Origin: Octopus vulgaris
Lineage: Eukaryota
Length of the DNA: 64,000 nucleotides
NCBI GenBank assembly: GCA_951406725.2
Contig: OX597815.1
Span: forward strand, 97,526,001 to 97,590,000
Direction: 5' to 3'
Positions within the stretch are counted from its first letter, which is position 1; every line of letters begins with the position of its first letter. Below are positions 1 to 64,000 of this stretch, piece after piece. The position numbers and the translations under genes were made by a program. Under the pieces are notes generated by a model that saw nothing but the letters and a program-made list of their open reading frames with translations, was not told where the DNA came from and searched no databases.

Positions 1-1484
1 CGGAGAATCCATCAAGCTAGCCGTCTGCATTTTATCACCAGATTAGCAATATGCATTTGGAAAGATGCATCATTGCTCATGTCAATGCCCAGGTCACGCA
101 CTGATTTTGACTCAGGGATTGCAATTCTTCCTGGGCCAGTGTATCCAGTTTTCACGTCATTTACCTTTGTGTGCCAGCAGCGCAGGACCTGGAACTTACC
201 TGCATTAAACTGCATGTTGTTGTCCTCAGCCCACCTGTATATTGTGTCCAGCTCATGTTGCAGATGCGCAATATTTTCAGGGTTTTGTATTGCGTGGGAG
301 ACTTTTGTGTCATCTGCATAGCTAGCAAGGGTGGTCATCGTAGCAACTGAAGGCATGTCTGAAAGGGCCACTATGAACATCAGTGACCCCAAGACAGTGC
401 CCTGTGGGACACCGCTTGTTATTTGCGTTTCCTTGGAGATGGCTCCATTGCTCACAACTGCCTGTTTTCTGTCTTTTAGGAAGTTGTGCAGCCACTCTCC
501 ATGTTTCCCGCCTATGCCGAGACCACGCAGTTTGTGACAGATCATACCATGGTCGACTTTATCAAAGGCTTTTGCAAAGTCGAGATATATTACATCCACA
601 TTTGAGCCATTTAGTAGCTGTTTCAACACCCAGTCATAGTGTTGCAGGAGCTGTGTTAGGCAGCTTCTACCTGGTCGAAATCCATGCTGGGTGTCAGACA
701 GCAAGTCATTTTCTTCAAGGAACATGATTAGTTTCTTACGGACTATTCGTTCCATGACTTTGCTGATGTGTGAGGTCAGAGAGATAGGCCTATAATTTTT
801 AGCATCTGCTCTGCTACCTCCCTTATGGATAGGGCATATTACCCCCTCTTTCAGTTTGACTGGGAGCTTACCACTTGCAAGAAAGCTCTGCAAAAGAAGC
901 TGTAGCGGTTTTGCAAGGGCTCGTTTGCACGATTTGAGAAGGATCGCTGGGAATCCATCAGGTCCAGTAGCTGAGTTTGTGTCAATCGCATCAATGGCTA
1001 GTGTGATATCATCATCTTCGATGTTGATGTACTCAATTTTTGTCTCTTTGGCCGCAGGTAAAGTGGCAAAGAATTCTTCTGGGTTGTTTACTTGCATGTG
1101 TCCTAGAGGTGTAGTGAACACACTTTGGAACTGTTCGTTCAGTATTTCACTTATCCTCGTGGGATTTCCTGTGAGAGAGCCATCTTTTTGGAAGAGAGGT
1201 CCTATTCTCTGGTGCACTGTGGCTGTCTCTTTGGCAAACTTAAAGAAAGCTTTAGGGTTTGATTTTATATTTTCTATTACCCAAGCTTCTTTATCTGCTC
1301 TCTCCTTTTCATGGGACTGATGTAGACTTTTCTCAGTTTCCATTAGCATTCTTTCGAGCCGGGACTTCTCACCACTTTTGGTGTGCTTGCTCAGGCGGTT
1401 TGCAATCCTTGTCCGTCGTCTCATAAGAATCCTCCTTTCTCTAGGGATCCTGTTTTTGTTCTTGTGTGTGCTGGCCCTGCACAC
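1..1484 (-). mobile_element. CR1-group (CR1/L2-like) non-LTR retrotransposon fragment with RT domain, 5'-truncated, continuing off the window edge
   Basis: 490-aa ORF with [47 protein letters not shown] and VRDLGI motifs. No APE endonuclease domain. The TGA at 12-14 is followed in frame by WIL, so it looks like a premature stop. Confidence 0.93.
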
Positions 1485-1577
1485 ATATATGTATATATAT
1501 GTATATATATATATGTATGTATATGTATATATATATATATGTATATATATGTATAAATATATATATATATATGTATG

Positions 1578-1608
<31 letters not shown>

Positions 1609-1627
1609 ATGTGTGTGTGTATATATG

Positions 1628-1686
<59 letters not shown>

Positions 1687-1744
1687 GTATATATATATGT
1701 ATGTATATGTATATATATATATATATGTATATATATGTATATAT
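1485..1744. repeat. Compound (TA)n/(TG)n microsatellite
   Basis: Direct reading. Confidence 0.95.
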
Positions 1745-2086
1745 GTGAAGGCGCATGGCTCAGTGGTTAGAGCGTCGAGCTTACGATCGTGTGGTTGTGA
1801 GCTCGAATCCCGGACCGGGCTGCGTGTTGTGTTCTTGAGCAAGGCACTTTATTTCACGTTGCTCCAGTTCACTCAGCTGTAGAAATGAGTTGCGACGTCA
1901 CTGGTGCCAGGCTGTATCGACCTTTGTCTTTCCCTTGGATAACACTGGTGGTGTGGAGAGGGGAGGCTGGTATGCATGGGCGACTGCTGGTCTTCCATAA
2001 ACAACCTTGCCCAGACTTGTGTCTAGGAGGGTAACTTTCTAGGTGCAATCCCATGGTCATTCATGACCGAAGGGGGTCTTTACCCT

Positions 2087-2088
<2 letters not shown>
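1745..2088 (+). mobile_element. tRNA-derived SINE, family A, copy 1 (344 bp)
   Basis: A box TGGCTCAGTGG, mutated B box GCTCGAATCC, CORE-like segment TTCTTGAGCAAGGCACTT. Near-identical copy at 18067-18410. Flanked by (TA)n. Confidence 0.9.
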
Positions 2089-2148
<60 letters not shown>

Positions 2149-2149
2149 G

Positions 2150-2196
<47 letters not shown>

Positions 2197-2229
2197 GTGT
2201 GTGTGTGCGTGTGTGTGTGTGTGTGTGTG

Positions 2230-3717
2230 GCGAAAGTCCTTAGACTCAGGTTATAAATCGAAACAGCTCCTATCCCCGTCTGTCATCCCGGTTTACAAAC
2301 AGGGAAACAGATCCCTCGCAGACAACTATCGTCGAATCTCACTCACATCCCACATTATTAAAGTGTTTGAAAGAGTTTTAAAATCAAGGATAGCTGTCTT
2401 CCTGGAGATCCACAAACTCCCAAATGCAAATAAGAATGGCTTTCGCTGTGGAAGAGACTGTCTAACACAGTTCTTACACCATATGGAGGATATACTTAAA
2501 GACTTGGGAACAGGTTCGAACTCTGATGTCATATTTCATGACTTCAGTAAAGCGTTGACCATAACATCTTACTCTCAAAATTGGCAAATGATGAAATCCG
2601 TGGAAAACTTCTACACTGGATTGAGTATTTCGTGGCGAATAGAGCACATGTTGTGGTCTAAAGAGTCCAATCAAGCCCGGCAAAATTCAATAGCGGTGTC
2701 CGTCAGGGGACTCTCTTGGATCGAATCTCTTTATAATCTATATAAACGACCTTTACAGCGTCGTAACACACAGCAAAGTGAAAATACTTGCTGATGACAC
2801 CAAGCTATAGAAAATCGTCAATGCAGAAGACCGAACTCAACTCCTGTCTGATCTATATACGGTGAGTCAATGGGCAGACAAAATGCAACTAAACGAGGTA
2901 AAATTTGACTGATGCATTTTGGAAGAAAGACTATACTAAAACAGCCATAATCTCTTCCTTCAGAGGAACTGCTCACAGTATCTAATAATATCAGAGACCT
3001 GGGTGTAATTGTTGATAACAATCTCAGTTGGAGAGCCCACATCAACAATAAGGTCGATATAAGAACCTTCCCATCCAGAGAACAATATCTCATCATTCCA
3101 CTTTTCTCCTCCTTTGTACGGCCACACTTCGAATACTGCTGCCCTCTGTGGTTTCTCCATACATAACAAAACATCTCGAAAATTGAATCATCCCAGAGGT
3201 CATTTACTAAACGAATAAAGGTCTATACTGATCTCGATTAGTGGGACTGCCTTAAAGCCTTGAAACTCTACTCTCTCCAGTGCCATTGCGAGCAGTAACT
3301 CATTTCCATGATGTGGAGAATATACCGCCAGCATTGACCAAGAATACCTGAACATTAGCTTCAATGTTTATCCGAGGCTAGGAGCACGGGTGATAATCCC
3401 ACGCCCAATTCAGGATCACAACATATGGGTACATTGCGACACAATTTCTTTCCATGAACAGTCCCTGCCCTATTTAACATTGTCCCAAATCTGATCAAAG
3501 AGGACAGGAATCCCATCACCTTTAAACGGAATCTGGACAAATTTCTCCAAGAAATACCAGACAAGCACCTATACCTGGACACAACTCAACAAGAGCTCCA
3601 TAGCTGAATGGACCATGGCACCACAAAACTTGACTTAAAAAGGATTTAAATAATCATATCAGGTGGTACATTTAAGTTAGACATGGTCCGGACCAATCTT
3701 TGGTTGAAGCATATCTA

Positions 3718-3722
<5 letters not shown>
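2230..3722 (+). mobile_element. Degenerate CR1-group LINE 3' half (RT plus 3' UTR)
   Basis: [43 protein letters not shown] and DFSKA, then frameshifted ADDTKL, IRDLGVI, VRPHFEYCCPLW, LKLYSLQ and FKRNLDKFL. Confidence 0.88.
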
Positions 3723-3785
<63 letters not shown>

Positions 3786-3798
3786 GTATGTATATTTA

Positions 3799-3837
<39 letters not shown>

Positions 3838-4591
3838 ATCCGCCAGCATATCATACATATCTATTATATATACTATTATATCAAGCCAAATATTTCTTCC
3901 ATTCTGCTTCTATGTGTCTCCCTTTTTAGCTTGATATGATATTAGGCGAGTTGTGTTTTAGAGGAATATAGAGTTAACGATAGACAGGGTTGGCAGAAAG
4001 TATGTGTTTGTGCATTATGGGTCGATATAAAACTTTACTTATATCGTGTTCGGTTTAATGTAGGTATTTTGGATAGTTAGATCTTAAACATATCGTAGCA
4101 ATGCTCTACATGAATGCTGGGTATGCTTTTTTATCTCGGGTGTGTGATCGTTTGGATTCCGGAGAATAGATATTGGAACTGTTATTACGACATATATTTT
4201 CATATGTGCATTTTTGTTTCTGATATTAAGACGCCACACATTTCTCAGAGATGCAGTCTCTGAACCTTCAAACTCACTAAATGTCGAATTTTGTCGCATG
4301 GTTTATCTACCGCTGTTATATGTTCAAACTGTGTTATATCTCACAACAAGAATTCAGCAACTTCATTTTCAATACAAATTTCCTCTTGGTATGTCTACTG
4401 CATATCATATAATTGGATCCGCATTTTCTGTTCCACTTGCAATATATATTTTTCTACTTCGCATGTATTCATTTCTAATTTTGCGTGTGCCAATTTGCAA
4501 TGTTGGCACCCAAGACAATTGATGATTTCTTATTTGAAAACACGTTATCTTCGTACGCATACTGTCTCCCCCCCCCCTCTCTCTCTCTCTG

Positions 4592-4654
<63 letters not shown>

Positions 4655-4705
4655 TGTATGTTTGTATGTATGTATAGTATTTTTCAAAATTCTTTGTCAC
4701 TTTCT

Positions 4706-4737
<32 letters not shown>

Positions 4738-6269
4738 TAGATTTGCTACTTCTCTTATTCATCCCTTTTTACTCATTTTTTCACATTCCATTCCTCCTTG
4801 TCTTTCGTTGCATAGTTATTGTTTCCTCTGATCATTCGTCAGGAAATCTTATATTTTTTTGCTTTAGTTTTCTATTCTTACGAAGGTCATCCTAACTGTA
4901 ATCAACCTTATCAGCTTTCCGTTTGACATCCATTATTATTATCCTAGTTGGCATCGTCAACATGATCACAAAATTCACCATCACCATTAACACACGCATT
5001 TTCTTTCTCATTATATTGCGCTTCGTCATTTTGTAGTTGCTGTTAATATTAGGTTGTATTATGACAGTATTATGTTACTGTCATTTTCTAAGTCACGACG
5101 AATTACATATATGCCACATGCATTTCACACAAAGTAGATCAGCTAAACTATTGCATTCTCAATTATATTTTATTGGAACGGACTCGTGTAAAACATCAAG
5201 ATATATTGCAGAGTAATGTTTCAAAAACTTCTCCGCATATACAACATTTACCAGTTACATGTCAGATATTGGGTATTTTATTTCCTAAGGATACGGTAGA
5301 GATCGTCATTTCGTGTATTGCGGATGTTTCTGCTCCTGTAAACTTATTCAGGCAGGACATTGTCATCACACAACCTGGTAATTAGGTGGAATTCTGGTTT
5401 AAGCACCAGATATAAGCCTTCATAAGTTTTTCCTTTCATGTTCAGAAAATTTTTGCGAATTTGTGTTTTACACACACAAATTCATACGATTTTAAAAAAA
5501 TATTTTGTTGTTAAGCTCTTCTTCCCCAAGAAATCCTAAAAGTTCCACTCCTTTTGGAATTTTTATAAAATCAGCGTTGAAAAGTGCGAACTGTCCGATT
5601 TTTATATTTTGCTTCAATAACAGCAACGGAACACCCTTGGGTGCATCATCATTCCCTTAAATGGATCATGAAGAGCAAAAGAAAAAAAAAGAATCAGTAC
5701 ATGTCAGAATGACGAGGAAGATCTCAGGTGGCCATGAGATGTGCTAAAACCAACAGTTAAATCGCCTTTAAAACACACAAAATTTGTTTTGCATAATCGA
5801 ATTAATTCCCGCATATAGAATGCAAATTCCCAAAACATTTCTGTAAAGTCCAAAAAGTAAAATTGTTATGAGGGGTTATATGACTGCTTAAACCAGAGTT
5901 CCACCAGTAATCAAATGAATGTCCCTTTGTGTTTGATAACGATGGTTGACACGAAAAATGCTGGTGCCATTATGCATCTCACTGCTGCTGCACTTGGTTT
6001 AAATTTCAATTATCAAATATCACTTTTAATTACTGGTTAGAATTTTGCTGTTCCAGTGACAATATATTGGCTACCTTTTGAACGATAGTAATCAACATCC
6101 AAATGCAAATAATTTTGTCGTGAGCTTGACGTTTGTTCATTTCCGCAATACGGATTACGCAGTAATGCAGGGGAGATTTACATGCATTTTTGCATCGATT
6201 CAGAGATATCACCGATTATCGTGTTAAATTATCGTGTAATTTAACATTAAGTATTAACCATTAACAATG

Positions 6270-6930
6270 AACTGGCCAATTGTGCGTATAGCACTTTTAC
6301 TCTACAGCATTCGTATGATAATTTTTGAAATATTTTTTCTTATATGGGTTTATTATCGACCTCTATATTGTTACCGTTTTATTGAACTGTTTTTATAGGT
6401 GTAATTTCGAGAGAATTCTTTTACCTGAATATTTCAGACATTTTTGTGTTTTTATTTAAGACTGTTATCTTTATATATATATTTTATATATACATTTATA
6501 TAAATACATTGACTTTTGGCAATACTGAAAGTTGATTGGCTATAAATGGATTTTTATTTTCTTGGATGGGTTATCTTCTATCTTCTGGGGTCTAATACTT
6601 ACTATCTATATCGAACATCTATCGTATTTAATTGCTCTTCAAACGTATAATTCATACTGAGCAATTTTTGTTTTGTAACGATATAATCCTTATATCAGAT
6701 TGCATTGTTTTTATTGCTATGCCTATGAAAGTGTATAAATTGTAATTTAAATTCCTGACATAACTTGGTATAATATGATTTGATGTTATTTTTTTTCTAA
6801 GTATATTGATTATAAAGACTCTTAACCTACATTGTCATTGAAGAGTGTAATTTATGTTTCTCAATGTGAGTTTATGTTTAAGGAACACTGTAGAATCCAG
6901 GTACATCATTTAGTAACATTGTTTGGTAAA
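6270..6930 (-). mobile_element. Possible heavily decayed Penelope-like RT remnant
   Basis: Minus-strand fragments PGFYSVP* and PSYVRN resemble the PLE motifs P.FYxxPKIHK and PSYxxD. Many stops. Confidence 0.3.
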
Positions 6931-7945
6931 ATAACAGCCACATATTATCAACTCAATGATATATATTCTAACGAAATGTTTCTTAAAATATGAGTTGTGT
7001 TATATTTGCACTGCTACATTTTACCTTTGTATTTGACTCGTATGCTTCGCAGTGTATGGGTATGCTTCAACTAATATAGAGTCAATAATATATATGTATG
7101 TGCGAGTTAATAATATATATGTATGTGCGAGTTAATAAATGCATGTGTTCGTGTGTGCGAGAGAAAGAGAGAAAGAAAGTAAGAGAGAGAGAAAGAATGA
7201 GAGAAAGAATGAGAGAAAATTTATATATGTGTAAGGATTTTTCTAATTGACTATTCTATTTTTCGTTTCTGATTCTATATATGTGGAAAAGTTTATATCG
7301 CCTATTCTGTAATTATATTGTTATTTGGAGAAGCTACATCAATATATACAATACATTTGAATATCGTATCCTACATTGTGAGAGCAATGTGATTCGTTCC
7401 CTATATTTTCATAAACTTGCATTATCCTGTTAGATATTCATAGCATTTTTGATACGCAAAAATATTTGTTTCGTATTCTTGCAATATGCTTTCAGCTACG
7501 AAGACTTCATTGTTTCACGTACAATCCAAGGAAATTTTATTGCCAACCTGGCTGTTGCTCTGTAGCCTTAAGCGGACAATTTAGAATATGTAGGATATTG
7601 AGATTAATGCAACTAATTGTCTTATGAAATAGTCAACTCATTTGCTATTCAGATTTAATAATTTCATAATCTATATATATTCTGGTCATGTTTCTTCGTA
7701 AATACTTCTCATATACCGCCATTATTCGACCTTTTGTTTTCCTTTTGATTTATGATTACTAGCGTAAGATATAGCTGGCAAATTATAAAAAAGGGGTATA
7801 TTTAGACATTGAAGAATTGCTCATGGAAAGTATTAATTTGGATGTTATAAATATGTTCGTAGACATGGTAATTGTGTTATGGCTTCGGTAGAAAGCGGAG
7901 TTTTGTATTAATGGACATCATTCACAATTAGTATTCAAATGAGAC

Positions 7946-7952
<7 letters not shown>

Positions 7953-8011
<59 letters not shown>
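7953..8011. repeat. (CT)n microsatellite
   Basis: Direct reading. Confidence 0.95.
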
Positions 8012-8015
<4 letters not shown>

Positions 8016-8219
8016 ATTATTCATTAGGTTAACATATTTTTCATTGCTTAGTACGATTAAAAGATGCAGCGAAATCATTTTAAAACCAATGGAATTGGTG
8101 GGCGTAAAGATAAAAGTTTACCTCTGCTCCGACATCGTGGCCAAATGCCTACGGAAAATGGGATCCGCCAAATGCTGCCAAAGAAGGGATACTTGAGTTA
8201 AACTAGGTTACGATTTAAC

Positions 8220-8375
8220 AACTTTTACGAAGTTTCCATCTTCAGAATCCACTCACAAACTATTAGTTAACCCGAAGCTCTAATAAAAACGTGTTGCCAA
8301 ATGTCCTGTGTATGTGAATCAATCCAAGAAATACGGGGTTTTTGCCAGAAGAATCGTAACCCCAGACCTATGCGT
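8220..8375 (-). mobile_element. Degenerate SINE family C fragment
   Basis: AGTTTCC...AATCCACTCACAAA... aligns loosely to 60639-60750. Confidence 0.5.
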
Positions 8376-9576
8376 ACATCACGGTATAATTAGTTTAATT
8401 TACACTTATAATGTATCAAAAACAAATGGATATAGGTAATGAGTAAACGTATTTGTTTTAATACATATGGAGTTTAACATGTGTTAACAATATATTGGGT
8501 AGAAACTATTACTCTACAAATATAATAACTCATATCCGGCATCCACTGGTTTCAGATAAACAAAATTGAAATATAACATGTCGAACAATATCTCATTTGT
8601 TCAGTCATTTCAATTCTTTGATGTATTACATTTACATACACATTTTCGCTTTAGGATATATAATGGTATAATGATACCCCAGTGATTGTTTACTCCAGTT
8701 CCATCAATGTTTCAATGATGAAGATGTTGTTGTTGTTGTTGGTGGTGGTGGTGATGGTGGTGATGATGATGATGGTGATATATTAATCAATATCAGAATC
8801 GCCATCAGTATCTTCATTTATACATTGTCTTCATCATCAGTAATATTGACAACATATTCATCCTTTACAGTTAGAGTACCGTAATATGTACGATTTCGAG
8901 ATCACTTCAGCAGAAATTTGTTATTCGAAAACATAGTCTTAATATATACAAAACTAAAGTCAAGATTATATACCTATGCCGGTTAGCCAGAAATATACTT
9001 TTCTTCAAAATTTTTATGAGGCTATTGGTCACATATATGTATGCAAACGTGCCTACATGACTTTAAGCATGTCTTCGTAACTTTGGCATATACTAGAAGG
9101 ATACTGATACACAAGAATTAAGGAATGGAGTAGATAAGATACGAGCGACATGTTTCATAGCAACCGACAGTGTAAACTTTCATTTAATCAAGAGATCCTT
9201 TGCCTGAAGTATAGGCTATGGTATACACATCGATTGGATATCTACCACTTTCGAAGTTCCGCTCGCTATGAACCATATGTAACTCGGATTTTACCAACAC
9301 CATTCCTAAACACTTGTATTTTTATTCGCATACCCGGCAACTCTGGACGCCTACCGGGAAATATAAAAGGAACTTTTTTCGGTTTATTGCCTTCGATACG
9401 AAAAATTCCACAGCCTTCCGTCTCAGGAGACTCCTATTGCCTCTGACAGGTTTTTTAAAATAATATTTTTACAGATTGCTTGAAACTACCTTGCTTCCTA
9501 CACCTCGAACCCTGGATCACACACACATTCACGAACACACATTCACACACACACACATAGGCACACACACGTACAT

Positions 9577-9694
<118 letters not shown>

Positions 9695-9736
9695 CCTGAT
9701 AAGAAACAATCACTTTATTATTGATATATATATATA

Positions 9737-10165
9737 CAGTATTCGGTGGATAAATTTTCGTATGAATTAAGCAGAAATGAAAATAACACTGACATCTCGT
9801 TTTAACAGATATATTTACCAAAGTTACACTAGGATATCTTGAAAAGCTAAGGAGTATATTTATTTTCTTGGCTTTTACCACAGCCTCCAGAAGGTTTCGA
9901 AATCTCCTGCAAATCTTCTGGACGGATTCCTTGTTTAAGTTTGGTGAATGCTGTTATAATCCATGCTTTCAGTTCATATTTGGTGTTACAAGAAATTTTG
10001 TTGGTCTTTTGCTGAACTGCACCTCGCACATAATAATCAAGGTTACAGTCTGGGGAGTTAGGTGGCAAGATGTTAGGGGTGATGTGGTCGTAGAAATTGC
10101 ATGACAACCATGACTGGGTCCTCCTGTTTATGTGGTATGGTGCAGAGTTCTGTTGCCAGACATAG
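9737..10165 (-). mobile_element. Tc1/mariner-superfamily (maT/DD37D-like) transposase 3' fragment with probable terminal repeat
   Basis: VWQQNSAPYH...PNILPPNSPDCNLDYYVRG matches the QQDxAPxH and WPPxSPDxNPLDY catalytic blocks. Ends at TA-CAG near 9737. Confidence 0.8.
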
Positions 10166-10645
10166 AATATATATATATATATATATATATGTGGGGGGTG
10201 TATAAGTCGACCAAGTAGTGTGGTTGAACTATTCACATATGCAAAAGCATAACTGAAACAGCTGTTAGCCTGTGATGAATAAGAAAATTATTTATTTATT
10301 TATCACATTTATTTCTATTTTGTGTATCACTGCGTAAAACCAAACCATCTTAACTCGGTAACCTAGTCATGGAGTAACAAATTTCAATGTTCGTGGACTG
10401 ATTATGTGGAGTACAATAGTGATCACAAGACATTATATTCGTTCACCAGGTGAAAGTTTATTTGCGGAGAGTTGAAGAAAAATTTAAATTGGATTACTAA
10501 TCCCTTATTAGTCTCCCTTTATTTTGACGGATTAATAAGGGGTTGCTATATATATGTGTGCGTGTGGGCATGTGTGTGCACGTGTGTATGTACGTGTGTA
10601 TGTGTATTTTATATACACACACATACATATATACATACACACACA

Positions 10646-10674
<29 letters not shown>

Positions 10675-10682
<8 letters not shown>

Positions 10683-11051
10683 AATCAACGAAAATGCATA
10701 TTGCAAATAGAAAAAGGCTATTTATGACAGGTAGTGTCAAATATATACATTTAGATTGACTGAGGTAGTAATACGAGTCATAAAGGTCATTATTATGAGA
10801 TGATAATAAAGTAAGAGAATAAAGTAAAAGAACAAAGATATGTTAACGGTGCTGTTCAAACAATGAATAGCCTTCGCGTAAACACTGGTTCGTTTTGTTC
10901 TCTTATTTATTATCATCTTATAATCATCTTATAATAATGATCTTTATGACACGTATTACTACCTCAGTAAATCTAAATGTATATATTTGTCACTACCTGT
11001 CATAAATAGCCTTTTTTATTTGCAATATGCATTTTCGTTGATTTTTCATAT
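10675..11051. repeat. Long imperfect inverted repeat (arms ~160 bp)
   Basis: ATGAAAAATCAACGAAAATGCATATTGCAAATA... versus ...TATTTGCAATATGCATTTTCGTTGATTTTTCAT. Confidence 0.9.
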
Positions 11052-11104
11052 TTTACACTTACATTTCCACGTGTATTTTATATTTTCTTTTTGTAACATA
11101 TTTC

Positions 11105-11160
<56 letters not shown>

Positions 11161-11547
11161 ACAATCAAGGAACGGCCATAATAGGCCATTCACCCACTAG
11201 AAATAACAGCCAAAAGCTTTAACCGCAAAATAACGTCAATTCCGTAAACCAGGAGAAAATTGAAAAACATTTACCCTGTAATTTCTTAGACGATGCACCG
11301 TTTCATTTTCTGTTTAATGGAAAACTAACCTGATTAAATTAAATCAAGCCAATCTACCATAGGCCCTTAGATTCATCAGTAAGAAATAGCCAAACCGGAA
11401 CAGATATTTTTCACGAGGTATTCTCATTGCTACCTCGTCAATATCTGACCTAAAATTTTCAAATCGTCGCACTCGCGCCAAATTTAACGGCAGCAAATAA
11501 ATATAAGCCGCCGATTCCATTACGGAATTAACCAGAAAATTCATAAT

Positions 11548-11730
11548 TAATCAATATAGGGTGGCAAAAAAATTTTGTAGAATTCTTTTGCCACCAGCGG
11601 CCTAGTGGGAAAAAATTAAATAGTCATAAACCATGTTGAACTTAAAAATGGTTTATGACTATTTAATTTTTTCCCACTAGGCCGCTGGTGGCAAAAGAAT
11701 TCTACAAAATTTTTTTGCCACCCTATATTG

Positions 11731-11734
<4 letters not shown>
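11548..11734. repeat. Perfect 87-bp inverted repeat with 13-nt loop (fold-back/MITE-like)
   Basis: 11548-11634 is the exact reverse complement of 11648-11734. Confidence 0.95.
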
Positions 11735-11767
<33 letters not shown>

Positions 11768-12355
11768 GAGAGAATGTGTGCGTGTGCCTATATATCCACT
11801 CTACCTAATATCATCAGCTACATTTTTCACTTCATTACAATTCACACTGATGTGAACTAGTCACAGGTAAACATGTTGGTATACGTATATTGTATACAGT
11901 GTAAAATTTTACCAGTCTGGCACGATTTCCTCTCTTTTAGTTGGTGTACAAAAAGCGACAGTCGTTTCCGCTTACTGTCATTGTTTTGCTAACGCCTTTT
12001 CATTGTTGATCGATGTATACATTTGTGCTAACGCCGCAAGATTTATTTATGTACTTATATATTTCATGTTTCAAATACAAGATAATTGCTATTCAGTTTT
12101 CACATTCAATATCATTTTTTCTTTAGGCTCTATATCCTCTTCTTTCTCATTTATCTTTCACACCCCCACATATATTTCAAAAAGAAAGACATACACATTG
12201 AAAACAAAACCACTTTTAGATACAGCAGAAAATACACATGCAGCACACGGCAAATACTTATATATACAGACTTACATACTGATGTTAGTACACAAATATA
12301 TCTTATTGTGTTTATTGATGGCCTCACCGCTTTCAGATCACGACCAACTATCTTA

Positions 12356-12396
<41 letters not shown>

Positions 12397-12399
<3 letters not shown>

Positions 12400-12590
12400 G
12401 GGGAGAGGAGAATTCACACAAAAGGAACGAAGACAGGTGGTGTAGACAACAAAAAGATGTATTAGTTTAACGCTCGGGAAGTGAAAAAGTCTTTAACGTT
12501 TCGAGCCTACGCTCTTCCACAGAAAGGAACACAGAAAAAACAGAGAGAGAGAATTTTTTAAAATGTGTAACGATCTATCATGGCGAATGC

Positions 12591-12593
<3 letters not shown>
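12397..12593 (-). mobile_element. Short non-coding Penelope pLTR-like element, family H, copy 1
   Basis: Homologous to 43905-44100 and 63665-63860, sits between (TA)n runs, and carries a hammerhead-like motif. Confidence 0.7.
12491..12526 (-). ncRNA. Candidate minimal type I hammerhead ribozyme (variant core)
   Basis: Minus strand reads CTTT-CTGTGGA-A-GAGC-GTAG-GCTC-GAAAC-GTT-AAAG: helix I, core, helix II, GAAA, NUH. Confidence 0.6.
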
Positions 12594-12630
<37 letters not shown>

Positions 12631-12899
12631 AAAACGTGTTGTTGAAAATGCAACTAAATTTCAAAAACTCGTAAATGTTTAAAATACATTTATTTACATT
12701 TATATACCAAACTAATTTCAACAATATTTTTTTCATCAATGGTAAAAGCTTAAAATTAGAAAAAAAAAACAACTTTAAAGTGTTTCAATGTTGACAAAGT
12801 AATATGTTTCACGTATGTGTGTATATATATATATGTGTGTATGTGGAGCTTTTCTGTGTTAATTGTTAACAGGGCAAAATTACACTCATCTATTTATAT

Positions 12900-12930
<31 letters not shown>

Positions 12931-12933
12931 AAG

Positions 12934-13005
<72 letters not shown>

Positions 13006-13259
13006 GGGTTTGTATGATTGTGTATAGAGGGATATATATGATTCAAAGGAATTCCAACTCTGTCTGTTTTTTATGTTTTATTTCTATTCTTTATAATATC
13101 AATGTAGAATATACAATATATAGTATAAATATTATATATATAGTAAAATGAAATGAAGTATTGATTGTCTTATTGAATAGATGAAATATTGAATATAAAA
13201 TATTAAGGGATAGTATACTTTCTTGCATTATAGCAGTCTTCAAGGTCCCAGGTTGTGAC

Positions 13260-13296
13260 AGGAGTGTTTCAACTGTCACACAGTTGAAACACTCCT
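13260..13296. repeat. Perfect 17-bp hairpin with 3-nt loop
   Basis: AGGAGTGTTTCAACTGT-CAC-ACAGTTGAAACACTCCT. Confidence 0.9.
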
Positions 13297-14659
13297 ATTA
13301 TTATTATTGTTCATCCATGTCGCTTTCGGCTCGCTTGTCGGAAAAGGATGACCACTTCAGACATGTTTTGAAAAGAGGAATAAATCTTACACAATGCTGT
13401 GATTTCCGTAAACATTATCTTGCCTTTGATACATTCAGTAATATTGCAGTGATTGATGCAAAGCTTTTCTTGCAACAAATATTTACCAGTATGTTAAAGA
13501 AAGTAGTGCACAAGATTTTGATTGGACAGATTTCAACATCAGCAGCTTTAATAACACGTATGGTCTCGCGTTTATCTCTGTATTTATTCCATAAATTTGA
13601 ACATAATCTGAAATTTATCAGCCGACATCGAGCGTTACGACTTAGGTAATTAATTTTAGAGTTCTTAGCTGTGGGTTTGTAAATAGTCAAACAGGATGCA
13701 CCTGTTGAAGACTATTCCAGAAAGAGTCAAAACTTGCATCTAATACTGTTCCGGCTTTTTCGAACCACGAAAAAAATATACATGAATTGTTAAATCGTAG
13801 CACACATTATTCGCTGACGATTTTACACACACATGCACACACACACAAACACACACACACATGAACACACACACACACGCACACCTACACATCCATACAC
13901 ACATATATGTACGTGTGTGTTTATATATACAAATTGTTAGTAATCTAAATAGAAGTGTAGTGGAAAATACCGAAAAAATATATTAGAATTAATTAGAATT
14001 TAATTATATTTTTCAAATATATGAATACAATTGAGAGGTTTCGCATTAGATTTTTTTAAATGCACACTGTATGAAGCTGTGTCATGAATCATAAGTATTT
14101 TTTAAGTGTGTATGTCTCATATACATACATTTATGCGTATACATACGTAATATATCTTAAGGCCGTTTTAAGCAGCTCCATTTAATTGATAATTGAAAAC
14201 ATTACATCAATTTGAAAGACTTCGTGCGACATAAAATCTAAATCTTAAGCAATTACGAATTTTTTAAAAATTGTTTTTCTTTGTGTTTGGAATCTGTATG
14301 GCTATCTGCGTCTGAAGAGAGCCGTTTCTTTCAAACTGATGTAATGATTTTATTGATCAATTAAGTGGAGCCTTTTGAAACACCCGTAATGTTTTGACAC
14401 CTGTACATTCTTGTTACTTATTTACATTTAGTACAACTAATTTAGAGCTGCGCTGACTAAGCCGAACTGGGAAGGTGCCTCAATTTAATGTCCTAATTCA
14501 ACTAAATCTTAATTATATTTTACACATACATATGTGTGTATGCATGCATGTATGTTTGTATGTGTATATATATATGTGTGTGTGTGTGTGTGCGTGTGTA
14601 TGAACAAATGCTTATATATGTGTGTATATACGTGTATATACACACATAATGTCACATGT

Positions 14660-15630
14660 TAACACATTTATTTGCAAGTAAGTAACTCTCTGTTTTAAAT
14701 TTTTCCAGGTTCATATGATTACGTTCAAGGTAGCTTCGTCATTCATACGTGCCATCCTTGCTACATTCACGCATCTTTTTTTGAAACATTCGCTAGACAA
14801 AACTTGCCTCTCTACTCTCACTTTCCTTTTCAAGTGATACTTGAAAAAGTTGATGAGAGATTGACCAGAGAGGAAAGTGTTTGTCTTCAATTCTTTCAGA
14901 CGCATCCACCAGATACATTCTTTTGCCATAGTCACAACTATGATGAAAATAGCTCTTCCTTCCCGTTTGAAGGAAGAAGGCGTGATGATATTGACGATAG
15001 ACTCGGCTGATAAACCGACTCGTCCGACACGTGACAGCAGTCGTTCGACATAAGCCCACAGGTCGGATATGGTTAAGCACTGCACGAGTGCGTGCAGAAC
15101 GGTTTCGTCGCTCTGCCCGCATCTCGAGCAGGTCAGCCCCGTGTTTCTCGAGCCGTGTCTGTAGAGCTTAATTCGAACGGGTAATGCTTCTCGATAGCAC
15201 TGCCAGGTCAGGCAAGTTGTCCATGGGTCCTGAACAGGCGGGTCACGTATTCCTCATCGACGCCCAGGTTCGACCCGAGCTCGTTGTCGTACCTCTCCTC
15301 CACTAATCCCTTATAGAGTGCTTTAGTTGTGTTGAAGTCGCTCAAGGTCAACTCGGGACGGCATAGTTGCTTGAGAGCAACGCGACACTCGCGGTGCCAT
15401 TTGCCCTTCCTCGACCTCTTTTTGTTCCATGACTGCAGTTCGGTAATGGAGACGAGTTGCGGGAAAGCCTGTCTCACAAACGGTGACCACACCTGTTCAT
15501 CGTCGTCTACGTAGAGCCGGAGATGTCGCATTCTCAGCGTGTGCCTGCGCATCATCAACCACGACATGTCCAATCCTCCTTTTACACTCCTCCTTTGACA
15601 ACGCAAAACACGAAGGGTGTGTCAGAGCTA
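14660..15630 (-). mobile_element. Tx1/L1-clade LINE 3' fragment
   Basis: KGGLDMSWLMMRRH (GGLG-like block) and CCHC knuckle CSRCGQSDETVLHALVQC at ~15078-15131. Stop at 14711 with AATAAA downstream. GC-rich relative to its flanks. Confidence 0.8.
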
Positions 15631-15631
15631 G

Positions 15632-15728
<97 letters not shown>
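15632..15728. repeat. (GATA)n/(GACA)n microsatellite
   Basis: Direct reading. Confidence 0.95.
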
Positions 15729-15729
<1 letters not shown>

Positions 15730-16357
15730 AAGACATACAGGTAGATTAATTTACTTGTACCATACCGGCTGTGTCTTGAGAATAGATTCAGCAAAATAAG
15801 CCGGGCAATTCATGTGTTGACATAATGCCATATGTCGGCTGATGTTGTCTTCCATTCACAGAATAATGCCAAATATTTGTACTGGGCTTACACAGTATAT
15901 TTTTGAAATCTGAATCCTCTACAAATTATTTAAACATTTCTGATATTTTATATGTTACATTTAGAAATTAATTATAGATTAGTCATAAATATATACAGCT
16001 ATAGCCATTTAGATTCCTATCAACATACTTTTAAGATGCTGGTATTTAAATGTTTGACATCAAACTGAATACTTGTTTGAAAATTTCAATAGAAATTGCA
16101 ATAACAATGGCTGCTACATTTCTCTTCATAAAATTGTCAATATTATTTGTCATGTTGATGTTAGGATAATCATCTCGGTAAGCTGATCATCATTATGCAT
16201 TACATCATAAAATAATAACAGACATGTAAATGATTTCTCAGATTTCTCGTTAGCTTCCATGTGAGCTTTACATATTCATAACACACAACACAATATACAT
16301 GTCACTTCCACCATCTACTAATCGGATACTATTCATTCCATTAATTTATCATATCAT

Positions 16358-16665
16358 GAAGGCATGTATCTTAGTTGTTGGGTTATTCGGCCTACGATCG
16401 TAAGGTCACGAGTTGGAGTCCTAGCGGCTCGTTGTGTCCTTGGGCAAGACATTATTTAACGTTGATCCCAGTTCACTCAGCTAGAAAAACTGTGTGGTAC
16501 TTGTATTTCATAGCGCCAGCCTTGTCACACTCTGTGTCAAATTGAATTTCCCTTAGAACTAAGTTAAAGATAGGCGTGTTGGTGGAGTGCTCAACCATTT
16601 TCACGTTAATTTCACGAGCAGGCTGTTCCGTTTATCGCATCAATGAAACCCTCGTCATCGTAATC
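16358..16665 (+). mobile_element. Old tRNA/CORE-like SINE related to family A (shared head, different tail)
   Basis: GAAGGCATG...TACGATCG...GTTGTGTCCTTGGGCAAGACA...CCAGTTCACTCAGCT aligns to 1747-1880. Confidence 0.7.
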
Positions 16666-17970
16666 TTAGCCACCGTGTCTTAGATTATAGGGCGCCGTGT
16701 GGTTAATCACTGTTTGAGGGAATTTGGCAAACATAACAATGCAATTTCTCTAAGCGAAGCACGGTCGCATTAAGCTCCTTATATTGTGATAATGAATTAG
16801 GTATTAGTGTTTAAATGTACATCTTTCTCCTAGAGGCACGTATGAAATATTTATAACGTTCAAATGTAAATACATATATATTTATATACATCTAAATTGA
16901 TACACATATTGGTTTCAAACTTTGGCACAATCAGCAATTTCGCAAGGAGAAGATAAGTCGATTTTTTTTCGACCATAGTGCTTCACTGGTATTTATTTTA
17001 TCTACCGCTAAGCGTTTTTCCACTGAGGTAACGATTCTGCCGACTAGCCACATTATAAATTGAAACACATATTAAAATTCCAGTAGCGTTTCTCAATCCA
17101 GAGTTTATGGTAGATAGAATCTGTTGAAGGAACCACGTGACGAACTCGAGTTCGGGGCCATGTAATTCTGCACTTAATTTAACCACCTCAATTGCTGTAT
17201 GTGAGTGCTTGTTGCCTGGTAGTTTATCAGAATTTCTATGTGGTTCGTATCTATGTGTTTATGCGTGGGTATTTAACACATTTGCTTGTGAAATAATCAT
17301 TGCAATTTTTGCAGTTATAATAAGTATGGTGTAAAATACATGGAAAATAGCACATCGAATTCATCACTTGCACTTCTTTCCTATATTCTCATATAAATTG
17401 AGAATTGAAATATTATATTAACGCACCAATGTAATTGTAGCTTATATGGAAAACCATCTGTTAGTACTATGCAAAAAATACACATGAATATGTGTGTTTC
17501 TCTGTGCGTCTATGTGTGAGAATATTCTCTATATATTTGCATATTGCAAATAACAGCGAACGATATGCCATTTCCAACTTGTCACTGAATTGATTGAATA
17601 GCAGATGATCAATGCATTACTTTACGTTTGCTTTCCATTTTCTTTCTCGTCCCACGTTGTGATATATAATCCAGAAAATATGATGTAGTTTACTCTTACG
17701 TTCCAACATTGTATTTTATTATAAAATATGCAATAAACTGGTGAACTTCTTGAAGGAATACATAATTGACACATCCATACAATAATGTAAACATTCAGCT
17801 ACATTTAGAGAAAAACATTCTGTCTAATCCTAACGTGTCATAAATGTCAGGAATTTGTATCAAATGGGCATCTGCTGGGAACTCCATGATTTTCAGAAAT
17901 GTTGGATTCTTAATTGATTTCTGTAAAATGATTGTTACCTTCATCTTCACATGATTAATATTCACAGACG

Positions 17971-18038
<68 letters not shown>

Positions 18039-18066
18039 AGGGCTTAGTAAAATATATATATATATA

Positions 18067-18406
18067 GTGAAGGCGCATGACTCAGTGGTTAGAGCGTCGA
18101 GCTTACGATCGAGAGGTTGGGAGTTCGAATCCCGGACCGGGCTGCGTGTTGTGTTCTTGAGCAAGGCACTTTATTTCACGTTGCTCCAGTTCACTCAGCT
18201 GTAGAAATGAGTTGCGACGTCACTGGTGCCAAGCTGTATCGACCTTTGTCTTTCCCTTGGATAACACTGGTGGCGTGGAGAGGGGAGGCTGGTATGCATG
18301 GGCGACTGCTGGTCTTCCATAAACAACCTTGCCCGGACTTGTGTCTAGGAGGGTAACTTTCTAGGTGCAATCCCATGGTCATTCATGACCGAAGGGGGTC
18401 TTTACC

Positions 18407-18410
<4 letters not shown>
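18067..18410 (+). mobile_element. tRNA-derived SINE, family A, copy 2
   Basis: About 8 substitutions versus 1745-2088 by eye. B box GTTCGAATCC is intact. Inserted in (TA)n. Confidence 0.9.
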
Positions 18411-18460
<50 letters not shown>

Positions 18461-18465
<5 letters not shown>

Positions 18466-19240
18466 GCAGTGTACATTTAAACACATTTAGAGGTTTCAGT
18501 CGTAGGAACCCTTTACGCTAGAAAGAACATCTAAAGTCCAAACCACTAATTACGGATAAATTCTTGAAGGGAATGAAGAATAAAATCATTTACCATCTCT
18601 TTCCTGGACCATGGTTTCTGACTTATTTTAATAAATAAAATAATTTACCAGGCGAATTCTTCATCGACAGGGACGCCTAAGATTAAATATATAAATATAT
18701 AAATATTTTTCATTCCATTCTAGAATTTATTCGTAATTAGTGGTTTGGACTTTAGCTGTTCTTTCTAGCATAAAGGATTCCTACAATGGAAACGTCTTAG
18801 CGTGTTTAAATGTACACTGTATTTTATATGAATAATATATAGTCTATTGCCTGATTTTTCTATACGCTAGGCCACTGTTAGTAAAACTTTCTAAAATCTT
18901 TATTACTCTGATATTATTAATTATGTATACTGATTTCTGGTAGATTCGTTCGAAGAATTTGCCGGCATCGTTATGCTGCCGGTAAAAAGACTGCGCTTGC
19001 GCGGTGGATTTGAAAAAATTTGAAAAAGATTTTTAATGTATAAGCAATGAAGCACATGTTGGTTTAGTATCGTTGTTTATATATTTAATATTTGGCGTAC
19101 ATATTGATGAAGACTTCGCCTTGTAAATTATTTTATTTACTAAAATAAGTCAGAAATCATGGTCCAGGAAAGAGATGGTAAATGTTTATCTTTTTCATCC
19201 CCTTCGAGAATTTATCCGTAATTAGTGGTCTGGACATTAG
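18461..19240. repeat. Composite overlapping inverted-repeat element
   Basis: 18461-18580 is inverted at 18703-18828, and 18535-18668 is inverted at 19104-19240. Confidence 0.85.
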
Positions 19241-19259
19241 TATTCCCTCTTTACTATAT

Positions 19260-19770
19260 GCACAAGTCCTGAAATTTTTGCGACAGGAGAGCTAGTCGGT
19301 TGCATCGACCCCAGTGATCAACTGATGTGTCGATTCCACAAAAGGACGAGAAGCAAAGGTCGATCTCAGTGGAATTTTAACACTTAACGTAGAAATTGAC
19401 GAAACATTGCCGGAGTGGCTGTGTGGTAAGTAGCTTGTTTAACAACCACATGGTCCCGGGTTCAATCCCACTACGTTGTACCTTGGACAAGTGTCTTCTA
19501 CTATAGCCTCAGGTCGACCAAAGCCTTGTGAGTGGATTTCGTAGAAGGAAACTGAAGAAGCCCGTCGTATATATATATATATGTTTGTGTGTGTGTGTGG
19601 GGGGGTGTTTGTTTGTGTGCCTGTGTTTGTCGCCATCGCTTGACAATCGATGCTGGTGTGTTTAAGACCCCCGTAACGCAGCGGTTCGGCAAAAGAGACC
19701 GATAAAATTAGTAAAAGGCTTACAAAGAATGAGTCCTTCCCGGAGTGCTAACAGTTCTGCTAGCTCCCCG
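19260..19770 (-). mobile_element. Degenerate SINE family B interrupted by a family C insertion
   Basis: 19260-19410 plus 19740-19770 align to the intact copy at 26722-26958. Confidence 0.7.
19412..19739 (+). mobile_element. tRNA-derived SINE family C with internal (TA)/(TG) repeat, 3'-truncated
   Basis: A box TGGCTGTGTGG, B box GTTCAATCCC, CORE-like ACCTTGGACAAGTG. Reverse-strand homologue at 60400-60760. Confidence 0.85.
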
Positions 19771-21771
19771 TTTACGAAATATCAATATTGAAATGTCTTT
19801 TTACGCGTACAAGTTACATTGTTCCCAGGTATATTTATTTCCTAAATTGATATAGATGATTTGAAAGCAACTATAACGCTATAAAATAGATTTGAATGAT
19901 TAAAACATACAATATTCTGGTTCGATAACGTAATGAATAGAGGTGTGTGGAAATAGCCCTTCAAAAGAGGATTGCATGATACAATAAGTAAAAATATATA
20001 TATTAAATTAGAAAATCCTAAAATTTGTTCGTGATAACTTTATTATATGGCAGTAATGAAATTGAATATTATATTTTATGTACATTTTTATTATAGTTTT
20101 CATTTTTTCGTGAATATATCTTCGTTTTCTCATTCTACTTAGAATGCGAGCTAACTGCATTCAAAATCTATGAAGTATATTTTGCTGTTCTGGTTAAATT
20201 TATATTCATCCTAGTTATATTCCTTGTCTTACTAATACAATGCTAGTTAATCTACGTTTCCTTTTTCAAAACGTCCATATAAAAATTTGAAGAATACAGA
20301 GATTTGTCACCCACGATGATAGCATTTGTAGTTTGTACTTCTCCCTATCAGTATATACTTTTTGAAAATAATAATCTAGTCAATAGCATTGAATGTACTG
20401 TCTGATATATATAAGAATTGGAGGAAATATTTGACATCGCTCACGGTAATGGAAAGGCTCTGACAAGCTGACTGAGTTGATTGAATGAAGAACTGATTTG
20501 TTAATTAGTTAACCAGTTAACAGCTAGTAGTATGAAATAACACGTGTGTGTGTTTGTGTGTGTGTGTGTGTCTGAGAGAGAGAGAGAGTTTTATTGGCAA
20601 AATGCCTTTGACCAAAATGGAACGATACATGTATATAATGCTGTTTTTCCATAAAAAAATATAGTGCAAGTCTTATCTGAAACGACTTTTATAAATTTGC
20701 TTTCCCAGAATGATTTACATTACTATGCGTAATGTTACTATATAAATTACCTGAATTTTCGTATTTCAGCGTGTTTTACAAATTATTGTTACCTACATAA
20801 CATCAATTAGTAGAATATGTAGTATTGATAAATCATTGTTGGCAATATCTATTAAGTCTGACAAAATAATTTAACATTTATGTGGTTTCCAAACATTCCC
20901 ATAGGAGAGCTGTAGCTGGGAGTAGAATGCCTTACAAATTAGCTACAATGGCATAATACATTGTGTCAGATTCCTTCTTGCGCAACAGCTATACAAATAT
21001 TGATTCATTAATATATGCGCGCCGAACAAATTTTAATTATATAACATGCATATAACAGAATCCAGAGCAAATGAATGGAAAATATTTGAAATATATTTAT
21101 GGCATTTTCATTGCCATAATTATTATCATCCAAGCATTTTCGCATTGTTCTGCATCATTTTTCCATTCGTATTAATAATAAAGAGATAATAAAATATGCA
21201 CTTCTCAGTTAAGGCTGAAGCATATCCAGTGGTGACGTCTGAACTTACCAAACTCAGATTAATATTAATCAGTGAGCTAATGCTTTCTTTCCTTGCTATG
21301 TAAGTATTAGTAATTGATTAGATTTGTTTTCTCAGTGCATTAAGTATAATGCTACTAACTTAAGTGAATGGTTGAGGTAGTATCCTCTCACTGTGGGTGC
21401 TCGATGTGATCAGTATAACACTAATTAGATAAGTCAAAATCTATTTATCAAATCAAATAAGATTATATTCAGTGTGTTATGGATGATACATTGGACAAAG
21501 TGGAAATTCATATCTAGAAGGTTTAAAAGTCATAAACCTGATGTCTCCCAAGATAATATATAAATAAATTCTTGAGTAGAGTTTAACATCGAAGTATTGG
21601 AAAATGATAATTAATAATATCAATCACAAATGAATATATTATATATTACCAATTGTATCGTTATTACTAACTAGAGAGCGCTAGATTATATCGTCCGATG
21701 AAAATTTCGCAGTGCTCATAAAAATGATGTATAAATATTTCTCTCTCTTCCTCTCTTTCGCTCTCTCTCCG

Positions 21772-21928
<157 letters not shown>

Positions 21929-22711
21929 CTGAAAAGGAGTGAAGAATCCGTACAAATCAAAAGTTATTGTAAAAATGTAAAGGTGTAAACAGCACGAAAG
22001 TATGTTTAATTTTTTTTCTCTTATATTTCTTACATAAACTGACTTTTATAAAATATTTCCATTTCTATGTATGTAAACTATAGATCAATAATAAGGATCA
22101 ATACTTCATACTTACATTCATAAAGAATTCTGCCATCGAATCTTTGACACAAAATTAATTCTTTTCTCAAAACTACATATTCTCAAAAGGAAAGCTCACA
22201 CACACACATCATAAGAAAACAAACACACACCGCATAATATACACAGACATCACAACATGATTTTCCTCTTCCAAACACTTTCAGTAAAATTGTTGACCTC
22301 AATTAAAGTCAATTATACACACAATCTATACACACAGCTGACCATATTCTCAATAGGAAAGGAATTTGCCTTCCATTTAATAAAATTCTCCACCCCGCCT
22401 TAATATATACATGCAGCTGACTTTATTGTGAATAAAAACTAAATAAAAAGTTTTTACAGAAAAATAATTACTTCTCCAAAATAACATATTTAAAAAACAA
22501 AATACACACACGGCTGATCACATACTGAATGGAAATTTACTATTCAATTGAAATGGATTATTTTCATTCTAATAGACTCTCTGATATTTAACTCCTTGAA
22601 TCTCATTCTAAACCTCTACATAGCATAGAAAAGATATGACAGAATCCCAAATATGTTCGTAACTACATATAAATTATGAGAGCAAACTGTTTTTAATTTC
22701 AATTGTTTCTT

Positions 22712-22758
22712 ATACACTAACGTTTGAGTTTGAATTTTTACTACTTCATCAGGTGGAT
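22712..22758 (-). ncRNA. Decayed hammerhead-like motif with intact CUGAUGA
   Basis: ATCCAC-CTGATGA-A-GTAGT...ACTC-AAAC-GTTA-GTGTAT. The G of GAAA is missing. Confidence 0.4.
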
Positions 22759-22887
22759 GTACACATCTAAACCGGTAGTATTTCATAAAAGTCACTTAAT
22801 GTAACAAATATAAAGAAAGCTTTAAACAACGTCATAGCTCATTCCACTTTTACTTTATATATATATACATACATTCACGCATATATA

Positions 22888-22922
<35 letters not shown>

Positions 22923-23914
22923 GAATATATATGTGTGTGTGTGAGTGAATATATAAATACTTGTAATATAAAGAGGGAAGGTATAAGAAGGAAGTATTTA
23001 TTTTGACTGACATTCGTATAGCTTCGCAGCATTTTATTTTAATGCATAATAAAATAATATTAAGTTATTGCACATGCCTATAATAATGTATATAATATAA
23101 ATTATATGATACCGTTGTATAATTTATAAATTAATACATGTAAAAATAAAGCTTGCTTATCAGCTCAGAGAATATCATAGTTATTTACTTTCATCAATAC
23201 CATAGATATACATCGACTTTCAAAACATAAAACATTCTCTTCCCCCACCATAATCCATTGTTTAAATTTCAATATCTTGCTAAATCTCCCTCCTGTCTCA
23301 TATATTAAACCATTTTGTTAATGTTATTACTTATTGTCTTCCATATATCAATATTTTGAAATTTGACTCTGCTTTTGAGTATAAGTTGTACTAGTGAAAG
23401 TAATGAATTTAAACTTGCATTAATTTATAAGTTATATAATTGTCTTATATAATAATATTATATATCTTACAAGCATGTAAAATAATTTATTACCGATTTA
23501 ATTTATTATTATACACTAAAACAAATTGTTTTTATATAATTAAGGCTGCGAAACGATCGTAGTTATTTGGATATCAAATGGTTAAATGAATATGTTCATC
23601 TTATACAACCTCTCTTTTTTATTATATTTTATACACACCTAATACAATTATCACTACCAGTTTGGTCTACTGGATTTCAGCTGCAGTGGACCATACATTA
23701 CATCTCTTTTTTGTTTTGTTTTGGTTTACAATGTGGTTTTTAGCCAGATCCATTAAAGGAGCTTTTTAAGGGTACGACTGGGTTAGTTAATTCTGTTTAT
23801 TGTACATTAGATGTAAATTATGTGTGTGTATCTATATATATATATATATATGTGTGTGTGTTTGTGTGTTAAGCAGAACATTTCCATATATGCATATAAT
23901 TGTATATTATTATC

Positions 23915-24215
23915 ATCATCACGTGACCGACCAGTCCATTAGATGTAGTTACACATCGCTGGTCACAATGCGTTCGCATTGTTTTAGCCTTCGAATGACG
24001 CCACCCCGCCGGCTAAGCGAGCAGGCCAACAGAAGAAAGAGTAGGAGAAAGAGTGGTGAAAGAGTACAGCAGGGACACCACCCCATATCGGAGCCTCGTG
24101 GAGCTTTTAGGTGTTTTCGCTCAATAAACACTCACAACGCCCGGTCTGGGAATCGAAACCGCGATCCTACGACCGCGAGTCCGCTGCCCCAACCACTAGG
24201 CTATTGCGCCTCCAC
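23915..24215 (-). mobile_element. tRNA-derived SINE family D
   Basis: Minus-strand head GTGGAGGCGCAATAGCCTAGTGGTT...GGTTTCGATTCCC with A and B boxes. The head is shared with 53250-53539. Confidence 0.85.
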
Positions 24216-24761
24216 ATATTATTATATATCAGCTTTTATTTTAGTTTAGTCAGGAAGGAAACAAGAGCAAGATCCATGAAATTCATCAGGGACTTCTTCA
24301 TTTTGTAGGAAAAAACAACTTAAAACTAAAAATATGGTCTGAATTGTTGCATTAAAACTGAATGTGCAACTGTTGAGGAAATATATATATATAACTTGAA
24401 AAAAAAGGGGTTTGTAACAGTGATTTTAGATTCGTTTCTAGGTGCCATTAACACACATAGTTATTTATCTTCGGGTTTAATGACATTATTTCGTATTCTG
24501 ATTCACACTTTTTGTTAAAATATTGTTGTTTTCATTAGTTTATAAAACTAAATTATTTCAAAGTAAGGGTAAACACTGATATTGCTCGCTTTCTTCTAAC
24601 CGTATTCATAGCGAGTTATGTGCAAAATGCATTACCTACAAAAAGATTTTTCTTCATGCCATTCATTGTATATATCTTGCAGACATATTAATCGGAGAGG
24701 TATAAAAAAAAGTTAATTGCAAAATGAAATTAGCGCGATACGCAATGATGGGAAATGACCC

Positions 24762-24975
24762 CTTAAAACACTGAATACTTACTACGGTTGCAAAAACTGG
24801 TGGATAGAGGTTTCATCTGTATACATGATACTGAAAAAGCAACGAAATTATAAAAAAGACATATACTCCGGAAAAAAGAATTATTTATATATGATTTTTC
24901 ATGTATACGGATTCAAACCTCCATCCACCAGTTTTTGCAGTTGTAGTTATTATTCAGCATTGTGTTTTTTTAAGA
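24762..24975. repeat. Imperfect inverted repeat (~65-bp arms)
   Basis: TGCAAAAACTGGTGGATAGAGGTTTCATCTGTATACATGA versus TCATGTATACGGATTCAAACCTCCATCCACCAGTTTTTGCA. Confidence 0.85.
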
Positions 24976-25751
24976 TATATGTATGTATGTATATGTATGT
25001 GTGTATGTACGTATGTATGGATGGATGTGTGTATTCTTTATCTGTTGGGTAACCTGGCTAACATTGGCTTCATGTCGAAAGTGATATCTCTCTACATTAA
25101 TTCAAGTCCGTCACATGAAGTGTTTTTGTTCGTCTCTATCTTGGATGAAAACGTAATAAAGCTCAATAAAATTACGTGATATTCCGCAAGGTTTTGGAGT
25201 AGACAAATCAACATGCACGTCGGAGGTGAACAACTCCCGAATTATTATCCCTAATGTATTTAATTGGAATTTTATAAATATTAAGTCTAATTTTGATTTT
25301 TTATGCATAAACACATAACTATTACTGCATTAAGCGTATGTAGTAGATCGTATTTGCATATATGTGTGTACGCCTGATAGCAGAGCTTCACATGTTTTTC
25401 ATATGTTATTATGAATTCCTAGGACTGTATATTTATAGGTATGTGTATATATTTTTACAAATGTTTGTGCATATATTCATAATTTTGTGTGGCTGTTACA
25501 ATGTACTATTCTGCCACATTTAATTTGGGATCCATAGTTGCCTCCACTAACAGACACAAACAACAACTTCAGTCTATGGAGTCTGAAATTTGTGCCACTA
25601 CACCCCAGCTGAACCCACCTAGTAGCATTAATACAACCCTTAGTAACCCCTCTCGACTAAATACTAAGAAACTGAAAGCATCTTCCCACATGGCCACATA
25701 TACTGATACCGATTATATCTTCAGTTCTTTACTGATATTGGAACATAGCAA

Positions 25752-26532
25752 TTTGAATAGAGGAAGGTGAACAGAGAGTGAGGGAAAGGTTGATAGGTTA
25801 GTATCCAATTGGATGAAGTTGTATTAAGTGGTTTTCGAAAGAATACCACTTGTGAGGAAGGGGAGGCTGTGAGGAAAATGGGATGAATGGCGGCATAACA
25901 TCGCCATCACTAGTGATCACTCCAAATAATGTGATGTTGACTAGATGTTTGATTTTTATCACTCTCGGTACATGTTTTGGGGACACGACAAGCCAAAATT
26001 TGTTCTATTTGTTCACCACCTGTTCGTAATGGATCTTCCGGAGCGAATTTCAAACACACAGCAGGTTGATTCCAAATTTCTGGCAGATTCAATTGCGTTA
26101 TGAGGATATTTTTTCTCACAAATAGTGCCCTAGGCGACATTTTACGCATCGCATCCTGCAACAGCTCCTCATTGCTTCATAGATTCTCAGATGTGATATT
26201 CTCTTATAATCATAGGTACTTCTTATCATTTGACCATTTTGCTAAATCAATATACTCCCATAATTATAATTATCTTTAATTAAAATTAATCTCGAGGTAG
26301 GACAAGATTAGCCTATCAACTTCACCCTCCACTAATACCGGACTTCCTACTAAATTATTCCTTCATGTGATTACCTTGCAAGCTCCTCTTACCCACCACA
26401 TCCCACATCCCTCACACCCTCCCCATCCGCACAAGTGGTATCCTTTCCAATACCACTTTATACAACTTCACCTAATTGGATACTAACCTATCAACCTTTC
26501 CTTCTCTCTCTGTTCACCTTCCTCTATTCAAT
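25752..26532. repeat. Inverted repeat, ~110-bp arms (25752-25863 and 26421-26532)
   Basis: TTGAATAGAGGAAGGTGAACAGAGAG... versus ...CTCTCTGTTCACCTTCCTCTATTCAA. Confidence 0.85.
25880..25990 (-). mobile_element. Short mariner-like (maT/DD37D) transposase fragment
   Basis: IKHLVNITLFGVITSDGDVMPPF resembles the KHPxxxMVFG...G block. Confidence 0.6.
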
Positions 26533-26721
26533 GTCATACGCCTCTGATTACCTCAGTACTCCCCCTCCAATACCAGACAACATTTATTTTTACATACCAT
26601 AGTAATCTCCCTCTGCCACTAAATTACACACTTTCCCTCCTTCAAATAATTGCCATTCCTTCACTATCTCACCTTCCAATAATTCTATAGCTGTCATTCC
26701 TAAACTTTGAGACCTATACAC

Positions 26722-26958
26722 AATACCTATTTCTTTACTACCAGCATGGGGCTACATACAGAGGGGACAAACAAGGACAGACGAACGGATTAAGTAGATT
26801 ATATCGACCCCAGTGCATAACTGGTACTTATTTAATCGACCCCGAAAGGATGAAAGGCAAAGTCGACCTCGGCGGAATTTGAACTCAGAACGTAGCGGCA
26901 GACGAAATACTGCTAAGCATTTTGCCCGGTTCGCAAACGTTTCTGCCAGCTCACCGCC
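26722..26958 (-). mobile_element. tRNA-derived SINE family B, near full length
   Basis: Minus-strand head GGCGGTGAGCTGGCAGAA...GAGTTCAAATTCC followed by GTCGACTTTGCCTTTCATCCTTTCGGGGTCG. Several other copies in the window. Confidence 0.85.
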
Positions 26959-26984
26959 TTTTTCTTCTAGTGAAAATTCTGTAG

Positions 26985-27501
26985 GATTTCACTCCACTCT
27001 AAACGCTTTGAAACGTTCGCTTTTGAAAGTAATGGTTTTTTGATTGCAGTCCTACCGTGAAATATGGCTTTGCGCGGAACTCCCGGTGAACAGTTGTTTT
27101 GGAAACTAGGTTCTCGTAATGATCACTGAGCTCTGCAGTATTTTTGGAAGCTGTACATTTGTGATTCTTTCTAACAATTCGCGTAAGTGTCCGGTGGTCC
27201 CTTCTGAAAGTTTTAGTTTTCTTCAAAGGCTATCATTACTTTCGAGATACACCAAACATTTCGACTATTTCGGCCATACAGGCACCATCTATCGGTCTCT
27301 TTGCAGGACAGATTGATCTGTAATTTTAGTGAATTTTTATTACCTTTTTCTGAGGATATCTGAAACAGCAATTTAAGCAAAAATATATTAAGCAACATTA
27401 ATGATAAATAAAAAAACATAAAAATAAATAGGCTTTTTATAGATATTACAAATTTATGATGCTATAATGCTAGGTGTTTCCAATATTTTGTCCAAGCCCT
27501 G
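26985..27501 (-). mobile_element. Tc1-like transposon 5' portion (TIR plus decayed DNA-binding region)
   Basis: TA-CAGGGCTTGGACAAAATATTGGAAACACCT terminus at 27472-27501. RDHRTLTRIVRKNHKCTASKNTAEL...VSKTTVHRE is a Tc1 HTH region. Confidence 0.8.
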
Positions 27502-27638
27502 TATATATATGTCTGTATGTATGGATGGATATATATAACACATATATATATACGTACATAAATATGTATATACAGATATATGCATACACACGTATATAAT
27601 ATATTTATATGATCGCTCTAACATATTTATATATTCGT

Positions 27639-27684
<46 letters not shown>

Positions 27685-27698
27685 TGCATGTATGTATG

Positions 27699-27740
<42 letters not shown>

Positions 27741-29073
27741 TATAAATTTTTTTGTATGTATGCATATATACGTAAAAATAAACACACAAAGTATGTGTGT
27801 GTGAGCGCGCATATTTGGGTCCTGAAATACATCTATTCTACTTGTTACATCGAAGAAAATGATGTCGGTAAAAATCGACTTATAGGAAAACTATAAGTAA
27901 AGAAAAAATTCCAGTCGCTTCGTATCGGCATTTAGATTTAGCAATCTATAGAATTATATTATTTATATACAGAGAAAGTGTTTTTTTTTTGTTTTTGTTT
28001 TTTTTGCTTTTTTTTAGCAGCGACGCATATGTAAATGCATTGGGTATATATATACTTGTAAGTAGTTTTTTCAATGTGTATCGTTCTCCTCAAAACTTAT
28101 AGTGTGAAAATTCAACAGTTCTGAAGATGAAGTAGGGTGACATGTTTTAAAGAAAATCATCACGTACTGCATATGCGTATATAACTTGCAAAAGAAGGCA
28201 CGTTTCGTTTAATGACTATTAGCAATAGTGCTGTTTACTTTTTGAATGTATTTTTAGTGTTCCGGTGGGTTTTGGTCAGAATCAACTTGTTATAAAATGT
28301 TTCTACAATTTGTGACTTAAACTGATATTTTCTTATTATTTTAGCGGAATAACAGTTGGGAGTTAGAATTTGGAAAGGTTTGTATATGTACACAAGCACC
28401 TTCCCATTAGTCGTTATCCATGAATTCGCAAAGATTACGCTTTTATAGATCCCTTCTGTCAAGCTTTTCCACATGATTTCTTTATTCACTCAAGCGTATA
28501 CCTATTACCCTCTGTCAAAGTGATACAACTTTACTAGATTTTTGAAGTTATATCGATGAGTAAATTATATATATATATATATATAATATATACTCTTAAT
28601 GTTAGCAAGGGTAGAATATATAAAGCCCGGTTACTTCGCAGTTATTGTTGTAATTATTGTTATCTTCATAAAACAGTCCCATGATCAAATATATCTTGTA
28701 TCAATTGATTTAAGTTGTACATTTTGAGACCTAATGATATATGTGAGATTCATCTACTATTTCTCGTTTCATAAGCGGCCACATATGGCTGTCACAGCAT
28801 AAATGCAGAATTCTTTTAAATATTTTTAATATTGCAATATAAATATATCTTCTTTAAGAGAATGTACGTTGAGTGAATAGTGTCTAAGTCAATGCCGGGG
28901 ATATAAGCACACACACACACACGCACGTACACACACACACACACGCACATACACAAATACATACACATGCACACACACACACATACACACATATATATAT
29001 ATATATAGACACACGGAAATTGTGTGTCTGTGTGTGTCTCTGCGTGTGCGTGTGTGTGCGTGTCTGCGTGTGC

Positions 29074-29117
<44 letters not shown>

Positions 29118-29478
29118 GCATACACGGACACACATACACATACAGAGAGAGACAGTGAGAGAGAGAGACAGATTGACACAGTGAGTGCGACACACTCAGA
29201 GGAAACCAGACATGTCCACATACACACACATACACACATTCCCACTCCGTCTAAGTACACATACCAACGCACACATAAATACACTCAGATCCATAAATAC
29301 ATTCACACACCCTTCTGACTGCCTCCTTAACACCCTACTACTGACCATCCCATTTACTTAAATGTGCAAAAGCACACAACAACACTAAAACAACCACACC
29401 TAGTACCACAGCTGCTGACCTCTTACTACGACATTAACACACACAAAGGTCGCTCACACTCACACATATAAAAAATTA

Positions 29479-29620
29479 ATACCTATTTCTTTACTACCCA
29501 CAAGGGGCTAAACACAGAGAGGAGAAACAAGGACAGACAAACGGATTAAGTCGATTATATCGACCTCAGTGCGTAACTGGTACTTATTTAATCGACCCCG
29601 AAAGGATGAAAGGCAAAGTC
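29479..29620 (-). mobile_element. SINE family B 3' fragment
   Basis: Aligns to 26722-26865. Confidence 0.85.
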
Positions 29621-29948
29621 ACTAATACGCACTCAGTTACCGCCACATACATGCACCCAGTTACTGCTACATGCACACAAGCTACCTTGCACACACACAT
29701 AAAACTACCACCACAGTACATACACACACTCAGTTACTGCCACAAACACACGCTGCCATATACACACATACACGCTATCATACACGAGCACGCACGCATA
29801 CAGATACAATCTTACTTTACACTCCCCTAGTCTTAGAAAGCACTTCTTTTTGTGCATTTATTTCTGGTCATTCCAAAATGTAGCTATATGTAGACTGTTG
29901 GCGGCTTTATATCTCCGTCGTTTTCTTTTGGACTTCCCTCTGTCATCA

Positions 29949-29982
29949 GTTTATGAAGAAGAGTTTTGCTTGAACGTAAGGC
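29949..29982 (+). ncRNA. Decayed hammerhead-like motif in a relative of family H
   Basis: GTTT-ATGAAGA-A-GAGT-TTT-GCTT-GAAC-GTA-AGGC, followed by the family-H-like CTTCCC.GAG.GT...TAATAC tail. Confidence 0.45.
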
Positions 29983-30155
29983 ACACCATTTCTTTCCTTC
30001 CCTGAGTGTCTTATTAATACTTTACATGTACCACGCGTTGTAGTTTTTTACTTGTATTTTTCTCCCTTTGTTATTATATATGTATGTGTGTGTGTGCGCG
30101 TATGTGTGTGTGTGTTTGTTTGTAGAAGGTTGAAAAGGAACACACGAGTTGATAG

Positions 30156-30526
30156 ATATGAAAAACGTCAAGGTAGAAAATGCTACAATAATCTTATAAA
30201 AAACATTTCAGTACCGGTTTCAGTCATTGAGACTTTTACAACTGTAATTACGGAAAACAATTAAATTTTGGAAAAATTAAAAGAAAAGTTTTTTAAAAGA
30301 ATGTTTGCATAGCATTCAGATACTATGCAAATATTCTTTTAATGAATATGCTCCTTGTATTTGAATACTATGCAAATATTCTTTTTAAAAAAATTTTCTT
30401 TTAATTTTTCTGAAATTTAATTGTTTTCCGTACTTACATTTGAAAAAGTCTCAATGACTGAAACCGGTACTGAATTGTTTTTTATAAAATTATTTTAGCA
30501 TTTTCTACCTCGGCCTTTTCCCATAT
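30156..30526. repeat. Long inverted repeat (~160-bp arms), each arm with a hammerhead-like motif
   Basis: 30156-30318 versus 30361-30526. Motif AGTC-TCAAT-GACT-GAAAC-CG-GTA-CTG at 30209-30244 (-) and 30437-30472 (+). Confidence 0.88.
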
Positions 30527-30639
30527 ATATATATATATATATCACAGCCATTAACTTTGCTATACTTTCACTACTTGAAATCTCTTCTGAAATGTGGAAT
30601 TTGGTGAATGAGTTATTTTAATGTTGCTGCTCTCAACTG

Positions 30640-31840
30640 CATTTTTTTGTAGCGAGTTATGCGCATCCCGAACTCCCGAAAGAATCGATGCAGTTTTGTT
30701 TTGAAGACGCCTATGTCCACCTAATGCCGGATTTTCAAATTTTTGGCAGGGTATCGAAGAGTCTTTGCCCCTAGAATTCTAAGTTGTTAGAGTATGCTGT
30801 TCTGTATCCAGAGTGCAATTCTGGGATTTTTTACATTATGCAGTTGCGCCCTCTTCTGCTGTTGGTGTAACTAACAATGCCAAAATTCTTCTAGAATTTT
30901 CCACGTGTATCACTTCATATCTCTCCGGACTTTGTTCTTGGGAGTAGAGCTTTAAAGTTTTCAATCCTTCCCAGTAACTGGAATAACGGATTCAGATAAG
31001 CTTTGCCTAGTATTTTCCTTGAATGGTTTCCAGTTCCGTCGTTGAATTAACACTGTGTGGTGACCATAGTTGTGAGCAGTTACCTAAAAGAGCTGTGGAC
31101 GGAGGTCCTCCAGAAGACTATCATTGTTTCCTGTCATCTCGTACTGAAAGTTATAAGAACCCATCCACCCAGCCGTCTACATTTTATTTGCAGCTGGGTA
31201 ATATGCACCTGGAAAGTTGGATCATTATTCATTCCAATGCCTGTGTCGCACACTGATTTTAATTCAGGGATTGCAATCCATCTCCGACTCAGTATATACT
31301 CTTTGCATTTCATTCAGTTTCTCGTGCTGACGAGGCAGGTCTTGGAGTGTTCAAGCATTAAACTGCATGTTATTGTGTTTAGCCTACCTGTATATTGCAG
31401 TCATCTCCTATTTTAGGTGCGCAATTTGTCTAAGACGATGCATCCTCTGAGAGATTTTTGCCTCATTTGCATAGCTTGCAATGGTGGGCTATCTGAACAG
31501 CTGAGGTTGTGACTGAGAGGGCCAATCTGAATAGCAGTGGGGCACCGTACTTGTGTTTCTTTAGATGTCGTCCCATTGGCTGCTACAACCCGATTTCTAC
31601 ATTTTAGAAAGTCATGTATCTACTCCAAGACTTTTTTACTATACTGAGATTACGCACCTTGTGACATATACTATGACCGACTTTATCAAAGGCCTTTACA
31701 AAGTCGAGATTTATGATGTGTATATTTGCGCTGTTGAGCAGCTGCTTTAATACCCAATCGCAGTGCTGTAAGCGCTGTGTCAAGTAGCTTCTACTTGGTC
31801 GAAAACCGTACTAGGAGTCTGTAAATCATTCTCTTCACAT
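30640..31840 (-). mobile_element. Degenerate CR1-group LINE, older relative of the element at 1-1484
   Basis: Nucleotide similarity to 1-720, e.g. CACTGATTTT...CAGGGATTGCAAT and CGACTTTATCAAAGGC...CAAAGTCGAGAT. Confidence 0.85.
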
Positions 31841-33275
31841 ACACAAATGCAAAGTTACCAGTTTTCATGTTTGATTCTTAGAAAAGCTGTACAGAAATGC
31901 ATAGTAATGATTTGAACTGTGACAACATTGTTTATTACAAGGATCACAGTATATGATCAGGAAATATGAATTTGTGAACTCTTCCTCGTACATAAGGAAG
32001 TAGATGTGTAGTCAAGTGCTCCTACATCTTTAGAATTATGCCTGCACAATGAATTGTATATTAAATTCGGGGGAATTATTCAAAATTATATGCAGGGCTG
32101 GTGGAAATACTTCATGCAGTTCCACTGATTGTGTATCGGGTCTTAGAAACATGATTGGAGATTCAAAATGTTACTATATGTATGTAAATAGATAAATAGA
32201 TAGATAGATAAATATCACTGTATGCACTATTGCTCAGACAACGCGCGTCCTCGCATTATTTTACTCTTCAAATGATGCCTCCCACTGGCAAATAGTCTGG
32301 CCAACACACATACACACACATACACACACACTCCACACCATACACATATAACAGGAAAACGATTACAATCTCAGGGAGATATCGAGTGGTTCTTAAAAAT
32401 CTAATCAAGTCTACACCTAAAATTTTGCTGTAGAAAATTGTACATAGTTATTTGCTGTCAAAATAATTACTTTTGTACATTTACGAAAATTACGTTTTCA
32501 AAGGAGGTGTATGGAGTATATTATACCTCAAAGCGTATTTGTAATAATACTGTTTTGTAATTTTGTTTTATATACCATTGCTCTCTTTCGCTCTGTATAC
32601 ATTAGTAAAAGTATAAAATTTCTTCAGTTACCGGAAATATTGAAGTTTGTGGAGCTTAGTGTGTGGCTAATACTTATTCTCTCAATGCCAAAGGGTGTCA
32701 AAATAATAGTCTAGATTCTGAAAACTAGGAAGCAGATTGGTAATCTAAATACAATATAGTCCAGTGAGGTACTATTAACAGTCGATGGTGGGCACTATAC
32801 TTTTAATGAAAGCCCACAAGCACTGTATACTAGTATATTTCGATTCTGAGCTGCGGCCTTTTCATTACACTCCTTTCGCTAATGCCCTTCAGATAATCAT
32901 AAATCTTGCGCAAACATTTCCTCACCACTACACTTCGCTGTGTTTTTTTAATGACAGGAATCAATATTCAAATACGAGAAAAATGCAATGCATGTATAGA
33001 TAAGACTAATAAACTTTCTCTCTGGTGCACTTCACGAACATGTATCAATATATCGTTATATACTTCCCAATCTTCATCTTTAATACTCACACACACACGT
33101 CCAAGCACACATAAACACATACTAAAACGCATACATTCTCATGTATATGTAGGTATATACATGTATATGTATGTATGTATATATATATGTATGTATGTAT
33201 ATATGTATATATATATATATATGTATGTATGTATATATATGTAAGTATATGTAAATATATATATATATATATGTG

Positions 33276-33330
<55 letters not shown>

Positions 33331-33362
33331 TATGTATGCATCTCTCTCTGTCTCTCTCTCTG

Positions 33363-33435
<73 letters not shown>

Positions 33436-34924
33436 GATAATGCGTGTCGATAGTTTTTTTTCCTATTAACGGAAATATCTGAAATGAAATTTCCTCTTGC
33501 AAATATATGTTCCTATACTAAATATCTTAGTGTATAATTGGATGTTCACTATTAAAATATAGAACCTATAATCTTTAAAGTACTTTTGATATATATATAT
33601 ATATATATATGTATATACTATATTTTTTACCTTCCATTAACATTTTCATATAAAACTTTGTTTCTTTTTACTTCTGTTTGCAGCATGCCTTAAGCAAAGC
33701 TGGAATACGGAAACTAGTTATTTATTGGAGTTGTTGTGTAATGAAAACATCCCATTTTTATTGCGAATATAGAAAAAGATTGCAATCATAATTTGATCTA
33801 GCTACAGTAAACGCATAAATTCAGTATTTAATTTGGTATCTTCTGAGAAAATATATTTTTTCACGTTTGCTTTCGTTTATTTTTCTGAAAGATGTGTCAT
33901 GATGTAAGCCAGTGAAAAATGAAGCACAAATTAAAGAAAAAAAAAAAAGATGTATGATAACAGCATCTATTTACGTATATTATGCCATATATTCGTTTCC
34001 TTGAGATCATCATTTGTGGTATGAATCGCACAACCGTCGAATCCAAGCACCAGATCATGTTCAAACGTACATACGAATATTTTAAATGACAACTGCTTTC
34101 TTATGGGAATAATGATAATGGGCGCCCGTAAATCTGATATCTGCCATAAGCTTAGGATATTCGACGTAGATAGATATTTAGAGTTCTAAGTTAAAGACAT
34201 TTAAGCTAAGCTTTAATTTATATTAAAATCACAAGAATTTGTTGGCGACCAAGAACTTCTCAGGACGCCCACGAACAGTGAAATTAGGTTTTAGCTTAAT
34301 CTCGTCGTTGATAACACGCATTTTACATATTTTATATATGTAAATATTCATGTCAGAAATACAAAAATTGTCTTACATCTATGTAATTGCAAATAAGTCT
34401 ATTTTGGTCTTTAAATATGTCATTAGAAATGTGTTGCTTTGAATGTAACAGTAATGAGTGTAACTTAACTCTCTCTTTCATATCAATAATAATGATTCCA
34501 GACATAATGCCAATTCCAAACAAGAGCAAGAAAAATGCGACAATGTAAAACACAATTATATTCAAAAATTAAAACATTAATGATATACATAATTTTTTCG
34601 AACGACGTGAGTTATCTGAAAGAAAAACATAAAACATAATAAAATAATTATAATGCATTTTCTATAGCATAACCAGATAAGTTGAATACAAAGCCAGTAA
34701 TTAAGTGATTGTGTAATGGAAAATTTTACCTTTCACATATATGCTTCATAACACGTTAAGAATTGCATTTAATACCTCAAGAATCAATGAAATTCATCTA
34801 CTTCGCAAGGCTAGGTTATAAACAGAAGCGTCATATGCATACACACACACACACACACACACAAACACATATATATATATATATTTATATATGTATGTAT
34901 ATTTATATATTTATACACACTATC

Positions 34925-35200
34925 TATCCACTCAGTAGAAGTCGACTCTCGGTTACTAGATGGATCAGTGTCCTCCAGTCAGTTCTATCCTTGGCCGCTT
35001 CTTTCAGATTGGCTATGTCCATTCGGAACCAGCGGGTTCTTGGTCGGCCTCTTCCTCTCTTGCCACTGACCATTCCGAGCATGATGTCCTTCTCCAGGGA
35101 TTTTCTCCGCATAATATGACAGAAATATGCCAATCTATGCTTGGTGATCCTAGATTCTAGCAACATTTTCGACCTGATCTGCTTAAGAACTTCTCCATTG
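34925..35200 (-). mobile_element. RTE-clade LINE 3' fragment
   Basis: TNGEVL...[36 protein letters not shown]...AAKDRTDWR is a typical RTE/BovB-like C-terminus. Confidence 0.88.
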
Positions 35201-35210
35201 GTATACATGT

Positions 35211-35247
<37 letters not shown>

Positions 35248-35288
35248 TATATACATACAAATATATACATATTTTTATATACACATGC

Positions 35289-35331
<43 letters not shown>

Positions 35332-36559
35332 AACATACATACGTACATATTTCGCTTAGGCATTGCAATACTAATAGCCTAGTGTAGAACTCAATATATG
35401 TATGCTTCTGAGCGAAGTGTTAATAGAATAGAGAGCAGTGAGACTCAAATGTAGCTTAAAGTGTTATGCACTCAACAATGTGTCCACCGGATCTTATAGC
35501 AGAAGTAGTTGTATGCTAACGAAGTTCATAAGATAATCGTTTATTCCTTTGTTACCTGTTTTTCTAATATATACATATAGGTCAGTCTCTGCAGTGTTTT
35601 CTTCTCCAAAATTCTTGCACAGAAAAGGAGATTCCCTGGAGCAATATCAGAAGACATTCAACTTAATATATCGCCGACTACGACTGACTCAAATCTATGT
35701 CGTAAGAAATGAACTCCTGAACCGCACAGCCATGAACGTGCTTAACATATATATGTATGTTAGCCTGCGTTTGATAACATATTCTGGCATAGCTTTTAGC
35801 AACAGACAATGCACGTTAATATTCAGTGCTGAGAAATTCATGTACTATTCATAAATTCTTACAACTGTTTTACATAACACTAACTTACAGACACTTGATA
35901 ACAATTCCAAGCTTACAGTTCATTCGTTTAAATTTGACACACATGACTGAATATTGTTTGACTTAAGCGTTCTTTTGATTCTGTTTTACCAACTAACATT
36001 ACATTGTGGAGTGTTTGGTATATTGCGCAGGAGCCAGCTACAAAAACTTGAGAAAAATAATGAATATTTGATAGTGGAGTGAATGATTTGTTGTAATTTA
36101 AAAGAACGCTTTGTTAGGGAAGTTTCAGCATCTGGTTTTATTCAAACACCTATGGCTATTATCAGAGTATGAATGAGACAATTACAGCTGCAAAATGAAA
36201 AATATATATGTGGAGAAAACGAAAATATGAGCTAAATGTGAATGTGTCGAAATGAACTTGAGAAATCAATAATAAATAGTCTAGTCGTCACTGGTTTGAA
36301 AGTGATAAGACCTCGGTTCTAAGGTCAAACTAGTGTTAAGTTATCATTTTATCACCTCTCAGGTCGATTAAAATAATATCAACATCGGTTATTATAATTT
36401 CATTAGTTATTCTATATACCAACTTGCCAAATATTGACGAGGCTATTTATCTGGATTATTGACAACAGCTTCATTATTACAATCCTCCTCCTCATCATCA
36501 TCATCATCGTAATCATCGTCATCACCATTATCGTTATCATGAACTCTTTATACATTTCA

Positions 36560-36591
36560 AACTACTACTGCTGTTGCTGCTCCTGCTGCTT

Positions 36592-36646
<55 letters not shown>
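36560..36646. repeat. (TAC)n microsatellite within a CAT/CTT-rich low-complexity tract
   Basis: Direct reading. Confidence 0.9.
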
Positions 36647-37819
36647 AGAACCACAGTCCTCATAGTGAAAACATTATTCTTCACTATTATCTTCACCATC
36701 GCTCTTGCTCCAATCGTTATAACTTAGAGTAACATTATCCTTCTCCAGTTCCTCTTACTTCTTCTATGCCTCCTCTGTTTCTTTTTCCTCTCCTCATTAT
36801 CCTCGCAACCATCATCATCATAATCATCATCTTCATCATCATTATTCTCATCTATCAAATCGTCGTCGTTGTCGTCTTCATCGTCGTCCATTTATGCTGT
36901 CATGATTTATTGATCAACAAAATAAATAGTTATTATACAGCAATCAAAATAATTGGAAATACGTACCTCTTGCCTTCAAATTTACCCGAATGTTGCTATC
37001 GATGCACATATTGACTCATATTTCTCCATTTGATATGTGTTTTTCTCTTTCTCCTTCACGAAAAGAATTATTAAATGTGTTTCTTTTTTTTATCATTTTC
37101 TCCATTATATATACCAATTACGCCTAATTTATTCCTTCCATGACAAAATGCAAATTTTGGTTCATCCACCTCAGTCTTAATGCATTTCTCTACAAGGCTA
37201 CGTATATTTAGAAATGTGATTATTTAAGTATATCGTTTTTATGTCCTTGCCAAAGTGTTGTATCTCCTTCTCAGCTGCTAATTTCTTGTATAATAACTTA
37301 ACTATATTTTTCGCCCAGTGAAATATTTTGTCCTATCAGCTCAAGAACTCTCTCTGCTATATCATTCTTTAAATGTATGAGTTAATAGGTACAGGCCTTA
37401 CTCCAGAATGACGTATGTGAACAAACATTTTTTAAGTAATTAAAATTCGTCCCTTTGTTGGAGAAGGAAAACAAAATTCCAGCGTTATTCTAAGAGAGTA
37501 GCAGGGGAAATGGTAATGTTTGCGGTTTAAGACATTTGAGTGACACTTCATCAGATTTGCATCAAAGGCTCACTTTTGCATTGTGCATCATCCAGACATT
37601 GCTTTTTTCTTATATCAGGAGGAAACGAAACGTAAATAAAAACTTAAGGGATGAATAATTAGTATAAAATTCATATATATATATATAATAACAATATTAA
37701 TTATAAGGATTACTACGAAGATTCATAGCATTACCTTAAATACTGCTACTAATGCATCACGTTATATAGACCAACACATATTTCAATTGCACTGATTAGT
37801 ATCCGTTGCAATCGCAACC

Positions 37820-39797
37820 CTACTATAAAACCAGTGCAGTTTCTTCAAGGTCTTTATTTGATATCCTTCGATTTGGCCGTTTAAAGATTTATTTTATCTA
37901 CTCTGCGTTGTATAATTTAAAGATGTCCATTAAGTGAGACCCGAACAATCACCATTTCAACTTTTTATTGGATAATGATTTTTAGTCCGTTATTTCAAAC
38001 CTATTGCTTAAATGATTATTCATTTATACTTGAAAAATGTGAATTTTCTCATATACAAACATCGCAATGCTTGTACCTGTCTAGAGTTTATTACATTACA
38101 CTTGGATGTGAAAATCTCCTAAACATAGGTCACATCCATTGGTTCTTTGTCTGTAAGGTTGTGCAGTACAAATTAATTCCCATTTAATAGTATAATCTTT
38201 GTTACTGCCCTTAAAAACCAGATTAATTTGCTAAGATTCGTTGGAAACATTTTATTTCTGTCTTTAAATGAAATCAAATGATTTCCCAGTCTCCTCTAGA
38301 AAAATTACTAATGTCCCACCGATGTAAAAGCATTTCGTACGTTCAGATGTAACTTTACATCTATATATTACATATCTAGCCGTACTCTTATTTCTCACAT
38401 AACAGGGTTACCGTTTAGATCAATTTCAAAAATAATCTTTTATATTTCTTACAGATTTAGATTTAATTTGATCATTCATTGTAGAATTAAATTCATTTCC
38501 AAAGTCCTTTATTACTATTTACTCCTTCAGATAACGTTATCTTTCTTCGAATTCTAACTGAACTTTTATTCGATTTGACGTTATTAACTGTTAAAATGAA
38601 TTGTTTCCCTTCCCATGACATTTAAAATCCTAGCGTTCCTTATATTAGGGTTTTATTTTTCCGTTTGACGTTATTATGCCTAATATTTACTACGCCATTC
38701 AGACTATAATCGCTCTTTTGAAATTTCGATATTATTTTCACATTATGTGTTGCTATAATTTGTGCAATATTTTTGCTAAAACCAAAAGCCAATCTAATCT
38801 TACGTCTACTAAAATTTTTATAATGTTTGTGATTGCTTGGAAAATATTTTTTAATTGCTATATTAAACAATTTGGAAAAATTGTTACTTTACCTGTTTGC
38901 CTAATGGGATCATTAACCATAAATCATTCTTCGAGATAATCTCACATTTTTGGTGTTTATTTCATAATTTCGTTGTTCGAACGAGTATTCTCTGATTTCG
39001 ATTCATATTAAAGTTAACTTTTATTTTATTTTATTTAAATCTTTTAGTTGATTTTACATTCAAAGAATTTGAGATTTTTTATTTGAGAATATCACATCCT
39101 TATTTCTATTAGCAGTACAAATATTCTTAACCCTGTTATCAACAATTTTTCAATTTTTACTTTTGTTTGAATTATAATTGCTTGTTTTCTCAATTAAAAT
39201 CACCTACATTTGTTTTATCAAATTCTATATTTGATTTTAAATCCCCATTACTACCTTTCTTATGAACTGATTTGCTAATAGTATTAGATTTCAGATCTGC
39301 ATGATTAAAATTACTCTTTAAATCAGACTCGTTATTTGACTTATTACACTTTATTTTATCCTTACATCCCGCTTCCCTGAGTGCTAAGTAGTCTTCGATA
39401 AGTGCGAAAATATTCTCGTTGGCTGATTTAGTTATTCTACACGAAATGTTCTTTATTAGTGTGTTTGTTACTGATTTGGGATTATTACTTCCAATAACTA
39501 TACATTTTATATTTGCATTCGGTTTATGAAAGGTATTATAAATTAATTATTTAATCTCCAGCGTAACATCTAAGAAATTAAGAGAGTCATGTTCATGTTC
39601 TATTGTAATAGATAGACCTATAGTTTTAAGGAATCTAAAAACTTTATTTTTCTAACATTCTGCTAGATGTGCTTAGAATTATAAAAAGCACATGATCCTT
39701 ATATGAACCTCCTGCTATTTCAGAGAATTCCTTATTCAGAGAAAACAATATATAAATTCCCACTAATCAGAAACTAGTGCCGAATCCGTAGAACCAC
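37820..39797 (-). mobile_element. Penelope-like element, 3' part (RT C-terminal half, linker, GIY-YIG endonuclease), decayed
   Basis: GSTDSALVSD/LVGIYIL, IGLSITIEHEHDSLNFLDVTL, HKPN, KYFPSNHKHYKNF, VIYRCKVTSERTKCFYIG (GIY-YIG, ~38303-38372) and RLGNHLISF...TNLSKLIW. Confidence 0.88.
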
Positions 39798-39803
39798 TAG
39801 TCC

Positions 39804-40680
39804 TGGAAATATTACTAGTCTTTCCAAATCCGAAAACAATTCGGATTTGGAAAGACTAGTAATATTTCCACTCATAAAAACGACAAAAAGACCAGATTTA
39901 GTCATATGGGACACAGAACGAAGAATAGGAACTTTGCTAGAACTGACAGTGCCATGGGAAGAGAACATCGACAATGCAGAGAAGCGAAAGGACAAGAGGT
40001 ACGAAAAACTAATCGAAAAGTGCAGAGAACAGGGATGGACTGTCGAGTATTACTACCTGTCAGTGGGGGCTAGGGGCTTCATTGAAAGAAAAATGACAAC
40101 GTTATTCTAAAGGATTTGCATTTTCTAGCTCAGAACTGAGAAAACTAATAAGGAGAATACAGGTGGTGGTCGAAAAAGCCAGCTTCTATATATGGCTGGA
40201 GCGACAAGACCAAAAATGTATTGAAAGCCATAACATACCGACAGGAAAATAACATCACTAGGTGAGACAGGCTGACGCTGAACTAGCTTCGCTGATTGAC
40301 AGGTGACAGTCTCGTTTAGAGAATGCGTGGGCTAAGACGAAGCTCCATTGGTCTGTTAAAGTTTAGACAGTGTCACGTGATAACTTGCTGGGGCTGCCTG
40401 CTGGAGCTTGGCAGTGGGTATTTCAAGGGAAATTTTACAAGAGAGTCAGTCACCCGCTGACACTCGTTGACGCTACATCGAAAATGCCAAGGCATAGTTG
40501 AAAGAAGGAGAAAGAACACCAGAGCTGAAGACACCTCCGAAATGGGTGGTGGGGCGTCATGTCAGAACGTTAGAGTAGGGTCCGAAACCGGATGTGGTTC
40601 CTCCTGGTGATGTCTTGAGCTAACTGGATCCTATAAAGGAGCTGTTCTGGTTACAGACCACGAAACATGGTTGAAATTCC
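39804..40680 (+). mobile_element. Hero-clade (restriction-like endonuclease) non-LTR 3' fragment nested in the Penelope element
   Basis: TTKRPDLVIW...LLELTVPWEENIDNAEKRKDKRY...GW...VGARGF, then frameshifted EKASFYIWL and a GC-richer 3' UTR. Confidence 0.85.
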
Positions 40681-41220
40681 TCTATATCCGATCTATCTTT
40701 TCATGTCCAATATATATACCCAAATTTAATGATAGATTTTTCTAGCCGCCAAAATAACATCTATATCATCGTTAGTCATTTCCGAATTTTCCTTTGCAAA
40801 CATCAGTGCCTTATTATGTATTATTGGGCTTGTAGAAACATATTAATATGATATATCTATTTGGATAAATTTAGTTTTATCGTTATTTTTTACTTGTGTA
40901 AACCAGTTAATCACTTGATATGAACTGGATTTAGCTTTATTATGATACTAAGTTTCATATCACAAATGAATTTACGAATAGTACCAAGATCAGATTTAGA
41001 AGGATTTATATAAAAGCTAGGTTTATGGTTCTTAAGAATAATTTTTAACTTCCAAATTATATTTCGAGCATAATTTCTTTTACTTGAAGGCTTAGTTGTT
41101 TTAGATTTTACAGATTTTTGAGTTCTTTCAGATTTTTCAGATTTTTAAGTTGTTTCAGATTTTCTTGCCTTTGCTTTAGAAGTGAGCGATAGATTGAATA
41201 CTTTCAATGGTATAGGTTCT
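40681..41220 (-). mobile_element. Penelope-like element, 5' part (RT N-terminal half)
   Basis: SSSYQVINWF...KFIQIDI...KALMF/AK...DIDVILAARK...YW is collinear with the part below 39797. Confidence 0.8.
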
Positions 41221-43499
41221 TTATTAAGATATATGTATATATGTATGTGCCTGTGTGCGCATATATATATATACATATATAGGTATGTATATGTATGTTT
41301 TCCCAATTCTCTTAACATGAAACCAATGGTAGCCTTAATTTACAAATAAGGAAACTATATTCACTAATGCGGTGTTGAGCACTCATTTTTATTGTTTGAC
41401 ATTTACGTATATATATATATATATTATAATCGGAAGATGGAGAAAATCTCTGATCAACAAACAAATCAATATATCGATGTTGTCTATCGGACAAAGCCAT
41501 AAACTGGAGATCGCTTACACTATCAAATGAATGTCTGGAAATTCAGAGGTATGTTTAGAGTTCCTATAATGAAAATTAAGAAAGGAGTGAGCATTTAGCT
41601 ACGTCAGTTTACAAGCACTTCACCTCAGTTTTGCATGTATAAATAATATATATAAATATATCCGTGCAGATATATACATCCACCTATGTGTGTGTGTATA
41701 AACTTGCGGTAATTCATGTAGATATGTTTCTTTGACTGTCTTTATATATATATATATATATGTGTGTGTACAGGTATATATCTGATTATTCATACAAAGA
41801 TATCTGACAACATATCAGCGCATATTTATGCATATTTCTACACATAGATTTATCATTATATGTATATTCCTTGACGCTCATGGCTGTGCGTGTTTATGCA
41901 TGTATGTTTATGTGTAAGTGTATAGACTGAAAATTATAAGTACGTATATAAAACATTGTTTTGTGGACAAATAAACTGGGAAAGCGTTGTACGATTTGAA
42001 CTATATCAAGGATCCTGTATCAAAATGGATCTTAGGAGTTTAGAGGTTGTAGTCCAGATTAACTTACTATTGAGAAACTTTGCTAATGTACTTGCATATA
42101 ATTGTGCAATGCAAATTCAATATGATACATTTTACTAAAGAAACGTGTACTACACACTCAGGAGCAGGTAAATGGAGAAGGTGACTACGAGTAGTCCTTT
42201 TCTTTCTTTGTAAGCCGTTTTTAAAGAGATGGTTGTGCGAGCGTAGCCAAGAAGCGTTTAAATACTCGTACGCAAGCCTGTAGCCTTATTCTCTAAAGTA
42301 ATCTATTATTCCGTGCTTTAGAAAGAATCATGACAACATGGAAGCTAAGCGATACCGTGATTATGAAATCTTAGCAATAAGATGAATGAACGGGCAAAAT
42401 GCCACATTGCCTAGCGCTTACACGTAGCTAGGATATTAAAAAATGAGACTGACAGGAGCACTGACACTAACGAGGCGGTCATCGTCACTAACAATACACA
42501 GCTAAGAAGACCACACATATATAATCACACACGCGTATATGTGTGGTAGTGTGAGTGGGTGTGTGTTTGTTTATATGTGTTTGTATGTCTATTAAACAAG
42601 GCGGGAAACGTCATTTTCTCGAACGCAATGTAAACAGACATTTATTTCCAAATAAGATTTGAGTGTAAAAGTTCATGTGTTCTGACAGCTAGCTTCTCCT
42701 CTAATGAATATCCTTCCAACATAAAATACAAGTAATGGAACGCTGAACTGTAACCAATACATCGATATTATATGTATTATTTATGTAATCATGTGTGCGC
42801 GATTTGTGTATGTATGTGTGCATAAATATATATGTATGTATATTATTTTGATATGTATGTATGTATTTCTGTGTGCGTGTGTGCGTGCGTATGAAAAAGA
42901 TAACGAGTATGAAAGAATGGTTTCAATGGTTTCAATGAGGAAAACTTTATTAATAAGAGAGAGCCAGAGAAAGATGAAAGGAACGAAGAAAGAAGGGAAG
43001 AATTTGAAGCGTATATTATCAGGACAAGGGAGCAGCAATAAGTAAAATATGTTAGTATTCGGATTTTAATTGAAAGCTAAAGAAATGAAACAGACAGATT
43101 GTCAGAAAAGGAGATAAGCTATAAACCATTTTCCAAAGTGCAAAGTGCCTACCGTCTTAATGGTATTATATTTCAAGCGTATGTTGACATACCACTTAAG
43201 TGTTCAGTTATTTCAAAGGGACAGCACTATGCCATTTCCTCCTGATAATTAATCACGAAAACATAGCATTTTTATAATGAATTACTAACACTTTCGCAGA
43301 TCGTGCAAATAATAAGAGGCGGGTTTTGGATACAATTATTATTTTAGAAACCGTTAGGAAATGTTACATAAGAAAATTTCAATTAGATCTTTAAAATACG
43401 AGTGTAAATTTGTGTGGCAAGCAAATACACAGGAAAATTATTTGCAGGTGGGTGGCAATATTTAATTTATCATTCTGTTAATACATATGTATGCGTGTG

Positions 43500-43904
<405 letters not shown>

Positions 43905-44100
43905 AGTGAGAATTTACGAAAAAACAAAAGACAAAGAAGGCTGTATAAGCAACAAACAGGTATTAGTTTAACGCTCGGGAAGTGAGAAAGACTTTTATGT
44001 TTCGAGCCTACGCTCTTCAACAGAAAGGGATACATAAAGAAAATGAAAAACAGGTTTAGTGGCTAGCGATTTATCATGACGACTGCTGGACAGAATGGTC
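43905..44100 (-). mobile_element. Family H element, copy 2 (hammerhead-like motif at 43992-44027)
   Basis: CTTT-CTGTTGA-A-GAGC-GTAG-GCTC-GAAAC-ATA-AAAG on the minus strand. Homologous to 12397-12593. Confidence 0.7.
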
Positions 44101-44552
44101 AGACAAGAGAGTTGGGAAGAAGGGGAGATAATAAAGTAATGGCTATCCCAAAACGAAGGTGCGCGTGCGTATGTATGTGGGAGCGTGTATGAGCGTGTGA
44201 AGGGGGGGTTGGCCGTGACGTGTGCGTTTGTGCATGTGTTGGCGTCTTGATGATGGTATGGGTGCTGGGAATTGGTCACTGCTAATGAGTGCGGGGTGGT
44301 ATGATGCGGTGTGGTGTGATATGGTGGTGTATGGTGTGGTAACAGTTACAATTCTTAGGTGTTAGCCTAATACAGTCACCAGTAATTGTGTCATATTTTC
44401 AATTTCAACCCACTAACCTGAAATATATTAGCATTTAATAATATTGCATCGCCTTTTGATTAATCTACTTTACTTGCTATATCATAAGCATGATATTGAT
44501 ATTTGTGAGAAACTAAATAACCTTTTCTATAGAACCTGGAAGTGTAAATCAA

Positions 44553-44601
<49 letters not shown>

Positions 44602-45385
44602 TTAAGAGGCTAAAAAATAAGAAACGGGCTTGGTGTGCACTCCATTGAATCTTGCAAGGTAGTACCCAGTATCGGCGAAGACCAATGAGTGAAACATTAA
44701 AGATAAAATTTAAATTATAAGATAATCACAAGATTATTTTGTATTATGTTGATGTGCGGTATGATGTCGATACTCAGCCTGGCACGTAATCTCTGAATAA
44801 ATAGTTAATCCCATAATGTAAGCAGGAGTTCATACGTTCGTATATGAAGTCTACCTCCATATACGCCAACTAAAGTCTCATTACTCTTAATATATTTTCC
44901 CTCTAATCAGGAATGTAGACAGAGATTTATTGCTTTTAAAAATTTTCATGCACACGCATTCATATCCACATACCAGTATTTGTTCATATATCACAAGTAC
45001 GCACAACGCATCTTTGTTTACATTATTGATACACTGTGGAAGATTCACCACCAATAACCGTAATTAACGAATGACAAATAGCAGGTGCTCTCAAAAATTG
45101 TAAAATCTAAATAGCGATCGCTAGATTGGTGATCGTGATGATGTTCATTACTGAAAATAGATAAAGTAAAGATTGATAATGCTTGATGATATAAAACATG
45201 ATAAGGATTTAGACACCATGCCAGTAGATTTTCAGGTTAGGAAGTGGTCGATGATTTCAAACCCTATACTTTATATAATAAGCCCCGAAAGATGAACATG
45301 AAAGTGAGTATCAAGGGGATGCTACGATGTGGAACACATAACACAAAGCATTTATCCGACACACTAACGTTTGTTATTTTTCCTA

Positions 45386-45455
<70 letters not shown>

Positions 45456-45526
45456 GTAGTACTACTACTACTACTAATAATAATAATAATAATAATAAAA
45501 ATAATAATAATAATCATAATAATAAT
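45386..45526. repeat. (TAC)n(TAA)n microsatellite
   Basis: Direct reading. Confidence 0.95.
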
Positions 45527-46008
45527 ACGCCCCGATGCAATACCAGGCAGTAGTTCTCATGCCTTCTGAACTTAATGGATTGGAAGTGTTATGCGCATGT
45601 TTTGTCTTGACATAAAATATGTGCTATAGCATATGTGCGTCTCTGATCACGGGCATAAGTAGTGGGGGAGCGTCATAGCCATATTTTAAGTAGAATCCTC
45701 TGTAGAATCCTCTGGAGATTGAATAATTCACCTCTGGAAACATGGGAGTTTCGTTCAATATCCTTAAACAAGTCTTATTCAAGGACCATTTGAACGGGAT
45801 GGGGTACGCGGAATGACGAAAATTCTAACTGGGCGCCACTTGTAAGATCATTCGCTGTTTTTCCTGATATGAGAGCGTCATACGCGCATATATGTTTGTG
45901 ATGCATGTGCTTGGTATACTAGTATCAGCCGAGTAATCATAATGGGTATACTGGGCTTCAAATATTTTAGCCCGGTGACTTTGATGACATGTACTGCTCT
46001 TTCATTCA
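45527..46008. mobile_element. Non-coding (TAA)n-embedded element, copy 1 (internal ~80-bp deletion)
   Basis: Collinear with 46094-46650 and flanked by (TAA)n on both sides. Confidence 0.75.
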
Positions 46009-46034
46009 ATAATAACAACAACAACAACAACAAC

Positions 46035-46093
<59 letters not shown>

Positions 46094-46095
<2 letters not shown>

Positions 46096-46650
46096 GCCAT
46101 GATGTAGTACCAGGCCGTAGCTCTCATGCCTTCTGATGTTAAGTGATTGGTAGTGTTATCATGTACATTTTTTGTCTGAGTATAAAAGATGATCTACAGC
46201 AAATATTCTGCTCAATTCCACAGATTTGCTTGTTAGTTACTTGACCTTAACCAGTTGAGCACGTCCCTTAGTGTCTGACGATATGTTCATCTCTCATCAC
46301 GAGAAATAATAGTGGGGGAGCATCATAGCAATGTGTTGAGAGGAATTCTTTGGGTTTAGATAATTCATGTTTGGAAACATGAGTGTTTAGTTCAGCATCT
46401 AAATAACCTCAATTCAGGGTCTTTTTGAACGGGATGGGCTACTCCACCTGAAGAAAATCCTAACTGGGCGCCACCTGCAAGGTCATTCGCAGTGTTTCGT
46501 GATATGAGATCACTATGTCGCGCACATATACTGTTATGATGCATGTGCCTGGTGTACCCTTATCAGACAGGGATTCATGATGGATATACTGGACTTCAAA
46601 TATTTGTAACTTGGTGTCACTTTGATGGTATGCACTGATCTCCCACTCAA
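46094..46650. mobile_element. Non-coding (TAA)n-embedded element, copy 2
   Basis: Shares blocks such as CTCATGCCTTCTGA, AGTGGGGGAGC and CTAACTGGGCGCCAC with copy 1. Confidence 0.75.
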
Positions 46651-46667
46651 TAATAATAATTATTTCT

Positions 46668-46805
46668 AATATAGGCACAAGGTTTGAAGATTTGGGAGAA
46701 GGGAATAGTCGATTACATCGACCCCGTTCTTAAACTGCTTCTTATTTTAGCAATCTTGAAAGAAGGAAGTGCAAAGTCAACCTTGCCGTAATTTGAACTC
46801 AGAAA
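46668..46805 (-). mobile_element. Degenerate SINE family B fragment
   Basis: AGTCGATTACATCGACCCC...GCAAAGTCAACCTTG...ATTTGAACTCAGAA. Confidence 0.7.
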
Positions 46806-46847
46806 TTGAAGTGCATATACATATAATATAGACAGACAGACAAGCAT

Positions 46848-46991
<144 letters not shown>

Positions 46992-48036
46992 ACTTAAAGT
47001 GCACCGTCACGTAGTACTGCAGTTTAACAGCTCGATGCATGAGAATATCAGAGCAACATATCACTTAGGAAAAAAGTATAAAGCAAATACTATTTAGACA
47101 TGATTCTACCGCGTGACGTAAGCATTTGGGGGAAACTTCTAAGCGTTAATTCGACTACTAGCCTCTTAACAGTGCATCTATTTTACCTTGCTTAGCTGTT
47201 CGTATGGTTTTCAACAACTATTTAGCCTTCTGGCAGTCCTGATAGCCTAATCTCCTTTCTTCCATTTGCGCTGTGTTCATTTTGTTCTCCTTTAGATTAT
47301 CAATATTTACTGTATACTACGGTTGTTCTTATGTATTATCATATCAATTGAAGTAATCCTACAGAGTGGGTGCTACTTCATAGGGAATTCCATCATTTTA
47401 TACGTTTACTTTGATTTTCACGCATTTTCTCATTATCTAGACTGATGTAGGCAACAGCTACACAGAAACTCAGGACAGTTCTTTGCTTTTTCTTAAACAC
47501 TTGACACACCATATACTTTTTCAGTTGACGAAGCACATATCCTGTAAAGCATTGGCTCCCTCAAAATTCTTCACAAAGCAGCAATGCTGAATCAGTAGAG
47601 GAGTACGTACAGAATGGTTTCTTCTCTCATCCTTCACCTCGGACTGGCCCAGCTGTTTTTATCATGTAGAGTGTATTTCCAGATGTCAATTTTACACGAT
47701 AGCACTGACATCCCAGGGATTTCCAAAACTTATTCATATTCTTTGTGCCTGAAACTTTTACACAAGATACCACCCAGTTGTTTCTTGTCGTCTCCATGTG
47801 ATTTGATATCATTCAAATGAATCGATAGCAGAGAATAAGCTTGGATGGAAATTTGACAATCAAATCAGAGAAAAGTAAACATGGTTGTATCATAGAATGT
47901 TTCTAATTACTGACCCATTAAACAAAAACTCTAATTACTGATATATAACTTGTAATATATCAGTAATAATGTAACTGCGTATGTATTTTGTCTTATTGTA
48001 TTTTATCTTTTGTATTTGTTTTCTCTATCATTTCAG

Positions 48037-48150
48037 ATAGGCATATGGAATTCTCTTTCTGGCATTAATATAACCAAAAATTACGTTTTGAGCCAGAGGA
48101 AAATTGCAGAGTCTCTTGCAAATCATACCCTCACAGTGGTAACACTTTTG
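48037..48150 (+). CDS. Internal coding exon of an ionotropic glutamate receptor, kainate (GRIK)-like; end of ATD, linker and start of S1
   Basis: Polypyrimidine tract plus TTTCAG acceptor and TTG/GTAAGT donor. 114 nt, phase 0/0, encoding IGIWNSLSGINITKNYVLSQRKIAESLANHTLTVVTLL. This matches the 38-aa GluK2 segment IGTW...GLNMT...ITDSLSNRSLIVTTIL as recalled from memory. Confidence 0.85.
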
Positions 48151-50004
48151 GTAAGTACTATATATTCATATATATTTTGTTTTTATTATCAGCTACTGGA
48201 AGGCCAAATGACAAAGGATGTAGTTATTCTCAGACTGGGGAACTGTTTCAAATGTTTGCTAAAAATGAAGTTCATTCCACGGGGTAATTAGGAATGATAA
48301 TAAAGACAATGGATTATTTTTTCTAGCCAATTCGTTATAAAGAAATTGCATATATATTGATATTATAATATATGTATGTGCGGGTTTCTGCCTAGAAAAG
48401 AAAATAATATATGTATGTATGTGTATCCTGCCCATATCTATATTTTGGGTTAATTTAATCGAAAGTCCTTTTGTGGTTATTCATGTCTATTTGTACACAA
48501 GTCTCTTAGTAGTGAGATTTGTGATAAAGAGAGTAATGGCAATAACTATTGCACGCTTTTCTCTGATTTCTTTCATACAAAATATATCAAGATATTCATA
48601 ATAATCCTCTTCGCTTAAGTTAGTATGACTTAAGTTCCAGATTTAGCAGCAGCTTCTTTCTGGCATTTGACGAACTCTGTAAGAGAAATCCTCGAGTATT
48701 CGTATCGAATAATTTTGAATGACACTCAATCAAAATAGCTGTGATCAGTCCCTCTTACCCATATCCTTATATATTTACTTATATAGACGCACACACACAC
48801 ACACGCCCCCATACATATGTATGCATGGTGTGTGTGTGTGTATGTGTGTGTGTGTGTGTGCGCGCGCGTGTATATGTGTGTGTGTATGTGTGTGTTCGTG
48901 TGTTTGTGGCTTTTAGCAATACCAATTTCGCTATCTACTCATTTGTTTATCAATATGTATAACATGTTTCTTTTCCCAAATTTAACATAAACTATAATAG
49001 TTGTACTTAAGATTTATACACAAACTTCAGATGAGTGGCCGAGACCATAGTTTACTCCTATGGGCATCACGGAATTTATGTTTATGTCATTGAAATGTAT
49101 AATCATACTATCACGTTGCTCATTCTGATGTCATTTTTATTCAAAACCAGTTCAAATTTGACCAACTAAACCTATGAATACATTGACTTTTGTCTTTGAC
49201 CATCAGTTCTTGTCAGGTTTAGAGTATCCAATACTACATTACCCAATGCATCCCTCATCTTTTGAAGTAGTACTATGCAAATTTAGTTAAAATTGTTAGC
49301 TATTTCTAGCTTGTCGAGCGATTTCTAACCAAGAAATTTCATCGATGGCTCATTTAACACACATTTAGAAGAAATAGAAGATCAAAAGGAATATATAGAA
49401 AGTTATTCGTATTTAGAAAGTAAATCAATACATCAGAAATATTGTACCTAGGGTATGCAGATCAGCGAGAAAAGAGGTGATGCCTTGTTCATACAGAATT
49501 ACAATAAGAATCTATAGATTTCGGGCTAGTGGACATCAGAAATGTTTCAAAAGGCTTCAGTTAATATCAGTACTAAGTTAATAACAAAAAAAAATCATAC
49601 GATTCTCTCTTTTGATGTGTAACTTATATAAAGACATTACATGATTATGAAAGATATTACATGATTATGAAAATGATAAACTGATTAATCAAAGATTAGT
49701 GATTAAACAGTGATTATGAAGTAATTAGTGCGGGGTTCGTTCAATGGAAACACTATTAATAGAGACACGGAGGAATGAATATCAAACGTTGTAGAGCTGA
49801 AATTATTGTGCAATTAGCGAATGATTCTAAATTTTCTTTTCAAAATGCGATATCACTTATTAAAAAATGCTTCCTGATAAACACATTATATATAATTACA
49901 TACGCACATACATACATACCTACATATGCACATAGATACGCACATACATATATGCATACATACGCACATACATACGTACATACATACAAACATACATGAA
50001 AATA

Positions 50005-51361
50005 TAATTTACAATGGCTCCTTTAACAAAACACGTATCACTAAAGACTATTACAGCCTAATAAAGAAAATTTGGACCTCAGACCTCTCTACATTCAAGG
50101 CCCACAATGTGTTTGCAGTACCAGTACTCATACCAACATTTGAATGTCGCATCATATCCCTTCGGCAACATCTCTTAACCACCAAGCGTCGACGTGCATC
50201 CCTTGCCCAAGTTTGCTTGGATGAGGCTGATAACATTATAAGACTTGGAAAGCAGCTCCTTCAGCAACACACTTTGTCTGATAACCTAGAATGCATACCC
50301 AAAGATGTTGCTCGACTCTACTGCAACGTATAAATCAGATGAAAGGATGAGGCTATATGAGCAGAAGACTATGCATGGATATTTTACTAGAAAGCTCCAT
50401 GATGATAGTAACATCGATCATCAAAGCTTATCATGGATGACTAGCCGAATAGCTACCTCCCATTTGGAAGGGCATGTGTTTGCAATCCAGGAACATAAAA
50501 TATCAACCAAGTACCTGATGCACAAAAAGGATAGGGAAGCGAGAGAAGCAGTAAAATGTGATAACCCATCAGACTTTGTGGAGTTCACACTGAAGATATC
50601 ACCCACATCATAAGCAGTTGTCCAAAAATGTCATCACGGTATTATCTACCGATGGGACATGACGGTGTAGCTAGGACACTCTATAATGAAACCCGTCAGA
50701 AAGATAATGCCAGAGATAAAGAAATAAAAACCCATAATGTCGTAGAAGCCATAGCCACTGATAATGAAAACTAATACTGGTGGAATGTACCAGCGAAGAC
50801 CTCAATAAAATGTACGCACAACGGACCTGATATAATGAGTTGGGATAGAAAAGAGAAAATGTGTACAGTTTTGGAAATTAGCGGCCCAGCGGATGTTAAT
50901 ATAAAGCTGAAGAGCAGTGAAAAAGAGAATACCTACGCTGAACTATCGAGAAGTCTTAAATTACTCTATCCAGATTACAAGATCTGGTTTATGCCTGTAA
51001 TTATTAGGGTCCTAGAATATGTAACACAATGTCTAAATACCAATTTTGAGAAATTAGGCTTCTCAAAACCAGAAAGAAGAAAGCTAATTCGAAGACTGCA
51101 TTTCCAATCCATCACTGGAACTGTAAAAATCTGTAAAACTTGCCAGAAGTTTATCATTGGAATATATATGTGCATGTCTAGATAGGCAGCAATATCTGTG
51201 AGAATACATACATAAAAGAAAACATACAAATCTGCACATAAACATACAAGCAAAAATACCCTGTTGTTGATGTTGAAATTCTAATGAAGGAGCCTGGAAT
51301 CTACGTTAGAAATGGCTCTTTCTATATCGGCGAGAAATCTTAAAATAAAACTAAACAATGA
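50005..51361 (+). mobile_element. Dong/R4-clade non-LTR retrotransposon 3' fragment, internally deleted
   Basis: AHNVFAVPVLIPTF, MHGYF, SHLEGHVFAIQE, EDITHIISSCP, HDGVAR and NGPDIMSWDRKEKMCTVLEISGP...EKENTY (REL endonuclease). (ATAC)n tail. Confidence 0.85.
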
Positions 51362-53167
51362 TATACATACATACATACATACATACATACATACATACAT
51401 ACATAGACACAAACATTGTTCATAAAGTATCAATTATTAAGGCTTTGATATTCACTCGAGCGCTGAAAATGTTACTCCACTATATTCTTTGTTGAACGTA
51501 GAGGGGAAACCTTCAGGTATCGCCCTATGAATATCCTTAATTAATATACCACGCAGAATTATTGTATAACCAATTGGTGAAATTTGGATTGCAATTTTCA
51601 AACTCCAACGACTATATTCACTAGTTTTGATGTACGCGAAGAAGAATATTTGTGTTTTTCACAAATTGAGGTTGGTACGTGAACGAACAACGCCAAAATC
51701 AAAATGCAAAACAAAGGAAAGAAAAATGAACATAAATTGCCGATTTACATAAAGTTATTCGCTAAGATCCCGGTGCTTGAATGAAAATCCATCAGGATAC
51801 GAAAAAAAAAAACAATCTATAGAACCTCGATACACAAGTAAAGAATCCAATCGTAGAAAGCTGATTTTCCGGACTCTGGACGAAAGATACAGGTAGCAAA
51901 GCAATATTCAAATCGTCTTCTATGTCATGTTTCCATGTTTTCTGTGACATGATTCCATGTTTTCCACAGTGTAGCCCTTGTTGATGTGAAATGAGTAATG
52001 AGAAGACAAAAGTCTGTGAAATTGGAGGGTTTGCAAAGAAAAGATTTGCAGAGTGTTTAAAATGATTGTAATTGTTTTATTTTTGTCTTTTCATTTGCAT
52101 GAATTTGAAGAAATGCATAGCTCATCAAGTAAAATATGTATTTGGACACAAATTGCTACAAATAATCTTTGATAACATTTAGTCAATGAATCTACTGCTA
52201 GCTTCAATGACTGTTTCAAATGGGGGTCGGAATGGTTGACATACCGAAATAGATAATCTTTATCAATTTCGGGCATAGAACCGGTTATCGTACACTTGAG
52301 AGATTGTATTATATTATTGGAGTAATGAGCGGTCTCTATCTCTCTCTTCACTACGACCCATACGTAATATTCCAATATTTTATATTTACTTTTCACTATT
52401 TCGCTTCGCCTTTTTATACCCACCAAAATTTTTATTCCTTTAAGGATAGTCAATATACATACATGTGTGCGTGTGTGTGAAGTTTTTGAAAGTAGAGTAT
52501 CAAAAGTTACCGATCACTGGCCCTGTTTTAGTTCAGAGTATTGTCAGATGCACATAAAGATACACAAGCAACCACACACATTGTCTGTGCCGAGTGACTC
52601 TAAAGCGATGAGATCTCACGAAAACCGATGTTATCTATGCATTCCGACAATAAATAGCTGCCGTTATATACAACTGAGGGAATAATAATAGCTTATCCTT
52701 TAAGCTGTACCCAGAATGACAAAGTAATTCAGACCTCTAAAAGCAATTTTCATCTGGCCACGATTATTTCGGCAGATATATAGTCCTCGAAATATATTTA
52801 CTTTGACATAACACCAAGAGCTAAACGACTAGACATTGAATGCATTTATTTTGAGAGACGCAACATTAAGTGTAATGAAAGTGAAAATTTTGAATAAGAT
52901 CGTGTGTGTGGGTTTAAATATAGGAAATTTTTCAAGACTTGTTAGTTTTGAGGTGGTGTACTATGTAGCCTACAAACAATGTTTAATGTATGGCTTCCAA
53001 AACTTTCATCTTGATCATTTTCACTCATATTCATGGCTTGCAAAATTTAAGCAAGCCAATTTTATGCTGACCTAAGTCTAATTTAACTCTAATTGTACAA
53101 CGGAAGGATATTAAAGCAAGTACTACTTTTAGTATAGAGAATATACAATTATCTTTTTTTTTTTTTA

Positions 53168-53207
53168 AGTTTCAGCTCAGAGCTGCGGCCATGCTGATGC
53201 ACCGCCG
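53168..53207 (-). mobile_element. Isolated SINE/LINE 3' tail
   Basis: GGCGGTGCATCAGCATGGCCGCAG...CTGAAAC plus A-run on the minus strand. Same tail as at 60400-60435. Confidence 0.6.
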
Positions 53208-53249
53208 TTAAAAAAATTTTGTCTCATATGTATTTATATATGATGTTTG

Positions 53250-53539
53250 TTCCTTCTCGAGCCACGCCTGGCTCATAAGGGCCGGTTTCCCGGTTTCCTT
53301 TGCGTATAGTTTCCCCACTTGGATGGGACGCCGGTCCGTCGCAGGTGAGCTGCAGGAGGAATGGGTGAGAGAAAGTTGTGGCGAAAGGGTCAGCAGAAGT
53401 TCGCCATTTCCTTCTGCCGGACCCGCGTGGAGCTCAGGCGTTTCGCTCATAAATACACAGATCACCCGGTCTGAGATACGAACCCGCGATCCCGCGACCG
53501 CGATTCCGCTGCTCTAACCACTAGGCCATGTGTCTCCAC
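53250..53539 (-). mobile_element. tRNA-derived SINE, family D-like head with a different tail
   Basis: Head GTGGAGACACATGGCCTAGTGGTTAGAGC...GGGTTCGTATCTC. Confidence 0.85.
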
Positions 53540-55453
53540 AGAAATTAAGTACATATCTATAATAATTTGCATTATACGAAATACTTGAACACTATGTCCA
53601 TTGTACAAGACATCGAAAAAAAAGCATCTTAGTATATCACATTGTGGTAGACATTAAATACTGGCTGCAAATTTTGGAAGTGTAGTATTGATAACTTCAA
53701 AAGCAATTTCATAAAATATGGCCTCCATTGTTGCCCAAAATTTCAACACCCCACTACAGGGCACGTAAATATTCATATACCAACCTAGTGAAAATAATTT
53801 GTAAGGAAACTCAAATTAGATTTTAAACCTTTGTATTTGCGTCACACATCTTAAATTTATTCCCACTGTTTTTCCTTCTCTCTTTCTGTATTTCATTTTT
53901 TGATTATTTCTTGCTCAGTATCTCCTTTCGATTTATCGATATTTAATCAGTTGGTTTATTTATTTTATTTCTAAGTTAAACACTTATAAATATCAAGTAG
54001 AAGAAGGATAATTCCTCTGAGATATTCTGGAGATTTTTCTGAATAAATGTAATTCGTACAATGTCTGTCTATCGACCAAACTGTCTATTATATATATGTA
54101 TATATATTCATACACATACGCACACATATATGTGTACGTGTGTATATGCATATATAGAGAGATAGCTAGAGAGGGGAGGAAGAGAGAAAAGCGATAGAGT
54201 TATACATGAATAACTGCCAATGGTATTATCAACTTATGCACGGTTGTGATTTGTTTATCTTCGCCATAGCAGAAACACTAAATTTCATGACTAAAGAATT
54301 TTATTGTTATCCCTTTTAAATGTCTCAAGATTTGTCACTGATCTTTCTGTTTTCAAATAAAACCAGCGTCGAATTTGCCTTTCATCTCATGTTATTTATA
54401 ACATAAATACCATATACTAGAGTAAAATTAATCGCTTTTACCCAAGTCTAGTTAATATTTGTGGTACTGTGGTAACGTCATGTATTTCATTGCAAATTAA
54501 TATTCGTTTACGCATTCATCCTCACCAGCTTTCGTGTAGAGTATAATTTTCACAAATGCATATGTGATATTTGTGTTATAAAATGTCCGTAATATTTCGT
54601 ATATATACAAATCAGATGTGCTTTGATTGGGTTTAGATACTTGTTCATCTGTACAGTACTTCACTGTTTTTATTGAAAGCTGAATTCAGTAGGACGCATT
54701 TAAAATCAAGCAAAGTAATATCCAATAGCTGCAGAAACGCGTTAACTTTGCAGACATTAAAAGGATACATTTGCTTTGATGAAACACCTCTACGTATTGG
54801 TAGGTTTCTGCAGAATAATCGATGAACTATCAAAATTCAACTAGAAAAGGAACACTTAGAAAATATTAACTAGTAATATTTGTGTTTAATATTCAAAGAA
54901 TATACAGTTTCTAAACGAAACTCAAGCATCGTTTCTTTCATTCTTTGAAAGGAATACATTAGATCATTCAATAACGTTCTCTATTTTTCTTATTCGTCCA
55001 TTTCTTGTTTCAATTTATTTGCAAACTTGCTGAGGTTCACATTTTGTATACCTAAAATAGCTTAAATAAATTTTCACTGAATTCTTGAAATAAAGATGTG
55101 TCGCATCTCAAATTTTATTTCGTATTTCATAACAATTGAACACATTTGAAGGAGATTCTTTGGTAATATTGCCTGCAAAAATCATCACCTCGAAAATAAT
55201 TGTAAATTATTACTTGTCACGATGAACAACTAAAAAGAACTGGATGTGCTTTCATCTTTTTCCCTATTATATACATATTCTTTTAGTGTTGCAGTTAGAA
55301 AACGATTCAAATATATAAATGCGTATGCAAGTATTACAGAAAGAAATTGAGATTTACATGCATTAACTGTGTGAACAGATGCATTGCTAGCAAAGTAATA
55401 TTAAAAATGCAAACGTCAAAGCAAAGATATATAAGGAGACATAAACACGAAAT

Positions 55454-55499
<46 letters not shown>

Positions 55500-55894
55500 T
55501 ACATACATATATATATATGGATAAATACATACATATATATATATATATATATACATATATACATACATATATATTTATACATACATATATATATATATAT
55601 AACTACATACATATATATATATAAATACATACATATGTACATACATACATACATGCATACATACATACATACATACATACATACATACATACATACATAC
55701 ATACATACATACATACATGCAAGTGTACGAGTTAACAACATGACGAAATCGAAATTATTTTCGTTAATATTGAAATGCAGAAATAATAATTTGGTATCCA
55801 GTAGCAACTGCTAAACGTAGATATTAAGTATTTATATAAGACTGTTTGTTGCCAGCAAGCATTCTGGCTTTTTGTAGCATTTAAATTACGATGA

Positions 55895-56095
55895 CTGATA
55901 TATATATATATATATATATATAGATATATATATATATATGTATCCATATACACACATATATATATATATATATCCATATATATATATATCCATATACGTA
56001 TATATATATATATATATCCATATACATATATATATATATATATATCCATATACGTATATATATATATATCCATATACGTATATATATATATATCC

Positions 56096-56159
<64 letters not shown>

Positions 56160-56362
56160 ATATACATATATATATCCATATACATAGCCGAAATTACTAA
56201 GATGATCCGGTTCCCGACTGAAGATTAGAGGCTTCGAGTGACCCGTCGGTTTTTTGTGACGTCTCCTTGTGTGTTTTTGCGTTCTTGTCCCACTTTGTAA
56301 ATTATATTTTATATTAAATTCTATACATATATATATATATCCATATATATATATTTATATCC

Positions 56363-56404
<42 letters not shown>

Positions 56405-56425
56405 ATATATATATCCATATACATA
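55895..56425. repeat. (TA)nTCCATATAC minisatellite interrupted by a unique ~140-bp insert (56185-56325)
   Basis: Recurrent ATATCCATATAC units. Confidence 0.9.
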
Positions 56426-56804
56426 CATATATATAGGCACATATATATAAACATATACGGTGTGTTGTGAATTCATGGAAAGGAATCCCATGTGAAAAAT
56501 AGAGAAGGGATGTTGAAATGTTAGAGAATTTTAATTCATGCAGACGATCGTTTCGAATAGCGATATAAAAAACATGCAAATTCGTGGTTGAATAGAAATA
56601 CATAAATTAATTAGATTAATTTAATTATATATAATTGTACTCATCAGTGCAAGAACAACTTTTTTATGAAGGATGTTAAAAGGTCATAGCAGAGTAGGTT
56701 TTTGGAGATTCATATTTGTCCCTATGACACATAAAGAAGAGTTGTGAGCATGTGGATGTGTGTTGGTGTGCGTGCGTGCATGGGAGTATGTGCGTATATA
56801 GAAA

Positions 56805-57245
56805 TGCATATGAACCTTTTTTGTGCGCGCGTGTGTGTGTGTGATCGTGTGTGCGTGTATGCATAAAATATTTTTTGGCGAATGTGGGGGTGCGCATGTG
56901 TGTGTTTCAAGCGAGTGTGGACGATCATATACACATAGGCACATGCATGTGAGTGTGCGTAAGCGTATGAGTATGTATAGACATGCGCGTTCGCCACGAG
57001 CATATTTATACCTTTACTTTTTATTCTTATTTCTTATTTTTCACACTTTTTACACAATGTTCTGCATTTTGCCTTTAGCCCTATTTTTTCTTGTGCATGT
57101 GTGTATATTGTCGTGTATATGAACCTCTTTGTGCGAGTGTGTGTGCGAGCGTGTATGCGCGTACGTATATATTTTTATTTTTTGGCGAATGTGTGGATGA
57201 GCATGTATGTGTTTCAAGTGAGGGTGGACGAGTATATACATATAA
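56805..57245. repeat. Diverged direct duplication (~130-bp units, ~310 bp apart)
   Basis: ATATGAACCT...TTTTTGGCGAATGTG...GTGTTTCAAG...GTGGACGA occurs twice. Confidence 0.8.
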
Positions 57246-57479
57246 GCTTGGCTTTGAACTCAGAACTTCTACATATGTGTGTGTCTGTGGTCTGAGGTCA
57301 AGCCATGGTCACCGGCCAATGCTTATTTATTTAAGCAAGGTTACCACACAACAACGCCTGCGATTAAATGTGTGTGTATGTATGAGTGTCTGTGTCTGTG
57401 TATGTGTGTGTAGGAATGACGGTGGTGGTACATTCTCTAATCAGTGATTATCTATTGAACAATCGCTAGAATATTTTAC

Positions 57480-58880
57480 TTTCCTCAAGTGTAATGACTC
57501 AAAAGGTGTAATGCCAGAGCTTCTTCACTCACTTTAGTAAATTGCTTTGTCGCTTGTAAAAGAAAAAAGTTTTCAAAAGTATTAGACTTTCTATCACGTT
57601 AGGACATAATTGTAAAGTAGCTAATTTTGTAGATTTAACATAGAAACTTAATAAAAACATCTATCACCCGCACCATAAACCCAACGAGAATCTACGATAT
57701 TGTAACAAATATTCTTACCTCCCTTGGGAGTTCATTAAGTGTATTATTAAATTGGTTCCTCTTACCGTATTCAAACTAAGCTAATGAAGAAATATTCTCC
57801 CAAGTATCCGTCTACCATAGAGCGGTTTTAGCAAAGATTGGATTTACAGGCAAGTTTTAATGAATGCCTGATGAGAGTGATTTTAAAAGGCTTAAGGAAA
57901 GTGGAGCGTATTCACAAGTACATAGTTGTTGTAATACAGCCACCTAGGAAAAACGTATTACTATACACACGAACTCTAGGGAAAGTCTCAATCACATTCT
58001 CAAATCTCGATTAACTACAAGCACAAATAGTCAAAATAACAAACGGCAGCGATGTCATACGACAATACATAATTCAAATCAGTTCCTAAATTGCTGAATC
58101 TTCTCAAGTAAGCTCTGATCTGGATGAGTTACGTAATAAGCTGTAAACGAGGGATAACCATCTCACCAAATATGACTTCAATGGATTTAACAAATGTTAA
58201 TCAGGAATACAATACTGAATCCAATAAAATAGGTAGAAACCTGTTACGTAAGAGAAATATTACGTTGTTTAACTCATCTTGCGGAATTAATGTAGTTTCG
58301 GATAATGCATTAATTTTATAAGGATTTTGGGAACGCACTCTCTCCTCTCAAACTGATATAGTAGAATTTATTGTCGCCATACTGTAGAATTTGCGTAATC
58401 CCCCACACAATCTGGCAGATAATATAGCAGCAATTAACAATAAAAAGTAAATAGTAATAGAGAACTTGCTTTTTATTATTCGTTAACATTTACGGCGTAT
58501 GTTCTTTGTGAATATTACATCTCAATCTAGAAGAGATAATACTGTGTATATTGTCTCCCTTTTAGTAGTAGTGTTAATACTGATAAAGTAATGTCTCTTG
58601 TGAATATATCTCTAATATTATGTGCAACGCTAAGGATCATATTTACTACGTTTTAAATAAAGAATTTCTCTGAACGAATGTAGAATATAATATATTTTTT
58701 ATCACCAGATACCTCACTATTATTTTCAAGTTAAAATTCATATTACTTAATTATGTACACCTCGTTCACTAGCTTTATTTGGAACCTCAAAACAAAGAAT
58801 AACACAGGCAATATCGTGCTCAATAATACTTATAGCAATTCAAAGGTAGCTGTAGCTTATGTTCTCAGAAATCACTCGTA
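57480..58880 (+). mobile_element. Second decayed Penelope-like element (RT thumb to endonuclease)
   Basis: FKSIRLSITLGHNCKVANFVDLT, HKPNENLRY, NEEIF, RNITLFNSSCGINV, NLADNIAAINNKK, IWNLK, CSLC. Confidence 0.75.
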
Positions 58881-58899
58881 AACCTGCAAAGTATTGATG

Positions 58900-59640
58900 G
58901 AAATGCATCGAAGGTCAATCAAGCGCAAGTTCTGCAGCTGCTTTGTCGCTCTTGTCCAACCACTTCTTTAAATTGTCCATATATTGTGTTTTTCGCCTTC
59001 CACTTGACCTACTTCCCTCTACTTTTACTTTCCTGATAATGTCTTGGAAACGTCTACTTCTTCGGATATGGTCATAGTATACGAGCTTTATATTTTCCTC
59101 AACGTTCAGGAGTTGTTGACTTTCACCTATTTCTTGTAGTATGCATTCATTTATCCGATGATATTTGTAAGAGATTCATGGCACTCGCCCATACACCTTC
59201 ATTTAAAACGTAGAGATTTTGTTGTCTTCAATTTTTTTCAGTGTCCATGCTTCACATCCATACATGCCTATTGGCCAAATGGACGTTGGCATTAGTCTTG
59301 TTTTTAACTTAGATGGGACATTTCTGCTGGTCCAGATGTTAATCTTTTCTATGTGTTCAGATTCTTTCTCTTACACGTGCCTTCATCAAAGATTTAGGTT
59401 CTAAGATACTTGTACATTTCAACCTGTTCTAACTTCTGACCAGTTTCATGTTAACCTTTATTTTCTGTTTTCCTGCAGCAGTGATTTTTGTTTTCATATG
59501 GTTAAGATAGAGATTATACGTATTTTATATCTTGACTCTATTTATCATTTCTTGTAGTCCGGTTTATTTTGTCAATTAGACCAGTATCGTCTGGATCCCT
59601 AGATCCAAAATATGCAAGCCATGTATTTTGGTGTCATGTT
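58900..59640 (-). mobile_element. Degenerate RTE-clade LINE fragment
   Basis: YGCEAWTLKK and KVEGSRSSGRRKTQYMDNLKKW. Confidence 0.8.
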
Positions 59641-59881
59641 CTTTCTGCATTAGAAGAAATTCTCAAATGCAAGACTAATTAGATAATTTATGAACATAAC
59701 AAATTATGGACTCGGTTTTTCAATAAAACTTGCTAATATTTCCAATTAATTAATTGAACTGAATTACGTCAAGGACAGTGTACTTATTCTGAAAGTCAGC
59801 TTTAGTTTTATTACTGGGGAAGACATATTACTTCTTGAAATATCTCGCTCAATGTATTTGTTTCGTAAATAATCATGTTAT

Positions 59882-60293
59882 GGATCTTTTCGGTTTGAAC
59901 GGCAGCTTCTAACATAATTTCTAGGTAACTAAAAAATGTTAAACTTCGCATGCTTGTAGAATGTATTTATAAAACATCTATTTCTCTTGGCTTTATTCAG
60001 AAAATTCTATAGTTTGCAAGATATTTGTTGTTGTTTTTCTTCAATTTCTGCAATTTCAACCAATCACTGACGTCTACTGAGGTAAAAACATTCTTTACCG
60101 TATGAATATATCCCTCGTTTAAGAAACAGATTAGGTTTATTTATATTTGTGAAGAAAAACAGATACCATTCCTCCACCCCTAACCCTAACCCTAAAATAT
60201 TGCAATACAATAGATCAATACTAGGGTCATAATTATGGGTGACAATTTTATATGACACCGCTAGAAAAACTGCCGTTCAAACCGAAAGGAACC
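59882..60293. mobile_element. MITE with ~28-bp TIRs and an 8-bp TSD (Merlin-like termini)
   Basis: GGATCTTTTCGGTTTGAACGGCAG ... CTGCCGTTCAAACCGAAAGGAACC. CATGTTAT is duplicated at 59874-59881 and 60294-60301. Confidence 0.85.
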
Positions 60294-60399
60294 CATGTTA
60301 TTTATTTAATCTTGTAAATTATAATAACCACTCTAGCAATATTCATTTCCATCACGTAAACGATATTCTCGCTGCATATTTTCAAAATTTTTAGTTCCT

Positions 60400-60760
60400 T
60401 ATGTCATTTAACTGCGGCCATACTGGAGCACCGCCTTTAGTCGAGCAAATCGACCCTAGGACTTATTCTTTGTAACTCTAGTACTTATTCTATCGGTTTC
60501 TTTTGCCGAAATGCTTAGTTACGGGGAGGTAAACACACCATTATCGGTTTCAAGCGATGTTGGGGGGGGGGGGTGCAAACAGACACACAAATACATATAT
60601 ACGTATATGTATATACATACATATGACGGGCTTCTTTCAGTTTCCGTCTACCAAATCCACTCACAAGGCTTTGGTCGGTCCGAGGCTATAGTAGAAGACA
60701 CTTGCCTAAGGTGCCACACAGTGGGACTGATCCCGGAACAATGTGGTTGCTAAGCAATCT
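60400..60760 (-). mobile_element. SINE family C copy with 3' tail
   Basis: Reverse complement of 19425-19737 plus a GGCGGTGCTCCAGTATGGCCGCAG tail. Confidence 0.85.
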
Positions 60761-61328
60761 GCATACTATTCAAAGCAGACTACTATGATATATAGAATAT
60801 CAGCGTTCTTTCAGACACGGATGTCGCATATAGCCGATATGCCAAGCGCCTATATGAGAGGATGCCTCAAGGCAAATAACGAGTACCCAGTGTTCTAGCA
60901 ACACATCCTCATTGAGTTGGATATTAAGTTCACCTTGTGGTAGTAATACGGATTCCATCACTAAAAATCAATTTTCAGTAAAACATCTGTTTGTTTGTGA
61001 CAATAGTCTGAAAGCATACTGAGATTCTGCACATCGTAGCAGTGAGATTTGACTGACATAGAGTGACAGGACACTTCCAAATGATGATTTCCCCAAGAAT
61101 GAAATCAAATGATATAGCAATTCCGACACCCATGACAAACAGTTCTCCTCTGTTACGATCTATCTGCCTGCGTTTATGCACCAAGCGCGTATAAGAGACA
61201 ATTTTTCAATACCAAAAGCGCAGTTTTCTGTGTTCTAACAACGCATCTATGTTAAATTGAATATGCCAATTCCGTCGCTACTAATTGTATATGTGTGACT
61301 GTGTCTGTTTGTGTGTGTGTCTGTGTAA

Positions 61329-61386
<58 letters not shown>

Positions 61387-62352
61387 TTGTGTGTGTGCGT
61401 ATGTGTGTGTATACATACATACATATATATACATATATATATGTGTATACATATGTGTATATATATATATAGAGAGAGGTATAGATATGTATATATATTA
61501 TATATGTTTATATATATGTATGTAAAAATGTATATATATACGTATATATATATGTATTCCTGTATGTATATATATATGTATATATATATATATATATGTG
61601 TGTGTATATATATGTATGTATGTATGAATATATATGTATATAGTTAACTTTCAGTTACGGTATCATCAGCAAAGTGTACTCCAAGCAGTGAGAGACAAAA
61701 ATAATTAAAATCAACAGTATTTACAATAAGAGCTAGTAATAGTTTCTTGCTAAAGATACCCGGACTTTAGGCAGATTATATAACGTACCTTGTGTATCTT
61801 AGCAAACTTCAGGCTTCTGAGCCTGAAGATTTCTTAGAGACATAGAATAATAAATGAAATGAAAAAATAAGGTAAACTTCTAACAGAGCTGGAAGTTTTA
61901 TATAGGGCTTCGTATTTCTTCAGAAGTATACATCAAAGAAATGTGTATTTAGATAGATCCTGACACTAATTTGGATAGTCAGTTGCTTGTACTGGTAGCG
62001 GGAGCTCCCCACGTGTTAGTGTCGTTGGTGCGTTGGAAGTCACATTTGGAATGGTGGTAGAAGGGATGGTGAGAACCAACTGTAGGGTGGAAGCGGTGTT
62101 GGTAAATTTGGTTGTCCATGGTGGTGAATGCTTTGGTAAAAGTTATAGCGGGTGATGTTGTTGTCTACATCAGGGTAGTCGGCAATAGCAAGATTGGTAG
62201 ATGTCGTGGTAGCATTAGTTGATGGCGCTAGTTGTGTATATTCTTGCAGAAGTCTTAGGGAAGGTGGTAGATGGCAATCAGCAACAAATTTTGCGCGAAG
62301 CAGCCGGAAGTGACAGCAGAGGGGGTGCGATGCCGGAAAATGCAACAATCTT

Positions 62353-62449
<97 letters not shown>

Positions 62450-62454
62450 GTATG

Positions 62455-62516
<62 letters not shown>

Positions 62517-62747
62517 ACCAAGAAAAAAGCAACAAGAATGGATTAGTAGTTTAGTACAATTGTTTCATACTAAGAGCAATTTTATTTGAAGCTGCAAATA
62601 TTGCAGCAAATACAAATGCTTTTTTCTTGGTTATAATCACCTCACATTATGTTATGGTTAACACCATAAAGAATTCTGGTGCATCTAAGTTAAGTACCAT
62701 ATTTATTTGAATTCATTGCAATTCACTTGAATCTTAATTGTTTTTGC

Positions 62748-62814
<67 letters not shown>

Positions 62815-62986
62815 ATACATATATAATTGTGGTCAAAACTTTGAGACGTAGGTCTTAAAATTAGAATTTTTATATTAAATGCCAAATATATAAGTTGCAT
62901 ATATTGAAATCGAACCGTACTTGGACATAAGAATTTTAATGTTTGGAAATATATTTCAAACTTTTGGCCACAACTCTCCCTCTCTC

Positions 62987-63037
<51 letters not shown>

Positions 63038-63630
63038 ATCTTGAAATTCTAGAACTTCAAGGTGTCAATTAGCTACACTCACCGTAACAGATGTATTGTA
63101 CTTAGCGAGACCTATATTGTTTGCCTTAGTCACTAAAAAAGGATGTTATTCACAGTCTTTTAGAATATTCTTTTAGATATTTTTCTAAAAATGTAATGGA
63201 CAAAACACAAAGATAACTTTGTTATTGCAAAGTGGCTCACATTATCTGTTTTGTCACAAGCAGATGCTTTATTTTACTGAAACTTGCATAATACTGTCGA
63301 TTTAATACATATTTTTTACTATCTTCAACCGTTATTTTCTGTCTTGTCTTGTTTTTCAGTCTCATCACGAGTAGTTTGTTTTTTGCATATTAGTCACCGT
63401 TATTTCTGCCAACAAATTTTTTTCATAAACATATAGAAATATTTTATTGATTTCATGATATTTCTTCCCATTTTCAGACGATATTTTTAATTTTTGTATC
63501 ATTTTTATGATTTCGGATATGTTATTAGTGGAAATAGGCTTAAATATATGTGAGTAAATTGCATAGATACTATACATGCCCATGCGCAATCCGACCCATG
63601 CACACACACATATGTATGCCTAACATATAA

Positions 63631-63664
<34 letters not shown>

Positions 63665-63669
<5 letters not shown>

Positions 63670-63857
63670 GAATTTACAAAAAATCAAAAGACGAAATCGA
63701 GTGTGTAAACAACAAACAGATGTATTACTTTAACGCTCGGGAAGTGAGAACGTCTTTTACGTTTCCGCCTACCCTCTTCGACAGAAAGGAACGCAGAAAT
63801 AAACAGGGGGAGAAAATAGAAAAAGGTTTAGTGTCTAGGGATCTATCATGGTGATCT

Positions 63858-63860
<3 letters not shown>
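63665..63860 (-). mobile_element. Family H element, copy 3 (hammerhead-like motif at 63754-63788)
   Basis: CTTT-CTGTCGA-A-GAGG-GTAG-GCG-GAAAC-GTA-AAAG, with helix II damaged. Sits between (TA)n runs. Confidence 0.7.
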
Positions 63861-63912
<52 letters not shown>

Positions 63913-64000
63913 TACATGTGTTTGTATGATTCATTCTATATATATGCAAATACATAAATATTTATATATGTGTATGTGCACACGTATATATATATATATA

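What the first reader, a model, noticed from the sequence alone, without database searches (positions are those of the whole stretch)
12491..12526. Three-copy non-coding element carrying a minimal hammerhead-like fold with a non-canonical CUGUNGA core
Seen: three ~200-bp homologues (12397, 43905, 63665; all minus strand, all abutting (TA)n) share CUUU-CUGUNGA-A-GAGC-GUAG-GCUC-GAAAC-RUH-AAAG. This gives a 4-bp helix I, a 4-bp helix II, GAAA, a rudimentary helix III and an NUH triplet. The core position that differs among copies (G/U/C) is N7, the free position of hammerheads, while U replaces the conserved A6 in all three. Known: Penelope-like pLTRs carry minimal type I hammerheads proposed to work as dimers. 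Inference: a non-autonomous Penelope-derived family that spread with an A6U core, either as a functional variant or after losing the need for cleavage.
Basis: partly seen in the sequence, partly recalled or inferred. Interest (0 to 1): 0.8.

Follow-up and report, generated by a model that had tools for sequence, protein, structure and literature searches.

The report
Altered-core hammerhead in abundant octopod repeat
A very abundant short repeat in what looks like an octopus-type genome carries the small self-cutting-RNA motif typical of Penelope-like jumping genes, but with one normally fixed core base changed across the sampled copies, and whether it still cuts itself is untested.

Summary
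The three copies are real (77-82% identical). Copy C's helix II is broken, so 2 of 3 carry the full fold. The motif fits the published Penelope minimal-hammerhead consensus except for U at position 6. Laying four public runs on copy A shows a family of roughly 10^5 copies (rough) in three organisms. U6 is effectively fixed: A6 is under 3% in two DNA runs and under about 20% in the other two. N7 carries all four bases and H17 varies U/A. No catalytic or helix position has a variant at about 20% or more. A6U therefore came before N7 diversified, and hammerhead-type constraint apparently continued after it. Against the reading: no helix covariation, no Penelope ORF linked, no RNA ends at the cut site, and published position-6 changes cripple cleavage. 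U6 also closes the monomer into a rod. Verdict: a real hammerhead homologue with a core variant I found in no paper searched. Penelope origin is inferred; cleavage is untested (about 40%).

The parts
12397..12594 (-). Copy A of the repeat, between two (TA)n tracts
12491..12526 (-). Minimal type I hammerhead-like motif of copy A: helix I 12523-12526/12491-12494; C3=12522, U6=12519, N7=12518, extra A after A9=12515; helix II 12511-12514/12503-12506; G12=12502; palindrome 12496-12499; H17=12495; expected cut between 12495 and 12494
   Evidence: numbering by comparison with PMC4209133
12466..12484 (-). 19-nt block just 3' of the motif, identical in all three window copies; role unknown
   Evidence: alignment
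12359..12396 (.). (TA)n tract at the 3' end of copy A
12595..12628 (.). (TA)n tract at the 5' end of copy A
43905..44095 (-). Copy B; motif 43992-44027 with both helices intact, N7=U, 16.2=A, H17=A
44096..44420 (-). CA-rich stretch 5' of copy B; candidate longer 5' part of the same element (unproven, no second copy in the window)
63665..63860 (-). Copy C between (TA)n tracts; motif 63754-63788 with helix II decayed, N7=C, H17=A

Best explanation
The copies are the 3'-terminal (pLTR-like) pieces of a very abundant retroelement family of an octopod, most likely Penelope-like, inserted into (TA)n. SHOWN: high copy number, presence in three organisms, (TA)n 3' junction, minimal-hammerhead architecture, U6 fixed or nearly so, N7 four-way variable. 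INFERRED: an ancestor's hammerhead changed A6 to U; the family then diversified while its source elements stayed under selection for hammerhead geometry. U6 pairs with A15.1 and extends a U4-G5-U6/A15.1-C15.2-G16.2 stem, so a single copy folds as a closed rod and should not cut. The palindrome at 15.1-16.1 still allows the two-copy fold known for these motifs. My most likely mechanism is a locked, slow hammerhead that cuts only conditionally (as a dimer in tandem source transcripts, with protein or metal help) to make ends of the transposition RNA, or that serves in the same geometry as a signal for the element's protein. Dispersed genomic copies are inert passengers that decay, as copy C shows. 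I put real cleavage at about 0.4.
For: Architecture matches the consensus printed in the PMC4209133 supplement at every element but A6: U-rich 5' flank, extra base after A9, G10.1-C11.1, palindromic 15.2-16.2, NUH. 0 descriptor hits in 300 shuffles. 14,388, 9,920 and 13,975 contigs of three DNA runs and 2,795 RNA reads lay on copy A. N7 shares U/C/A/G: X1 20/17/28/34, X2 39/12/4/45, X4 45/13/20/22 (G by subtraction). The 4 motif sites with a variant at about 20% or more (N7, H17, first loop-2 base, 16.2) all fall among 9 model-free positions of 36 (p=0.002; p=0.01 with 6 strictly free positions). Constrained 0 of 27 versus flanks 10 of 75, one-sided p=0.04. Three changes at one named site has p of about 4e-4 at the flank rate. 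Probability of the G5-C15.2 pair is 0.47-0.98 with U6 and 0.00-0.10 with A6. Curated Hydra-clade elements, including one from Octopus, insert in (TA)n and carry the hammerhead about 100-200 nt from the 3' end (PMC8557442 supplement). A natural A6C core keeps low activity and is rescued by Mn2+ (PMC3088659; PMC7151607).
Against: No covariation in either helix. No Penelope ORF seen next to any copy. In one RNA run no place has many molecules beginning or ending, and depth does not dip at the cut site (both strands are equally covered, so this is weak). Deep scanning of a type III hammerhead found all single and double CUGA mutants low except the 3-8 swap (PMC9901934). The active-type dimer evaluates at -9.9 to -10.9 kcal/mol, less stable than two monomers (-12.4 to -17.0) or the best co-fold (nearest-neighbour model, no tertiary contacts). 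Naiad elements spread without a canonical hammerhead (PMC8557442). Two of the four variable sites (12497, 12510) are CpG. Tandem copies are rare in the lay.
Confidence: 0.55

Rival explanations
1. Dead relic. A6U killed the ribozyme in one founder, which amplified anyway because Penelope proteins do not need it. N7 variability is chance or a mutational hotspot among a few source elements.
For: Position-6 changes are strongly deleterious. Hammerhead-less Naiads thrive. Most flank positions (65 of 75) also lack a common variant, so invariance is the default. Some four-state site among 111 is expected with p of about 0.05. No RNA ends at the site.
Against: The four-state site is exactly the one position hammerheads leave free, and U6 is shared by all N7 states. 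H17 varies U/A with no common G. 0 of 27 constrained positions vary.
Confidence: 0.25
2. Overlapping constraint of another kind (a reading frame, or a DNA or splice signal) explains the pattern. In one minus frame N7 is the third base of a valine codon.
For: 6 of 10 common variant sites between 12467 and 12526 are third positions in that frame (binomial p=0.077). The frame is open for 116 codons in copy B.
Against: The upstream pyrimidine tract has indels and stops in A and C. H17=A makes a stop in 26-78% of DNA depth. Other fourfold sites in that frame (U4, C11.1, a helix I U) have no common variant. Two protein searches with the frame found only low-complexity matches or nothing.
Confidence: 0.08
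3. The motif is a hammerhead homologue but the carrier is not Penelope-derived, e.g. a SINE-like element, a tail of another LINE, or dispersed monomers of a tandem retrozyme.
For: No Penelope ORF linked here. Octopus genomes are SINE-rich (PMC13282606; PMC8967140). Retrozyme families have dispersed monomers (bioRxiv 10.64898/2026.07.22.740005). Two RNA reads show a head-to-tail joint (table 5c).
Against: The minimal architecture, (TA)n target and distance to the 3' end are Penelope traits. Joints are single contigs or 2-3 reads out of thousands laid. No tRNA gene called in the window.
Confidence: 0.1
4. Chance resemblance to a hammerhead.
For: No Rfam hammerhead hit. Six exact matches to the core-plus-helix-II pattern occur in prokaryote genomes.
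Against: 0 hits in 300 shuffles. The six prokaryote matches lack NUH and helix I and lie in long ORFs. Variation falls on model-free sites.
Confidence: 0.02

Closest known systems
Minimal type I hammerheads (min-HHR) of metazoan Penelope-like elements (Cervera and De la Pena 2014, PMC4209133; parts 1-2 of 4 of the text read, supplement part 2 of 3 read, whole PDF searched)
   Same: U-rich 5' flank, 4-bp helix I, extra base between A9 and G10.1, G10.1-C11.1, GAAA, palindromic 15.2-16.2 with no loop 3, NUH; mostly single dispersed copies.
   Different: U instead of A at position 6 (44 of 44 alignment rows seen have A6). Helix II is 4 bp, at the short end of the published range. No linked Penelope ORF shown here.
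Hydra-clade and other Penelope-like elements with (TA)n targets, incl. Hydra-1_Obim (Craig et al. 2021, PMC8557442; passages and supplement part 2 of 59 read, archive searched)
   Same: (TA)n insertion, hammerhead near the 3' end, presence in octopus.
   Different: All 34 tabulated motif rows have A6 and most have a small helix III. Hydra-1_Obim's motif differs in sequence. Four 10-12-nt motifs of this repeat were not found in the archive.
Natural A6C hammerhead of phage Bcep176 (Perreault 2011, PMC3088659, section 8 and passages; Naghdi 2020, PMC7151607, parts 1-2 of 4)
   Same: Natural pyrimidine at position 6.
   Different: C not U; a single phage example with measured low, Mn2+-favoured activity, against a variant fixed in a roughly 10^5-copy animal repeat with no assay.
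Non-LTR retrozymes (Cervera and De la Pena 2020, PMC7229834, passages; bioRxiv 10.64898/2026.07.22.740005, part 1 of 5 and passages)
   Same: Short non-coding units of 200-400 nt with a type I hammerhead, proposed to derive from Penelope elements.
   Different: Retrozymes are tandem arrays with canonical cores and circular RNAs. These copies are dispersed singles in (TA)n with almost no tandem joints.

Membership tests
Penelope-type minimal hammerhead (min-HHR) | Core C3 U4 G5 A6 N7 G8 A9 | tested here: not met
   U6 in 3 of 3 copies; A6 under 3% in X1 and X4, under about 20% in X2 and X24. The other six positions fit.
Penelope-type minimal hammerhead (min-HHR) | Extra nucleotide between 9 and 10.1; G10.1-C11.1; helix II | tested here: met
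   Copies A and B; decayed in C; no variant at about 20% or more in the four runs.
Penelope-type minimal hammerhead (min-HHR) | G12 A13 A14 A15.1, palindromic 15.2-16.2, U16.1, H17 | tested here: met
   Copies A and C; B has 16.2=A; H17 is U or A.
Penelope-type minimal hammerhead (min-HHR) | Helix I closing the motif (type I) | tested here: met
   4 bp possible in 3 of 3 copies; low predicted probability in the whole element.
Penelope-type minimal hammerhead (min-HHR) | Covariation supporting helices | tested here: inconclusive
   No common variant in either helix, so nothing to covary; 60 of 100 rows hidden.
Penelope-type minimal hammerhead (min-HHR) | Self-cleavage after H17, as a dimer | not testable with these tools
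   No RNA-end pile-up in one ordinary RNA-seq run; needs an assay.
Penelope-like elements | ORF with telomerase-related RT and GIY-YIG endonuclease next to the repeat | tested here: inconclusive
   None in 150 of 226 high-complexity window frames; no genome held.
Penelope-like elements | Hammerhead about 100-200 nt from the 3' end; (TA)n target in several clades | tested here: met
   86-94 nt from motif end to (TA)n in 3 of 3 copies versus the table.
Penelope-like elements | pLTR-ORF-pLTR or partial tandem structure | not testable with these tools
   No assembly; contigs laid are short.
Non-LTR retrozymes | Tandem arrays of hammerhead-bearing units | tested here: not met
   Three single copies 20-31 kb apart; joints limited to single contigs or 2-3 reads.
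Non-LTR retrozymes | Circular monomer RNAs | not testable with these tools
   Two head-to-tail reads only (table 5c).

The most novel reading that the evidence does not exclude
One of the most abundant repeat families of octopods carries a working hammerhead with a U6 core: the change locks single copies as a rod and lets cleavage happen only in a dimer or with a protein or metal cofactor. It would be a natural conditional ribozyme at about 10^5 loci, invisible to every CUGANGA-based search, and would imply further hidden families.
Probability: 0.3. Interest if true: 0.75.

Novelty: new variant of a known kind. Interest (0 to 1): 0.5.

Why it matters
What Penelope hammerheads do is open: they cut poorly in vitro (PMC4209133) and some clades lack them (PMC8557442). 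A family that amplified to very high copy number with a change at a near-invariant core position, yet still varies only where hammerheads may vary, is a natural experiment. If it cuts, position 6 is more permissive than mutagenesis suggests and string descriptors such as the cuganga one used in PMC8557442 miss whole families. If it does not cut, the motif has a non-catalytic job in retrotransposition. A one-base revertant assay separates the two.

Tried and rejected
No whole genome is held, so no genome-wide alignment, covariance model or 5' extension was possible. The repeat finder was swamped by microsatellites. Rfam: no hammerhead. Pattern scans: metagenomes 0 and 0; prokaryote genomes 0 and 6 chance matches; viral contigs 6 matches limited to the 16-17-mer. 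Protein searches with copy B's 116-codon frame: none at E<=0.01 among longer proteins and 3 low-complexity hits. Papers: no natural A6U report in searches for hammerhead+A6C/A6U, CUGUNGA spellings, hammerhead+position 6+natural variant, octopus+Penelope+hammerhead; judged from listings, titles and abstract starts except for the papers named as read. Four repeat motifs were in no main text nor in two supplements. 'Twinhead' (a recalled SINE name) with octopus: 0 papers. Lunse et al. (PMC5785218) and an octopus genome paper were not held. Earlier scan findings: nothing by sequence or place. Coding-frame explanation tested and judged weak.

Full report
Observation. Three minus-strand homologues lie at 12397-12594 (A), 43905-44095 (B) and 63665-63860 (C), 77-82% identical, with no fourth copy in the window. 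Each has U at core position 6, and G, U or C at position 7. Copies A and B fit a minimal type I hammerhead descriptor with position 6 left free, and 300 dinucleotide shuffles give no hit. Copy C has a broken helix II, contrary to the finding, and B has lost the ACGU palindrome. All three end in (TA)n 86-94 nt after the motif. A and C also begin at (TA)n, while B continues into a CA-rich stretch that may be a longer part of the element. Rfam has no hammerhead hit.

Host. No genome is held. The window is 34% GC and microsatellite-rich, and the best named relatives of its LINE RT are from Argonauta hians at 55-59% identity. I infer an octopod. Organism names in the run search are coded.

Family-wide picture. 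The run search listed 22 of 24 rows as holding part of copy A. I laid four runs: X1 (organism A), X2 (B), X4 (C) as contigs and X24 (B) as raw RNA reads, at 80% likeness and 3% share. 14,388, 9,920 and 13,975 contigs and 2,795 reads were laid. Summed depth over typical contig depth gives about 4x10^4 to 5x10^5. The tool warns this is no copy number, but 3 copies per 64 kb over an octopus-sized genome (2.8 Gb implied by PMC13282606's table) gives about 10^5 too.

Is U6 fixed? Position 12519 is not among the 40 variant rows shown; 60 are hidden. The lowest listed row has about 19.5% in its best run, so hidden rows appear to lie between 3 and about 20%. The per-run counts of A>T places (5 in X1, 2 in X4) are fully used by listed rows, so A6 is under 3% in those two runs. 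One and two A>T places are unaccounted for in X2 and X24, so there the bound is about 20%. C6 or G6 at 3-20% cannot be excluded. Relatives below 80% identity are not seen.

Where does the family vary? Within the 36-nt motif only four sites reach about 20% in any run: N7 (all four bases; X1 U20/C17/A28/G34, X2 39/12/4/45, X4 45/13/20/22, RNA 35/32/5/28), H17 (A in 78, 26, 56 and 35%), the first loop-2 base (23, 7, 9, 29%) and 16.2 (6, 6, 9, 22%). The last two are CpG sites. All four fall among nine positions the model leaves free (p=0.002, or 0.01 on a stricter list). None of 27 constrained positions varies, against 10 of 75 flank positions (p=0.04). Hidden C>T and G>A places number three each per DNA run, as CpG decay would give, and may include G12. 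Because U6 is shared by all N7 states, A6U most simply came first and the hammerhead-like pattern of freedom persisted after it. These tests are modest: I drew the classes, sites are not independent, and few source lineages may dominate. There is no helix covariation.

Structure. U6 can pair with A15.1. In the 36-mer the G5-C15.2 pair has probability 0.47-0.98 across N7 and H17 states with U6, and 0.00-0.10 with A6. The monomer is thus predicted to be a closed rod topped by helix II. The active-type dimer is not the lowest-energy state in this model for either base. In the whole element helix I is not predicted.

RNA. The family is present in an RNA run (2,795 of 12.9 million records), equally on both strands, 98% of reads running on into unlike sequence, which fits passengers in host transcripts. 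No place has many molecules beginning or ending. This is weak evidence against bulk cleavage and says nothing about rare source transcripts.

Comparison. The published consensus of Penelope minimal hammerheads matches at every element except A6, which is present in 44 of 44 rows I saw (PMC4209133 supplement part 2) and 34 of 34 rows of Craig et al.'s table. Those motifs cut weakly and only as dimers. Known natural core variants include U3-A8 and A6C; A6C is slow and Mn2+-favoured. Deep scanning found CUGA mutants low with no rescue except the 3-8 swap. I found no natural A6U. Lunse et al. (not held), Perreault's figure of inactive variants (legend only), bioRxiv supplements and Repbase/Dfam were not seen and could hold one. 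By the strict core definition this is not a member of the min-HHR class; it is built like one and is almost certainly homologous. Penelope membership is inferred from architecture, (TA)n target and spacing. No Penelope ORF was found in 150 of 226 window frames, and non-autonomy is unproven.

Verdict. A real, family-wide A6U hammerhead homologue in a very abundant octopod repeat. Constrained hammerhead-derived motif 0.55 (actual cleavage about 0.4), dead relic 0.25, other carrier 0.10, overlapping coding or DNA constraint 0.08, chance 0.02. New variant of a known kind; interest 0.5.

Noticed in passing
window 1745-2087 and 18067-18409 (+): Two 343-bp copies, 97.7% identical, beginning with a tRNA-like head (by eye; ARAGORN calls no tRNA): a young SINE-like family.
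   Followed up: no
window 12-1480 (-) and 31156-31837: LINE RT frame (Pfam RVT_1, E 4.6e-29) whose best named relatives are Argonauta proteins; a 68% identical decayed relative lies at 31156-31837.
   Followed up: partly
window 14711-15621 (-): LINE C-terminal fragment with zf-RVT.
   Followed up: no
window 49896-51185 (+): Broken frames that look like the restriction-like endonuclease end of an R4/Dong-type element (recalled motif; Pfam gave no hit).
   Followed up: no
window 10679-11047, 18464-19240, 25753-26531, 5385-5905, 14157-14389: Inverted-repeat pairs of 60-150 bp, MITE-like.
   Followed up: no
lay on window 12455, 12481, 12482: Variants at 30-44% in organism B's DNA run but under 8% in organisms A and C: a lineage-specific subfamily.
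   Followed up: no
lay on window 12536 to 12426: Two RNA reads join the 5' side of the motif to the element's 3' end through 16 letters: a head-to-tail dimer or circle, below the tool's listing threshold for joints (table 5c).
   Followed up: no
lay on window 12485: Loose ends in X1 and X2 show a subfamily with a different sequence between the motif and the conserved 19-nt block (table 7).
   Followed up: no
window 12440-12465 (-) and equivalent in copy B: Downstream of the motif a branch-point-like CTAAT is followed by a pyrimidine-rich run, with an AG only in copy B; Penelope pLTRs can hold introns (PMC4209133). Unexamined.
   Followed up: no
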